Assembly: GCA_963663765.2 (NCBI GenBank)
Contig: CAXXUA010000004.1
Coordinates: forward strand, 992,001-1,056,000
DNA from: Candidatus Poribacteria bacterium
GTDB taxonomy: Bacteria; Poribacteria; WGA-4E; WGA-3G
Reading direction: 5' to 3'
DNA length: 64,000 nt
The position numbers were made by a program, and so were the translations under genes. Shown here piece after piece: positions 1 through 64,000 of the stretch; position 1 is the first letter of the stretch; each line of letters opens with the position of its first letter. The notes beneath the pieces are model-generated. The model did no database searches. It was not told the DNA's origin and saw only the letters and a program-made list of their open reading frames with translations.

Positions 1-308
1 AATAAAAACGTATCATTTTACATAAGATTACATAAAAAATGTGGAGCAAACGACACCACAGTAAAACAGTATCGTAGAATAAAATGGAGGTATGTTTTTA
101 TGATCTAGTTGCGTGTATTGCATCGGAAACGTCCGCAGTGTTGAAGTAACTGAGACATGCGAATCTATATGATGCATAGGTGAAACGTTTTGATATTTAC
201 ACGAAAGTGTTGACCAATAAAGAATGGTGAGTGTCAACAATGAGTATGATTATCTTATACGTTGGTTGTATATTCTCTGTTATTCCTAAACTTTGTTATG
301 GGTCATCG

Positions 309-1112
309 TTATAGGACATCCTGATCTAGTTTCACTTCAACATCCTTATCACCTTCAGACATCTTCAATGTATATACTTCCATTAAGAACTTGTCATAGT
401 TGATTGAAGCGACACCTTCCATCTTATCTGCGATGGGTTTAGCGATGGTTCTTGCAAGTTGCAATCGTCGATTAGCAGTAAGTCCATCCCTGCGGTGAAA
501 GTATTCACGTATCATAGTCCATTCGCGTTCTGTCACCAGAATCAGTTTGATCCAGGATGAGTATAGCATCTCTTCCGTTGAAATTCCAATTGGTTTGTTA
601 GTATGATTTACACTTACACGGTTTGTTCTCAGGTAGGTTCGATTTGTTTTTACAACAAGTGTTCCTGCAGCCAAATCTCCTAAACGTTGCCAATTGGGAT
701 TCAACAACATCACTAACAATCCTGCCCCATAGAATAAGGGTAGAAAATCAACAATGCGCATAAGATTTCGGATTGCAGAGTCAGCGAAACTGATAGGATA
801 CCCACCCTCCTTTATAACACGTAGTCCGAGGGCAAGTTTCCCTGGTGATCGTCCATTTGTTATAACCTCAAACACCATAAAGTACCCCCAGAATATAGCA
901 AAGACAATAATCCCACCGATTGCACCTAACCAATTACCGAAAATAAACCCAAGTTCTCTGATAAAGTTGGAATTCACGTAAGTGCCGATGAATACTATGA
1001 AACAGAGTAATAGTGTATCAAGAATTGCAGCATAAAAACGGGAACCGATACCTGCTTTCTGATAATTAATGTTGATCTGTTCTGGAGTTTCTACTGACAA
1101 CTGGTCATACAT
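309..1112 (-). CDS. RDD family membrane protein
   Basis: N-terminal 'VETPEQI...AGIGSRFYAAILD', 'GRSPGK...LRV', 'RNLMRIVD', 'QRLGDLAAGTLVV' motifs; usual partner of SpoIIM/MoxR/DUF58 clusters. Confidence 0.9.
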   Translation of the reverse strand: MYDQLSVETPEQININYQKAGIGSRFYAAILDTLLLCFIVFIGTYVNSNFIRELGFIFGNWLGAIGGIIVFAIFWGYFMVFEVITNGRSPGKLALGLRVIKEGGYPISFADSAIRNLMRIVDFLPLFYGAGLLVMLLNPNWQRLGDLAAGTLVVKTNRTYLRTNRVSVNHTNKPIGISTEEMLYSSWIKLILVTEREWTMIREYFHRRDGLTANRRLQLARTIAKPIADKMEGVASINYDKFLMEVYTLKMSEGDKDVEVKLDQDVL

Positions 1113-1379
1113 TGTATAAAAATACTCTTCTTGTTTTAATCATGTGTGTATCATGATACCACATCTGAATATAGATTACATAGAAGAATTTAGGTAGAAC
1201 AAAAGTTGGAACGCTTCAGTATGTACTCTGTTTCTAAGGATCATTCGTACTTGACACTGCAAAACCTATGTGTTAACCTATACAAATGCAGTACTAACGA
1301 GTTAGGAGAATTAAAAAGTCTGAATTTATCCATTGTGTGCTTCGTTGCTATTGTTGCACTATAGCCTTGATAATATGAT

Positions 1380-2342
1380 ATGTCTTACGATTTTATTGAA
1401 AAAAAAAGACAGAATTGGAATGAATTAGAGGAATTGCTGAAGAAGAACCGTAGAGCAGATGCAAAAGATCTCAATCGTCTGGGATATTTGTATCATCGTA
1501 TTACCTCTGATTTAGCCATCGCGCGTCGTGATTTTCCACAAGCCCCATGTGTCAGATACCTGAATGAGTTGGCATCTAATGCGCACTCCAAGATATATTC
1601 AGCCTCGCCTCTGAAACGTGGTACATTCTTAGAGTTTCTTCGTTTCGGTTTTCCTTCTGTATTCCGCGAGAATTTATATTTTATCGGTGCGGCGTTTGTA
1701 ATATTTGTCCTTGCGTTCGCGGGTGCTTACATAAGCGCATTGAGAACACCAATATTTGCTGAAAGTCTTGTACCTGATAGTGTCGTATCTCATATCAAAG
1801 AGTTGGGGACAAGCGGTTGGAATACGACATCTGCAGAAGGCAGAAATCTCTTTGCTTCCTTTGTGATGACCAACAATATACGGGTTGCATTCCTTGCCTT
1901 TTCATGGGGTATCATGTTTATGGTCGGGAGTATCTATATTTTAGTGTACAACGGTCTATTAATTGGAGCTATTGCGGGGTTGTGTCATGTAAATGGTGTT
2001 GCATTGCAACTGTGGTCATTTGTGTCACCTCATGGTTACATAGAATTGACGACAATTTTTATTGCTGCCGGCGCGGGTATAAAATTAGGGTATTCGCTCA
2101 TTGCACCATCAACGTTGACTCGGAAACAGACCTTAGTAAATGCAGCAAAAACAGCGATTAAATTACTCGGTGGGTGTGTTGTCCTGCTTGTCATCGCAGG
2201 AATCATTGAAGGATTTGTATCACCCTCTACGTTATCAAATACAGTCAAAATAGGTTTTGGTACGTTGACTGGTGTTTTGCTGTTTACCTACCTTTTTGGA
2301 ATGAAATCTCATCAAGAATATCCTATAAGCATATCCAAATAA
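1380..2342 (+). CDS. Stage II sporulation protein M (SpoIIM/DUF95) family membrane protein
   Basis: 'W.ELE.LL', 'LY...SDLA.AR', 'TNNIRVAFLAF', 'PHG.IEL', 'AG.IEGFVSP' motifs. Confidence 0.9.
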   Translation: MSYDFIEKKRQNWNELEELLKKNRRADAKDLNRLGYLYHRITSDLAIARRDFPQAPCVRYLNELASNAHSKIYSASPLKRGTFLEFLRFGFPSVFRENLYFIGAAFVIFVLAFAGAYISALRTPIFAESLVPDSVVSHIKELGTSGWNTTSAEGRNLFASFVMTNNIRVAFLAFSWGIMFMVGSIYILVYNGLLIGAIAGLCHVNGVALQLWSFVSPHGYIELTTIFIAAGAGIKLGYSLIAPSTLTRKQTLVNAAKTAIKLLGGCVVLLVIAGIIEGFVSPSTLSNTVKIGFGTLTGVLLFTYLFGMKSHQEYPISISK

Positions 2343-2405
2343 TCACTTATATTTCATCACCAGAAATAGCACTTCCCGTAAAGAGTTCTCGGACTTCCGG
2401 AACTG

Positions 2406-3761
2406 TTATATTTTTGATTTTGCCTTCAGTTCTAAATACTTATTTACAACAGACATAGTCAGTTGATGAGCTGGTACATCAATTGTTATAACCCCTCGGC
2501 GACGCAGGATTTCTAAATTAGTGTGTTTATCATGTAACATTCGTTCTGCAATTGCTTTCTGATAGACAGTCTTAGAATTTGAGACAGTCTGTTTAGCCAA
2601 TTCAATGATACCTGAATCTGTTAAAGTAACACAGATTACAAGGTGATGTTTTGAATATTGTGAAACATAAGTAGCAATACCTTCAGCAGAATCCTTGTCG
2701 AGTATGTCTGTGAAGAGAATGACGAGTGCACGTTTTCGTTGTTTTGAGGAAAGAAAAGAGAACGCAGCTTCAAAGTCAGGTTCTATAGGATGAACCGGTA
2801 AAGCGAATATTGTTTCTAACATCGTAAGAAACTGCTTTTTTCCCGGTTTTGGGGATAGGTATTGATGAACAGTATCAGCAAATGCGATCATCCCAACCTT
2901 ATCACCTTTCAACATTGAAACATAAGCTGCCATAAGTGTTGCATTTATAGCGTAATCTAATTTTTGCATTGCTTTTTGAGATTCAGAGTCTGTGTCTGTT
3001 GTATATGATGTATCTAATAGAATTGGAGATGCCATTAGTCGTCCAGTATCTAACATTATTACAATATCTTGACTTCGTTCAGTTTCAAATTCTCTGACGA
3101 TCGGTTTTTGGTGTCGTGCAGTTGCTTTCCAATCAATGCGCCGAAAGTCGTCATCAGGTAGATATTCCCGCAGTCTTTCTATTTCTGTACCTTCACCAAA
3201 TAATCGTGAATTCTTAAGACCTAATCGGTGCAGCATACCTCGTTTCACTAACAGCTCATACTGACGAACTGCCTGTAGGTTCGGATATACCTTTATCTCT
3301 GTTTGAGCGGGAAATGTATAATGTCTAATAACCAAACCTAAGACACCCCAACAGCGAACATGGATATCTCCAAATTGATAAATACCGCGCCGCAATGGTG
3401 TTAGGTGGTAAGATAACTCAGCATCCTGTGAACGTGAAACCAGTATATCATGTATGACATCATCATATAAGAACTCAGAAGGATAATCGTCCTTCAGACG
3501 CAATTTTAAAAGATGATGTGTAGGGTTGTTTATACGCAATGTAACCACATTTTTTACTCCCAAGGAAAATTTATTGTTCATTAATCGGTAGACTTGAACA
3601 TTTTTCAGGAGAGGATTTGTAGCATAATCAATAATACCGACAACAAGCAGTAATAGCAGATAAGCACCACTAACATATAACAGACTCGGTAAGACGGTGT
3701 ATAGCGCAATTGTAATAGAAACAGGTAACAGAAAAAAAAGGAACCGTTTGCTGATATGCAT
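2406..3761 (-). CDS. DUF58 (vWA-like) domain protein
   Basis: 'G.GTE.ERLREY.P.DD.RRIDWKATAR', 'LDTGRLM'; directly downstream of MoxR. Confidence 0.9.
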   Translation of the reverse strand: MHISKRFLFFLLPVSITIALYTVLPSLLYVSGAYLLLLLVVGIIDYATNPLLKNVQVYRLMNNKFSLGVKNVVTLRINNPTHHLLKLRLKDDYPSEFLYDDVIHDILVSRSQDAELSYHLTPLRRGIYQFGDIHVRCWGVLGLVIRHYTFPAQTEIKVYPNLQAVRQYELLVKRGMLHRLGLKNSRLFGEGTEIERLREYLPDDDFRRIDWKATARHQKPIVREFETERSQDIVIMLDTGRLMASPILLDTSYTTDTDSESQKAMQKLDYAINATLMAAYVSMLKGDKVGMIAFADTVHQYLSPKPGKKQFLTMLETIFALPVHPIEPDFEAAFSFLSSKQRKRALVILFTDILDKDSAEGIATYVSQYSKHHLVICVTLTDSGIIELAKQTVSNSKTVYQKAIAERMLHDKHTNLEILRRRGVITIDVPAHQLTMSVVNKYLELKAKSKI

Positions 3762-3768
3762 CTTAGTT

Positions 3769-4722
3769 TTATCGTGGAATTTCGACTTCTGTGAGTAGTC
3801 TGTCGATCACCCCATCTGATGTCAACCCTTCAATTTCTGCTTCAGGTTTTAGTAATATACGATGACGATAAACATGGGGTGCTAAGTATTTCACATCATC
3901 AGGTATGATATAGTCGCGTCCTTGAATTGCAGCATAGGTTTTGCTAGCTAACAATAGTGTAATTGATGCACGTGGACTTCCACCTAATACCAATTCATGA
4001 GAATTGCGAGATGCTTCTGCTAATCCGACAATATAGTTGAGAATTGACGGTTCTACCGTGATTGAACGTATGACTTCTTGACATTCCATAAGGGATTCAC
4101 TGTTAACAACACTTTCAATACCAGCTTCATCTAAACGGTTTGCATTAAAGCCTTGGTGGTAATTCATCAATATTTGCGTCTCTACATCTGGACCGGGATA
4201 GTCTACAAGAAGTTTGAACATGAACCTATCCAATTGTGCTTCTGGTAGTGGATATGTTCCCTCATATTCAATTGGATTCTGCGTAGCTAACACAATGAAG
4301 GGTAATGAGAGTTGATGTCTTATCCCATCAATACTAACTTGCTGTTCTTCCATACATTCAAGGAGCGCAGACTGTGTTTTGGCTGGTGAACGGTTGATTT
4401 CATCTGCAAGGAGTACATTCGTGAAAACGGGACCGTGCTTTAAGTTGAACTGATTTGTTGCCAAGTCATAAACGCTTGTTCCCACAATATCGGACGGCAT
4501 AAGGTCTGGTGTGAACTGAACACGACTAAACTTGCCAGAAACAATCATTGCTAATGTCTTAGCGATTAATGTTTTGGCTGTTCCTGGTACACCTTCTAAT
4601 AACACATGTCCACCTGAAAACAGGCTGACGACAACGAGTTCAAAAATTTCTGTTTGACCAACGATCACTTTATGTGACTCTTGTTTTATTTTTTCAAATA
4701 CTGTTTGTACTAAATTTTCCAT
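3769..4722 (-). CDS. moxR: MoxR family AAA+ ATPase
   Basis: Walker A 'GVPGTAKT', 'RVQFTPDLMPSD', 'DEINR', 'ATQNPIEYEGTYPLPEAQLDRF'. Confidence 0.95.
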   Translation of the reverse strand: MENLVQTVFEKIKQESHKVIVGQTEIFELVVVSLFSGGHVLLEGVPGTAKTLIAKTLAMIVSGKFSRVQFTPDLMPSDIVGTSVYDLATNQFNLKHGPVFTNVLLADEINRSPAKTQSALLECMEEQQVSIDGIRHQLSLPFIVLATQNPIEYEGTYPLPEAQLDRFMFKLLVDYPGPDVETQILMNYHQGFNANRLDEAGIESVVNSESLMECQEVIRSITVEPSILNYIVGLAEASRNSHELVLGGSPRASITLLLASKTYAAIQGRDYIIPDDVKYLAPHVYRHRILLKPEAEIEGLTSDGVIDRLLTEVEIPR

Positions 4723-4820
4723 AATCTCTATATGACCTACAAACTTGGGTACGGGTATACGTTCTGTTTGTTAAATGGATGATTAATCTATATTGATATT
4801 AGAAGGCAAACGGTTATTTT

Positions 4821-5933
4821 TCAACGCATTTTAGCATCTGCACGATATGTCTCAACCCGTTTTGCAATTTCAATTAGTTGCGTTTCAGATATATCCCCGA
4901 TTGAATCCAAGTCTTTTATAAGGTTTGTAAGTTGTGAATCTTCATCAATGAAACCTCGTAACACCAATTGTTCCATAAACGCTGACGTATCCAAATTTGG
5001 GTTGACACGCCATCGGCTGGCTATATCTGTTTTGAATTTTTCTCGTATGTGTTGCAAAATGTCTTTGCGTGTGTTTCCTTTCTGATATAAAGCAGTCATT
5101 GCATGGACATATTCTGTGCTGAAACGTCGGTGATTTGCTTTGATATTTAATGGTTCTCCGAATCTTCTTCCTCTAAGTGTCATAAAAACGAATAGGATTA
5201 GGCAGATATATACAGCAGCTAACCCCCAAGATGTTTTGAAGACGAAGTTCATAAATGCATTATTCGGATTTATACTTTTCGTATAATAGTTTGTTTCTGC
5301 CAGTCCGATGCGGGCACGGGAAGGTAATGTTGACATTAGGTTATAGAACAGCATAGCGTTTTCATCATGTCTCAATCCGTTTTTATCAAAAAGATATGCT
5401 GAGGTGCTGAAATATAAACGTCCATCCCCATCTTGAAGGGTTACCACGACAGCTTGATTTCCGACAACGTATAGGTTCGCTATATCTCGTTCATTAGTTT
5501 GAATGACAAAATATGCGCGTGGATGTATTCTGTCAACGGAGTTTGAAGGAAAAAACGGTTCATCCTCAGTTCTATTTGCGTATTCCAATCTATTTGATAA
5601 ACTCTTCAATTTTAATCCATAAACATCTGCGAATCTTTCCATCATTTTTTGATACCCACCGCTAATAATTAGTATACCACCATTTTTTACGAAGTTCTGT
5701 ATTTCTAACATTTCATCTTCGTTTGGTAGTTCAGCAAGTTCCTGAAGGAATAAAACATCATAGTTTTTCAATTGTGAAGGATATTGTTCAGAAATTAACG
5801 TCACACGAAATTTAAATTTCAGCATGATGTTATAAAGGATGCTACCTTCAACTAATGAATCACACGAATAAAGAGCGCATGATAACAACAAAACGATATA
5901 GATAGGAAAAGATAACTTGGAAATTTGCAGCAT
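4821..5933 (-). CDS. DUF4350-like membrane-anchored protein of the MoxR cluster
   Basis: GATase-like 'FVKNGG.LII', TM helix followed by 'GRRFGEP...EYV.AM..LYQK'; gene context. Confidence 0.7.
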   Translation of the reverse strand: MLQISKLSFPIYIVLLLSCALYSCDSLVEGSILYNIMLKFKFRVTLISEQYPSQLKNYDVLFLQELAELPNEDEMLEIQNFVKNGGILIISGGYQKMMERFADVYGLKLKSLSNRLEYANRTEDEPFFPSNSVDRIHPRAYFVIQTNERDIANLYVVGNQAVVVTLQDGDGRLYFSTSAYLFDKNGLRHDENAMLFYNLMSTLPSRARIGLAETNYYTKSINPNNAFMNFVFKTSWGLAAVYICLILFVFMTLRGRRFGEPLNIKANHRRFSTEYVHAMTALYQKGNTRKDILQHIREKFKTDIASRWRVNPNLDTSAFMEQLVLRGFIDEDSQLTNLIKDLDSIGDISETQLIEIAKRVETYRADAKMR

Positions 5934-5990
5934 TGTCTTCGTTTTTAAGATTTATCGTAGATTTATCGTAGATTTACCAAAATCTATTAC

Positions 5991-6617
5991 TTAAATCTTT
6001 TGTAATAAGTCTCTATAATTTGCAATAGTATCCGCATCACATGTTTTGTGTCCGTACCAAACATCATCAAAGACAGTCACAACTGTTCCGAACGTTTGCT
6101 GAAGATTAATGTCTAAATGGGCTTGATGTAGATATTCACGGTTTGTCATGCTTTTATCATAAGGTAGGATACCGCGTTCTTGCAGGTTTAAAATCGCGGA
6201 TAGATAGAGATAACGTAAAGCATCGCGGAAGTCATTTGCATTCTCAGCAGTATCAGCGTGAGCAAGCGCTGCCTTCTCTGTAGTCACCAGTTCACCTACA
6301 ATTTCAGTTTCTTTATCGTGTACCTCACTGATTATGTTCATACGTATCTGTTTAATGAAGAAGATGAGTACGATACCAATTGCTATAACTCCCAAAGGAA
6401 ATAATATGTACTTTAACTGAAATTGAGGTAAAGGTTTTGGGTTTAGCAACTTATCTAATTCGGTTTGATACTCTTTATAGGATAGTTTTGATTCCGATTG
6501 TTCCTTTGCTAATTCATCACGAAACATTTGTACTTCTGATGCGTATACCGATAGTATAATAAGGTTCATCATAGCCATGAAAAGTAAGATTCGAATACTG
6601 ATATTTTGTATGGTCAT
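5991..6617 (-). CDS. DUF4129 domain protein
   Basis: 'FRDALRYLYL', 'TNREYL', 'FDDVWYG' C-terminal motifs; context. Confidence 0.8.
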   Translation of the reverse strand: MTIQNISIRILLFMAMMNLIILSVYASEVQMFRDELAKEQSESKLSYKEYQTELDKLLNPKPLPQFQLKYILFPLGVIAIGIVLIFFIKQIRMNIISEVHDKETEIVGELVTTEKAALAHADTAENANDFRDALRYLYLSAILNLQERGILPYDKSMTNREYLHQAHLDINLQQTFGTVVTVFDDVWYGHKTCDADTIANYRDLLQKI

Positions 6618-6625
6618 GTTTCTTA

Positions 6626-7537
6626 TTAGGGATTTGGTATCTGGTCATCAGGAGTTGTAGCTTGCATTTCAAGATCATAAGCCTCTTTACGAATTCTCAT
6701 GTCAAAGTACAGAAGGGTGTAACCGATTGATAAGATGGGCATTGTTAACGCCTCAATGCTTGTAACAATAAATGACCAAAACAGATAAAGACCCCAACCG
6801 ATAACGTGCGGTGTAGGTTCAAGCATAAATACCATAGTTTCAAGGGTAGTAGCAGTAGCAAAGAAGTCGCCGGTTCCTGGAATCAAAAAGAATATAATAG
6901 CAACTGAAATTATCAGAATAATGTATATTATAAAATAGATCAGAAAAATGGCGAGAGTTATACCAAAAACACGCCACCAACTTCCCTTGACTAATTCTGA
7001 ACTGCGACGTAATGAATTCATTGACGACGATTCCTCTGACAGAATTGGCAGCGAATACAAGCACCAGCGAACTAAAAAATAGAACCCAAACGGGATACCT
7101 ATGATTGTAATTGACAAACCGCCGCAAACCAACACATATATAAAGAATGCTCCGAACAGGATTAAATAACGACGCAACGATTGTTGAACAGCTGATGTTG
7201 CATTTATATTCTTACCCAAAAACACATGTGCAGTCGCATACAATAAAGCACCTGTGATAAAAAGACCTAACAACGATATAAATATCATATTCATGATTTC
7301 CAGATTTCGTTGTGAAACCAGCGCTCCGCTTACTATACTCACGGAGACCCAATTTCTTATAATATCAAACCCATACGATATGACAAAATAAACGGTAGCG
7401 ATCATAAAATAAAGACGGAAGTGTTTACGATAGAGTGTAAACATTCCATCTAATATTTCTGTGAAATTCAAGGGCTGCAATGGAGGTAAGGTTTCTTGAA
7501 TATCTGTTTCTGGAACTATACTATTTTGTGTTTGCAT
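6626..7537 (-). CDS. Multi-pass membrane protein (GDPD-membrane-domain-like) of the MoxR cluster
   Basis: 'PL...EILDG.F.LYR', 'SLRRS.ELVKGSWWRVFG', 'LLYFD.RIRKE.YDL'. Confidence 0.75.
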   Translation of the reverse strand: MQTQNSIVPETDIQETLPPLQPLNFTEILDGMFTLYRKHFRLYFMIATVYFVISYGFDIIRNWVSVSIVSGALVSQRNLEIMNMIFISLLGLFITGALLYATAHVFLGKNINATSAVQQSLRRYLILFGAFFIYVLVCGGLSITIIGIPFGFYFLVRWCLYSLPILSEESSSMNSLRRSSELVKGSWWRVFGITLAIFLIYFIIYIILIISVAIIFFLIPGTGDFFATATTLETMVFMLEPTPHVIGWGLYLFWSFIVTSIEALTMPILSIGYTLLYFDMRIRKEAYDLEMQATTPDDQIPNP

Positions 7538-7622
7538 GTTTTCCTGATCTATGTAACAGATTTGTATGTATCTTTAGTTTATCTAATTTCGTGTTTTATT
7601 GCAAGGTATTGTAGGGCAGGGG

Positions 7623-8937
7623 CAGGGTTATTTAGTTTTAAAAACTCTCAGTTATCAAGTTAACTGCGAGTTTAGGTTTTGAAGCTAAGTATTTTATCTC
7701 ATCTGCTATACGCGTTATCCCAGCAAATCGCAACACTGCTAATGCTGTATTTCGCAAAGCAGCCATGATTTGTGGAATAGCACCGCATCGGACAGACGAT
7801 GCGTCTTCTCCAAGTTGTGTATCACGCATCCAATGCGACTTGTTCTCTATTGACCAATGCCCACGGCGTAGCTCAAGTAAACGTTGGGCAGAAGTTTCTT
7901 CGGGTGTCAGACTTGTAATACCATAATGGATTTTGGTTTTTTCTTCTCCTGTTTTCGTGTTTTTGTAAGTATAACGATATTGGAACACTTGTGCTATACC
8001 TGGCCAATCCAGATATGCGTTGAGACTTGTGCTTGCTTTCAAACACCTTGTCTCTATTCTACCATGTGATTTTTCAGAAGTCTCGTGAGTGTAAATAGGG
8101 GCTCCCAATTTAGGATGTGGTGTGTTATCAGAAAGCGTGTCTGGAACGTCTTGAAAGAGTTTTTGGATCTCATCGTAAAGGTCCGGTTGGTTCTTTTTGA
8201 CAGGGAGCACATAGTCTCCATTACCCTCTATGATGGCGTGGCAGAATGGTCGCTGTGTCAAAAGTGCGTCTGTTGTGATGACTTTACCACTCACATCAAA
8301 GTTTTTGAGGATCTCTGTTGAGATCGGTATTTCGTTGGTTTTATCACTGACACCTTTTTGTGTCAGTGTGACGCCTAACTCATGAGACACAACAGAGAGT
8401 AAATGGCTTATTGTCGCACCACTTTTCTTACTGGCACGCATCGTTTTACCGTCTATAGCGACTGCGTCAAGACAACCTTCTAAATCAGGTCGATTTTTAC
8501 AAACGTCTTCTACCCAGTCTGTAAATGTCTTTTCAACAGCATCAGCATCTAAATCTTTTAGAACATTATGTATTGTTGCGGGACAAGGTGTTTTCTTGTG
8601 TGTAAAACCGAGTGTCCTTGCGAGGTTTGGTTGGGTTCGGGCCCAAGTTGCGATGGATGTATATCCTTTATGTCCAGTCATAAAACCAATAAGGACAAGT
8701 CCGAGGATTGAGTTCAGTGGGTGTCGTTTTCCTTTATTGTTGCGCGGGTCTTGAATTTCTGCTAATCTATCTAACAAGTGTCGAGAGTTTTTCTCTGGCA
8801 TTTTTCACCTCAAAGGTAAGATTTTTTAGGTGAAGTATAGCAGATATAGCGCGATAAATCACGCTATATCTGCATATCCAAAAATATTAACGATTGTGAT
8901 AAAAAACAACCAAAACTCCTAAAACTAAATAACCCTG
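7623..8937 (-). mobile_element. Complete ISAs1-family insertion sequence
   Basis: Perfect 18-bp terminal inverted repeats CAGGGTTATTTAGTTTTA (7623-7640, 8920-8937); 9-bp target duplication GGGCAGGGG (7614-7622, 8938-8946); intact transposase inside. Confidence 0.92.
7638..8801 (-). CDS. ISAs1 family (H-repeat) DDE transposase
   Basis: 'DPR...KRH.L', 'AIDGKT.R', 'KTNEIP', 'T.DAL.TQ', 'VKKNQP.L', 'HGRIETR', 'R.HW.IEN.SHW.RD..LGED'. Confidence 0.95.
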   Translation of the reverse strand: MPEKNSRHLLDRLAEIQDPRNNKGKRHPLNSILGLVLIGFMTGHKGYTSIATWARTQPNLARTLGFTHKKTPCPATIHNVLKDLDADAVEKTFTDWVEDVCKNRPDLEGCLDAVAIDGKTMRASKKSGATISHLLSVVSHELGVTLTQKGVSDKTNEIPISTEILKNFDVSGKVITTDALLTQRPFCHAIIEGNGDYVLPVKKNQPDLYDEIQKLFQDVPDTLSDNTPHPKLGAPIYTHETSEKSHGRIETRCLKASTSLNAYLDWPGIAQVFQYRYTYKNTKTGEEKTKIHYGITSLTPEETSAQRLLELRRGHWSIENKSHWMRDTQLGEDASSVRCGAIPQIMAALRNTALAVLRFAGITRIADEIKYLASKPKLAVNLITESF

Positions 8938-9081
8938 GGGCAGGGGTGTGTAAAGTTTTTGGCAGATGTGTTGTCAGATTCACGGATTACTCGAATAAAA
9001 CAGGAACCTTACGTATTATGTCTGAATCACAGAGGACACAGAATACGCGGAATGTGTTTTTTTTGCATCATTACCCTCTTG

Positions 9082-9265
9082 GTAGGAGCGACCTTCTGGT
9101 CGCGACCGTAAGGATACAATGAATCAAAACGGTCGCGACCAGGAGGTCGCTCCTACCAGCGCGGTGGACGGTCGCGACCAGAGGTCGCTCCTACCGAAGA
9201 GAGAAACCCCCTGCCAGTAAACAGTAGAATTCCTTAATGAGACAAGATTTATTTGAATTGGTATT
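9082..9265. repeat. REP-like palindrome cluster, family A (GTAGGAGCGACCTCCCGGTCGCGAC)
   Basis: Three copies in both orientations; the same family recurs at about 16.3-16.6, 40.8-41.4, 52.4, 52.8 and 56.1-56.7 kb. Confidence 0.8.
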
Positions 9266-9361
9266 ACTATGCGTCCTGCCCCAAGCACACTGCCAGAAGT
9301 GGTTACCAAATGTCACCTTATTTTCAAACGACGCGAACTGGTCGTATAAGACCTATTTCTT

Positions 9362-10786
9362 TCACAATGTGTGTGCAGAGAGATTGTTGGCAATGGTGAG
9401 TCGTCTTTGCCTTGTAAATGTTCGGGGACGGGTGTATCCTTCTCCAGTTGGTCCGGCGATTGTCATTGCCAAGAAACCTTCACCTTCCAGACCACAACTG
9501 GCATAAGAGGGTGCATTCACGACGACAACAGAACAGTTCATCGCCTTGTTGTATTGCGTAATACGAGCGGTGTTATTCGTGTGTAGCATCGCGGTGTGTC
9601 CACGTCCACCATCTGCTGCGACAGCACCTTTGACCGCTTCATCAAAATCACGCACACGGACAACTGGTAATATCGGCATAAGATATTCGTTGATAACAAA
9701 GCCATGATCCGCAGGAACTTCCACAACAATAGCGACCGTCTGTGCAGGTGCAGAAATACCAGCAGCGTCCAAGATAGTACTTGCATCTTTACCGATGTAT
9801 TCCTTGTTGGATTCTCCATTCTGTGTGACGACAGCCTCAAGGGCTTCGCGTTGGCTTGCACTGAGGAGATGTCCACCGTTTTGAGTCAATTCACGGATAG
9901 TCTCGTTAGCGACAGATTCGACGACAAATAGAGCCTTTTCGCCAATACAAAGTAGGTTGTTGTCAAAACTTGTTCCTGCAATAACATGCCTTGCGGATTT
10001 TGGAATATCAGCAGTTTCGTCTATGATAGCAGGCGGGTTGCCTGGACCTGCGGCGATAGCCTTCTTACCACTTGACAATGCTGCTTTCACAACACTTGCA
10101 CCGCCAGTTGCTACAAGCATTGCGATGTCGGGATGGTCCATAATTTGTTTTGCTGTACGGAGTGTCGCGTTTGCAACAGAGGTTAGCAAATTCGGTGGTC
10201 CTCCTGCCTTCACAATGCCTTCGTTAATCACATGCATGGTTTCTTCCGTACATTCACGAGCATTCGGATGTGGACTAAATACTACGGCATTGCCAGCAGA
10301 AATCATGATAATCGCATGGTTTATCACTGTTGAAGTTGGATTTGTGGTGGGAGTAATAGAATTTATGAGACCAAACGGTACATATTCAATCAACAACGTG
10401 CCGTCATCTCCGGACATTGACTCCGAGATAAGGTCTTCCATGCCAGGTGACAAGTTGACAGCACCTTCGTTTTTCATCACCTTATGTTCAGCATTCCCCA
10501 TTTTTGTCTCTTGAACTGCCATGTCTGCAAGTCGTTTTGAGTTCTCAAGCGAAACCTGTTTTATTGCCTCAATAAGTTCACGTCTTTTAGCAATTCCAAG
10601 TTTTGTGAGCGCTGCTTGTGCTGTTTTTGCTGCACTAATAGCCTCCTCAACTGTAGAAAAAACACCTGACTGTGAAGAACTTGAACTCTTTGCTGTAGGG
10701 GGTACAGCAACCTTTACATCATTTTGTAGTGTTGTTAAGACTTGCGAAACAATTTGTTCAATCTGTTTCTCATCAATTTGTGCCAT
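9362..10786 (-). CDS. Acylating aldehyde dehydrogenase, EutE/PduP type, with N-terminal BMC encapsulation peptide
   Basis: 'P.TNP.ST', 'ATGG..VV', 'AGPGNPP', catalytic 'FDNNLLCIGEK', 'GPTGEG.T..RTFTR.RR'; N-terminal amphipathic 'IDEKQIEQIVSQVL'. Confidence 0.92.
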   Translation of the reverse strand: MAQIDEKQIEQIVSQVLTTLQNDVKVAVPPTAKSSSSSQSGVFSTVEEAISAAKTAQAALTKLGIAKRRELIEAIKQVSLENSKRLADMAVQETKMGNAEHKVMKNEGAVNLSPGMEDLISESMSGDDGTLLIEYVPFGLINSITPTTNPTSTVINHAIIMISAGNAVVFSPHPNARECTEETMHVINEGIVKAGGPPNLLTSVANATLRTAKQIMDHPDIAMLVATGGASVVKAALSSGKKAIAAGPGNPPAIIDETADIPKSARHVIAGTSFDNNLLCIGEKALFVVESVANETIRELTQNGGHLLSASQREALEAVVTQNGESNKEYIGKDASTILDAAGISAPAQTVAIVVEVPADHGFVINEYLMPILPVVRVRDFDEAVKGAVAADGGRGHTAMLHTNNTARITQYNKAMNCSVVVVNAPSYASCGLEGEGFLAMTIAGPTGEGYTRPRTFTRQRRLTIANNLSAHTL

Positions 10787-11065
10787 TCAGCCCTCCAATA
10801 TTTCTATATAGGTATGCGCTGAAACCAAAATATGTTCGTCAGTATAGCATGGTTAACAACCACCGTAACACTGATTCACTTTCGGTCATCTGCATATCAC
10901 CACGGCTCTATTGTTGATATTTTCAATTCTTAAGTGTTGGGATGAATATATATTTATGAATACTTATGTAAATCGGTTAACGCGCTTTCGTAGTAATATG
11001 CATCATGCGCGTTCCCCGTTGGCGCGATACTTATATCGCGCCAAGATCCAACACCGATAAGGGTT

Positions 11066-11371
11066 TTACGCATCTTCATCGTCATCTACGGACGCAGCTT
11101 TGCCAGTAAGAATTGATTCAACATCGGAATGTGGACGTGGAATGACATGTACGGATACCAGTTCACCGACTGCTTTCGCAGCTTCTGCACCAGCATCTGT
11201 AGCGGCTTGCACCGCACCGACATCACCGCGAACCATCACGGTAACGAAACCGCCGCCAACCTGTTCTTTGCCGATTAACTTGACGTTAGCGGCTTTGACC
11301 ATCGTATCCGCAGCTTCAACTGCACCTACCAATCCGCGTGTTTCAACCATTCCTAAAGCTTCATTGCTCAT
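11066..11371 (-). CDS. Bacterial microcompartment hexameric shell protein (EutM/PduA-like)
   Basis: '[26 protein letters not shown]', 'RGDVGAV.AA', 'VHVIPRPH'. Confidence 0.97.
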
Positions 11372-11758
11372 ATTTTTTGCTCCTTATGTGTCTTATAGAG
11401 TAGAATGCAAGGCACTGCACACTATATATTTGTCGCAGTCCTTACATTTGATAAATGTGTCCTTTTAAATGATACTATAAATGTGATTTTTCTGCAAATC
11501 AAATTTTGCATTAGGGTGTGTAAAGTTTATTATTTATCTGAACCAGGATATTCAGGATAATCAGATTACCCAGCTAAGCGTCTGATGCGTTATTTACTGT
11601 TCTCATGAAACACTTTCCTAAGCAGACCCACATGTTGGTATAATCCTGTATATCTACTAATCCTGAAGAATCCAATTTCAGACAAGAAGAGCTTCACGAC
11701 AAACCCATTCTATGTTTTCAGTGCTTTCAGCATCTATTGATATTCAGACAGACTCAGT

Positions 11759-13057
11759 TTAAAGACTTCGGTACCGCAATTGCCACAACCACCACAGAAT
11801 CGCAGGAATCAACGGCAGCGCAACCATCCCCCACAAAACAACCTGTACACCAAACAGATCCATCATTGCCCCAACAATCGCGGTTGCAACAGCCCCCATC
11901 AATGTAAAAAGTGCAAACTCAGTACCAAAAATCCGACCACGAATCTCATTTGGTGCGCGTTGCAACAGCAGCTGCGTAGAAAAGACCCATGCAATGCCCC
12001 CACCAACACTTCGTACGAACCCACCGAAAACAACGAGCGGTAAACTCAACAGTGGTGCAACAAGCAACAATCCCGCCGATCCAATCAGATACCCGAGACT
12101 AATACTACTTCGAAGCGGTTTGTCACGGTCTCCTGTCCAAATTCTCGCTACTATCGGTCCAATCCCGCTCCCAACCCCACCCATACAATACATCAATCCT
12201 AAACTGATCGCACCATCAATCCCAATAACGAAGTGGGACTTTGCAATTTCAACCTGTGCTACCTGAAACCCAGCAGATAATAACAATGCTATTGCACCTT
12301 TGTGTAACGATATAAATAGAATATCGGGATGACGGACCATATACCCAATGGCAGAGAACTTTGACCATTCTTGTTTAGATGTCTTAGAACCAATAGGATT
12401 CGGTAACTTTATCTGTAGCAGCAAAAACGCAGAAACAAGAAACGTAAATCCATCAATTATAAAGGCAGTATGTGCGCCATAAAGACCTGCGGTAACCCCT
12501 CCTATTGCAGAACCCAAGGCAAGCATCACGGACCAAGTTGTCGCGCTCAATGCATTCGCTGTTCCCAGCTCAATTTGCTCCGTAATATCAGGCAGAATTG
12601 CACTACGCGCAGGACTAAAAAAGCCACTCACCCCAAACAGCAGTCCAACAAGGATATAGAGTAGCAAAATGTCGTTTTCGTCACGGACAAAGAGAAATCC
12701 AAAAACGAGCAGTCCTCTCACAACATCTGTGATGATTAAGAGATGCTTTCTGTTGTACCGATCCGCACAAATACCAGCAATCGGTGCAACGCAGAACGGT
12801 GCAAGCATCCTAATCGTAAACAGCAACCCTAACGCAAAACTCGAATCTGTCAGATTACGTATCAGGATAGCAGACGAAATGATGTTAAACCAATCTCCTA
12901 ATAGACTGACGACCTGTCCCGACCACAACCAACGAAAATTTGAATTCGTTTGAAGTAACTCAAAGTACCCGACTATCCTGTCTCTCTTAGCAGCCCCATC
13001 CTTTGGGTCAAAAGTACTATCAGTCATCTCAGTAGCTGCTTGTTCTTTTTCAGCCAA
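11759..13057 (-). CDS. MFS transporter (EntS/MefA-like)
   Basis: 'NFRWLW.GQ.VS.LGDWF', motif A 'G..ADRYNRK', about 12 hydrophobic segments. Confidence 0.9.
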   Translation of the reverse strand: MAEKEQAATEMTDSTFDPKDGAAKRDRIVGYFELLQTNSNFRWLWSGQVVSLLGDWFNIISSAILIRNLTDSSFALGLLFTIRMLAPFCVAPIAGICADRYNRKHLLIITDVVRGLLVFGFLFVRDENDILLLYILVGLLFGVSGFFSPARSAILPDITEQIELGTANALSATTWSVMLALGSAIGGVTAGLYGAHTAFIIDGFTFLVSAFLLLQIKLPNPIGSKTSKQEWSKFSAIGYMVRHPDILFISLHKGAIALLLSAGFQVAQVEIAKSHFVIGIDGAISLGLMYCMGGVGSGIGPIVARIWTGDRDKPLRSSISLGYLIGSAGLLLVAPLLSLPLVVFGGFVRSVGGGIAWVFSTQLLLQRAPNEIRGRIFGTEFALFTLMGAVATAIVGAMMDLFGVQVVLWGMVALPLIPAILWWLWQLRYRSL

Positions 13058-13431
13058 CTCTAACCCCCACCACTATTTGACAGACTTTGTGTTGCTGTTT
13101 ATTTTGATCCCCTCACCAGCAACTCCTGTTAGATATAACATCAATCACCCCTTTCTCGTAGGCATTATAATGACCTAAACTCTATGATATGATACGCACA
13201 TACAAATACCATAGATACGAATTATTAGCCATCTCTCACAGTTGAATTTGTTACAACCTATCTCATAAATGGTAGGAGGGGTTTCTAACCCAGATTTACT
13301 CAACACGTGAGCCGGTGAATTTGCAAATAAATCGTATTTATGAGATACGCTGTAGTTATCCTTTTCGTTTAGTGTTGATATGAGATGGCTTATCAATGAT
13401 AAGGAAGCAAATTTGGCAGCTAATGATATAA

Positions 13432-13650
13432 TAACGCAAGTTGCTACCTATAAGGTTTAGACGAATAAACACCGTTTTTTTTAGAGTATAATACACTTTT
13501 CGGTAGTATTTGTAGCACAAACTTTTAGTTTGTGCATCTTTATGACGCAAACTAAAAGTTTGCGCTACAAAATATAGGCTATTTATCAACACTTTTTTGA
13601 TAATAGATGGTGTTTCTATGTCTAATTATTGTAGGTAGCAACTTGGGTTA
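13432..13650. mobile_element. MITE-like element (TIR AACGCAAGTTGCTACCTA) carrying a REP doublet; copy 1
   Basis: Terminal inverted repeats flanked by TA; near-identical second copy at 20392-20609; internal GTAGCACAAACTTTTAGTTTGTGC palindromes. Confidence 0.8.
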
Positions 13651-13726
13651 TAATAATAAATCACCGTGAATGATAACAACATATAGTCATCTCTCACGGT
13701 GATTTTATAGAACTGATTCTTTGAAA

Positions 13727-14101
13727 CTAAGGATATTGTATCCCTAATTTACGACACATCTTACGGATTTTATTGATCGCTCCACCCACTTTGCGTCCAT
13801 CACGTGTCACCCCAAAAAGGTGTTGACTAACAACGCGACGAGAAATCCCCAGAATATCACCAATTTCCTCCTGTGTTTTCCCTTCGTAGAAATAAAGTTG
13901 GACACAATCGTTTTGTCGGTCAGTGAGCTCCTTAGAAATGATCTGGTGTATCTGTTTGATGACTTTCTGACGTTTCACTTGACGCGCCTTCGTATACGTA
14001 TTCGGCGCAGACTGATACCACAAGTGGTGTTCCGTAGTCAGTTGATCAAAATACTCGGGTGGCACCGGAATTTCCCAAAAATCCGGATTATACTTAGACA
14101 T
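13727..14101 (-). CDS. Small sigma-70 region-4 (HTH) domain protein
   Basis: 'LTDRQ..C..LYFYEG.TQEEIG..LGISRR.VSQHL'; ATG at 14101 preceded by GAGGAG. Confidence 0.85.
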   Translation of the reverse strand: MSKYNPDFWEIPVPPEYFDQLTTEHHLWYQSAPNTYTKARQVKRQKVIKQIHQIISKELTDRQNDCVQLYFYEGKTQEEIGDILGISRRVVSQHLFGVTRDGRKVGGAINKIRKMCRKLGIQYP

Positions 14102-14522
14102 AGATAACGACTCCTCAAAGTGAGGCTTAAGCACCTATGCCATTTCAATTCATTATCTTGAGAATGGACAGAGGTACCATCGCCTACAAAACAAACCGTT
14201 TATATTAGGGGTGGTAAAATTCATAAACAACATAATGGTACCCTCCTTATTAGAATTTATTATTTGGAAAGATGTTAATCAAACATCTGTGTAATATGAT
14301 TACATGCTTTCTACATAAATTAGTATACAAGAAAACATAAAAAATAACAATACTCATTTTAACACAATTCTGGATGCGCTGCATTAATAAACTTGGAAGT
14401 TGGCTCGATGCTGCAAACCCAACATGCTATGAAACATTACACAACCTGCTATTAATTTCAATTTGACTATATAATCCAAATATGCTACTCTAAATAAAAT
14501 TTGGAAATGGAGCTGCATAAGA

Positions 14523-16151
14523 GTGACACACTACACCCAGAACAAGGTAATACGTTCTATATTCATGTTGTCTCTTATTCTAATCTTGTTTTCGGTGAAA
14601 GGACTCACTTCTGAAATTCAGTTTGTTGATGTAACAGAAACAGCAGGGATCAATTTTATACATGCAGGGGGTATAGATCATCGTGTAGTTCCCGCATTGG
14701 TCGGTTCTGGTGTTGCATGGTGTGATTATGATACTAATGGCACACTTGATTTATATATCGTAAACAGTGCTATCGCAAGACCTGAACCCGATACAATTCT
14801 ACCCCAAAACGTGCTGTATCGGAACAATGGCGATGGGACATTTACGGATGTAACTGACAAAACCGGTGTTGGTGATACAAGTTGGGGCATGGGCTGTGCC
14901 TTTGCTGATTATGACAACGACGGTGATCCTGACCTTTATGTTACCAACTACAAGGCAAACATTTTTTATCTAAACAAAGGGGATGGGACATTCAAGAAAT
15001 TCACGTCTGGTGCAGGAGCAATTGGACATACGGGATTTGGATCGGGCATCGCATGGGCGGATTATGATGCTGATGGGTTTCTTGACTTATATGTAGGTAA
15101 TTATATTGAATATAAGAAAGTTCCACAAGGGGATGAAGTATTCTTTCCTTATGATTTCTTCGGACAAGAAAACGTACTTTATTTGAACAAAGGGGATGGT
15201 GGATTTATTGATGTTACAGATGCTGCAAAAGTAAATGGTGGGTTTCATCTAACACTTGGAATCGCTGCTGCTGACTATGACGATGATGGTGATGTAGATA
15301 TTTATCTCGCAAACGATACTGACCAGAACATTCTATATCGCAACGATGGTGAAATTACTTTTACGAATACGAATCAACCGGATGCAAGAAGCAGAACGGG
15401 AGATATCCGCAGTGGAATGGGAATCGCATGGGGAGATTATAATAATGATGGAACTTTAGACTTGTTCGTCACAAATTGGCTTGATGAAAACAACGTACTA
15501 TACCGGAACAACGGAGATGGCACTTTCACAGATGTTTCAGCAAAAAGCGGTGTTTTTGAGTCTGGTCTTGGGAAGACATGTTGGGGTACTGTGTTTTTTG
15601 ATGTAGATAATGATACAGACTTAGACCTATTTTTCGCAGCAGGACATATTGATCCCGCGTCTTGGGAAAGCCATGATCAAACGGATGTTCTGTTACGAAA
15701 CAATGGAGATGGAACTTTCACCGACATATCAGAAGATGTGGGATTGCAACAGCTTGATCCAAAAGGAGTCGGAAGGGGAGTTGGTGCTGGTGATTACGAT
15801 TCCGATGGAGATGTGGACCTAATCATAATCAACAGTGGTGGGAAACCCCGACTGCTTCGCAATGATGGTGGGAACAAACAGAATTGGCTTCACATCCGCA
15901 CTGTCGGTGTTCAGAGCAACCGAGATGGGATTGGGACACAGATAAGAATAATAACTGGAAGTCTACATCAGATTCGGGAAGTAACTGCTGGTAGCAGCTA
16001 CCTATCACAAAACAGTTTGGAGGTAGAATTTGGACTCGGTGATTACAATAAAGTTGATAAGATAATTATGCAATGGCCCAGTGGTATTATACAAACATTG
16101 AATGACATTTCTGTAAATCAAACTATAGTTATAACCGAGAAGACAAAATGA
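14523..16151 (+). CDS. CRTAC1/ASPIC-UnbV family FG-GAP (VCBS) repeat protein, secreted
   Basis: Repeated 'DYDNDG..DL.V.N' and 'LYRNNGDGTFTDV'; C-terminal 'SNRDGIG...GSSYLSQ...FGLG...WPSG'. Confidence 0.93.
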   Translation: MTHYTQNKVIRSIFMLSLILILFSVKGLTSEIQFVDVTETAGINFIHAGGIDHRVVPALVGSGVAWCDYDTNGTLDLYIVNSAIARPEPDTILPQNVLYRNNGDGTFTDVTDKTGVGDTSWGMGCAFADYDNDGDPDLYVTNYKANIFYLNKGDGTFKKFTSGAGAIGHTGFGSGIAWADYDADGFLDLYVGNYIEYKKVPQGDEVFFPYDFFGQENVLYLNKGDGGFIDVTDAAKVNGGFHLTLGIAAADYDDDGDVDIYLANDTDQNILYRNDGEITFTNTNQPDARSRTGDIRSGMGIAWGDYNNDGTLDLFVTNWLDENNVLYRNNGDGTFTDVSAKSGVFESGLGKTCWGTVFFDVDNDTDLDLFFAAGHIDPASWESHDQTDVLLRNNGDGTFTDISEDVGLQQLDPKGVGRGVGAGDYDSDGDVDLIIINSGGKPRLLRNDGGNKQNWLHIRTVGVQSNRDGIGTQIRIITGSLHQIREVTAGSSYLSQNSLEVEFGLGDYNKVDKIIMQWPSGIIQTLNDISVNQTIVITEKTK

Positions 16152-16204
16152 GAGATTTTCTCAGGAAACATCTGGTCATAGTTGAAGTTGAATTACCAAT
16201 TGTA

Positions 16205-16672
16205 ACCAGGAATATTCAGTTTTCCTAATTTTTGGATTTTTCTAAAAAGAACCCCGCGGTAGGAGCGACCCGGGGAATGCCTAAATGGCATTCATACCGT
16301 TGATTTCTTGATTTGCCGGTCGCGATTTTCTCACAAAACAAATAAAATGCATAAAACTGAAAAACCCTAAATTGAAAACAAAACATTTGACCAGAGTTAT
16401 TCAGTTTTCCTAATTTTTGGATGTTTCCAAAAAGAACCCCCCGGTAGAAGCGACCTCCCGGTCGCGATTTTCTCACAAAACAAATAAAATGCATAAAACT
16501 GAAAAACCCTAAATTGAAAACAAAACATTTGACCAAGGTTATTCAGTTATCCCAATTTCTGGATGTTCCAAAAAGAACCCCCGGTAGGAGCGACCTCCCG
16601 GTCGCGATTTTCTCACAAAACAAATAAAATGCATAAAACTGAAAAACCCTAAATTGAAAACAAAACATTTGA
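16205..16672. repeat. Three tandem ~145-190 bp units, each an ISAs1-like end plus a family A REP
   Basis: Repeated 'TTATTCAGTTTTCCTAATTTTTGGAT...GTAGGAGCGACC...GCATAAAACTGAAAAACCCT' blocks. Confidence 0.8.
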
Positions 16673-16768
16673 CTCATAGAATGAATTAATGTATGATTCA
16701 AATGAAAATGAAGTAAAAGTTGGAAAATTATACACTTCAACTACTAATTTCAACTAATAGGAGGGAAA

Positions 16769-17410
16769 ATGCAACATAAAATATTTTTTATAATGTTATG
16801 TGCTATATTTATCACGGTATTTGCTTTTGATGGTATTCCAGCAAAAGAGATACGAGTATGGGGAGGTAAACAAAATGATTATACCGATACTAACGGAAAT
16901 GTCTGGTACGGTGGGCAGAAAACGAAAGAGGATTGGGGTGGCTGGATCAAAAAGGAACCCCTTACTGCAGAAGTTCGGGAACTTACAGCTGCAGCCAGAA
17001 AACTTGCAATGGATGAGGGCTACGATGAAGAACTCTTCTATGCTGTGAGTTGGGCACAATATCCAGATATAGTTGAGGTTGATCTGAATACAGGTAGAGG
17101 CACTTTTGATGTAACCTATCTCGTTGGGGAACACTGGTCACCTAACAATAGGGGTTTTGATATTATTATTGAAGATAAGATTGTAGAGGCACTCTATATT
17201 ACCCCTGGCGATGATGAAATTGATATAAAACGATATGAAGGCATTCAGGTTAATGACACAGTGATGAGTCTTGTATTTTCTGGTAATCCTGAAGCAGGAG
17301 TGACTGATACAAACGGAATGTTCAGCGGAATAGAAGTTGTTCCTTCCAGATTAGCAGTTGATCCAAAAAAGAAGTTAACAACAACATGGGGCACATTAAA
17401 ATCCCAATAA
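16769..17410 (+). CDS. Secreted malectin-like carbohydrate-binding protein, paralog 1
   Basis: Signal peptide; 'GG...DYTD.NG.VW', 'G.FDVT....E', 'R.FDI.IE', 'FSGIEV'; C-terminal 'AVDPKKKLTTTWGTLK'. Confidence 0.7.
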   Translation: MQHKIFFIMLCAIFITVFAFDGIPAKEIRVWGGKQNDYTDTNGNVWYGGQKTKEDWGGWIKKEPLTAEVRELTAAARKLAMDEGYDEELFYAVSWAQYPDIVEVDLNTGRGTFDVTYLVGEHWSPNNRGFDIIIEDKIVEALYITPGDDEIDIKRYEGIQVNDTVMSLVFSGNPEAGVTDTNGMFSGIEVVPSRLAVDPKKKLTTTWGTLKSQ

Positions 17411-17535
17411 AATTACTGCAACGTATCTCATAAATGCAAGATTGGACAATATCACCGGATCGTGTTTCTGGTTAATTGGGGTAGAAAGCCCTCCTACTAT
17501 TTCTGAGATAGGTTGTAACATAAATGGAGGTAAAT

Positions 17536-18183
17536 ATGAAATTACTGAGTATTTTGTCAATAATAATGCTTCTATCGGTTGTGATAGCTGTGGATATGCA
17601 ATCTGCTGAAGAATACCGAGTAAGAGGTGGAAAAGCAGACGACTTTACCGACTCACAAGGCCGTGTATGGCGTGGAGCACAACAAGCTGACCAAGCATGG
17701 GGTGGTTGGATTGAAACAGAACCCCTAACCGCTGAAGTTGCAGATCTGACTTCTGATGCGCAAGCACAAGCAGCAGAAGCTGGGTACGATGCTGAGCTGT
17801 TTTATGCGGTCAGTTGGGCGCAGTATCCTAATACTATAAAATACCAGTTAAAAACTGGCAACGGCACTTTTGACGTGACCTATCTCGTTGGGGAACACTG
17901 GTCACCTAATAATAGAGGTTTTGATATTATTATTGAAGATGAAATTGTAGAGGCACTATATGTGACGCCTGGTAATCATGAAATTGATATTAAGAAGTAT
18001 GATACAATTGTTGTCGCTGATGGAACACTTGATTTGGAATTCGCAGGAAATCCAGATGCTGGTACTACAGACACAAATGCAACCTTCAGTGGACTTGAGG
18101 TGATTGAAAGTGTTAGCACTGCTGTAGACCCGAAAGAAAAATTAACAACTACATGGGGGACATTGAAAACCATTCGTCAATAA
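17536..18183 (+). CDS. Secreted malectin-like carbohydrate-binding protein, paralog 2
   Basis: Clear paralog of 16769-17410; ATG 17536 follows GGAGG. Confidence 0.7.
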   Translation: MKLLSILSIIMLLSVVIAVDMQSAEEYRVRGGKADDFTDSQGRVWRGAQQADQAWGGWIETEPLTAEVADLTSDAQAQAAEAGYDAELFYAVSWAQYPNTIKYQLKTGNGTFDVTYLVGEHWSPNNRGFDIIIEDEIVEALYVTPGNHEIDIKKYDTIVVADGTLDLEFAGNPDAGTTDTNATFSGLEVIESVSTAVDPKEKLTTTWGTLKTIRQ

Positions 18184-18199
18184 TCAAAGTATGTAACAA

Positions 18200-18239
18200 T
18201 AACTAACCGCGGTATGTTTTATACCGCGGTTAGTTTTTT
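18200..18239. terminator. Rho-independent terminator between convergent genes
   Basis: AACTAACCGCGGTAT-GTTTT-ATACCGCGGTTAGTT hairpin followed by T-tract. Confidence 0.8.
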
Positions 18240-18262
18240 GCGATCTATTTGCGAGTAAGGTT

Positions 18263-19054
18263 TCATTCCGGTTTGGGTGTTGTTAAATCACCACTTAATA
18301 TTGTTGGACACCAAAACTTCTCAATATATTCAATAATCAACTGCGTGCCTTCTTCATGACTAACATAAGGTGGCTTAAATGGATTGTACATTGCATCCGT
18401 TAGATCACGCGTCAAAACACAGTTGACTCCCCAACGGACCATCTGCTTTATTGCAAATGAACGACCCAATACACACATATTCGTATGGACACCCATAAAG
18501 ATGATATTTTCTATCCCTCTATGTGAAAGCAAATTGTAGACCTCTTGTCCATTATCACTAATGGTATCAGAATCATCAATATCAATCGCTGGATGTTGAC
18601 GGTGCCATGCTTTGTAACTCTCAGTCTCACCCGTATCCGAACCACCATCAGAAGCATCAACAGGTTGTGGTGGATCAGGGATTTCACGTTCTTTTGGTGG
18701 TTCAGCGTACGGAATTTCAAGCACAGACTTACGCGCAGGATGATATTCATAAAAATCCAGTGTATCAGAAGGTGCGTGGATTATATGCACCCCGCGTTCA
18801 CGCGCACGATGCAACACAATATTCATTCTCGGTGCCATTACATTCACACGTTCAGTCGCACCCCATGACCAGTGTTCATTCCACATATCAACAACAAGAA
18901 TCGCAGTTTCACTCACCTTCCAGTCAACCTCTTTCTCAACAATACGCCACCCATTTCTACCAACTGTCCGTGCATCTTGTGTCCGCACAGAAAGTGTTAC
19001 AGTCTCATCAGAAGGTGTAGCGGAAAAAACGTTCCGTGCTATATCAAAGTTCAT
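18263..19054 (-). CDS. Isochorismatase-family cysteine hydrolase
   Basis: 'TAILVVDMW', 'IIHAPS', 'GVHTNMCV', 'RDLTD'. Confidence 0.85.
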   Translation of the reverse strand: MNFDIARNVFSATPSDETVTLSVRTQDARTVGRNGWRIVEKEVDWKVSETAILVVDMWNEHWSWGATERVNVMAPRMNIVLHRARERGVHIIHAPSDTLDFYEYHPARKSVLEIPYAEPPKEREIPDPPQPVDASDGGSDTGETESYKAWHRQHPAIDIDDSDTISDNGQEVYNLLSHRGIENIIFMGVHTNMCVLGRSFAIKQMVRWGVNCVLTRDLTDAMYNPFKPPYVSHEEGTQLIIEYIEKFWCPTILSGDLTTPKPE

Positions 19055-19100
19055 AGATATATTCCTCCAATAAATACAAGTGTAACCAAACCTATTTAAT

Positions 19101-19308
19101 CAGGACTTACGCAATAACGGTAGGCGGTGAATGCCTAAATGGCATTCATACCGTTGATTTGGTGCTTTGTAGGCGGGGAATGCCAAAAGGCATTCATACC
19201 GTTGATTTCTTGATTACTTGATTTGGCGCTGGAAACCTATAAAAAGCTGATAATTACATCATTTTCATCATAATTCTTGATTAAAACAAGAAAACTACGT
19301 AAGTCCTG
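19101..19308. mobile_element. MITE with CAGGACTTACGCA ends and family B REP cargo
   Basis: TIRs at 19101 and 19308; 5-bp target duplication TTAAT. Confidence 0.8.
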
Positions 19309-19330
19309 TTAATAAAGAAACCTTTAAATA

Positions 19331-19801
19331 TTAGTCTTGTAATCCCTTCCACATTACATAAGCATCCTCACCATCACTATAATATCTCTTACGTACATCG
19401 CAAACTTCAAATCCAAATTGCCGGTAGAGGCACCGTGCTGCGCTATTTTTCACAGCTACCTCAAGATACACCTTCTTTCCTGAGTGCCTCCTGACAACAC
19501 TTAATGCTGAAGCCAATAAATATTTACCAACACCTTGCTGTCTATAATCTGCGGTAACAGCGATATTCATTATATGTGCTTCATCGCGAACAATGTAAAA
19601 CACTACATATCCAACGACTTCATTATTCAAACGTGCAACATAGCAAAAAGTACTCTTTTTAGGAAAACGGAGTTGTCTTTTAAAAAACGATATGTGCCAA
19701 GGTTCAGGAAAGGAAGCATTTTCAATCAGCATCACCTGTTTAAGGTCTTCCTGTCCCATCTGATCAAAAACTATATCTGGAAAAGGTTTCTCAATTATCA
19801 T
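19331..19801 (-). CDS. rimI: Ribosomal-protein N-acetyltransferase RimI-like GNAT
   Basis: 'IE.ASFPEPW', 'EAHIMNIAV...YRQQGVG', 'LEV...N..A..LY..FGF', 'RKRYY.DGEDA..M'. Start could be 19846; ATG 19801 lies just after a TTGACA-17-TAAAAT promoter. Confidence 0.88.
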   Translation of the reverse strand: MIIEKPFPDIVFDQMGQEDLKQVMLIENASFPEPWHISFFKRQLRFPKKSTFCYVARLNNEVVGYVVFYIVRDEAHIMNIAVTADYRQQGVGKYLLASALSVVRRHSGKKVYLEVAVKNSAARCLYRQFGFEVCDVRKRYYSDGEDAYVMWKGLQD

Positions 19802-19860
19802 TCGTGGAATTTTATCACAATCAATTTGGCATGTCAAGAACATCATCTTAAAATATTAAA

Positions 19861-20317
19861 CAGGACTTACGCAAAAACGGTAGGCGGGGAATGACTAAAT
19901 GGCATTCATACCGTTGATTTGGTGCTTTGTAAGCGCGCACCCGATGGTAGGCGTGCTTTGTAAGCGCGCCCCCGACGGTAGGCGTGCTTTGTAAGCGCGC
20001 ACCCGATGGTAGGCGTGCTTTGTAAGCACGGTATGCACATCAAGTCCCAATAGCGCGCTTACAAAGCACGCTTACCATTGCCTATGACATCTACCACAAA
20101 TTCTATTGACAGATGCCGAAGATTGCTATAAGATAAACTCATAATGAACTCATAACGAGTAACATCTAATCATTGTCACCTGCTTCGGAATACTGAAGAT
20201 TTAGTTACCTTCTCTGCGCCTACTCCCTACTGGTATTTGGCAGATGATTTAGCAAATGGGGGAGGATCAGTTTCCGTGAGTGGAACCCGTATTGATGATG
20301 ATAGTGCGTAAGTCCTG
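19861..20317. mobile_element. MITE with CAGGACTTACGCA ends, family B REP cluster and unique cargo
   Basis: Perfect 13-bp TIRs; flanks TTAAA/ATAAA (4 of 5 match). Confidence 0.72.
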
Positions 20318-20391
20318 ATAAAGAAAGGAGATTTCTCTTGAAATTGAAATGTCAATTGTCCCATGTGAAATGTCCACCTTAATCTTTATGT

Positions 20392-20609
20392 TAACGCAAG
20401 TTGCTACCTATAAGGTTTAGACGAATAAACACCGTTTCCTATAGAGTATAATACACTTTTCGGTAGTATTTGTAGCACAAACTGTTAGTTTGTGCATCTT
20501 TATGACGCAAACTAACAGTTTGCGTTACAAAATATAGGCTATTTATCAGACTTTTTTGATAATAGATGGTGTTTCTATGTCTAATTATTGTAGGTAGCAA
20601 CTTGGGTTA
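20392..20609. mobile_element. MITE-like element (TIR AACGCAAGTTGCTACCTA); copy 2
   Basis: Near-identical to 13432-13650. Confidence 0.8.
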
Positions 20610-20627
20610 TTATAGTATTTTGTATAT

Positions 20628-21202
20628 ATGAAAAGCGAAAAAACAGATAAATCCCAAGAACTCCCCCATTCCATCAGTGACGCAGCTTGGAAAAGCCATT
20701 CTCGTTGATAGCACGATGGTGCGTGTCCACTCCTGCTCAGCCGGTGCACCTAAAAAAAGGAGGACAAGAAACACAAGCACTTGGTCGGAGCCGGGGCGGA
20801 TTTACCACGAAACTAAATCTATCTCTCAGCGATGAATGGATACCTCTCAGGTTTACTTTGACAGCAGGACAATGCCATGATATTACGCAAGCATCTGCGC
20901 TGATCAAAGGTTTTTCTTATCTGTATGTGATAGGAGATAAAGCCTACGATTCGGATGCTTTTATAGAGGAGATTGTCTCCAACAATGCGACGGCTGTGAT
21001 ACCGCCGCGCAAAAATCGCACTGAAATACGCACCTATGACAAAGAGTTATATAAACGGCGAAACAAAATAGAACGTTTCTTTCATCAATTAAAACAGTAT
21101 CGTCGTGTAGCAACACGTTATGATAAATACACAGACCGGTATCTCGGTATTGTATATTTCGCATCAATTCTCATAACAATATAAGAATATGTAAACACTA
21201 CC
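20628..21202 (+). pseudogene. Internally deleted IS5-family transposase remnant
   Basis: OrfA start 'MKSEK...ISDAAWK' jumps straight to 'ILVDSTMVRVH..SAGA.KK'; A7GG slip site; OrfB 'LGRSRGGFTTK', 'GDKAYDSD', 'YK.RN.IERFF..LKQYRRVATRYDK'; right end TGTAAACACTACC-TAG; left end not found. Confidence 0.85.
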
Positions 21203-21301
21203 TAGTCAAAAATAAGGCGTGGGACAGATATTGGATGCAACGCCCACAAGCAGCATGAAATTTATAACCAAAACTTTACACACCCGATTCTATTTTATTT
21301 C

Positions 21302-21330
21302 TTGACTCATTTGTAAAACTAAGGTATCGT
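21302..21330 (+). promoter_or_regulatory. Putative sigma-70 promoter of the cas operon
   Basis: TTGACT-17 bp-TATCGT about 50 bp upstream of ATG 21382. Confidence 0.45.
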
Positions 21331-21381
21331 TAAATGACTTAATGATATTTGAAACATTTGATTTATGCAGAGGGACGCAGA

Positions 21382-23244
21382 ATGAACATCTATGTGGGCA
21401 ACGTGCCTTATACAGTAACAGAAAAGGATTTAGAAGAACTATTCAAAAAACATGGCGAAGTAACAAGTGCCAAAATCATAAATCATCTTAACGGCAGATC
21501 CAAGGGTTTCGGCTTCGTAGATATGCCAAACGAAGACCAAGCCAATCCCGCAATGAAAGCACTGGACGGTTCTGAGTTCAGGGGACGTCAATTAAGAGTT
21601 AACCCCGCCCGTCCACTCGGACAACAACGCCGACAATCGACACGGCAACCACAGCAACGACCACCCCGTCCACGTCAAACCGATCCGCCAAAATCCCAGA
21701 CAAAATCTACTGACAAGTTTCATAATCCCTATACCTTTGTGCCGACACCGTCACGCGACAATGTAATAGATCAAGACATTTTCGCCGCAGATTTTGATCC
21801 TCTGAAAAAAGGGCTGAACCACGCAACACTGCAAGATAATCTATGGACAGGACACATTCCGATAAAACTTACCGCCACGACACCATTAGTCCTACTCAAG
21901 AGTGAGGGTAGAGACGAAGACGCAACAGATGCACCCTACAGTGTACATTCACGTATTCCAGAGTCATCCCTGCGTGGCATGCTCCGCAGTGCTTATGAAA
22001 CTATTACGAATTCACGTTACAGCAGCTTCCGAAATAATGAAAAACTAGAATATCGTATGGGAAGAGAGAAACTCCCTTACCCTAAAAGTCCAGACGCGCT
22101 TCTCGATTCCTCGTTGAAACCTGCAAATAAACTTACTAAGTTATCCCCAGCAGACCGATTGTTCGGATGGACACCGCCACCCAACAGTAGTGATAAAAGC
22201 AGTGATAGCGGATACAAGAGTCGACTTCGAATCGTCTGTGATGATGTTGAACCCGCGGATCCCCTAAACCCTTTTCAGGATGACCCACTACCCCTTACTA
22301 TCTTAGGAACACCGAAACCTGAGCAAGGACGTTTTTATGTTGCCAAAGATGACAAAGGAACTCCGCAAGATGATGGTCTCAATAAAGAAGAGGCTGGATA
22401 TAGTAGTGGTAAAGGTTTGCGTGGGCGTAAACATTTCTGGCATCACAAAAATTTAGACAAAGACTATTGGGACCAAACAGGTGATGATAGCACTCGTGAA
22501 TATATACGCGCGAACAGAGAAAAAGACTCTCAAAATCGTAGCATCAATGCTTGGATCAAACCCGACACTACATTTCATGCATCTATATATGTCCAGAACT
22601 TACAGCAGGCAGAAATCGGTGCACTTCTATGGCTTTTAACACTCCCAGACGAATACCATTTCAGACTTGGATACGGAAAACCTTTAGGATTTGGCAGTGT
22701 GAAAATTAAGATTGACAATGACGACTGCCTACCACTTGGCACGTGTTCCGACTGGAAAGCATATTACTCACAACTGGAGGCATCACCTCCTGCTACAATG
22801 GATAAAGCAAAACGAGATGAATGTATCAATAAATTCAAGGATAGTATGGTGTCGGCATATTCACCAAAGCAAGAGAACGATGCAGAAGATGACAGCGACA
22901 TCAAAAAGACCTTATCCAACCTTTCTATGGCAGATCAACTCAAAAGCACACTGGAACAAACATCTGAAGGCAAAGCGGTGCTTGACGAAACGCAGTTTGA
23001 TAAACTCCGTTTTGTTGAGGGGTTCCTACAGGTTCTGAAAGGTCCGGATACGGGCTATCCAATCCATTATCCGCGTCGGAATCGTGAACCTGATGAAAAA
23101 GGTAATAACTATGAGTGGTTTATGGATAATGAGAACGGTAGAAATCGTTATGAAGATGGCGAAAAGCTTGCATTACCAGATGTATCTGACGATGAAGGTT
23201 TACCTTATATTCCATGCAAGCCAAAGCCAAGAAGAAGAAATTGA
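21382..23244 (+). CDS. cas7: RRM domain fused to type III-D Cas7-group RAMP (TIGR03986 / 'Cas7-insertion' type)
   Basis: RNP2 'IYVGNV', RNP1 'KGFGFVDM', then Q/R/P linker, then 'FHNPYTFVP', 'IP.SSLRGMLRS.YE.ITNS', 'LSPADRLFGW', 'LRGRK.FWHH', G-loop 'LGYGKPLGFGSV'. Confidence 0.9.
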   Translation: MNIYVGNVPYTVTEKDLEELFKKHGEVTSAKIINHLNGRSKGFGFVDMPNEDQANPAMKALDGSEFRGRQLRVNPARPLGQQRRQSTRQPQQRPPRPRQTDPPKSQTKSTDKFHNPYTFVPTPSRDNVIDQDIFAADFDPLKKGLNHATLQDNLWTGHIPIKLTATTPLVLLKSEGRDEDATDAPYSVHSRIPESSLRGMLRSAYETITNSRYSSFRNNEKLEYRMGREKLPYPKSPDALLDSSLKPANKLTKLSPADRLFGWTPPPNSSDKSSDSGYKSRLRIVCDDVEPADPLNPFQDDPLPLTILGTPKPEQGRFYVAKDDKGTPQDDGLNKEEAGYSSGKGLRGRKHFWHHKNLDKDYWDQTGDDSTREYIRANREKDSQNRSINAWIKPDTTFHASIYVQNLQQAEIGALLWLLTLPDEYHFRLGYGKPLGFGSVKIKIDNDDCLPLGTCSDWKAYYSQLEASPPATMDKAKRDECINKFKDSMVSAYSPKQENDAEDDSDIKKTLSNLSMADQLKSTLEQTSEGKAVLDETQFDKLRFVEGFLQVLKGPDTGYPIHYPRRNREPDEKGNNYEWFMDNENGRNRYEDGEKLALPDVSDDEGLPYIPCKPKPRRRN

Positions 23245-23281
23245 ATTTCATATAGACTTGCATATGGAGGTAACCTGAACA

Positions 23282-24385
23282 GTGGCAACGCAACTTATCA
23301 TGACTGTCGGCACCAATGCATTACCTATCTGGGTCGCTTGGTATCATCTGAAGGGTAAACTGAAACAACCTGTAAAAGTCCAATTTATCTATACAAATGA
23401 CACGGAACCACAAAGAGACTCATTGCGCAGGTTCTGTGATAACGCACAATTCGGAACAGACATAAAAACGTCGCCAGGGGACCCATCCACCGTCCGTGGA
23501 GATATCAGGAAGCAAATATTGAATTGTTTAGATCAAAAAACGACACATCTTCATGTGCATTACACAAGCGGTACCAAGGTTATGGGGGTTGAGACAGTCT
23601 CAGCTATTGAAGAAAGAATAGCAAACAAAGCTTGCTTAAATTTAGAAACCACTTATTTAGATCCACGCGGTGACAAGGGACCGCGCCTCCTTAGTAGAAC
23701 AAACGTTTATCAAGAAGATGCTCGGATGGGTGTTAAACCAACACTTGATCGCATAGCAAATCTAAACGGATTTACTCCCGCACCTTTTACCCACGAATAT
23801 TGGAACAGAGAAGATAGCAGATGGATTAGAGATGAAAAACTAGCTCCTGCTGAACTTGATCGTGATCAAGAGGCAGATGGAAATAATGTTATAGATAGCA
23901 TGAGGAGAGGAGTGTGGGGCGCTATGGATCCAACACACTTTGAATATGCGGCTTATGTCGCACTTAACCAAGCGCTTGAAGCTATAAAAGCAGCTAATTC
24001 AGAGCGATCCAACTACAGGATCTACCATAATGTGTTTGTCCGAAGAACTAGTGCGGATCAACGGGATAGGATCTTTGAACTGGATGTTGTCGCGGTATTA
24101 GGATATCAAATCCTTGTTGTTTCATGCACACTTGAAACAGGACCTGCGGCGATTAAGGAAAAAGGAATGGAAGTCATCCTACGTTCAAGGCAGCTTGGCG
24201 GTGATGAGGCACAAGCCATCGTTCTCTGCAAAGGCTATTCTGAAATTACAGAACGCGTTGAGAAAGAATTGTACGATGAAATCGGAAGTGCAGGTCGACC
24301 TTTACGGATATGGGGAACAAACAAGTGGATAAAGCTACAAAACGAATTCAAGCAATACTTACGAAATGACCTCCATTGGCACTAA
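23282..24385 (+). CDS. CARF + PD-(D/E)xK nuclease ancillary effector (Card1/Can2, DUF1887-like)
   Basis: CARF 'VGTNALP' and 'YTSGTKVM'; nuclease 'FELDVVAV.GYQ..VVSCT', 'R.RQLGGDEA'. Confidence 0.85.
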   Translation: MATQLIMTVGTNALPIWVAWYHLKGKLKQPVKVQFIYTNDTEPQRDSLRRFCDNAQFGTDIKTSPGDPSTVRGDIRKQILNCLDQKTTHLHVHYTSGTKVMGVETVSAIEERIANKACLNLETTYLDPRGDKGPRLLSRTNVYQEDARMGVKPTLDRIANLNGFTPAPFTHEYWNREDSRWIRDEKLAPAELDRDQEADGNNVIDSMRRGVWGAMDPTHFEYAAYVALNQALEAIKAANSERSNYRIYHNVFVRRTSADQRDRIFELDVVAVLGYQILVVSCTLETGPAAIKEKGMEVILRSRQLGGDEAQAIVLCKGYSEITERVEKELYDEIGSAGRPLRIWGTNKWIKLQNEFKQYLRNDLHWH

Positions 24386-24404
24386 CAGAAAGGCAACAAT
24401 ATCA

Positions 24405-25985
24405 ATGTCAGTAAAATGTATCACACTCCTTGGCACTGTCAGTGTCCAACAATATATCTTTCAGAGCAACAGGTTGAAGGAAATCATCGGCGCATCGTAT
24501 TTGGCAAAACACTGGTTTGATGACGGATTGATTCATGTAATTCAGCAGTCACGACACTCTTTAGATAGAGACGTATGGGACGCATACAAACAGAACCCAT
24601 CCATCACACAATCTGATGTGGAGGAAAACACCGAATCGGATGTCCAGATTATCTACATCGGCGGCGGTAATGCTGCTCTACTCTGCAAGGACAAAGACAC
24701 CGCTGCAGACGTCGTTCAAAAATGGAGTTATGCAATACTCAATAAAGCGCCCGGGCTCCGAGTCGCTGTTGGATTTGGTGAGGTAAACAACTCGTTATAT
24801 AAGGCATACGATGAAGCACGGAAACAACTAAACAAGTGTGAGGAAGCACTCCCTTACGGCGCAGAATTGGGAAGGCTACCTATCATTCGCTCCTGTTCAA
24901 CAACTGGTTTACCAGCAAGTATAAACGCCAGAGAGGAAAACAATCGAGTAATTCGGATATCTAAGGAAGCAGCAAGTAAAAGAGAACAGGTCGGCACAAC
25001 AAACAATCCAGGGAAAGCACGGCAGACTATTACGAAGGAGTTCAAGTCCGTTCTTAAAGAGAACCAACATTTCGCTTCAGATTTTGATGCCGAATTAGGC
25101 GGCGGTGATGGGCATTCCTATATGGCTGTCGTTCACGCAGATGGAAACGGGATGGGTGACCTCCTACAGGCAGCAGTGAAGGGTGCGCCTGAAGATCAAT
25201 TCCTCCATTTCATCAGAAGGTTTTCCGCATCTGTCTCAATGTTGTCTAAAAACGCTTTTGAGAGAACACTCCAACACTTCCAAAATAAGTTAAAGTTGCC
25301 ATTGAAAGGAATCAAAGAAAAGGATAACGTTTTTCCGCTCCGTCCAATCGTCTATGGTGGTGATGATTTGACCTTTGTTTGTGATGGAAGGGTTGGACTG
25401 CACCTAACGCAACACTACCTACAAGAATTCACAAAAGATCCAATAAAAGTCGGGGATGGAGTCAAACACATTGATGCATGTGCAGGTGTCGCTATTGTGC
25501 ATACAAAGTTCCCGATCGCACAAGCCTACAGTTTCGCAGACGAACTCTGTGCAAATGCAAAATCAGAACGTCGTAAGAAGGGCAATCAGAACGGGAGTTG
25601 GATGGATTTTCAGATAGTCCAAGCAGGTGTAACGGGTTCTGTCAACACTATCAGAAACACACAGTATCGCACCTTGACAGGGGCGCAACTTCATCAAAGA
25701 CCCTATCAAGTGCCAGAAAAGTGGACAGTTGTTGTTGAGATCTTGCGCGAGTTCCAATCTGATAAATGGCCGCGGAGCCGTGCGAAAAGTCTCATGCACG
25801 CCCTCACAAAGGGTTCAGATGAAACAGAACGTTTTGTCAAAGCAGCAAATTGGAGAGGTATTGAATTACCATCTGCTGAGGAACGACAGACTGGATGGTC
25901 AGGTGGTATAGAGGAAGAAAAAACAACACCATATTTTGATCCACTTGAGGTACTGGATTACTATCTAAAAGAACTCCTAAATTAA
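24405..25985 (+). CDS. cas10: Cas10, type III-D, no HD domain
   Basis: 'VQQYIF.SNRLKEIIGAS', 'YIGGGNA', Palm2 'VHADGNGMG' and 'YGGDDL'. Confidence 0.95.
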   Translation: MSVKCITLLGTVSVQQYIFQSNRLKEIIGASYLAKHWFDDGLIHVIQQSRHSLDRDVWDAYKQNPSITQSDVEENTESDVQIIYIGGGNAALLCKDKDTAADVVQKWSYAILNKAPGLRVAVGFGEVNNSLYKAYDEARKQLNKCEEALPYGAELGRLPIIRSCSTTGLPASINAREENNRVIRISKEAASKREQVGTTNNPGKARQTITKEFKSVLKENQHFASDFDAELGGGDGHSYMAVVHADGNGMGDLLQAAVKGAPEDQFLHFIRRFSASVSMLSKNAFERTLQHFQNKLKLPLKGIKEKDNVFPLRPIVYGGDDLTFVCDGRVGLHLTQHYLQEFTKDPIKVGDGVKHIDACAGVAIVHTKFPIAQAYSFADELCANAKSERRKKGNQNGSWMDFQIVQAGVTGSVNTIRNTQYRTLTGAQLHQRPYQVPEKWTVVVEILREFQSDKWPRSRAKSLMHALTKGSDETERFVKAANWRGIELPSAEERQTGWSGGIEEEKTTPYFDPLEVLDYYLKELLN

Positions 25986-26060
25986 TCAGATTGTGTCTTT
26001 ATTTGAAGTGTAGCATATTCTTCCAGATTGTGTATATAGACTACAACAGGAAAACACAGA

Positions 26061-28454
26061 ATGATCAAATACGTATTGGAAATAAAACTTATCTCACCAC
26101 TAACATCTGCCGCAGGTGAAGGACGAGTCGGCTTAGTTGACCGAGATATTGCTTTTGACAAATTAGGACTACCAATTCTCCCCGGTAGACGACTCAAAGG
26201 ACTGTGGCGCGACGCATATCGCGATGTTGTGGATGCATGGCATCAGTGTGGAAACGACACTACGCCAGTTGAACAGGTTTTCGGGGAAATAGGACAGAGA
26301 CCTTATCACGGAGACGCATGCATTCATATCGCAAATGCTGAATTAAAGCATATTTTGTCTTTGAAGGAATGGTTAGCATACTTACAACATCCCAAGATTC
26401 GGAAACTCCATCCAGATGATGTCGTGCAACACTATGCAACTGTGCGTGCACAAACAGCAATTGAAAGGCTCACGGGGGCTGCAAAAGAAAACACGCTACG
26501 TCTAACACGAACTTTAAAACAAGATTTAGTCTTCTGGGCACCCGTCAACTTTGCAGATATAACGCCTGACGACCCATTGCTACAAGCATTAGCACTCGCA
26601 GCCGCTGCACTCAATTATATGGGAACAGCACGTACAAGAGGACTTGGAAAAGTCAATTGCCGGTTTATTGAGATTAAACCAAACTCCGAAGAAAAGGATC
26701 TCAAGCCACAGTTAAACACAAATGTCCTTCCATCCATTAAAAGCACTGTTTTAGCGAAATCTACCGTGAACCCCGTAACACCAACAACACATACAGGCAA
26801 TACATCCTGCAAAACACCCACTCACATATTACGATATCGTCTGAAGTTGACATCGGCAACCGTTATACCAACATCAGAGGGTGATCCGAATACTGTCGTT
26901 AGCCGTCATGACATCCCAGGAAGTCATCTATGGGGAATTGCTGCATGGTCTTATCTCAATCAACCAAATCAATCCGCTGCAGATCCTACCTTTCGCAAGA
27001 CTTTTCTCAATGGAGGTTTACGTTTCTTAAATGCATATCCAGAAGCAATTGATAACCAGCAGCGTATGATCCCAATACCACATTCCATCCGCAAATCCAA
27101 AAAATCCGATAATACACTCTATGACTTGGTTGAACAGCCACCAAAGGACGAACCCATAAGAAGGTTAGGTTCGGTCTATGCAAGAATGGGCGATGATGGT
27201 TTAGAGACACAATCGGTGAAGACAGAACGTAATTATCATCATGCGCGTGCGGCGAATGACCGAAGCAAAGGACGCGCACTCGGTGCGGAAGTCACAGATG
27301 GAGGAACACTCTTTACATACAACGCTATCCAACCTGAGCAGACTTTTCAGGGCACAGTTTTGGGGTCAGAAGAGGACTTGGCGCAATTGAAATCTTGGCT
27401 ACAGAGTCCAAGAACAGTCCGGATCGGTAGGTCTCGCAGCGCGCAATACGGCGAGGCGGAATTTGAATGGATAGATGATAACCCACTGTCCTATGAAGAT
27501 CTTATAGAATGGAGCGGATTCACTGTGGCACAACCCGGAGAAGCACAACCCGACACCCTTGAAAAACGCTTAATTATTACAACATTATCACCTTTATTAG
27601 CAGTTAACGAAAACGGACATCCGACTGCAGTCTTTCCCATACAGGAATTAGCCAATGCTTTAGGAATACAGGATAATGGCACTCCGAAACTCTTGAAAAG
27701 TTATACCAGAACTGAAGTTAACAGTGGATACAATACACATCTACGGTTACCGCGTCAGCAGTCTCAAGTAATCGCTGCGGGAAGTGTCTTTAAATTTGAA
27801 TTAGATGAAAAAATAACGGATGCACAATTGATGGAATTGGAGCGAAACGGATTAGGACTCCGTAAAGCAGAAGGCTTTGGACGTATCGCTATAAATCGGC
27901 TACATTTAGGCGGTGAAGAAAAGCAACTGGATGACCCGAACAACGTTAATACGCCTGATAAACCTGAATTAAACATGCCATCTGACCTTTCGCACATTCT
28001 AAAACAGATCGTGATGACATATTGCAGAACTGAAATGCAAAACAATGCAAGGGAGATTACAACCAAATTACCAAAGCAAAATATACCGAGTAACGCTTTG
28101 TTAGGACGACTAAAGTTATTCTTCCAACACGGTACCATAGAAGATAGTTTAGAACAACTGCGAAAGCCAGCAAAGGAACAATTAACGAGCTATCAGATTG
28201 ACATGCGTGAGTGTAATTTGTCTGAATTACCTAATGAACAGACACTATTTGGCATATTTAAGAATGCAGATACTCAACCAAACAAGTTTACGAAGAATAT
28301 GATTGAAACCAAAGTTAACGAACTGGCAGGCGACTTTGATGAAGATACACGCAACGAGATAATTCAAACAATGGTAAATGAACAAAGCACCAAATTATGC
28401 AAAGAATTTCTTGACTACCTGACTACAGCACTGCGCCGAAAATCAAGAGGTTAA
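26061..28454 (+). CDS. csx10: Cas7-Cas5(Csx10)-Cas11 fusion
   Basis: Cas7 'DRDIAFD..GLP.LPGRRLKG', 'MGTARTRGLG'; Cas5 'IPGS.LWG', 'IGRSRSAQYG', 'GLGLRKAEGFG'; about 170-aa helical C-terminal extension ('PSNALLGRL') consistent with Cas11. Confidence 0.88.
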   Translation: MIKYVLEIKLISPLTSAAGEGRVGLVDRDIAFDKLGLPILPGRRLKGLWRDAYRDVVDAWHQCGNDTTPVEQVFGEIGQRPYHGDACIHIANAELKHILSLKEWLAYLQHPKIRKLHPDDVVQHYATVRAQTAIERLTGAAKENTLRLTRTLKQDLVFWAPVNFADITPDDPLLQALALAAAALNYMGTARTRGLGKVNCRFIEIKPNSEEKDLKPQLNTNVLPSIKSTVLAKSTVNPVTPTTHTGNTSCKTPTHILRYRLKLTSATVIPTSEGDPNTVVSRHDIPGSHLWGIAAWSYLNQPNQSAADPTFRKTFLNGGLRFLNAYPEAIDNQQRMIPIPHSIRKSKKSDNTLYDLVEQPPKDEPIRRLGSVYARMGDDGLETQSVKTERNYHHARAANDRSKGRALGAEVTDGGTLFTYNAIQPEQTFQGTVLGSEEDLAQLKSWLQSPRTVRIGRSRSAQYGEAEFEWIDDNPLSYEDLIEWSGFTVAQPGEAQPDTLEKRLIITTLSPLLAVNENGHPTAVFPIQELANALGIQDNGTPKLLKSYTRTEVNSGYNTHLRLPRQQSQVIAAGSVFKFELDEKITDAQLMELERNGLGLRKAEGFGRIAINRLHLGGEEKQLDDPNNVNTPDKPELNMPSDLSHILKQIVMTYCRTEMQNNAREITTKLPKQNIPSNALLGRLKLFFQHGTIEDSLEQLRKPAKEQLTSYQIDMRECNLSELPNEQTLFGIFKNADTQPNKFTKNMIETKVNELAGDFDEDTRNEIIQTMVNEQSTKLCKEFLDYLTTALRRKSRG

Positions 28455-28465
28455 TACCGAATACC

Positions 28466-29983
28466 ATGACAAACACAACACACCAAATACCCAAAGATGC
28501 CGTAAAATCTAGGATCTATGCAAAAGGCATCTGGAAACTTGAATCTGTCGCACACTTCGGCGGCGAAGACACAGGCATTGCAGACATGTGTCTCCTACAA
28601 GATAAAGACGGCAAACCCTTTATACCAGGCGCATCTATCGCAGGAGCAGGACGGAGTCTCCTTGCTCATCAGTGCCTAACGTGGTCAGAATATATAAACG
28701 GTATATCAAAGGAAACACCAGAACTCAAACGTCTCTTCGGAGGTGCGGACGAGAAAGACACCATGAGCGCACTCATCTTTGCAGACGCAGTATGTGTCAC
28801 CAAAAAACCCGCAACAACCGTCCGTGATGGAGTCCGTATTGATACCGATTCTGGAACTGCGTTTGATAAGGCGAAGTTTGATGTTGAAGTCGTCGAACGT
28901 GGCACAGAATTCAATATAGAACTGGAATGTATTCTCCGTCAAGCAGACTCCGAACAGGAAGCAACTCTCAGAAGGCTGTTTGCAGCACTCCTCTATGCTT
29001 TTGAACAAGGCGACATCCGACTCGGTGCACGTACTCGAAGAGGTTACGGACAAGGCAAAGTTGAAACTTGGCAAACACGAGATCTACAGATGGACAACCC
29101 GCAGGATGTCATGTCATGGCTACATGACGATGTCTGGAAATATAAACAAGCACAAACCACATTAAAGCCACAACCGTTATCTGAAGATCAACGGAAATTC
29201 TTCCGTATAGAAGCTGACTTTGCACTCCGTACTTCGCTTCTTATCCGAAGTTCCTCTGGAGAACCAAAAGACCCAGACATGGTGCATCTGCACTCCAACG
29301 GAAAACCCGTCATCCCCGGCACATCCTTTTCGGGTGCATTCCGCCACCGAGCAGCCTTGATCGCAAAGATTCTGAATTGGACACACAAAGAGGGTGAAGA
29401 TGTTACCAGTGAGATGTTCGGTGCTGTTCATGACCATGATAAAAAAACAGACGACACGGAACAAACAGAACTATGGGCAAGTCGCGTGACAATAGAAGAA
29501 CAATTGGTGGAAAATGTGAAACCGATATGGCAAGACCGCGTCGCAATTGATCGCTTTACGGGTGGTAGCCTACAAAGTGCGTTGTTCAATCAGAAACCCG
29601 TATATCCTTGTCCCATCAAAGCAGAAACAGAAACCAACGTCAGACTGATACTCACAATAGAGGAACCGATGCATGCAGAAATCGGATTGTTGCTATTAAC
29701 CATGCGCGACTTCTGGCACGGCAATGCTACACTTGGCGGAGAGGCAAGCAACGGACGCGGCACACTACAAGGACTCAATGCTACATTGACATATAAGGAC
29801 ACAGACATATCATCCGATGCAAAACAATGGCAATTATCAAACAATGGCAAACACATGATAGTTGAAAGTGGCGATGCTGCATGCCTTCAATCCTATGTGG
29901 AAGCAGCCCAGAAATATGAAAACAATCCAGAAGCATCACGACGACCGGAAAACCAGAATCAGGAGGATACCGATGCCAAATAG
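28466..29983 (+). CDS. cas7: Cas7-Cas7 tandem RAMP (Csm3 group)
   Basis: Two RAMP units: 'PFIPGASIAG...LGARTRRGYG' and 'PVIPGTSFSGAFR...VAIDRFTGG...LGGEASNGRG'. Confidence 0.93.
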   Translation: MTNTTHQIPKDAVKSRIYAKGIWKLESVAHFGGEDTGIADMCLLQDKDGKPFIPGASIAGAGRSLLAHQCLTWSEYINGISKETPELKRLFGGADEKDTMSALIFADAVCVTKKPATTVRDGVRIDTDSGTAFDKAKFDVEVVERGTEFNIELECILRQADSEQEATLRRLFAALLYAFEQGDIRLGARTRRGYGQGKVETWQTRDLQMDNPQDVMSWLHDDVWKYKQAQTTLKPQPLSEDQRKFFRIEADFALRTSLLIRSSSGEPKDPDMVHLHSNGKPVIPGTSFSGAFRHRAALIAKILNWTHKEGEDVTSEMFGAVHDHDKKTDDTEQTELWASRVTIEEQLVENVKPIWQDRVAIDRFTGGSLQSALFNQKPVYPCPIKAETETNVRLILTIEEPMHAEIGLLLLTMRDFWHGNATLGGEASNGRGTLQGLNATLTYKDTDISSDAKQWQLSNNGKHMIVESGDAACLQSYVEAAQKYENNPEASRRPENQNQEDTDAK

Positions 29984-30536
29984 AACCCTAATAGAACAAC
30001 TCAATTCTACGTGGCTTTCTCAACAATTGGGTGATATTACCGCAAATGATACAGCATGGGTATTCCTTCAGGAACCAGCATTCATCGGTTTCGGAGTCGT
30101 TACAAAGAACGATACCTATTTCCCACCAAAAGTAAACCCTGATTGGACACTGACCAGCGATCTGCGTCTGTTCGGTGAAAAAGGGGAATGGCATGTCTGG
30201 CGGGATTGGGACGGTAAGCATTACGCACGCCTATGGACATTAAAAGAAATGACGGATGCAATCACCGAACACCATTTCCTCTGGGGAACGGAAAAAAAAG
30301 ATATAGATAACGGTCCTTGGACAAAACTCACAGAGGACCGAGGTACTGAAATATGGCTACCGTTGGCAAAAAAGTTGAAAGACACCGATATACCTTTACG
30401 TCTAAGACTCAAGCAGATAGTAACGTATGACCCGATAACGCACATAGCAGGCATTACCGACGCTGCTCTCATCGGACTCACCAAATCTGATAAAAGTCTA
30501 TTGCAACCACCTGCCGATATGTCCGCTGGTTCGTAG
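29973..30536 (+). CDS. csx19: Csx19 (type III-D small subunit)
   Basis: 'LRLFGEKGEWHVWR', 'LWGT'; ATG 29973 after AGGAGG; position after Cas7-Cas7. Confidence 0.85.
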   Translation: MPNRTLIEQLNSTWLSQQLGDITANDTAWVFLQEPAFIGFGVVTKNDTYFPPKVNPDWTLTSDLRLFGEKGEWHVWRDWDGKHYARLWTLKEMTDAITEHHFLWGTEKKDIDNGPWTKLTEDRGTEIWLPLAKKLKDTDIPLRLRLKQIVTYDPITHIAGITDAALIGLTKSDKSLLQPPADMSAGS

Positions 30537-30538
30537 TT

Positions 30539-31516
30539 ATGCTCAAAAACTTCCGATTTGCCCGTTACCGACTCACCTACACCGTCCAAGAACCACTAAA
30601 GATGCCAACATACAAAGGCAGCATCTTCCGCGGACGCTTCGGATACCTGCTCCGCCACATCGCGTGTATCGGAGATGCGGGTGAATGCGAAAAAAAGTGC
30701 CAACACGCAGACCGATGCGTCTACTCCAAGTGCTTTGAAACACCTGTTCCTAAAGATAGTCCCATGTTGCGAGGACAACCCTTTGCACCACATCCCTTCA
30801 TCCTTCAGCCACCCTGCACATCTAAGAAGGAATATGTCCGAGACGATACCTTTACTTGTAATATCACGCTCATCGGAGAGGCGATTGACTTGTTGCCGTG
30901 GATTGTGCTGACTTTTCATGAGATGGGTAGACTGCGCATTGGACTTCAAGGGGCACGTGGACAGTGTCGACTGGACACAGTGGAAAGCCTATCCGCACAT
31001 AGCAATCCTCAACCTCAGACAATCTTCACCGCAGAGACCGAGATGCTAACAGATGATGGTATCATACTCAAACTTGACGATGTGATGCACAACACACCCG
31101 ACATCACAGATAAGATGGAATTAGAGTTTATCACCCTTACCAGCATCAAGGTAGATGGAAAATGGGCGAAGGAGTTGACATTTGAACACCTTATTCGTAA
31201 CCTACTCCGACGTATCCGATTTTTGAGCTATTTTCATTGTGGAGAGGATTTAGACGTGGATGCACACGCATTGATTGATGCTGCACGTGCTATTTCACAC
31301 GAATCCCGTTTCCGTTGGCTCAAGTCAAACCGTTATTCTTATCGTGCGGAGAGTTCTATTCCAATGGATGGGTTTATCGGGAAGGTACGTTATATAGGTG
31401 AATTAGGGCAGTTCTTGCCATTCATTTTTCTTGGTGAGTATATGCACATCGGACACCACACAGCGTTCGGATATGGGCAATATAGACTAATCTCACCTGA
31501 GACACCGATTTCGTAG
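30539..31516 (+). CDS. cas6: Cas6 pre-crRNA processing endoribonuclease
   Basis: 'YKGS.FRG.FG', Cys cluster, 'PHPFI', C-terminal G-loop 'HIGHHTAFGYGQY'. Confidence 0.93.
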   Translation: MLKNFRFARYRLTYTVQEPLKMPTYKGSIFRGRFGYLLRHIACIGDAGECEKKCQHADRCVYSKCFETPVPKDSPMLRGQPFAPHPFILQPPCTSKKEYVRDDTFTCNITLIGEAIDLLPWIVLTFHEMGRLRIGLQGARGQCRLDTVESLSAHSNPQPQTIFTAETEMLTDDGIILKLDDVMHNTPDITDKMELEFITLTSIKVDGKWAKELTFEHLIRNLLRRIRFLSYFHCGEDLDVDAHALIDAARAISHESRFRWLKSNRYSYRAESSIPMDGFIGKVRYIGELGQFLPFIFLGEYMHIGHHTAFGYGQYRLISPETPIS

Positions 31517-31561
31517 GAATATGATAAACTGATAAGAATATAACAGACGGAGGGAAATGCC

Positions 31562-31837
31562 TTGTTTTACATTATCTGTTACGATGTCCCAGACAATAAA
31601 AGGCGGAATCAACTTGCGAAAGCACTAAAGGGATTCGGCACTCGTGTCCAATATAGCGTGTTTGAAGCACAATTAAACCGAAAGCAGTTTAATGAGCTAA
31701 AAAACACAGTTGCTGGTATCATTGATGCTTCAGAAGACTCAATCCGTTACTACGCACTCTGTAATGCTTGCGTGGAACGTATTGAAGTGCCTGCTGTTGG
31801 AGACATAACATCGGAATCGAATACAATTATCGTTTGA
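31562..31837 (+). CDS. cas2: Cas2
   Basis: 'YIICYDV.DNKRR', 'G.RVQYSVFE', 'DSIRYY.LC..C'. Confidence 0.97.
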   Translation: MFYIICYDVPDNKRRNQLAKALKGFGTRVQYSVFEAQLNRKQFNELKNTVAGIIDASEDSIRYYALCNACVERIEVPAVGDITSESNTIIV

Positions 31838-31889
31838 TATGTAATCCGAATATCAGATTTATACATACTTAAAGAACATTCGTAACAAT

Positions 31890-31922
31890 AAAGGCGCGCT
31901 TTTGAAGCGCGCCTTTTTCTTT
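31890..31922. terminator. Hairpin terminator after cas2, possibly bidirectional
   Basis: AAAGGCGCGCTT-TTG-AAGCGCGCCTTT followed by T-rich tail and preceded by an A-rich run. Confidence 0.7.
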
Positions 31923-31976
31923 GCATGACTCGTGGATTAGTGAATATCGGCATTTATAGCTGCACGATTCACCGCA

Positions 31977-32089
31977 CACTAAATTCCCTTCAAACGGGAA
32001 GGACTTTCAGAACTGATTCCTACTTTTATTTCGCGGACCCTCAGAAGCCCAAGTTTCAATTCCCTTCAAACGGGAAGGACTTTCAGAAC
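31977..32089 (-). CRISPR. Inverted mini CRISPR array: 2 repeats, 1 spacer of 39 bp
   Basis: 32053-32089 is the reverse complement of the main repeat with one substitution; 31977-32013 is the same variant with a decayed 3' end; spacer 32014-32052. Confidence 0.9.
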
Positions 32090-32412
32090 TTATAACTTTT
32101 TACTATCCTTTTTTACCTATTTATACCGAATTAACGTGAGTCGTCTTGCTAAGTGTGCGGTTAGGAAACCGCACCTACCGTTGGAAAAAGAAAAATTACG
32201 TTAATTTGGTATTAGACTCTATACAGCTGTCCACTCAATTCTTTATGTTCTTAATAACCCAACACACACTTATGTTCTTCAATAGACACACAAACTCACA
32301 TGTACACAGAAATGGAGGAAACTCATTGTTTAGCCACATTGAAACAACATCTCTAACGAACGAGTTATGTCAACTTAAAAAATATAATTGTTTATACATT
32401 TAGGAGGAACAG

Positions 32413-33405
32413 ATGGCAATACTCTATATCACACAGCAAGGAGCAGTTCTCCATAAATCTGGAAATCGTATCGTCGTTAAAAAAGACCAGGATGTACTGC
32501 AAGAAATACCAATCGTCAAGGTTGACGAAGTTGTCATTTTTGGCAATGGACACATGACGACACAAACAATAGGATTCTTACTTCATAAAAATATACCTGT
32601 TTCATTTCTGTCTTCACAAGGAAAATACAAAGGCAAACTTCAACCGCCTTTTGCTAAAGACACGCTCCTTCGACAGCATCAATATGCAGTTGCACAAGAC
32701 ACACCACAGTGCCTTGAATTAGCAAAATGTTTTGTTCAAGGCAAACTTACCAACGCAATCAGGTTTTCTCTACGACAACGTTCGCAAAATGCTGAAGTGA
32801 AAGCAGCAACAAGCTCAATACGACAAACATTGGAGAAACTTGAGCAAGCCAAGAACCTGGATTCGCTGCTGGGTTACGAAGGAAGTGGCACATCCGCATA
32901 TTATCGGGCATTTAGACAATTCCTCACACGCGATTGGGGGTTTACGACCCGACAATTTCGTCCATCACCAGATCCAATCAACGCCATGCTTTCACTCGGT
33001 TATACGCTCCTACACAATCACGTTTACGCATTCATTAACGTCGTTGGATTTGACCCGTATTGTGGATATTTCCATCAGCCTAAGCATGGACACGCTGCAT
33101 TGGCATCAGATCTGATGGAAGAATTCCGACAAATCATCGTAGATGGATATATTCTGACGCTTGTCAATAACAACAGGATAAAACCGACAGACTTCCAGAA
33201 GACAGAAAAAGGTATTCGCTTTACCAAGAAAGCATTGGATAGTTTCCTCAGTGGATATTATGAGCGAATGCAGCAGACGTTTCAACACCCAAAACAAAAT
33301 GAGAAAACAAGTTATCTTCGTTGTATTGAACTTCAAGTTAGACATTTAGCACGCGTGCTTAGAGGCAAAGAAGCAGTATACAAACCTTTTCTCATTCGTG
33401 CTTAG
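32413..33405 (+). CDS. cas1: Cas1
   Basis: 'LYITQQG..L', 'LLGYEG....Y', 'DPINAMLSLGY.LL', 'DPY.GY.H', 'ALASDLMEEFR..IVD'. Confidence 0.97.
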   Translation: MAILYITQQGAVLHKSGNRIVVKKDQDVLQEIPIVKVDEVVIFGNGHMTTQTIGFLLHKNIPVSFLSSQGKYKGKLQPPFAKDTLLRQHQYAVAQDTPQCLELAKCFVQGKLTNAIRFSLRQRSQNAEVKAATSSIRQTLEKLEQAKNLDSLLGYEGSGTSAYYRAFRQFLTRDWGFTTRQFRPSPDPINAMLSLGYTLLHNHVYAFINVVGFDPYCGYFHQPKHGHAALASDLMEEFRQIIVDGYILTLVNNNRIKPTDFQKTEKGIRFTKKALDSFLSGYYERMQQTFQHPKQNEKTSYLRCIELQVRHLARVLRGKEAVYKPFLIRA

Positions 33406-33769
33406 AAAATATATGCCGTCCCAACAGAAAACAGATGGGAGAAACCTCATCCTTCCATCTGTTTGCTTTCCTTTTTTTTGATTGTAATACGAAAATATTA
33501 CTTGACTATTATTCAGATTTAATGTATATTTTAAGCATAAACCCATACGCGATTTTCAAATCGCGTGTTGATACACTTAATATTTCCCATGAATACTGAT
33601 GGTGACTGAATTCTAAGCCTGTTTGTAGAATATTTCGCGTATGGTTCAGTGTTCATGCGGGTTTAGAGGCAATTTGACGAATTTTGGGTCATGAAAAAAT
33701 GACTAAAATTCGTCGCGTATGGAATCGGGCAATTTAGCCCGCACTGTGACTGGCTTCCGAGGGGGTGCT
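33406..33769 (+). promoter_or_regulatory. CRISPR leader with cas1 terminator hairpin and array promoter
   Basis: Hairpin AAACAGATGG...CCATCTGTTT plus T-tract (about 33428-33479); TTGACT-17-TATATT at 33502-33530; abuts the first repeat. Confidence 0.75.
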
Positions 33770-36700
33770 GTTCGGAAAGTCCTTCCCGTTTGAAGGGAAT
33801 TGAAACTCTAAACCTTGTTGTTACAGAGAACGCAGCCGTATCATGTTCGGAAAGTCCTTCCCGTTTGAAGGGAATTGAAACTTGGATCCATAGTATGGTT
33901 CGCCATCTGCTTTATTTTCGTTCGGAAAGTCCTTCCCGTTTGAAGGGAATTGAAACTTTTTGAATATAATCGCCATTGTGTTTCATACTTAAGTTCGGAA
34001 AGTCCTTCCCGTTTGAAGGGAATTGAAACACTTTTTCATTTTCACCGTCCTTTTTGTTCAGAATGTGCGTTCGGAAAGTCCTTCCCGTTTGAAGGGAATT
34101 GAAACTGCATCAATTAGTCCATTAGTCCAAGCTGCTTCAGTTTCCTTGTTCGGAAAGTCCTTCCCGTTTGAAGGGAATTGAAACCCATCGCCTTATTTTC
34201 TCGCGAGCAGACAATTGTGCTTCAGTTCGGAAAGTCCTTCCCGTTTGAAGGGAATTGAAACTATTCTAACAAGCAAGGACAGTGGATTTTCATTAGTTCG
34301 GAAAGTCCTTCCCGTTTGAAGGGAATTGAAACTTAATGAGTTGAAAGAAGGCAATGCGGAACTCATAGTTCGGAAAGTCCTTCCCGTTTGAAGGGAATTG
34401 AAACTTAGAATTAAGAATTGTATTTGTATGAGAATACGTTCGGAAAGTCCTTCCCGTTTGAAGGGAATTGAAACGATACCAAAATACTGAAGTAATTTAG
34501 TAATGCGATTGAGTTCGGAAAGTCCTTCCCGTTTGAAGGGAATTGAAACAGAAATTCCCGAGTAATCACAATAATTTTCTATCACTGTTCGGAAAGTCCT
34601 TCCCGTTTGAAGGGAATTGAAACTTTAATAACCTTATCCATACGATTTATTTCGACAGACTGAGTTCGGAAAGTCCTTCCCGTTTGAAGGGAATTGAAAC
34701 TATATTGCACATATCAGGCAAGTCTCTCTCGTCAGTTCGGAAAGTCCTTCCCGTTTGAAGGGAATTGAAACTTTGTAATACTTCTTCTTTGTATTCTTTA
34801 AAAGCAGTTCGGAAAGTCCTTCCCGTTTGAAGGGAATTGAAACTGCCATTTCTTTCATGAATGATTTGCGTTTTTCAGTTCGGAAAGTCCTTCCCGTTTG
34901 AAGGGAATTGAAACTCAGTATTTAAGTCTATAGTCAAGCCGTGTTCATTAAGTTCGGAAAGTCCTTCCCGTTTGAAGGGAATTGAAACAGTATCTAATTT
35001 CTCATCGAGTATTTCAGTAAGTATTAGGAGTTCGGAAAGTCCTTCCCGTTTGAAGGGAATTGAAACTTATATTCTATAACCCATGTTGTCCGTGTTCGTT
35101 CGGAAAGTCCTTCCCGTTTGAAGGGAATTGAAACTTCCAGTATACCTGCCCATGAATGGTATATCCAAAGTTCGGAAAGTCCTTCCCGTTTGAAGGGAAT
35201 TGAAACCTATTTGAATGTTCCACATCATTGAGTGTAAAGGATTGTGTTCGGAAAGTCCTTCCCGTTTGAAGGGAATTGAAACTGACCCAACATTCGTGGC
35301 TTTTGTCTTAAACCTAAGTTCGGAAAGTCCTTCCCGTTTGAAGGGAATTGAAACTTATCTAAAATGGCATCCTTGAACTTGCTGCGGTTTGTTCGGAAAG
35401 TCCTTCCCGTTTGAAGGGAATTGAAACTTAAATTCAACATCGTCAGGAATTTCAAATGACAAATCAAGTTCGGAAAGTCCTTCCCGTTTGAAGGGAATTG
35501 AAACAAATTGAGGTCGCGGGTTTCTCGGAATTGTTTTGTTCGGAAAGTCCTTCCCGTTTGAAGGGAATTGAAACTTTCACAGCAAGTCTTTGTGCAACTG
35601 ATGCAATTCTTTGGTTCGGAAAGTCCTTCCCGTTTGAAGGGAATTGAAACACAAACGTCCATTCCTACGCAAGAAACGTGAGTTCGGAAAGTCCTTCCCG
35701 TTTGAAGGGAATTGAAACCTAAATCTGTAATCGCATTAATTCTGTCATGCGTTTTGTTCGGAAAGTCCTTCCCGTTTGAAGGGAATTGAAACGACACTTG
35801 AATGCACACTAGCTATAACGGATGACGAGTTCGGAAAGTCCTTCCCGTTTGAAGGGAATTGAAACGAGGGAATTTTACCCATGATATACAGAAATCTTGA
35901 AATGTTCGGAAAGTCCTTCCCGTTTGAAGGGAATTGAAACTTACCGGAATTAATAACTAATCTGTTATTTGATTGTAGTTCGGAAAGTCCTTCCCGTTTG
36001 AAGGGAATTGAAACCGCCACTGACAGCTGGTAGACGGCCTTGAGAAGCTTCGCCGTTCGGAAAGTCCTTCCCGTTTGAAGGGAATTGAAACTAAAAGTTT
36101 TTTTCATCTGGTACCTCTGTTGTTTAGTTCGGAAAGTCCTTCCCGTTTGAAGGGAATTGAAACTTTAGAATTTCGCGTGGATGGAATACTGACGCGTTTA
36201 GTTCGGAAAGTCCTTCCCGTTTGAAGGGAATTGAAACATTATAAAGAAACCTTAGCGGCTGCTGTAGCGGTTTATTGTTCGGAAAGTCCTTCCCGTTTGA
36301 AGGGAATTGAAACCCATGTCAATAGGCATCTTATACTTGCCACTTTCCCAAAGTTCGGAAAGTCCTTCCCGTTTGAAGGGAATTGAAACCCAGCTAACTC
36401 TCCAACTTTATCCAAAACACGGGATAGTTCGGAAAGTCCTTCCCGTTTGAAGGGAATTGAAACTTTGCTTGCGATGTTACTGTTGTCATGTATCTCGGTT
36501 CGGAAAGTCCTTCCCGTTTGAAGGGAATTGAAACTTTGCCGTTCAGCCCTGCAGTCTCAAACGCATTTTTGGTTCGGAAAGTCCTTCCCGTTTGAAGGGA
36601 ATTGAAACTGCGCGTTCAATATTGATTTGATTCATGCGCTCTTGGTTTGCGTTCGGAAAGTCCTTCCCGTTTGAAGGGAATTGAAACAAGCAATTCGTCA

Positions 36701-37863
36701 TCGATGGTGTGTCCACCCGCGGCAGTTCGGAAAGTCCTTCCCGTTTGAAGGGAATTGAAACATGGACTTCGCACAACATTGAATCAAACCAATCGCAGTT
36801 CGGAAAGTCCTTCCCGTTTGAAGGGAATTGAAACCTTCTTCAGATACATTATCAATAGTAAAAACTTCTGAGTTCGGAAAGTCCTTCCCGTTTGAAGGGA
36901 ATTGAAACTTAAATACGTACGTGTACGGATTCACGATTTAAGTTCGGAAAGTCCTTCCCGTTTGAAGGGAATTGAAACGTCATGTTTCTCAATTCGTTCA
37001 TCGTGCTTTCTCCTTAGTTCGGAAAGTCCTTCCCGTTTGAAGGGAATTGAAACTGAAGCAGCCCAAGTCGTCGGTCAATTTACTCAGGCCAGTTCGGAAA
37101 GTCCTTCCCGTTTGAAGGGAATTGAAACTTGATTCCTTGTGATCCGTCTGTGATATTTGTGACAAGTTCGGAAAGTCCTTCCCGTTTGAAGGGAATTGAA
37201 ACTGTTGCTTTATTACAATGTGGTGGCACGGCAATAAGTTCGGAAAGTCCTTCCCGTTTGAAGGGAATTGAAACAGAATGGCACTGCGGCAGACGATTTG
37301 CCTGATAAAAAGTTCGGAAAGTCCTTCCCGTTTGAAGGGAATTGAAACTTGAACGTTAATGGCTGTGTCTGTAGTAAGTTTCGTTCGGAAAGTCCTTCCC
37401 GTTTGAAGGGAATTGAAACTTACACAGCGTGACGTGCAAAAGTTCTATGACTCTTTCCGTTCGGAAAGTCCTTCCCGTTTGAAGGGAATTGAAACTATGA
37501 ACCGCGTGGCAAAGCATCACAAGAAATAAAGTTCGGAAAGTCCTTCCCGTTTGAAGGGAATTGAAACCTACGCTTTTTTAGATTTTTTGCTATTTTTTTC
37601 CAAGTTCGGAAAGTCCTTCCCGTTTGAAGGGAATTGAAACTTGAAGAATATGAACAACTGATATTGAATGAACCGCAGTTCGGAAAGTCCTTCCCGTTTG
37701 AAGGGAATTGAAACTTAGAGGTCGGCGTAAGTTGTGCAATTCGTTCGCGCAACGTTCGGAAAGTCCTTCCCGTTTGAAGGGAATTGAAACAGTCCAACTG
37801 CGGTTCATCGGATCAACGATGATCTTGTTCGGAAAGTCCCTCCCGCTTGAAGGGAATTGAAAC
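33770..37863 (+). CRISPR. CRISPR array, 56 repeats of 37 bp (GTTCGGAAAGTCCTTCCCGTTTGAAGGGAATTGAAAC), 55 spacers of about 31-42 bp
   Basis: Repeats counted by eye; ATTGAAAC 3' handle; last repeat (37827-37863) has two substitutions, which orients the array on +. Confidence 0.99.
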
Positions 37864-37969
37864 TTTGCCTTCCGACACCTATGCCACCATGAACAAATAA
37901 CAATCCGTATAGAATCACTCCCATTGATTTTCCCTTTTTTGTGCTATAATATGTTTTGATAACTCCCTA

Positions 37970-37998
37970 TTGACATTGTTTATTTTTCCAAGTACAAT
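37970..37998 (+). promoter_or_regulatory. Putative sigma-70 promoter
   Basis: TTGACA-17 bp-TACAAT upstream of ATG 38080. Confidence 0.6.
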
Positions 37999-38079
37999 AG
38001 CGTCATATTCCGTTTTATATGACGCTATTTCGTCTCATTGAAAGCAAACACAAAAAATAAACTGATCGGAGGATCAATA

Positions 38080-38790
38080 ATGAACTTCAAACAAAAGTTA
38101 GGATATATGTTTATCGGGTGTCTATTTACAATCGCAGGATACATCCTCGCATCACTGGGTGGAGATACGACACACGCACAACAAAAAGAACAGGTGATTG
38201 ATAAAATCGTTTGTAGAGAGTTGGAAGTTGTTAACGAAAAGGGAAAGGCCGTTGCCAGTATCGCTTCAAGTGTTAACGGTGGGATTATGACAGTCCAGAA
38301 CACTGCAGGAAAGATCGTTGCTGGCATCGCTGTAACTGAACATGACAGTGGGATTATGTCAGTCCAAAACACCGCAGGAAAGGTAGTTGCCTTTATTAGT
38401 GCAACGGATAAAGGTGGGGGTATGTCAATCCAAAACACCGCAGGAGAGGTAGTTGCCTATATTAGTGCAACGGATAAAGGTGGGGATATGTCAATCCAAA
38501 ACACCGCAGGAAAGAATGTTGTTTCTCTCAGGGCAACGGATAAAGGTGGGGGTATGTTAATCCAAAACACCGCAGGAAAGAATGTTGCTGGCATCGGTAC
38601 AACTAAATATGGTGGGATTATGACAGTCCATAACACCGCAGGAAAGATCGCTGTTGGCATCGCTGTAGATGTATATGGTGGGATTATGACAGTCCACAAT
38701 ACCACAGAAAAGGCAGTTGTCAATATCGGTACAACTAAAGATAGCGAAGGTTTTATACGAACCTACAAAGACGGGTGGCGCACTCACTAA
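38080..38790 (+). CDS. Exported/membrane-anchored protein with about 7 tandem 23-24 aa beta-repeats, function unknown
   Basis: Signal-like N-terminus 'MNFKQKLGYMFIGCLFTIAGYILA'; repeats 'GG.M.(V/I)QNTAGK.V..I..T'; GGAGG RBS. Confidence 0.75.
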   Translation: MNFKQKLGYMFIGCLFTIAGYILASLGGDTTHAQQKEQVIDKIVCRELEVVNEKGKAVASIASSVNGGIMTVQNTAGKIVAGIAVTEHDSGIMSVQNTAGKVVAFISATDKGGGMSIQNTAGEVVAYISATDKGGDMSIQNTAGKNVVSLRATDKGGGMLIQNTAGKNVAGIGTTKYGGIMTVHNTAGKIAVGIAVDVYGGIMTVHNTTEKAVVNIGTTKDSEGFIRTYKDGWRTH

Positions 38791-39037
38791 ACTAAAAAAT
38801 GATCACCCAAGAATATCAGCATACATAGTCAAACATTATGATGATATTAAAACACAAAAAAAAGCCGCCAACGCATGGCAGCTTTGAATTCTGTTTACAC
38901 AACTATATTTTAGATACAGATATTTGATTACGGAAAGGTATTATGGGAAGATAAAGAGAGATGCATTCTGTAGAAGCACGGGCAAAATAGTGAGAGCCGA
39001 AAATCCACTATAAATTGTAGTAGATTTTACAATTACC

Positions 39038-39310
39038 TTGACAGGTTGTTTGCAGGAGGGAACTCCGATTCCCGACTTGACAGGTTGTTTGTAGGACGGA
39101 ACTCCGATTCCCGACTTGACAGGTTGTTTGTAGGACGGAACTCCGATTCCCGACTTGACAGGTTGTTTGTAGGAGGGAACTCCGATTCCCAACTTGACAG
39201 GTTGTTTGTAGGAGGGAACTCCGATTCCCGACTTGACAGGTTGTTTGTAGGAGGGAACTCCGATTCCCAACTATCAAGGCGTTCAGTCGCGATTCGGAGA
39301 TCGCTCCTAC
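39038..39310. repeat. Six tandem 39-bp units containing REP GTAGGAGGGAACTCCGATTCCCGAC plus an inverted partner
   Basis: Direct inspection; linkers between REPs are identical. Confidence 0.9.
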
Positions 39311-39359
39311 AGAAGAAGTGTAAACTTAATTGTATATTTCACTATAAAAGAAGTATCTA

Positions 39360-39658
39360 AAGTTTCTATCAAAGTTTGCTTGATGTTAGGGAACTAGGGA
39401 CATCGTAGGTACGAGGTTTCCTCGCCCGCGTAAAACTTCTGGTTCGGGCGTGGAGACCCCGCCCCATAGGCGTCAATTTAAGAAAATATTGTTGTCATTT
39501 TTCTTGTGGGAGGGTTTTTCAACCTTGATTTGAGAGGAAAAGCGCATAAATTCGGGGTTGAAAACCCCTCCCACAAGAGGTCAAAATCCTTAAATTGACG
39601 CTTATGGGGCGTGGAGACCCCGCCCCTACGTCCAGTAACCAACACTTTACACACCCCT
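39360..39658. mobile_element. Composite MITE/REP element, inverted homolog of 51245-51670
   Basis: ACTTTACACACCC end; inner CATAGGCGTCAATTTA...TAAATTGACGCTTATG shell; GGGGCGTGGAGACCCCGCCCC and GTGGGAGGGGTTTTCAACCCC-type palindromes. Confidence 0.7.
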
Positions 39659-39721
39659 TGACATTGATACCTGATTCTAATATACTTATCAAGATACTAA
39701 ATTACGACTGTTGAGTGTACT

Positions 39722-40564
39722 ATGATTGAAAAAGGGTTTTCTGGTCGTACAGTACAGAAATCTCGTATCTGTTTTATTGTTGTTTGCTTAATGTTTTTGT
39801 CATCACAGGTATTCTGTCAAGTTGAATATCCGTTTGAAAAAGCACGACCGCTATATGTTGGGGCGCGGGCATTAGGTGTGGGAAACGCTGTTACCGCTGT
39901 AGCTGATGATGCTACCGCTGGTTTTTGGAATCCTGCTGGGTTAATTCAGTGGCAAGGTGTTAAACTTTTTGGCATGATGAAGTTCCATGATAGAGACCAC
40001 TACCGGTTTGACCCAAAGGGAATCGGTTTTAGTTGGCGTGGGTATAGTCTATTCTGGGGGAACAAGATAGCTCTTGATGTTCCGAGTGGTATTTCAGATT
40101 TCAATTATTATGGTATTGCGCGTCAGCTTGGTTCGTATTTTTCTACTGGAATAAGTCTCAAATTCAAACGTCAGCATCCCGCTGATTATTATCAGTTTTT
40201 TGGTTATCACACATCCTATGACATCGGTTTGCTGTTTAAACCGCATACAAGACTCAAAGTTGGGTGTTTGTTACAGAACCTTGAGGATGTAGGTATTCAG
40301 TGGATAACGGTTGGTTCTGCTTACAGTTATTCATCCTATCAGTTTTCTGCGGACTTAGCTTACTCAACTGAGGGTGCAACCCCTGAGTTTTACTTTGGAG
40401 CAGAATGGTTTCCGACATCGTTTTTTTCAATGCGTATTGGCAATTCCAACGGTGCATTTACAGGTGGTGTAGGTCTACGGTTAATAGATGTATATGTTCA
40501 TTATGCGCGTATTTTTGAAGAACCATTCGCTTCGGATTTTATCTCTGTGGAATTGTGGTTTTGA
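39722..40564 (+). CDS. Outer-membrane beta-barrel protein, PorV/PorQ/FadL-like
   Basis: Signal peptide, 'VGARALG.GNA.TAVADDATA.FWNPAGL', alternating beta-strands, C-terminal Phe. Confidence 0.75.
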   Translation: MIEKGFSGRTVQKSRICFIVVCLMFLSSQVFCQVEYPFEKARPLYVGARALGVGNAVTAVADDATAGFWNPAGLIQWQGVKLFGMMKFHDRDHYRFDPKGIGFSWRGYSLFWGNKIALDVPSGISDFNYYGIARQLGSYFSTGISLKFKRQHPADYYQFFGYHTSYDIGLLFKPHTRLKVGCLLQNLEDVGIQWITVGSAYSYSSYQFSADLAYSTEGATPEFYFGAEWFPTSFFSMRIGNSNGAFTGGVGLRLIDVYVHYARIFEEPFASDFISVELWF

Positions 40565-40722
40565 AGTTGTTTTGTGTAATATTGGAGTAGCTATTAGAAC
40601 CGATATTGTGACAAAAACATTAACGATATGAATGCCTTACAGCATACCTCGGGGCGCTCTTACCGAAGGGAGTACCTCCAAACATTTTTGACAGTGGAAT
40701 TCCTTATTGTGTCAGGATTATT

Positions 40723-41431
40723 ATACCAATTCTAATCAATTCTGTCTCATACCATTTCCATGTGATAATGTCTCATTAGCAGCGGAAATCTGGTAGGAGC
40801 GCCCTCACGGTCGCGACCGGGAGGTCGCTCCTACCGAAGAGAGTAACCTCTTGCCAGTAAACAGTAGAATTCCTTAATGAGACGAGATTTATTTGAATTG
40901 GTATCTTTAAGGAATTTTATTGTAATTGCTGGTTTGATGACTTCACTTCGGAAGGAGCGCCCTCACGGTCGCGACCGGGAGGTCGCTCCTACCGAAGAGA
41001 GTAACCTCTTGCCAGTAAACAGTAGAATTCCTTAATGAGACGAGATTTATTTGAATTGGTATCATTAAGGAATTTCATTGTAATTGCTGGTTTGATGACT
41101 TCACTTCGGAAGGAGCGCCCTCACGGTCGCGACCGGGAGGTCGCTCCTACCGAAGAGAGTAACCTCTTGCCAGTAAACAGTAGAATTCCTTAATGAGACG
41201 AGATTTATTTGAATTGGTATCATTAAGGAATTTCATTGTAATTGCTGGTTTGATGACTTCACTTCGGTAGGAGCGACCTCCCGGTCGCGACCAGCAAATC
41301 AAGAAATCAACGGTATGAATGCCTTTTGGCATTCCCCGGGTATGAATGCCTTTTGGCATTCCCCGGGTCGCTCCTACATGATCTCTGCAGCTAATGAGAC
41401 ATTATACAATAGAAATGGTATTAGAATTGGT
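40723..41431. repeat. Nested MITE shells containing tandem ~159-bp family A REP units
   Basis: Outer ACCAATTCTAAT...ATTAGAATTGGT and inner ATACCATTTC...GAAATGGTAT inverted ends; three near-identical internal units. Confidence 0.75.
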
Positions 41432-41432
41432 T

Positions 41433-44400
41433 TCACTCTATAGTGTCGTTTGTGTCATAGGCGTTGTTAAATATACCATCTGGTCTTGCTTCCTGTGTAT
41501 GGTTTTTCAGATCTGTTTTCCCTTCTAAACGCAATCCGTAAGTGCGACCGGGTAATTCAATTTTAATACTTTGAGTTAATTCCATAATTTCTGTTGGACT
41601 AAGTACTCTGTTATAGATGCGGATTTCATCAATTAGACCTTTCCATGATTTTCCTTGATCTTTGCTCCCGCGTCCGATTAATAATTCTTTGACACCTGTG
41701 ATAGTGCCGTGTGTTGCGGGACTATTAAATGTAGGTTGATCTAGTATTCCGTTAATGTATAGTGTCAATCCTCTGCCGTTACGCCATGTCAATGTAAGGT
41801 GTTGCCAATCTTTTGTCTGTAGATTGCTTGCGCTTTCGTAGGACTGCATACCATCTGTTGATGTAATACCTGCTTTAATAACATTATTACCGCCACCTAA
41901 TGAGCCTTTATCGTCATACCGTAGGCTAAATATCTCATCTTCGCCGTTAGGGTTTTTTGGGAAAATGAGACCTCTGTCGGTGTTGATTGAATCAGATTTT
42001 ATCCACAGGCTAAGAGTAAATGCGTCAAGACCGTTTATATCGTTTCTGGCTTTTGGGACATCAACCCCGTCGCTGTTACCATCAAATCGGACTGCGCCAC
42101 CAATGACTCCTTCATTTGGTTCGAAGCTTGCTCCGTTTTGAAGCGTGCCGTTGTTGTCTCCACGTGCATCGGCAGTGTTGTTGCCATCAGTTTCATTAAA
42201 TTTCCAATGACTTATCAACCCGTCGTTCAAATTTCTATCATCCTTAGAACCGGAAGAAATAAAAACTATAGTTGTGTGTTCTTTGGTTTTTGCGTTATCA
42301 CCTTGCGAAGTGGCATTGACTGTAATAGCATAATCACCGATTTCAGCAAACGCGTTGCTGGGGAAGGTCAAATTCACGACTGAAGACTCACGTGGAGCAA
42401 GTGTGATAGCAGTTTGACTAAATGTTCCTATTGCATCCCCGGATGTATTCAGAAGTATTGTATCGTTTGTGTTGCCGGTGTTAGTGATTTTTATGGGATA
42501 TTCTATTCCAGTATTTTCAAGCTGCCCTTCAATTGTTAATCCGTTCACACCATCCATGATGAAATCATAAGTAGGATTAACTGTTGTATTTATGCTGATT
42601 TTAACGGTTTTTGTGCGATCACCTTGAGATGTGGCATTGATATTGACAGCATATTCATCTGCAAGTGCAAGTGTCTCCTTTGGAACTGTTAATGTCGTGG
42701 TTTTTGACGTACCGGGAGCAAGCTTTACCGAAGTACTGTTTAACTTTGCATCGGGATGTCCTGATTTTGTTAAGTGTATCGTGTCCATTATGTTGCCTGT
42801 GTTTGTAACTGTAAGTGTATATACAAGATCCGCACCTGGGTCGACTAGTTCAGTGTTCACTTTGGTAGCAGCAGTTAATGTGACCCCGCGATTGTTAGTA
42901 GTATTTGGGTTTATATAAGGTAAATTTGTGATCTCTTTATCACTCAGAACCCTATTGTAAAGACGGACATCGTCAATCAATCCATCCCATGCACGGTTTC
43001 TATCTTTACCACCTCTGCCGATGAGTAGTCTGTCAACATTGGTGATAGTGCCTTTAACTGCGGGTTGAATAAATGAGGGTCTATTCAAATTACCATTGAT
43101 ATATAGTTTGATTGATTTGCCGCTCTTCCATGTAAACGCAAGATGTTGCCATTTTGTGGTTTGCACGTTTCCGGAACTCTCAATGATGTGTGAACCATCT
43201 GTCGTTGTAATTCCAGCCTTTATGACATTCCTTTTACTGCTATTGTAGGCATCTTTGTCATAGCGGAACCCAAAGAATTCATCTTTGCCGTTAGGTGTTC
43301 TGCCGTTTATAAAACCTCGATCTGTGTCAGTTTGATTAGATTTCACCCATAGGCATAGCGTAAAAGCACTCAATCCGTTGATGAGTTCAGCACTATTCTT
43401 GACAGTTGCAAATTGCTTACTACCATCAATCTGCATTGCTCCGCCAATTTTACCTATTTTAGATTCCAAGATCGCACCATCACTAAGACGTGCATAGCGG
43501 TTGGTGCCGCTTCCATCAAATACATATTTCCCAGTACCCTCATCAAATGTCCAATAACCGATTAACCCGTCATTTGCATCTGGTCTCTCCACAGAGATGT
43601 CCAATACCATAGAAGGTTCAATATCATTAAATGAAAACCAACCTGGGTATCTTGCGTTCCCATTTTTATCAACAGTTTGTACATTTACCCTGTTACGATC
43701 TACCGTTGACATGTCAAGATGAACTACTGCTCTCTCACCGGTTAGCGTCGCGCAGCTATGTTGATGCAAGGTTTGGTGCAGAAATCGGACGTGGTAGAGT
43801 CCATCCTGATCAATTATTTCAAAAAAAGCGTGGAGATTATCGGTAGGATATGCGATCGTTGAAAACACGTTTATCTTCACACCGTTTTCAATTTCACTGA
43901 TTTTACCACCGTTGAAATAGGGATTGAAATTCAACCATTCCGCTGCACATTGAGATAATCCGTTTGTTGGACCACCCATAATACCACCATCAGGCCGGTA
44001 ATCATGTTGTAGGACAAAATTGTGACCGAGTTCATGAGCAACCACCTGCCACCTATAACACTGTCCATTTGCGGGAACAAGTGAACGTCTACCTGTAAGT
44101 GCCAGTCCACATGCATTTCCTAATGTGCCACTACCATGATCCATGAAAACAAGTAAGACGGTATTACGTGTTTGAATTCTACGTACAAGTTGTTCATCAA
44201 AACAGCTGAGTGGCCACTTTCGGTAAACTTCAGCATTTTTCTTGCCAATGACGTGATGTATCAAGACATTACCATTTGCATCAGGTTCATATTTAAACGT
44301 CTTTCTTCCGAATCCATACTTTTCCATATAGTCAGCGTAGAACTTTTGTACTTTTTGGACGGTATCGCTGATGCTTGCGTCTATACCTTGGCGGACTTCA

Positions 44401-44525
44401 CGGTCTTTTGGCAAAAAATAGACTGTTCTGACTATATATTCTTCTGGAGCTGCTTCTTGTGCATTGCTGTCAAACGGTAAAGCTAAGAACATTGATATGA
44501 TGAGAAACAAACATAAAGATTTCAT
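41433..44525 (-). CDS. Secreted zincin metallopeptidase with two LamG domains and Ig-like repeats; probably 3'-truncated
   Basis: Signal peptide; 'AHELGHNF.L.HD'; two 'GLI.(Y/H)W.F.E...W.HL..TW...LYING...W.GLID..R.YNRVLS'; 'TNTGN..DTI.L' repeats. Confidence 0.85.
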   Translation of the reverse strand: MKSLCLFLIISMFLALPFDSNAQEAAPEEYIVRTVYFLPKDREVRQGIDASISDTVQKVQKFYADYMEKYGFGRKTFKYEPDANGNVLIHHVIGKKNAEVYRKWPLSCFDEQLVRRIQTRNTVLLVFMDHGSGTLGNACGLALTGRRSLVPANGQCYRWQVVAHELGHNFVLQHDYRPDGGIMGGPTNGLSQCAAEWLNFNPYFNGGKISEIENGVKINVFSTIAYPTDNLHAFFEIIDQDGLYHVRFLHQTLHQHSCATLTGERAVVHLDMSTVDRNRVNVQTVDKNGNARYPGWFSFNDIEPSMVLDISVERPDANDGLIGYWTFDEGTGKYVFDGSGTNRYARLSDGAILESKIGKIGGAMQIDGSKQFATVKNSAELINGLSAFTLCLWVKSNQTDTDRGFINGRTPNGKDEFFGFRYDKDAYNSSKRNVIKAGITTTDGSHIIESSGNVQTTKWQHLAFTWKSGKSIKLYINGNLNRPSFIQPAVKGTITNVDRLLIGRGGKDRNRAWDGLIDDVRLYNRVLSDKEITNLPYINPNTTNNRGVTLTAATKVNTELVDPGADLVYTLTVTNTGNIMDTIHLTKSGHPDAKLNSTSVKLAPGTSKTTTLTVPKETLALADEYAVNINATSQGDRTKTVKISINTTVNPTYDFIMDGVNGLTIEGQLENTGIEYPIKITNTGNTNDTILLNTSGDAIGTFSQTAITLAPRESSVVNLTFPSNAFAEIGDYAITVNATSQGDNAKTKEHTTIVFISSGSKDDRNLNDGLISHWKFNETDGNNTADARGDNNGTLQNGASFEPNEGVIGGAVRFDGNSDGVDVPKARNDINGLDAFTLSLWIKSDSINTDRGLIFPKNPNGEDEIFSLRYDDKGSLGGGNNVIKAGITSTDGMQSYESASNLQTKDWQHLTLTWRNGRGLTLYINGILDQPTFNSPATHGTITGVKELLIGRGSKDQGKSWKGLIDEIRIYNRVLSPTEIMELTQSIKIELPGRTYGLRLEGKTDLKNHTQEARPDGIFNNAYDTNDTIE

Positions 44526-44564
44526 GGTTTATCTCCTTGTGATTTATGAGTTTTCAATGTGTAT

Positions 44565-45392
44565 TTAGGTTTTGTTCATATCTAATTCGGACATGGACCT
44601 TAGGTTTAGAAGCGGAGTCATGACACCACCGGATGCGGGAAGGACAACGCCAGTATCGTAAAGTTGCATTGCAGCGATGGTTGCATGTGCCACGTCTTCT
44701 GGTGTGCCGGGACGCACCATAAAGATATAGCCTTTGTCTGCTGCTTCTTCGTAGTCTGGGATGCGGACACGCGATAGATCTGTATTGATCACACCTGCAG
44801 CGATGCCATTGACTTTGATGTTGTGTGATGCTAACCTTCCCGCATAGGCTCGCATGCTCATTTCTAATCCAGCTTTTGAAATACAGTATGCAGTGCGGTT
44901 GTCGGATGCCATCGTGTCGGAGATTGAGAGAGTGTAAATAATGCATCCGGGTATTTCATTTTCTATCATGTAATTTGCGACGCGTTGGGTCAGAAAGTGT
45001 GGTGCCTTTAGGTTCGTGTTCAGTAGCAGGTCAAACTGTTCAGGTGTTTCCTGCAGAATGTCAGCGATGCGTGTGATTCCTGCGTTGTTTATTAGTATAT
45101 TTACTTTTCCGAATGCATTGTGTGCAGTTTCAAGTATTTTTGCATGTGTGTTTAAGTCGCTGATATCTGCTTGGATGATTACCGCTTGTCTATCAAACGA
45201 TTCTACTTCATGTTTGACTGCTTCGGCTGCTTCACGATTCTGATTGTAGTTGATGAGGACATTTGCGCCTTGTCGTGCTAATTCAATGGCGATTGCACGT
45301 CCGATACCTCTGCTGGCTCCAGTTACGATTGCAGCACTGTCTTCAAATGAAACATTTGTCGTGAAGAAACCGAGTTCAGTGTGTGTTGACAT
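44565..45392 (-). CDS. Short-chain dehydrogenase/reductase (FabG-like SDR)
   Basis: 'TGASRGIG', 'NNAGI', catalytic 'YCISK'. Confidence 0.93.
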   Translation of the reverse strand: MSTHTELGFFTTNVSFEDSAAIVTGASRGIGRAIAIELARQGANVLINYNQNREAAEAVKHEVESFDRQAVIIQADISDLNTHAKILETAHNAFGKVNILINNAGITRIADILQETPEQFDLLLNTNLKAPHFLTQRVANYMIENEIPGCIIYTLSISDTMASDNRTAYCISKAGLEMSMRAYAGRLASHNIKVNGIAAGVINTDLSRVRIPDYEEAADKGYIFMVRPGTPEDVAHATIAAMQLYDTGVVLPASGGVMTPLLNLRSMSELDMNKT

Positions 45393-45409
45393 GATGTGTT
45401 ACTCCTATT

Positions 45410-46089
45410 TAACGAGTTGTGCTAAATAACTATATGTTAATCATTGTTTCACATAAGCATGACGTTTTGCAGGTGTCCTTCATAGTTTGAAACGATCTTC
45501 AGTCCCGACAAATGCCATACGGGGAATGCCTAAATGGCATTCATACCGTTGATTTGGCGTTGATTTGGTAGGGACGATATGTTTATAGAAAACGTCATAG
45601 TACATCCTCTTTAGTCCCGACAAATGCCATACGCGCATTTGGCGTTGATTTGGTAGGGACGATATGTTTATTGAAAACGTCATAGTACATCCTCTTTAGT
45701 CCCGACAAATGCCATACGCGCATTTGGCGTTGATTTGGTAGGGACGATATGTTTATTGAAAACGTCATAGTACATTCTCTTTAGTCCCGACAAATGCCAT
45801 ACGCGCATTTGGCGTTGATTTGGTAGGGACGATATGTTTATTGAAAACGTCATAGTACATCCTCTTTAGTCCCGTAGGGACGATATGTTTATTGAAAACG
45901 TCATAGTACATCCTCTTTAGTCCCGTAGGGACGATATGTTTATTGAAAACGTCATAGTACATCCTCTTTAGTCCCGACAAATGCCATACGCGCATTTGGC
46001 GTTGATTTGGTAGGGACGATATGTGTGCATTATAAACCTAATATATGTAAAAACTTTGAAAACAATGGGTTAACTGGCACAAGTCGTTA
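45410..46089. repeat. MITE shell (TAACGAGTTGTGC...GCACAAGTCGTTA) with tandem family C REP units (TTTAGTCCCGTAGGGACGATATG)
   Basis: 51-bp basic unit, 85 bp when carrying a 34-bp hairpin insert; related shells at about 61411-61890. Confidence 0.8.
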
Positions 46090-47058
46090 TTTAGTATCTT
46101 CCTTACGTTGCTTGAGAGAAATGGTGAACAAATTGAGATCATCGGATACGATCTGAAAGAGTTTTTCTATATTTTTTGCATGTTCCTCCGTATTTTCATA
46201 GATCAACTCATCAGCATAAATGTTGTTGACCTTGTGTCGAAATTCCAATAGGGGTGTCAATAATCGGAGAGCATCCTGTGATATTACAGGTTGTCTTTCA
46301 AGTCGTTGATTTGCCATCTGTTCAAGTAGGTCTTTATGCCATCTGCTACCGCGAGGTAAATGTGCATCTACCTCGTTGGCGATTCGCTCAAAAATACGTT
46401 CAAAACCCATATATACATCTGTGAGTCGAGTTGTAATTGTTTCTTCTATATATTGCTTGTAGGTATCTGGAGCAATGTTAATATCTTCCAATGCTTTCAC
46501 AATAGAGGTTACGGTAGATTCAATTTTTACGCATTCATCGTCAATACGTTGTGTAAGTTTTTTTCGGTTTATTTCGTATATTTCTTCAGCGACGATAGGC
46601 GTATCTTGACTTTGTATGTGTTTATAGAGTGTCTTCCATATTGTTAGTGGTTTCCCTTTTTTTATATGAATTGTTTGTTGATTAACTCTTTCCCGGAATA
46701 GTCCTTTTGTTGTATCAAAGTTGATAAGGTCTATTTTGAACCCTGTTTTTAGGTCCATGACTTTGCTGTTTGCTTTTGAATGGATTTTTTCGGGTAGTCC
46801 GCTTACTGCGATATCAATATCGGAAGCATCTGTGAACCCCAAAGGTTCTGATAGGGAACCGAAGACAGCAACGTGCGATGCGTCAAATTCATCATATAGG
46901 AGTTGAGCGATTTCATAAGCAGTTTTCCATGCGCGTTGCAGTAGTTCCTCATCAGGTTTTCTGCTATACCATCGTTCCTTTAGTTGCTTTCGGCAGGCTT
47001 CGAGTTCTTCTGAGGACATCTCTATAGTTGATTGTGTAATGTTTTTTGTCTGATACAT
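46087..47058 (-). CDS. Fused MNT nucleotidyltransferase - HEPN (HepT-like) protein, copy 3
   Basis: 'VFGSL.......SDIDIAV' (GSx10DxD) plus '[13 protein letters not shown]...P.G..WHK.LL.QM', 'FRHKVNNIY'. Confidence 0.88.
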   Translation of the reverse strand: MYQTKNITQSTIEMSSEELEACRKQLKERWYSRKPDEELLQRAWKTAYEIAQLLYDEFDASHVAVFGSLSEPLGFTDASDIDIAVSGLPEKIHSKANSKVMDLKTGFKIDLINFDTTKGLFRERVNQQTIHIKKGKPLTIWKTLYKHIQSQDTPIVAEEIYEINRKKLTQRIDDECVKIESTVTSIVKALEDINIAPDTYKQYIEETITTRLTDVYMGFERIFERIANEVDAHLPRGSRWHKDLLEQMANQRLERQPVISQDALRLLTPLLEFRHKVNNIYADELIYENTEEHAKNIEKLFQIVSDDLNLFTISLKQRKEDTK

Positions 47059-47074
47059 TATTTTAGACCTTTTG

Positions 47075-48028
47075 TTATTGTGTTAGAGCGTTTGTGAAAG
47101 AGAATAGTTCCCTTGAAACTGTGTCAATAAGTGTTTGGATTTCTTGTGCATGTTGCAATGTATTCTCATACTTTAATTCTCTGCCGTATATGTTGTTTAC
47201 TTTGTGTCGGAATTCTAATAGTCTTTCTAATAGGAGACCTGTGTATTCAGATATTACAGGAGGTCTTTCTGGACGATCTTTTGTCATCTGTTCAAGTAGG
47301 TTTTTGTGCCATCTGCTACCGCGAGGCAAATGTGCGTCTACCTCGTTGGCGATTCGCTCAAAAATACGTTCAAATCCGCTATAAATATCGGCAAGGTCAG
47401 TTGCTATTGTATTTTCTATAAATTCAACGACATCCTGTGAAACAGTCTCTATTGTATCTAATCCTCTCTGGATTCTTGACATTGTATCGTCTATTTTTGC
47501 AAGTTCATCGTTGATACGTTGTGTAAGTTTTTTTCGGTTTATTTCGTATATTTCTTCAGCGACGATAGGCGTATCTTGATATTGTATGTGTTTATAGAGT
47601 GTCTTCCATATTGTTAGTGGTTTCCCTTTTTTTATATGAATTGTTTGTTGTTGAACTCTTTCCCGGAATAGTCCTTTTGTTGTATCAAAGTTAATTAGGT
47701 CTATTTTGAACCCGGTTTTTAGGTCCATGACTTTGTTGTTTGCTTTTGAATGGATTTTATCGGGTAGTCCGCTAACTGCGATATCAATATCGGAAGCATC
47801 TGTGAAACCCAAAGGTTCTGATAGGGAACCGAAGACAGCAACGTGCGATGCGTCAAATTCATCATATAGGAGTTGAGCGATTTCATAAGCAGTTTTCCAT
47901 GCGCGTTGTAGTAGTTCCTCATCAGGTTTTCTGCTATACCATCGTTCCTTTAGTTGCTTTCGGCAGGCTGCGAGTTCTTCTGAGGACATCTCTATAGTTG
48001 ATTGTGTAATGTTTTTTGTCTGATACAT
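47075..48028 (-). CDS. Fused MNT-HEPN protein, copy 2
   Basis: Same motifs; tandem paralog. Confidence 0.88.
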   Translation of the reverse strand: MYQTKNITQSTIEMSSEELAACRKQLKERWYSRKPDEELLQRAWKTAYEIAQLLYDEFDASHVAVFGSLSEPLGFTDASDIDIAVSGLPDKIHSKANNKVMDLKTGFKIDLINFDTTKGLFRERVQQQTIHIKKGKPLTIWKTLYKHIQYQDTPIVAEEIYEINRKKLTQRINDELAKIDDTMSRIQRGLDTIETVSQDVVEFIENTIATDLADIYSGFERIFERIANEVDAHLPRGSRWHKNLLEQMTKDRPERPPVISEYTGLLLERLLEFRHKVNNIYGRELKYENTLQHAQEIQTLIDTVSRELFSFTNALTQ

Positions 48029-48032
48029 TTTT

Positions 48033-48977
48033 TTAGACCTTTTGTTTTTGTGTTAGAGCGTTTGTGAAAGAGAATAGTTCCCTTGAAACTGTGTCAATAA
48101 GTGTTTGGATTTCTTGTGCATGTTGCAATGTATTCTCATACTTTAATTCTCTGCCGTAAATGTTGTTTACTTTGTGTCGGAATTCTAATAGTCTTTCTAA
48201 TAGGAGACCTGTGTTTTCAGATATTACAAGTGGTCTTTCTGGACGATCTTTTGTCATCTGTTCAAGTAGGTTTTTGTGCCATCTGCTACCGCGAGGCAAA
48301 TGTGCGTCTACCTCGTTGGCGATTCGCTCAAAAATACGTTCAAATCCGCTATAAATATCGGCAAGGTCTGTTGCTATTGTATTTTCTATAAATTCTCTTG
48401 CTTGAAAAGGTAAGAATTTTATGCTTTCAAACCCTCTTTGAATTCTTACATGCGTATCATCTATTTTATTTAGTTCATCTTCAATTCGTTGTGTAAGTTT
48501 TTTTCGGTTTATTTCGTATATTTCTTCAGCGACGATAGGGGTATCTTGACTTTGTATGTGTTTATAGAGAGTCTTCCATATTGTTAGTGGTTCCCCTTTT
48601 TTTATATGAACATTTTGTTGTTGAACTCTTTCCCGGAATAGTCCTTTTGTTGTATCAAAGTTGATAAGGTCTATTTTGAACCCGGTTTTTAGGTCCATGA
48701 CCTTGTTGTTTGCTATTGAATGCGTTTTTTCAGAAAGTCCGCTTACTGCGATATCAATATCGGAAGCATTTGTGAAACCCAAAGGTTCTGATAGGGAACC
48801 GAAGACAGCAACGTGCGATGCGTCAAATTCATCATATAGGAGTTGTGCGATTTCATAAGCAGTTTTCCAAGCGCGTTGCAGTAGTTCCTCATCAGGTTTT
48901 CTGCTACTCCATCGTTCTTTTAGTTGCTTTCGGCAAGCTGCAAGTTGCTTTGGTGTCATTGTATTTTCTTTCGTCAT
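48033..48977 (-). CDS. Fused MNT-HEPN protein, copy 1
   Basis: Same motifs; start overlaps the oppF-like stop (ATGA). Confidence 0.88.
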
Positions 48978-49978
48978 TGCGATACTCCCTTTAATTCTAA
49001 CGTATCACTCAAATGGCAAGCAACTTTAACATTTGGTGTTATTTCTTGAAGTTCGGGTGTCTCCTGTTTGCATATATCTGTTGCGTAGGGGCAGCGTGGA
49101 TGGAAATGGCAACCTGTTGGTGGATGGGCCGGATCTGGTACATCTCCTTCCAGTCGAATGAGTTGACGTTTGCGTTGCTGTTTTGGGTCTGGTAATGGAA
49201 CAGCAGAAATCAATGCCTCTGTGTAGGGATGTTTTGGTGTTTGATAAAGTGTTTGAGCATCACTTATTTCAACAATCTTACCGAGATACATGACTGCGAC
49301 GCGGTCGCTGATATGTCGGACGACACTGAGATCATGTGCGATAAAGATATAAGATAGTTGGAATTTTTCTCTGAGTTCCGTTAAAAGGTTGAGTATTTGT
49401 GCTTGCACGGACACATCAAGCGCGGAGACAGGTTCGTCTGCGACGATCAGTTCGGGTTGTAGAGCTAATGCGCGTGCGATACCGATACGTTGCCGTTGTC
49501 CTCCGCTGAATGCATGAGGGTAACGTTTCATGTCTTGTGATGTTAGACCAACAGATTCTAATAGTTGAACAATACTGTCTTTGAGTTCATTTCTCTTGAC
49601 AGTACGATTTATGCGTAAAGGTTCACTGACGATATCAGCGACTGTTTTTCTGGGGTTTAGAGAAGATTGCGGGTCTTGAAAAATCATCTGTATTCTCTGC
49701 CGATATTGACGCATCTGTTTTGTATTTAACTTCGCTAAATCAACTTGTTCATCTCCGAAAGTGAAGCTGCCTTCTGTAGGTGGGATTAGTCGTAGCAGAC
49801 ATCTGCTTGCGGTAGTTTTTCCGCATCCGCTTTCGCCGACGAGTCCAAGCGTTTCTCCACGTTGGACATCAAAACTAATACCGTCTACGGCTTTAACGTA
49901 TCCGATGGTACGGCGAAGAATCCCTTTTCGTATAGGGAAATACTTTCGTAGTTGATTGACTTCAAGCAGAGTCGGCAT
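48974..49978 (-). CDS. oppF: Oligopeptide/dipeptide ABC transporter ATPase (OppF/DppF)
   Basis: 'GESGCGKTT', '[12 protein letters not shown]', '[14 protein letters not shown]', 'HPYTEAL', 'GCHFHPRC'; likely start 'MPTLLEV'. Confidence 0.93.
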
Positions 49979-51038
49979 GGTTTTTTTCCTCGTAAAGCCA
50001 ACATCGGACAGCATGCTTTCCGTTTTTGGGTGAAGTTGTTTTTTGTATCTCAATATTCCTAAGTTCAGGCATCTTTTCACATATAGACATTTGTTCGGTG
50101 CAGCGTGGTTGGAAAGAACAGCCGGTTGGGAGTGCTAATGGGTGCGGGACAGTCCCCGGGATAGAGGACAGGGTCTTTTGCTGGTTTTCGCTGAGTGTTG
50201 GAATAGAGTTGAGTAAACCGCGCGTGTAAGGGTGTAAGGGGTTATAGAAGATTTCATCCACTGTGCCTTTTTCGACGACACGTCCAGCATACATCACAAC
50301 CACTTCGTCAGCCATATCAGCGATAATTCCTAAATCGTGTGTAATCAACATGATCGCCATACCTATTTCTGCTTGAAGTTCTTTCATGAGGGTGAGTACT
50401 TGTGCTTGTATGGTGACATCCAGTGCGGTAGTTGGTTCATCCGCGATGAGCAGTGCAGGTGCACAACAGAGTGCCATTGCGATCATCACGCGTTGTCGCA
50501 TTCCGCCGGAGAGTTGGTGTGGATATTCGTCAACGCGTTGTTCAGGAGCAGGAATACCGACGCGTGAAAGCATTTCAATTGCACGTTGCTTAGCCCATCT
50601 TGGTGGAGTTTTCAATCCTGTGCGTGTTAGAAATGGCACCTTTTCTCCTTGATGTAACACAATTGCTTCAGCGATCTGGTCTCCGACAGTATAAACGGGA
50701 TTTAGTGATGTCATTGGTTCTTGGAAGATGATAGCGATATCGTTTCCTCTGATTTCACGCATCAATTTGCTGCGTGGCGATACTTCTACTATATCCAATG
50801 GAGTATTATTTTCATCACGGTAAAACATGATATTGCCAGCTTCTATTCTGCCAGGATTTGGTACAAGTTGGAGCAGTGAAAGTCCTGTGACACTTTTTCC
50901 ACACCCACTTTCTCCGACAATGCCGACAGTTTTACCGCGTCCTATAGAGAAACTGACATCATGGACAGCATTCACGATTCCATCATCCGTTGGGAATACT
51001 GTTTTTAGGTTAGAAACTTCAAGTAGTGGTTGTTCCAA
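49962..51038 (-). CDS. oppD: Oligopeptide/dipeptide ABC transporter ATPase (OppD/DppD)
   Basis: '[10 protein letters not shown]', '[10 protein letters not shown]', '[12 protein letters not shown]', '[14 protein letters not shown]'. Confidence 0.93.
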
Positions 51039-51244
51039 TTTCTTGTCCTACAGCGTACATTTATGTTTGAGAATGTATATATATATATACAACTTACGCA
51101 CTAAACGGTAAGCGCGTTGGAAACCAAAAATATGCATAAAATTACATATTTTCGTCATAATCTTGATTAAAACATAAAAAATGCGTAAGTCTTGTATATA
51201 TTTTAACTGAAAAATGATCGATGGTCAACCTAATATCAGGGTTA

Positions 51245-51670
51245 GGGTGTGTAAAGTTTTGGTTACTGTGCCGTAGGGGCGGGGTCTCCCCGCCCCATAG
51301 GCGTCAATTTAAGAAAAAAGTGTTGGGTGTTTCTCTGGTGGGAGGGGTTTTCAACCCCGATTTGAGAGGAAAAGCGCATAAAATCGGGGTTGAAAACCCC
51401 TCCCACAAAAGGTCAAAATCCATAAATTGACGCTTATGAGGCGGGGAGACGCCGCCCCATAAGCGTCAATTTAAGAAAAAAGTGTTGGTGTTTCTCTGGT
51501 GGGAGGGGTTTTCAACCCCGATTTGAGAGGAAAAGCGCATAAAATCGGGGTTGAAAACCCCTCCCACAAAAGGTCAAAATCCATAAATTGACGCTTATGG
51601 GGCGGGGAGACGCCGCCCCTACGATGTCCATAGTTTCCTAACGTCAAGCAATACTTGATAAAAACTGGAC
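51245..51670. mobile_element. Composite MITE/REP element with duplicated inner unit
   Basis: GGGTGTGTAAAGTT end; GTAGGGGCGGGGTCTCCCCGCCC REP; two tandem CATA(G/A)GCGTCAATTTA...TAAATTGACGCTTATG units of about 160 bp. Confidence 0.72.
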
Positions 51671-51815
51671 GGTCTTCTTTAACAATACCTTCGCCATTTT
51701 TGAGTGCTTCAGTTGAATGAGTATATAGTGTTGATCTACCATTGCTCTGTGATATTGTTAGGATTATATAAATAAAAATAACTTCAGGTTTTCGTTGAAG
51801 TATTTTTTATCATAG

Positions 51816-52175
51816 CAGGGTTATTTAGTTTTAAGAGTTTTCTGTTATTGAGATTTACTGTAAGTTAATACCCAGGTTTGGTTTCCTAACCGAACTTTCT
51901 GCATCAGTTTTAGATTATTGAAAAATGAATATCGCTCTTTAGTCCCGTAGGGACGATATGTTTATAGAAAACGAATACCCTCCCCAGTTCTTTAGTCCCG
52001 TAGGGACGATATGTTTATTCTTCTATGTCGTTCCTACGGAACTCAAGAGGGATAGATAACATGTTTCTATAAACATATCGTCCCTACGGGACTAAAGAAC
52101 TGGACAAGATGGCAACACATAAAATTAACGACATAGCAAAATATTATCAAAAATATTGAAAACTGAATAACCCTG
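51816..52175. mobile_element. Non-autonomous ISAs1-type MITE (360 bp) with family C REP cargo
   Basis: Left TIR identical to the IS at 7623; right TIR AAAACTGAATAACCCTG; perfect 9-bp target duplication TTATCATAG (51807-51815, 52176-52184). Confidence 0.88.
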
Positions 52176-52359
52176 TTATCATAGCCTCTAATTTGACAAT
52201 AGAAATGACTATATCAGCAATCTGACAGAATAATTTATATGCACAATCTGGAAGAATGTGCTACAACTACCCGCATAATCTGGAAGAATGTCTATTATTG
52301 GCGAAGGTATTGCTTTAATAGTCAGGGTTTCTACAAAAACTTTACACATCCTTATATTA

Positions 52360-52480
52360 CAGGTTTATTCAGTTTTATGCATATTAGCTGTTTCCTGAGA
52401 AAATCGCGACCGGGAGGTCGCTCCTACCGAGTGGTTTCTTTTTTGAAAAATCCAAGACTTTGGAAAACTGAATAAACCTG
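52360..52480. mobile_element. Small ISAs1-type MITE (121 bp) with one family A REP
   Basis: TIR CAGGTTTATTCAGTTTT at both ends; flanks CTTATATTA/CGTACATTA (7 of 9 match). Confidence 0.7.
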
Positions 52481-52546
52481 CGTACATTACGTACCCCTTG
52501 ATAGTCTATGTCAAATATGATATACTTCCATATAAGGAGTATTCTC

Positions 52547-52700
52547 ATGATTACACAACAAGATATACAAGCAACATGTGGTGATATTGTGCAGGAATTA
52601 GATCCATTGCAAATCATACTCTTTGGCACTAATGCTTATGGACACTCACAAAGAGGACAGATGTAGACCTACTTGTAGTTTTGCCAATACCCAAATCAGA
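52547..52700 (+). pseudogene. Frameshifted, MITE-truncated MNT nucleotidyltransferase fragment
   Basis: AAGGAG RBS; 'MITQQDIQATCGDIVQELDPLQIILFGTNAYG', then in another frame 'TDVDLLVVLPIPKS', cut by the MITE at 52701. Confidence 0.75.
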
Positions 52701-53023
52701 CAGGACTTACGCAGTTTTCATGATTTAATCAAGAATTATGTTGAAAATGATGTAATACCATTTTCATGTGATAATGTCTCATTAGCAGCGGAAATCTGGT
52801 AGGAGCGACCTCCCGGTCGCTCCTACCGAAGAGAGTAACCCCTGCCAGTAAACAGTAGAATTCCTTAATGAGACAAGATTTATTTGAATTGGTATAATTA
52901 TCAGCTTTTTTATAGGTTTCCAGCGCGCTTACAAAGCACGCCTACCGTATGAGAAATATTTATTACCCAATTAATAAATTAATCTTCATCAAAGCACGCC
53001 TACCGTTCGGTGCGTAAGTCCTG
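52701..53023. mobile_element. MITE with CAGGACTTACGCA ends and nested family A REP element
   Basis: Perfect 13-bp TIRs; no target duplication visible. Confidence 0.75.
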
Positions 53024-53082
53024 CAAAGATATTATAGTTGTCATAGCAATCATTAGATTTCGCTTAAGAATATTTACTATAA

Positions 53083-53802
53083 ATGTTAGAAAATAGACGA
53101 TTCTTTCTGCTATTTATGTTATTGATTATTTCAGTTAACCTGTTGCATGCAGCACCGTTAAAAACGCTATCTTTAAATTTCACGCGTGAGTTAACCGAAA
53201 ACGGAAATACAGATGAAACTGAGGGGGTACTGCACTACGATGCAAAAAATGCAATAGTTGTCATTGAAGTTACCAAACCCCTCAGACAGATAATGATTGC
53301 GAAGGAAAACAAATTAGAAATCTATTATCCTGTTGAAAAACAAGCATTTCGTTTTATTTCAAAAGGTCCAATCCCGCTGCCACTCGTTGAATCTATCATA
53401 CAAACCACACAAGCCGAATTTGGATTAACTGCATTAGGATATACGTTTGATAAGCATGAAATTGTAGACAAGGTTCTGTATACTTATTGGAATCCACATG
53501 AAAAGGTGAAAGAACAACTTGGTGTTGCTATTTTAGGTATGCGTGACGATAAACTCATTTCTTCGGAGGTTAAGAATCCAAAGGGGCATCTAATCGCAAG
53601 GACACTCTATGAGAACCATTACAAGACTGGAACGAATTTTATTCCCATGAACGTTTCAGCTACTATATATGACGAAGAAGCCAAAGTGTTAAGATCTGAA
53701 AAAATCAATTATAGCGATCCAAAAGTGAATGTGAAGTCACAAAACCCAATGCTAAATTTCAACATTCCAAAATCTATAAAGGTAAAAGAGATTAAATGGT
53801 AA
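53083..53802 (+). CDS. Secreted protein, possible LolA-like fold
   Basis: Signal peptide; 'F.RE......G.L.Y.......EVTKP..Q.MI.....L.IYYP..KQA' pattern. Confidence 0.55.
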   Translation: MLENRRFFLLFMLLIISVNLLHAAPLKTLSLNFTRELTENGNTDETEGVLHYDAKNAIVVIEVTKPLRQIMIAKENKLEIYYPVEKQAFRFISKGPIPLPLVESIIQTTQAEFGLTALGYTFDKHEIVDKVLYTYWNPHEKVKEQLGVAILGMRDDKLISSEVKNPKGHLIARTLYENHYKTGTNFIPMNVSATIYDEEAKVLRSEKINYSDPKVNVKSQNPMLNFNIPKSIKVKEIKW

Positions 53803-54233
53803 ATAGTAATATTTTTTACTTTCTTGTTCTAACTTGTATATGCTGCTTGTTATTGGCTTTGCCTTTACGGTCGGTTGTAGCAGATGAAGTTGCGGATCTA
53901 TCGTTTATACTTGATGTCAATCCCATCTCAACCCCGAATTCAGAAGAAATAATTCGCTTTAATCCGAATGAGGCATCAGAGTTGAAGTTTGCAGCTACTG
54001 GTATGATACGATTGTATCAAAAATTCGTTTCCAGTCAGGATAACCCATCTTGTAATTTTACTCCATCCTGTTCACGATTTGGGATGGGTTGTATACAAGA
54101 ATACGGTGTTTTTCGGGGTATCCTTCTTGCCGCAGATAGATTACTTCGTTGTAACGGAACCCCTTCATCACACTATCATTTAGATCTAAGGACAAACAAG
54201 TACACTGATCCAATTACAGATTATGAAAACTAA
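53796..54233 (+). CDS. YidD-like membrane protein insertion efficiency factor with N-terminal signal/TM extension
   Basis: 'IRLYQKFVS.Q....CNF.PSCS.FG...I..YG...G.L..ADRL.RC'. Confidence 0.85.
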   Translation: MVNSNIFYFLVLTCICCLLLALPLRSVVADEVADLSFILDVNPISTPNSEEIIRFNPNEASELKFAATGMIRLYQKFVSSQDNPSCNFTPSCSRFGMGCIQEYGVFRGILLAADRLLRCNGTPSSHYHLDLRTNKYTDPITDYEN

Positions 54234-55107
54234 CAAGTTCTTAGGTTTGTTTCTACTCATCCTTCTCAATGCAGTATTTCTGCGTGGTGTTTTTGCTGAG
54301 GAGTTGATTGATTACTACAGTCCTGAAAATGTCCTCAAATTTGCTGATGACCTATTTGCACAAGGAGATTACCTTCGTGCTGTCGGTGAATATCAGCGTT
54401 ATATGTTTATTCAACCAAAGGATAGTGATATGATTCGGTATAAAATTGCAGTTTGTTATCGTTTAGGTGGAAGAGTTGAAAATGCGATCCAATCATTCAA
54501 GCAGTTATTAAATGAATCATCGGACAACAAAACTAAAAGTGCTACTTATTATCAGATAGGTGTTTCTTATTTCTTAATGCAGCAGTATCGTGAATCAATC
54601 AACTTTCTGGATACATCTTTACCGCAAATATCTGACGAACCATTTCGGATAGAATCCCAACAACTCATTGGACTTTCATATCTGATGAATCATGAATGGA
54701 GTTCTGCAGAGAAGATATTTAACGAACTGAAAGAAACGGATATTTTAGGAGCAAGACAAAAAGCGAGTGTATTTAGCGAATATGCAAATAAGGGTTCAAA
54801 TCTTCCGAAACGCAGTCCGTTATTTGCAGGATTTCTTTCAACCATAGTGCCTGGAGCCGGAAGATTGTATACGGGACGTTTTGGTGATGCGTTGACTTCT
54901 CTTATCACAGTGGGAATAACGGGGTGGCAGGCTTATGACGGTTTCAGTAGTGACGGCCTTTCGTCTGTAAAAGGTTGGACTCTTGGAACTTTGTGTGGTA
55001 TATTCCATGCTGGAAACATTTACGGGTCTGTGATTTCAGCAAAGGTATACAATCGTCATGTTGCAGATGAGTTTTTGACCACACTGTCAATTGAATTTCC
55101 ATACTGA
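54223..55107 (+). CDS. TPR protein with C-terminal TM2-like membrane segment
   Basis: TPR helices ('FAD.LF..GDY.RA..EY.R'); 'SP..AG.LS.IVPGAG..Y.G'. Confidence 0.8.
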   Translation: MKTNKFLGLFLLILLNAVFLRGVFAEELIDYYSPENVLKFADDLFAQGDYLRAVGEYQRYMFIQPKDSDMIRYKIAVCYRLGGRVENAIQSFKQLLNESSDNKTKSATYYQIGVSYFLMQQYRESINFLDTSLPQISDEPFRIESQQLIGLSYLMNHEWSSAEKIFNELKETDILGARQKASVFSEYANKGSNLPKRSPLFAGFLSTIVPGAGRLYTGRFGDALTSLITVGITGWQAYDGFSSDGLSSVKGWTLGTLCGIFHAGNIYGSVISAKVYNRHVADEFLTTLSIEFPY

Positions 55108-55129
55108 TTTTATCCCGAAGAGAATTCAA

Positions 55130-55843
55130 CAGGACTTACGCAGTTTTCATGATTTGATGAAGAATTATGACGAAAATTGTGTAAATTTCAGCAATTTTTC
55201 GGTTTCCAGCGCGCTTACATGAAGATTAAAAAATACTTTGGGTAATTCTACTAATCCGGCTACGGTAGGCGTGCTTTGTCCGCGCACCCCCAACTGCCAC
55301 CCAACTGCCCCCAACTGCAGGCGTGCTTTGTAAGCGCGCCAACCAACTGCCCCCCAACTGCCACCCAACTGCAGGCGTGCTTTGCAAGCGCGCCCCCCAA
55401 CTCCCTCCCAACTGCCACCTAACTGCAGGCGTGCTTTGTAAGCGCGCCAACCAACTGCCCCCCAACTGCCACCCAACTGCAGGCGTGCTTTGTAAGCGCA
55501 CCCCCCAACTGCCACCCAACTGCCCCCACCTGCAGGCGTGCTTTGTAAGCGCACCTGCCACCTGCCCCACCACCTGCAGGCGTGCTTTGTCCGCGCACCC
55601 CCGATGGTAGGCGTGCTTTGTAAGCGCACCCCCGATGGTAGGCGTGCTTTGTAAGCGCACCCCCGATGGTAGGTGTGCTTTGTAAGCGCACCCCCGATTG
55701 TAGGCGTGCTTTGTAAGCGCGCTGGCACATCAAGTCCCAAGAGCGCGCTTACAAAGCACGCCTACAATCTGAAAAATATTTATTACCCGATTAATAAATT
55801 AATCTTCATCAAAGCGCGCCTACCGTTGGGTGCGTAAGTCCTG
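55130..55843. mobile_element. MITE with CAGGACTTACGCA ends inflated by a tandem family B REP array
   Basis: Perfect TIRs; perfect 5-bp target duplication TTCAA; about 10 G(T/C)AGGCGTGCTTTGTAAGCGC units separated by CCCAACTGCC-type linkers. Confidence 0.85.
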
Positions 55844-56099
55844 TTCAATTGAAGTATCATATTCAAGACTAATCTTTTGCCTTATTTTACAACCATAATA
55901 GATCGTAGAGAAAACACCTTAGGTATGACGTTATACCATTTCTAATAAATCCTGTCTCATTAAGGAATTCCAATGTTTTGCGGGTTGGAGGTTTTCTTAT
56001 CGGTAGGTGGGGAATGCCTAAATGGCATTTGTAGCATTGATTTGGGTGAATGCGCGTATAGTATGCTCCATGGTTCATATCGTTGATTTTTTGATTTGA

Positions 56100-56690
56100 C
56101 CTCCCGGTTGCAAGTGTTTTGATACATAGTCACCATACGGTCGCGACCAGGAGGTCGCTCCTACCAACGCAGGGAAGGTCGCGAGTGTTTGATACATAGT
56201 CCGCCATACGGTCGCGACCAGGAGGTCGATCCTACCAACACAGGGAAGGTGGCGAGTATTTTGATATATAGTCCGCCATACGGTCGCGACCAGGAGGTCG
56301 ATCCTACCAACACAGGGAAGGTCGTGAGTGTTTGATACATAGTCACCATACGGTCGCGACCAGGAGGTCGCTCCTACCAACGCAGGGAAGGTCGCGAGTG
56401 TTTTGATATATAGTCACCATACGGTCGCGACCAGGAGGTCGCTCCTACCAACGCAACGGTCGCGACCAGGAGGTCGCTCCTACCAAGGCGGGGAAGGTCG
56501 TGAGTGTTTTGATACATAGTCACCATACGGTCGCGACAAGGAGGTCGCTCCTACCAACGCAGGGAAGGTCGCGAGTGTTTTGATACATAGTCACCATACG
56601 GTCACGACAAGGAGGTCGCTCCTACCAACGCAACGGTCGCGACCAGGAGGTCGCTCCTACCAATGCGGGGAAGGTTGTGACTTGGAGGTG
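56100..56690. repeat. Tandem ~69-bp units containing family A REPs
   Basis: About 10 copies of GGTCGCGACCAGGAGGTCGCTCCTACC with related linkers. Confidence 0.88.
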
Positions 56691-56739
56691 CTTCTTACCT
56701 GTCAAGTGTGTAATTAATTCAATAAATTACCATAAAATT

Positions 56740-57528
56740 CTATTTTGACAAACTCTTTTTTATTTTTCCCCATGTTGTTGATAGCTTTTCCTGTGGTGTA
56801 ACTGAGAGAACAGCATCTATCCCGTTGTTCATCAATTGTTGTATTTCTTGTTGAGAACGTGCAATATTGGATATGCGTACCTCGTCTAACCTACCGTCAA
56901 GGAATGGCGTCCCACCTCGTCCAATCCAAATTGCCTCATCATTTGTAATTATATCACCGTCAAAGTTATTCTCACCATCAACTTCACCGTTTATATATAG
57001 TATTGCGTTTCCAGATGCAGCGTCATAAGTTGCAGCAAGATGTATCCATTGGAGTAGTGATAAATCTGTTTCGGATGTTATATTAGCACTACCCCATGCA
57101 TTCGTGGTAGTCGCCATCCTCAGTTCAGCTTTGAAATTGCTTCGCGGACCAACCTTATATGTAGCAGCTTTTGTAACACCTACTCCACCAGATGTCGGTT
57201 CAGAGTTTAGATATAACCACATTTCTATGGTAAGACCGGTAGTTAAATCAAGACTATCATTAGCGGGTATTTCCAAGAAATCACCTTGTGCGTTTCCACC
57301 GAAAGTCAGTCCTTTCTGAAATCGTCCAGTACCTAATTCCGCACCGACATTTGTAGCATCATTACCATTCCCAGATATATCCTTGACGATATCATTACTA
57401 ACATCTTCAAATGAATATAGCAGCACAGTATTGTCATCTTGAGCAAAAGCATGTATATTAATACCACATGTAATCAGGATTAATAGTATTAACCAAGCTT
57501 TTATAGTTGTTAAATCATACATGGACAC
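56740..57528 (-). CDS. Secreted LamG/ConA-like domain protein
   Basis: 'W.HLAATYD', 'LYING', 'G.LDEVRISN.ARS'; tail 'SVTPQEKLSTTWGKIK'. Confidence 0.9.
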   Translation of the reverse strand: MSMYDLTTIKAWLILLILITCGINIHAFAQDDNTVLLYSFEDVSNDIVKDISGNGNDATNVGAELGTGRFQKGLTFGGNAQGDFLEIPANDSLDLTTGLTIEMWLYLNSEPTSGGVGVTKAATYKVGPRSNFKAELRMATTTNAWGSANITSETDLSLLQWIHLAATYDAASGNAILYINGEVDGENNFDGDIITNDEAIWIGRGGTPFLDGRLDEVRISNIARSQQEIQQLMNNGIDAVLSVTPQEKLSTTWGKIKKSLSK

Positions 57529-57855
57529 GACTCCTTGATTAAAATTGTGTTGTAGAGATTCTTAGTGATCTTATTATATTTCTAAAAAAACATATCGCAT
57601 TACAGGTTTTTATGAATGTAAGTTAATAAGGCACAAACTAAAAGTTTGTGCTACAAAAAGAGACATTATATATTAGAAACGGTATTATTATATCAGAAAT
57701 AGAAAGAGTTATGACAAGAAAAATATATAAATCCGAATAAGTAAAATTAAAAAGTGTGTTTTCTATGAACAATTTTAGAACTAATTTGCCTAATCTAATA
57801 CAAATGGTTTATTAAATTTTTAGCACTTTCAGCAATACAAAACAAGGATAGATTA

Positions 57856-59994
57856 ATGAACAATAAATGCAAAATAATGATTATCTCTATCATAGTGATG
57901 TTCTCTATGGTGTTGGTTCATAATACTTGGACACAGGATACACTCTCAGACAATGAGAAAAGGTTTGACATAGATGGAAACGGAGAGCTTAATACCTCAG
58001 AAAAGAATCTGATGGAAAGAATTGAAAAAACAGAAAAAGAAAGAGGGATACAATTCAGTACTCGTCAGATTCGCGATATGAGCAATTTACAAAACAATGG
58101 CAATCGTGGTGGCAGATCGGGTAGGTCACGTGGATCCAGAACACCCACGGGACCGCGATTGAACCCAGAACAGATCCCATTCAAGGATGGTACTGCTACA
58201 ATTCCGGATCGTACGACCTTTAAGAAACTCTCTTATCAAGGTACTGAAGTGCGTATAGATACACAACTAATTGGTATTGAGTTTGTAAAGATTCAGATAG
58301 AAAATATGAACACGGATAACCCCCATCTTTATTTTATGAATACGAAGACGCATCGTTCCCATGGAAGTTTCATGCAGGCAGCGGGTTTAAGCAGAGGACA
58401 GGGCCAGATGCGGGGAGTCTTGAGTTTCCGTCCACTGTTCACATCCCCAAATGGCGAACCCGGTGTTTATACTTTTGAGTTTAATCCAAATGATGCGTTT
58501 CCGTTTACTGAAATCAAACGTGTTCATGATTTGCTTGTGTCAAAAATGCCTATATTAGAAGGTCGTCTCGGTTATTGTCCGCTTTGGGGTGCAATTGATC
58601 TCTATAGGCGCGAAAAGTCTTTGTATGATACAGCAGATTTCCCTGTATATTTTGAAGACGATCTTTATGCTAATGTTGGATACCTTCCTTTAAATACTGG
58701 GGAATCGTTTGGACGTTTGCATGTATTAGAAGCAAATGAACGTCCGAAGCCGCGCGACATCGTTATATGCAAGACATTACCTAACGAAATGCCTCGAGTT
58801 GCAGGTATTATTACAGGTGTTCGTCAGACGCCGCTATCTCATGTCAACCTGCGTGCAATACAGGACAAAGTGCCTAACGCATTCATTACAAGTGCGACTG
58901 AGAATAACTTGATCGCACCGCTGATAGGAAAATATGTCTACTACATGGTAAATGCAGATGGTTTTGATATTAGAGAAGCAACCCAACAAGAGGTAAATGC
59001 ACATTTTGCGGACTTACGTCCAGCAACTGACCAGAAACCTAAACGAAACCTATCTATTAAGAAAGTCTTAACATTAGATGAAATAACTTTCAGCAATTCT
59101 GATAGTTTTGGCGTGAAAACAGCAAACATTGCGACATTACGGACGTTTGATTTTCCAGAGGGTACCGTACCAGATGGGTTTGGAGTTCCATTCTACTTTT
59201 ATGACGAGTTTATGAAGCACAATGGTTTCTATGATACAGTAATAACTATGCTCAATGATTCAGAATTCCAGAATTCACACGACACAAAGGAAGAAGAACT
59301 TAAAAAGTTGCGGTCTGTGATCGAGAATGGAGAGATGCCGGTTTGGATGATGGCTGCTCTTTCAGAACTGCAGAATTCATTCCGAAAGGAAACATCACTC
59401 CGTTGCCGATCGAGTACAAACAACGAGGATTTACCGGGATTTAGCGGAGCGGGGTTGTATGATTCCTTTACACACAATCCAGATGAAGGTCATTTGTCAA
59501 AATCTATAAAGCAGGTGTATGCTAGTCTCTGGAATTTCCGTGCTTTTGATGCACGTGAGTTCTATCGCATAGATCATTTGACGACAGCGATGGGTGTGCT
59601 GCTTCATCCAAATTACGCTGATGAATTGTCAAACGGTGTTGCTGTAACGAATGATGTTGTATATCAGACAATTGGCAATTACTACCTTAATACGCAGGTG
59701 GGTGAAGACCTTGTAACTAACCCAAATGAACAGTCTCGACCAGAAGAAATTCTGTTGGATATGGGTGATGGTAATGTTTATAGAGTAGTTTCGAAGTCAA
59801 ATCAAATAAGTGATGGGAAACAGTTACTGACAAGTAGCCATTTGCGGGAGCTGCATCAATACCTTAGCACAATTCATAATAGATTCAGACGACTTTATGA
59901 TTCAAGTAGTGCGGATTTTGCGATGGAAATTGAATACAAAGTAACTAAAGAAGGTAATATAGCTATCAAACAAGCACGGCCCTGGGTACAATAA
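57856..59994 (+). CDS. PEP-synthase/PPDK N-terminal (ATP-grasp) domain protein with signal peptide
   Basis: 'G.KTAN', 'VPDGFGVP', 'RCRSSTNNEDL.GFSGAGLYDS', 'IK.VYASLWN.RA', 'EIEY', 'KQARP'; EF-hand-like 'FDIDGNGELN.SE'. Confidence 0.85.
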   Translation: MNNKCKIMIISIIVMFSMVLVHNTWTQDTLSDNEKRFDIDGNGELNTSEKNLMERIEKTEKERGIQFSTRQIRDMSNLQNNGNRGGRSGRSRGSRTPTGPRLNPEQIPFKDGTATIPDRTTFKKLSYQGTEVRIDTQLIGIEFVKIQIENMNTDNPHLYFMNTKTHRSHGSFMQAAGLSRGQGQMRGVLSFRPLFTSPNGEPGVYTFEFNPNDAFPFTEIKRVHDLLVSKMPILEGRLGYCPLWGAIDLYRREKSLYDTADFPVYFEDDLYANVGYLPLNTGESFGRLHVLEANERPKPRDIVICKTLPNEMPRVAGIITGVRQTPLSHVNLRAIQDKVPNAFITSATENNLIAPLIGKYVYYMVNADGFDIREATQQEVNAHFADLRPATDQKPKRNLSIKKVLTLDEITFSNSDSFGVKTANIATLRTFDFPEGTVPDGFGVPFYFYDEFMKHNGFYDTVITMLNDSEFQNSHDTKEEELKKLRSVIENGEMPVWMMAALSELQNSFRKETSLRCRSSTNNEDLPGFSGAGLYDSFTHNPDEGHLSKSIKQVYASLWNFRAFDAREFYRIDHLTTAMGVLLHPNYADELSNGVAVTNDVVYQTIGNYYLNTQVGEDLVTNPNEQSRPEEILLDMGDGNVYRVVSKSNQISDGKQLLTSSHLRELHQYLSTIHNRFRRLYDSSSADFAMEIEYKVTKEGNIAIKQARPWVQ

Positions 59995-60181
59995 CTAAGT
60001 CATACCGATATATTAGGTTATGTTTACATTTCCTTAGATTGTCATGAGTATTGATGTGAAATACACAAATCCGAGAGATCGGACTGGTAGTTTATCATTG
60101 CGCGTTGCTACACGACGGTCCTGTTTTAATCGCAGATTGGATAATCTGTTCTTGCATGGGATAGTTTCCTAAAAAGTAATA

Positions 60182-60231
60182 TTATATAACGCTAAAATAG
60201 GCATCCCACCCCTTATTTTAGCGTTATATAA
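60182..60231. terminator. Long hairpin between convergent genes
   Basis: TTATATAACGCTAAAATA...TATTTTAGCGTTATATAA. Confidence 0.55.
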
Positions 60232-60368
60232 AGGAGAATACATGATAATCACATCATTAGACAGAAAGACCCCGCCAATGATTATATGTTAGCAGTGCTT
60301 TTGTTTTAATGAATTCAATGGACAACCGTTGGTATGTTACAGAACAGACACACGTCACCTTCGTCCTG

Positions 60369-60668
60369 TTATTTTAGGACAGAATGTGATCGCTCTGTCT
60401 TGCCATTTTTATGGCAGATTACAAACTCCGTTTTCTGATTTCGGCTGACTTCTCGTCCATATCGTACAGCTTCACTTTTGGTTTGAAAATACCTTGATAA
60501 TTTTCCACCACCACCACGTTTGACTTGCCATCCACCTTTATCATTTTGGATTACATAATGGGTATTCTTAGTCAACCCGTAAACGACAGATTCAGCTGCA
60601 TTTTTAATCTGATTTTTTGTAAGGTGCCCTCGTTTATACGAATCCTTGATGATCCTTCTCCTTGCCAC
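60369..60668 (-). CDS. DUF2188 family protein
   Basis: 'HYV......GGWQVKR.G....S..F.TK.EA...GRE.SRNQ..E..I...NG'; GTG start after AAGGAGGT. Confidence 0.8.
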   Translation of the reverse strand: MARRRIIKDSYKRGHLTKNQIKNAAESVVYGLTKNTHYVIQNDKGGWQVKRGGGGKLSRYFQTKSEAVRYGREVSRNQKTEFVICHKNGKTERSHSVLK

Positions 60669-60669
60669 C

Positions 60670-61320
60670 TTAATCACCTCCTTCAATATGTTGTGGCAAC
60701 CGATTTTCTTTTGTTTGCAGCCATGCTACAACCATCCCTGTATAATCATTATAAATTAGTTTATTAGCGTTTAAATTATAGATCTTAGCCATTTTCGGCA
60801 AATCTTCCTGAAAAACTTTGTAACGTTCAAGAATGAATTCACCTCCTGGAATGTCCTTACGACCTGATGCGTTGCGTAGCCAATCTCTAATCTCTATTGT
60901 AAGTGTATAAGGGTCATTGTTGTGAGATCAAATATCTTGTCCCGATATATCTGAAATAAACATATCATAACGATTAGGGTCTTTATCCAACGCTAAGCAT
61001 TTTTTTCTTTTATTTTGTTCTTCCCCAAATCTCTTTGTTCCAAGGAAAATGCCTAATTCAAGCGGCATATTAATTCGAGGTAGACAGGTGTTTTCGTCTA
61101 ATTGCGCATAGGATATATCGTGAATACCATATCTACTGTTCGCTATAAGATTATATATCTTTTCTATCCAAACTTCACTCGTATCATCTGCTTCAAGTGC
61201 GCATTTGGCAATGAAACCACAATCATATATAGTGAACACCATAGCATTCAATAACGGGATATAATTGTCATCAAATGGGCAATTGATAAAGACATTATCG
61301 TTATAGTGATTTTCTTCCAT
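60670..61320 (-). pseudogene. TIR/nucleoside-deoxyribosyltransferase-like Rossmann protein gene with one in-frame TGA
   Basis: 'VFINCPFD...CALE...GIHDIS...PR.NMPLELG...ISDISGQDI' stops at TGA 60928-60930; the same frame continues 'SHNNDP...IRDWL...IPGG' to TAA 60670. Confidence 0.7.
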
Positions 61321-61410
61321 GACATTCTATATCTATCTCAGTTACATACCGTTTCTTAAACTACCATATTTTCAGGTATTTGAAAAACAAATTTTTACTT
61401 TTCTTTATAT

Positions 61411-61891
61411 TTACGACTTGTGCCAGTTAACTAAATGTTTATACTAAATTCACATATATTGGGTATGGTATATAACATTTCGTCCCTACGGGACTAAAGA
61501 TCATCCAAAGCAAAAGAAGGACGGTTAAATCCTCTTGTCTATGTGAAGTAATTTTTAATAAATAGTTATTTAGCACAAGTCGCTACTTTCAGGCAATTGG
61601 TAATTTTTTCTGTACACGAATCTTGTCTATGACTGGGTTTTTCCGAAGAAAAAATTACCAATTTTACCAATTAGTAATTTAACGTAAATTGAGCAATATC
61701 CTGATTTGTGCCAGTTAACTAAATGTTTATACTAAATTTACATATGTTGGGTATGATATATAAACATTTAGTCCCTATAGGACTGAAGATCGTTTCAACC
61801 TATTAGGGACACCTGCAATTAGGGACACCTGCAAAACGTTATGCTTATGTGAAACAATGGTTTACATAAAGTCATTTAGCACAACTCGTTA
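61411..61891. repeat. Two related MITE shells with family C REP halves
   Basis: GACTTGTGCCAGTTAACT...TTTAGCACAA(G/C)TCG ends; reverse-complement homologs of the 45410-46089 shell. Confidence 0.65.
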
Positions 61892-62451
61892 TATTTGTTA
61901 TCGTAAGCGTAACGCCTATCAAAAAATAGCGGATCTATCACGTTTCCTGTATTGAGCAAGAGGTGTGGCAAACATTTTGCTCACTGTCTGTGAGAATAAC
62001 ATCATATAAAGTGAGTTATCAAAACATAATATAGGATGTGAGATACTGAGTCTGTGAGTTGGATGAGCATGACTAATAATATCTATTTATAGTTTGTATC
62101 AAATGACCCCATGAGTTATACTTTATCTCGACCTTATTCCACAGCACCAACTTCAAGCGATGGATGCGAACCTTACCAATTCATCTTCAAACGATGAAAC
62201 AGGACACCAAGGGGAAACACAATGATACCCTAACTCCATGTTCAAAACGAACTTTATTCAGCAAGACCGGGGTAGTTGCCTTGAAATAGGGTTGATAATC
62301 ACTACCCGATTTGCTATACTTTAGACACGTTTAGCGCTAACCGCATCATTTCTCAAAGAGAATGGTAGCGATTCCAACTTAACCCACTCATCAACGATGG
62401 TTGCGAAGCTAATAAACATCAGCATTCCAGCTATCCTATGGTCATTTGATA

Positions 62452-64000
62452 CTATTTCAGTATCAACATCTTCCGTGTAGTTGAGACCTTGCCAGCAGTG
62501 AATGTATAGAAATACACGCCACTTACGACGGGTTCTCCTTGTGTGTTTTTGCCATCCCAATGGGCTGCAAGACTCTGATGGTGATAGGTGCCAATGGGTT
62601 GGTGTCCTAAGTCTAAGGTGCGTATCAACTTGCCATCTGCAGCATAGATTGAGATGCTGACATCTGAAGGCTGCGCCAACTGATACGGTATCCACGTTTC
62701 AGGGTTGAATGGGTTTGGATAGTTCGGTAAGAGTGCGGTTTCTTTGGGTGTCAGAGATGCAAGCAATTGCTCCAATACCAAAATACCCCGTTGGAAAGTA
62801 GGATCAGATAGGTTGAGTTGTCGCGCTGCCTGAAGCCACTGTTCCACTTGCGCTCTTGTAGGAGCGATCTCCGAATCACGACCCCATACCACAGGTGCAG
62901 ATGCTGTATTCCCAAACGCAGCTGCTACGAGTGTTAGATCAATAATATTGACACCCCCATCTCCATTGACATCAGCAACATTTTCGCCTGTTTTACCGAA
63001 GTTAGTGGCTACGAGTGTTAGATCAATAATATTGACGATACCGTCTTTATTGACATCTTCGGGGAGTCGCAGTGGTTTTGTAATTTCTGCGTTTGCTATA
63101 CTTGGTACCGCGGTATCACCAGTCTTATCTGTTAATAACACATCGAATAGTGTTACAGTAGAAGCTTTAAGTGCAACTACTTCAAATATGATTGTGGCAA
63201 GTGTGCCATCACCCATTGATTCTGTATTATATGCAGATGCTGCGAGTGTGACGCTATTACCTGAAACAACTGGTGTAATACGGTAAGATTCCGATGGTAG
63301 ATAATCTTCATTGGTACTATCAACATACTTCAGGGTTGTGTGATCAAAGAAGACAGTGGCTTGGTATCCGAAGACATTCTGTCCATCTGCAATGTTGAGA
63401 GAAAATGTGAGTTGTTCACCCACACTTGGAGATGCAACACTCGCAGGCGAGAGACTGACGGTGATGTTTGATGTTGGCGTAGGGTTGAGATCCCACAGCA
63501 GCACCGTACCGTCCCCACTCCCACTTGCAAGTAGGTTGCCTTTCGGACTGAACGCTACACTGTAGACCCAACCCGTATGTCCTTCGAGTTTTCTGATATG
63601 TGTACCTGTGTGTACATTCCACAACCGGACGGTGTGGTCATAACTGCTACTTGCGATGGTGTTACCATCCGGACTAAAAGACACGCTAAAGACCGTACCC
63701 GTATGTCCAATAAGCGTTCTGATATGCTCACCTGTACGTGCGTTCCATATATGAATATCATTAGAATTCCCACTGGCGATAGTGTTGCCATCCGGACTAA
63801 ACGCTACAGTACTGACACTTGACGCATTTCCTTCGAGCGTTTTGATATGTGCGCCAGTGTTTGCATTCCACAAACGGATAATGTTACCATCATACCCACT
63901 TGCGACAGAGTTGCCATCGGAACTGAACTTTACGCTTTTGACGCTATCCGTATGTCCTTCGATAGTTCTGATATGCTCGCCAGTATTTGCGTTCCATAGG
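62452..64000 (-). CDS. WD40-repeat protein with cohesin, dockerin/EF-hand and C-terminal FlgD-Ig/T9SS-like domain (5' end outside the window)
   Basis: 'GHT..V.SV.FSPDG.TIAS.S.D.TV.LW' repeats; 'DVN.DG.VNIIDLTLVA' twice; 'ETALLPNYPNPFNPETWIPYQL...WDGKN..GE.V.SGVYFY'. Confidence 0.93.
   Translation of the reverse strand, partial: LWNANTGEHIRTIEGHTDSVKSVKFSSDGNSVASGYDGNIIRLWNANTGAHIKTLEGNASSVSTVAFSPDGNTIASGNSNDIHIWNARTGEHIRTLIGHTGTVFSVSFSPDGNTIASSSYDHTVRLWNVHTGTHIRKLEGHTGWVYSVAFSPKGNLLASGSGDGTVLLWDLNPTPTSNITVSLSPASVASPSVGEQLTFSLNIADGQNVFGYQATVFFDHTTLKYVDSTNEDYLPSESYRITPVVSGNSVTLAASAYNTESMGDGTLATIIFEVVALKASTVTLFDVLLTDKTGDTAVPSIANAEITKPLRLPEDVNKDGIVNIIDLTLVATNFGKTGENVADVNGDGGVNIIDLTLVAAAFGNTASAPVVWGRDSEIAPTRAQVEQWLQAARQLNLSDPTFQRGILVLEQLLASLTPKETALLPNYPNPFNPETWIPYQLAQPSDVSISIYAADGKLIRTLDLGHQPIGTYHHQSLAAHWDGKNTQGEPVVSGVYFYTFTAGKVSTTRKMLILK

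Follow-up and report, generated by a model that had tools for sequence, protein, structure and literature searches.

How should one read a CRISPR effector subunit that begins with a canonical RRM and lacks the insertion domain of its Synechocystis counterpart? The gene lies in the window, the whole stretch of 64,000 nucleotides analysed here from contig CAXXUA010000004.1 of a Candidatus Poribacteria bacterium, and an earlier note on this DNA had proposed that the RRM was recruited to replace the insertion. Our preferred reading is that the gene product is the cap Cas7 in a type III-Dv-like CRISPR effector, a three-module subunit that, by homology to Synechocystis, would sit at the crRNA 3′ end; we give this explanation as a whole, including the proposed role of the head, a probability of about 0.6. 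In its architecture, its distribution, the uncoupling of head and insertion, its mosaicism and its synteny, taken together, we have high confidence.

The listed open reading frame (21349..23244, +) starts with TTG and encodes 631 aa. The ATG at 21382 yields a 620-aa product beginning MNIYVGNV; its N-terminus is as in homologs, and GAGGGA sits 8–9 nt 5′ of this codon (Table 1). The protein scores 247.5 bits, in two stretches, on the NCBIfam type III RAMP family TIGR03986 (cut-off 161.35). It aligns by phmmer to the Synechocystis Cas7-insertion subunit (8s9t_E, 795 aa) in three collinear stretches (E 2e-75), and a Foldseek search with the Cas7 core ranks the same chain first (E 4.5e-20). Many columns of the N-terminal part of the core are invariant among relatives.

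Table 1. Features of the cas locus and its flank, in window positions
Feature	Coordinates	Strand	Basis or description
IS5-family transposase fragment, 165 aa	20687..21184	+	transpos_IS5_3 E 5e-40, Pfam DDE_Tnp_1
Cap Cas7 subunit gene, 620 aa	21382..23244	+	RRM head, linker, TIGR03986 core without insertion domain
RRM head, residues 1–78	21382..21615	+	Pfam RRM_1, AF2, Foldseek
Linker, residues 79–112	21616..21717	+	Basic, low-complexity, Q/R/P-rich, predicted disordered
Cas7 core, N-terminal part, residues 113–226	21718..22059	+	FHNPYTFVP ... YRM; aligns to 8s9t_E 101–228
Junction GREKLP, residues 227–232	22060..22077	+	Site of a 222–410-residue insertion domain in relatives
Cas7 core, C-terminal part and tail, residues 233–620 and stop	22078..23244	+	Aligns to 8s9t_E 458–718 and 726–786
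Predicted CARF + PD-(D/E)xK ancillary nuclease, 367 aa	23282..24385	+	Between cap Cas7 gene and cas10; PADLOC profiles
Short Cas10, 539 aa	24366..25985	+	GGDD kept; PADLOC Cas10d E 2e-122; Pfam palm2
Cas7-Cas5-Cas11 fusion, 797 aa	26061..28454	+	RAMPs, Csx10 TIGR02674
Cas7-2x, 505 aa	28466..29983	+	Csx7 TIGR02581, 112.8 bits, 4 stretches
Csx19, 224 aa	29862..30536	+	TIGR03984, 64.5 bits (cut-off 35)
Cas6	30539..31516	+	Pfam CRISPR_Cas6 E 4e-17
Cas2	31562..31837	+	Pfam CRISPR_Cas2 E 3e-26
Cas1	32413..33405	+	Pfam Cas_Cas1 E 4e-93
CRISPR array, 56 repeats of 37 nt	33770..37863	+	Spacers ~31–42 nt

The head is an unmistakable RRM. Residues 3–72 cover the whole of Pfam RRM_1 (PF00076, profile 1–70 of 70, E 1.2e-22, 80 bits against a cut-off of 20.7), and the translation contains both RNP2 (IYVGNV) and RNP1 (KGFGFVDM), so that the in-frame RRM read by the earlier note from the letters is borne out. 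In the RRM consensus these two motifs carry aromatic residues. Here the aromatics stand at positions 4, 43 and 45 (Y4, F43, F45) and are kept in 65, 66 and 66, respectively, of the 69 RRM heads in our homolog set, a retention that points to selection on the RNA-binding face. The AF2 model of the domain (pLDDT ~95) has the beta-alpha-beta-beta-alpha-beta topology (strands 2–6, 29–34, 40–47 and 72–75; helices 14–22 and 51–61), and Foldseek superposes it on RRM structures with an rmsd of 0.8–1.1 Å. Its likeness to a standalone bacterial RRM protein, PDB 7jly, is close (51% identity, rmsd 0.8 Å), and it scores 94.9 bits on NCBIfam NF058537 'Rbp_regulator', just below the cut-off of 100. Unlike standalone RRM proteins, it is joined to a Cas7 core, with a disordered linker between the two. 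The linker matches the ~34-residue Q/R/P stretch previously described; AF2 pLDDT stays below 50 across residues 80–117, and linker identity between relatives is 14–62%, being higher only in recombinant near-identical pairs.

The cap gene stands first in an operon whose order (headed Cas7, CARF-PD-(D/E)xK nuclease, Cas10, Cas7-Cas5-Cas11, Cas7-2x, Csx19) is kept in all 13 related loci, which come from Poribacteria, Latescibacterota and Binatia MAGs (L002–L014). The four other effector subunits are collinear homologs of those of Synechocystis III-Dv, as the earlier note had said. Cas10 is 29% identical over 494 aa to its 558-aa counterpart, YGGDDLT included, and no HD-domain family was found in it in Pfam at E up to 0.01; Cas7-Cas5-Cas11 matches the 791-aa Synechocystis protein (E 1e-11 over 652 aa), Cas7-2x is 26% identical over 336 aa to a 522-aa protein (E 1e-23) and Csx19 matches one of 186 aa (E 9e-6). 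Because the listed Csx19 frame overlaps the Cas7-2x gene, the real start codon probably lies further in; residue 51 is where the profile match starts. The cap proteins share a plan as well, an N-terminal head of ~110 residues followed by FHNPY.FVP and the core. The two operons differ in that the cap gene is last in Synechocystis, and in that the adjacent CARF gene is there Cas_APE2256. The definition of type III-Dv also includes a complex of fixed stoichiometry that cleaves target RNA at three sites.

The 367-aa frame after the cap gene is found at the same position in 13 of 13 related loci. It matches the PADLOC profiles Csx1 PDLC01512 (E 5e-43, best stretch residues 3–162) and CARF4--CARF_PDDEXK PDLC01885 (E 4e-38, best stretch residues 238–355), with no Pfam or NCBIfam family above threshold; on these profiles it is a CARF-PD-(D/E)xK ancillary nuclease, with a predicted N-terminal CARF and C-terminal PD-(D/E)xK domain. 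A split or frameshifted cas10 had been suspected because the frames at 23282–24385 and 24366–25985 overlap in different phases, and was rejected: the 539-aa frame spans nearly the full Synechocystis Cas10. Homology to the gene that follows TIGR03986 in Synechocystis, which is the Cas_APE2256 gene, was likewise set aside (BLASTP E 1.4).

We also considered whether the fusion of RRM and Cas7 could be an assembly artefact. A 6018-nt contig in assembled runs X1 and X4, from two studies, spans 21231–24500 with no differences, indels or joints, and the same architecture recurs in 69 of the best 120 homologs among 1789 matches; the fusion is thus neither an artefact nor peculiar to this contig. Just upstream of the operon, the IS5 fragment covers profile positions 110–257 of 258. 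Multi-copy sequence ends at about 21203–21286, where the contigs of both runs break and where depth is 2–4 times that of the cas gene. A promoter scan of 20500–21500 gave 2 sites against 3.7 expected, and thus no promoter evidence. RNA-library runs X6 and X8 each contain one identical 278-nt contig (22715–22992, depth 3), which does not prove transcription. The seven RNA runs X6–X12 have word shares of 12–14%, which give no evidence of habitat.

What is missing from the core can be placed precisely. Query residues 98–227 align to 8s9t_E 101–228 and residues 233–487 to 458–718, so that the ~229 residues of the insertion (8s9t_E 229–457) have no counterpart and the six residues GREKLP stand in their place. 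ITNSRYSSF (residues 208–216) and LSPADRLFGW (254–263) are separated by exactly 37 residues, the distance previously given as approximate. The same 11-residue junction spacing occurs in 34 of the 37 insertion-less proteins among the best 120 of 1789 homologs, and insertion-less proteins in the junction alignment carry a GR[EK]K-type motif.

PMC11026444 agrees with the earlier note in placing the Synechocystis subunit at the crRNA 3′ end, which it caps, and in giving it a large insertion; this insertion cradles the seed. A Cas7-insertion subunit is defined by this seed-cradling domain inside the Cas7 fold, and the present protein lacks the trait. The Synechocystis seed contacts F307, I355, K396, R400 and I453 all lie in the segment replaced here by six residues. 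Of the 83 homologs with an insertion, 81 conserve F307 and all conserve I355 and I453; in all 37 homologs without one, these three positions fall in gaps. F767, which stacks on the crRNA in Synechocystis, has its counterpart here in Y577; an F or a Y occupies this position in all 83 homologs with the insertion and in 36 of the 37 without it. Type III-E Cas7-11/gRAMP proteins show local similarity to the core (NCBIfam gRAMP, 94 bits; PDB 7zol, 7x7a and others). In the accounts available, the insertion of Cas7-11/gRAMP and of type III-D2 Cas7x3 likewise lies within the last Cas7 domain; these are domains of single large fusions for which the same accounts describe no free N-terminal head, whereas the present protein is a separate subunit with the insertion naturally absent.

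One could suppose that the insertion-less allele is a loss-of-function deletion, carried by an effector on its way out in which the RRM is irrelevant. In Synechocystis, mismatches in the seed that the insertion holds largely abolish target binding (PMC11026444, in the text available), and here an IS5 fragment abuts the operon. We nevertheless judge decay to be quite unlikely: insertion-less proteins make up 37 of the best 120 homologs, with the shared spacing noted above; all four insertion-less loci in genomes (L002, L003, L004, L014) keep the same operon order with every gene open; and the locus itself retains intact Cas1, Cas2 and Cas6 and a 56-repeat array in which 55 repeats are exact and the last has two mismatches. 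The core, moreover, is highly conserved, including the F767 equivalent, and the same available text, citing its ref. 33, states that the homologous insertion of type III-E can be truncated with activity unaffected.

Did the RRM then take the place of the insertion? The census that bears on this covers the best 120 of 1789 matches, query included, scored over the whole protein, which favours RRM-headed and insertion-less forms. An RRM occurs with the insertion in 55 proteins and without it in 14; a cold-shock domain (CSD) occurs with it in 26 and without it in 22; three have no head or another one. The combination seen here is thus a minority of RRM-headed forms (14/69), and the caution voiced earlier that cold-shock heads occur in this family was well placed, since 48 of these 120 carry one. 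Both head types and this insertion-less junction recur among the relatives from Poribacteria, Latescibacterota and Binatia (L002–L014; P0002–P0120), whose core identities are 51–76%. The type of head and the presence of the insertion vary independently of each other.

A functional trade would have the RRM make up for the missing insertion, for instance by gripping the crRNA 3′ end or by seeding target binding in its stead. This would fit the co-occurrence of RRM and missing insertion in the present protein. The head and the insertion are also near in space, each forming one side of the complex's top in the description of preprint 10.1101/2022.06.13.496011, and a linker of ~34 residues is long enough to reach. 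Against this, RRM-headed proteins mostly retain the insertion (55 of 69), while 22 of 48 CSD-headed proteins and one headless protein among the same best 120 lack it. P0002, the closest relative in the set (76% identical in the core), carries an RRM as well as the insertion; across nine phylogenetically independent RRM/CSD contrasts the insertion state is unchanged in ~8.4; and locus L015 has neither head nor insertion. Synechocystis, too, combines an N-terminal 112-residue domain with the insertion, so the RRM fills the head slot and not the place of the insertion. We conclude from the independent variation among relatives that the RRM did not replace the insertion, contrary to the original proposal, and we rate a functional trade as highly unlikely.

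If head and insertion are uncoupled, how are they reassorted? Several pairs of homologs are mosaics. P0014 and P0067 have cores 98–100% identical, with an RRM on one and a CSD on the other, and strongly diverged insertions. P0039 and P0066 agree at 222 of 223 residues up to the junction and at 68% after it, and only one of them has the insertion; P0097 and P0115 form another natural insertion-less/insertion-bearing pair with near-identical cores. The core tree requires at least 19 changes of insertion state, and a single insertion-less clade is rejected by the AU test (lnL difference 977, p 1.4e-5). Counted in 60-column windows of the alignment, insertion changes fell from 28–29 to 5 beside the junction and rose again to 24–28, and head changes were lowest (8) beside the head. 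Linkage decays with distance from the junction. These patterns point to homologous recombination across strongly conserved core motifs as the process that reshuffles head and insertion. Some of the mosaics could be chimeras made in assembly from co-occurring strains, since metagenome contigs are the source of many homologs. A second paralog or silent cassette was rejected as a source: the window's genome has a single TIGR03986 gene, with no match in it to the insertion of P0002 (residues 224–508), and five other genomes (G001–G005) have one locus each.

In PMC11026444 and the preprint, residues 1–112 of Synechocystis Cas7-insertion, which fill the head slot, are 'uncharacterized', flexible and absent from the map, and we found no Pfam family for them. 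The slot is thus occupied by an uncharacterised domain in Synechocystis, by an RRM in the present protein and by an RRM or a CSD in the Poribacteria/Latescibacterota/Binatia lineage. The sole head deletion that we found in the literature is the Synechocystis delta-104 construct, to which the available text of the preprint gives one ambiguous sentence ('were necessary for cleavage'). Cyanobacterial-type heads were aligned for 21 of 22 proteins (L022, by eye without the shared pattern, was left out). The AF2 model is beta-rich (pLDDT 74); its best VIA Z-score is 4.3 (Unr cold-shock domains, EF-P), with no chain at Z ≥5, its best Atlas score is 0.82, and hhalign gives a probability of 5.8% to CSD heads and 0.3% to RRM heads. 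No recognisable RNA-binding fold was found in the head of the cyanobacterial relatives by VIA or hhalign, so the slot may not hold an RNA binder in every case.

For the lineage studied here, we propose that the head would act as a tethered, sequence-non-specific ssRNA antenna near the crRNA 3′ end, a role in which RRM and CSD heads may be interchangeable. By catching transcript RNA next to the crRNA 3′ end, or by unfolding it there, the head would make encounters with targets more frequent. We put this antenna function at about even odds. Standalone RRM proteins and cold-shock proteins are both families of RNA chaperones. The head might alternatively serve regulation or localisation, by binding the cas or pre-crRNA transcript (autoregulation, loading) or by anchoring the complex at ribosomes or at the 3′ ends of mRNAs. 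The near-threshold score on 'Rbp_regulator' is consistent with such a role, as are the standalone RRM genes, 57–59% identical to the head, in the window's genome and in three of five related genomes; an RRM protein from cyanobacteria is reported to associate with ribosomes and with the 3′ ends of mRNAs (PMC12232666). Yet RRM and CSD heads are swapped on nearly identical cores, which favours a generic ssRNA-binding role over a specific partner, and we regard the regulatory or localisation role as rather unlikely.

As to the other module, the six-residue GREKLP 'null' allele would take away the pocket in which Synechocystis pre-orders its 3′ seed, so that in the present complex the final crRNA nucleotides probably stay free or are trimmed; seeding in an insertion-less complex would then work differently. 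Signalling looks intact, judging from the GGDD kept in Cas10 and the predicted CARF-PD-(D/E)xK nuclease encoded in the operon.

More speculatively, head and insertion, at the top of the III-Dv complex, could be a solvent-exposed, exchangeable accessory kit moved between lineages by recombination on a near-invariant Cas7 core, with RRM and CSD acting equivalently as RNA-chaperone antennas through which structured or nascent transcripts reach the crRNA 3′ end. The widespread insertion-less allele would then mean that the seed cradle of Synechocystis is dispensable or replaceable, and the shuffling might be driven by phage conflict, for example by inhibitors, or by features of RNA, that target the cap. 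We offer this only tentatively and think it more doubtful than the antenna role by itself.

In our literature search, outside which most subscription journals fell, we found no paper describing a type III Cas7 headed by an RRM or a cold-shock domain; the one paper found to mention TIGR03986, PMC3936711, says nothing on domains in the text available. In the III-Dv complex that has been studied, the N-terminal domain is uncharacterised and the insertion is proposed to pre-order the crRNA seed, and the present lineage bears on both. Because the head is an unmistakable ssRNA-binding domain in many relatives, RRM or CSD, it provides a first concrete hypothesis for the head slot. Nature has also supplied a two-by-two set, an RRM or CSD head each with and without the insertion, in some cases on almost identical cores, so that what each module contributes to target search, seeding and cOA signalling is directly testable. 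A compact cap subunit with a tethered RNA binder may interest engineers of RNA-targeting type III or Cas7-11-like tools. The pattern of recombination singles out the cap as a surface of a type III effector that evolves fast.

The ATG at the head of the cap Cas7 gene opens a frame of 620 amino acids whose N-terminus, MNIYVGNV, recurs in all RRM-headed homologs, with GAGGGA 8–9 nt 5′ of the start codon. By profile criteria the product belongs to two families: Pfam RRM_1 covers residues 3–72 over its full 70-position profile with E 1.2e-22 and 80 bits (cut-off 20.7) and NCBIfam TIGR03986 scores 247.5 bits (cut-off 161.35). The in-frame RRM–Cas7 fusion described in the earlier note is real, and the spacing reported there is exact: 37 residues lie between ITNSRYSSF (208–216) and LSPADRLFGW (254–263). 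An assembly artefact does not account for the fusion, since a 6018-nt contig from public runs X1 and X4 (two studies) spans it with no differences, indels or joints; the homolog search also recovered the architecture in dozens of independent sequences. In an AF2 model built from a 120-sequence homolog alignment, A2 (mean pLDDT 65.7), the RRM has a pLDDT of about 95 and beta-alpha-beta-beta-alpha-beta topology, the linker (80–117) falls below 50, and residues 223–232 form a low-confidence hairpin. Foldseek ranked 8s9t_E, the solved Synechocystis III-Dv Cas7-insertion chain, first (E 4.5e-20), followed by type III-E structures, and matched the RRM to RRM structures with an rmsd of 0.8–1.1 Å. RNA-library runs X6 and X8 of two studies, one of them labelled a sponge metagenome, share an identical 278-nt contig internal to the gene, which hints at expression but falls short of proof.

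The insertion that defines the Synechocystis subunit is missing from the window protein. Residues 98–227 align to 101–228 of 8s9t_E and residues 233–487 to 458–718 (of 795 aa), so that about 229 residues of the chain correspond to GREKL. Likewise, in homolog alignment A1, GREKLP stands between 'YRM' and 'Y.KSP', where long homologs have about 275 more residues. Two reports (PMC11026444; preprint 10.1101/2022.06.13.496011) describe the Synechocystis subunit as capping the complex where the crRNA 3′ end lies. According to the former, the insertion forms a positive pocket in which six 3′ crRNA nucleotides are held as a seed, contacted by F307, I355 and I453 from the insertion and F767 from the core, and seed mismatches largely prevent target binding. 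The insertion-borne contacts are gone in 37/37 insertion-less forms, and the core aromatic equivalent to F767 is kept in 36 of them. Because activity survives truncation of the homologous type III-E insertion, as the same paper states (PMC11026444), a functional insertion-less cap is plausible by analogy.

The earlier note had proposed that the RRM was traded for the insertion, a reading that the data do not support and that we judge to be wrong. Our search returned 1789 homologs at E <= 1e-3; for a census of the best 120, heads were classified with purpose-built HMMs and insertion state was scored from the alignment. Among these 120, RRM heads occurred with the insertion in 55 proteins and without it in 14, cold-shock domain (CSD) heads in 26 and 22, respectively, and three proteins had no or another head; 80% of RRM-headed proteins thus keep the insertion, and its loss is commoner under a CSD. 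The closest relative among the matches listed, P0002 (76% identity over 493 core columns; sister, support 99), carries RRM and insertion together. An IQ-TREE core tree (499 columns, head and insertion columns taken out) contained nine independent RRM-versus-CSD contrasts, and insertion state was unchanged in about 8.4 of them. Finally, L015, a protein from a Bacillota MAG, lacks head and insertion alike. We therefore conclude that the RRM takes the place of an ancestral head, not of the insertion. Two RRM-headed proteins, P0037 and P0095, have an enlarged insertion of 405–410 residues versus 222–298 in the others. A standalone RRM protein with an open frame of 157 aa is encoded in the same genome as the window (G000:C6:303083-303349) and shares 59% identity with P0002's RRM head.

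Neither an RRM nor a CSD head was found in 42 more distant TIGR03986 loci scored (cyanobacteria, actinomycetes, planctomycetes and others), 22 of which have an N-terminal extension of 80–140 residues. The 21 extensions aligned share a conserved beta-rich domain, for which we obtained no family or fold assignment, followed by a low-complexity linker; it spans ~80 residues with the pattern ...EVEFE..GQ..K.RE.G..W (L017–L057, e.g. L020:9719-10051). It is matched in position by residues 1–112 of the Synechocystis subunit, called 'an uncharacterized domain' and missing from the map (PMC11026444; preprint 10.1101/2022.06.13.496011). The N-terminal 113 residues of that subunit matched no Pfam family. 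The preprint treats this domain and the insertion as forming the two flanks of the head of the complex; its section 10 describes a delta-104 N-terminal construct in wording that is ambiguous, maybe by a slip, on whether cleavage requires these residues.

Each effector subunit of the operon has a collinear homolog in Synechocystis III-Dv. The order of the first six genes, from head-Cas7 to Csx19, is kept in 13/13 RRM/CSD-clade loci, of which two break off early at a contig end. According to their record titles, these loci come from MAGs of Candidatus Poribacteria (8), Latescibacterota/Latescibacteria (4) and Binatia (1); five heads are RRM, seven CSD and one truncated, and the insertion is absent in four. 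The nuclease gene that separates cas10 from the cap Cas7 gene, present there in all 13, had no Pfam or NCBIfam match above threshold, and PADLOC alone recognised it. Upstream, contigs from public runs break at elevated depth, and therefore a multi-copy IS end adjoins the operon about 100–180 bp 5′ of the start codon. The inverted repeat pair between cas2 and cas1 could represent a mini-array with a single spacer, or a remnant.

Features of the window, with operon order where applicable
Order	Feature	Position	Strand	Details
	Region with truncated IS5-family transposase ORF	20687-21286		5′ of operon
	Ends of public-run contigs	21203-21286		depth 2-4x cas gene
	6018-nt contig (X1, X4)	21231-24500
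1	RRM-Cas7	21349..23244	+	ATG at 21382
	278-nt contig (X6, X8)	22715-22992
2	CARF-PD-(D/E)xK nuclease	23282-24385	+	367 aa
3	Cas10			GGDD kept
4	Cas7-Cas5-Cas11
5	Cas7-2x
6	Csx19
7	Cas6
8	Cas2
	Inverted CRISPR repeat, two copies	31977-32093	-	76 nt apart; one with 1 mismatch to array repeat
9	Cas1
10	CRISPR array			56 repeats
	Tandem repeat blocks	38213-38743, 38998-39309, 40792-41292		3′ of array; periods 66 nt, 39 nt, 158 nt; 158-nt copies 97-98% identical

Judging from the sequences, recombination shuffles the head and insertion modules. On the core tree, insertion state must change at least 19 times (by FastTree and by IQ-TREE), and at least 10 switches between RRM and CSD are required. 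Junction spacing is exactly equal in 34 of the 37 insertion-less proteins among the best 120 of 1789, and those aligned in A1 have a GR[EK]K-type junction motif. Constraining the 37 to a single clade lowered the log-likelihood by 977 units (AU p 1.4e-5; the trait defined the group, although it was named once a first tree had been seen). When 60-column windows were slid along the core with junction residues removed, insertion-state changes numbered 29, 28, 18, 5 (flanking the junction), 10, 18 and up to 24–28 at the C-terminus, and head changes were minimal (8) in the window adjoining the head. Such a pattern is the linkage decay that recombination should produce when the null allele has arisen only a few times. 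P0014 (RRM) and P0067 (CSD) combine essentially identical cores with unrelated heads and strongly diverged insertions; P0039 (without insertion) and P0066 (with it) are identical at 222/223 positions before the junction and 68% past it. In the near-identical, CSD-headed P0097 and P0115, insertion presence is almost the sole difference and the junction is not of the common GR[EK]K kind, which suggests either a separate recent deletion, so that fresh losses also occur, or an assembly artefact. Metagenome assembly chimeras could lie behind some mosaics. Within-genome paralogs were rejected as their source, with one locus each in the window's genome and five others.

RRM and CSD families are both generic ssRNA binders and RNA chaperones, and the RNA-binding aromatic residues are conserved in 65–66 of the 69 RRM heads among the best 120 of 1789 homologs. 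The head would be held by the disordered basic linker to the first Cas7 strand of the cap, at the end from which the complex begins to pair with its target. Because the two heads are also swapped on near-identical cores, the simplest reading is that the head would act as a non-specific ssRNA antenna, capturing or unfolding transcripts beside the crRNA 3′ end. The Cas7 family and the system type are already known; our literature search, incomplete in coverage, found no paper on type III-D caps that lack the insertion or bear an RRM or cold-shock head. What appears to be undescribed, and is testable, is a modular, recombining cap whose heads are predicted to bind RNA interchangeably and whose seed cradle has a naturally occurring null allele.
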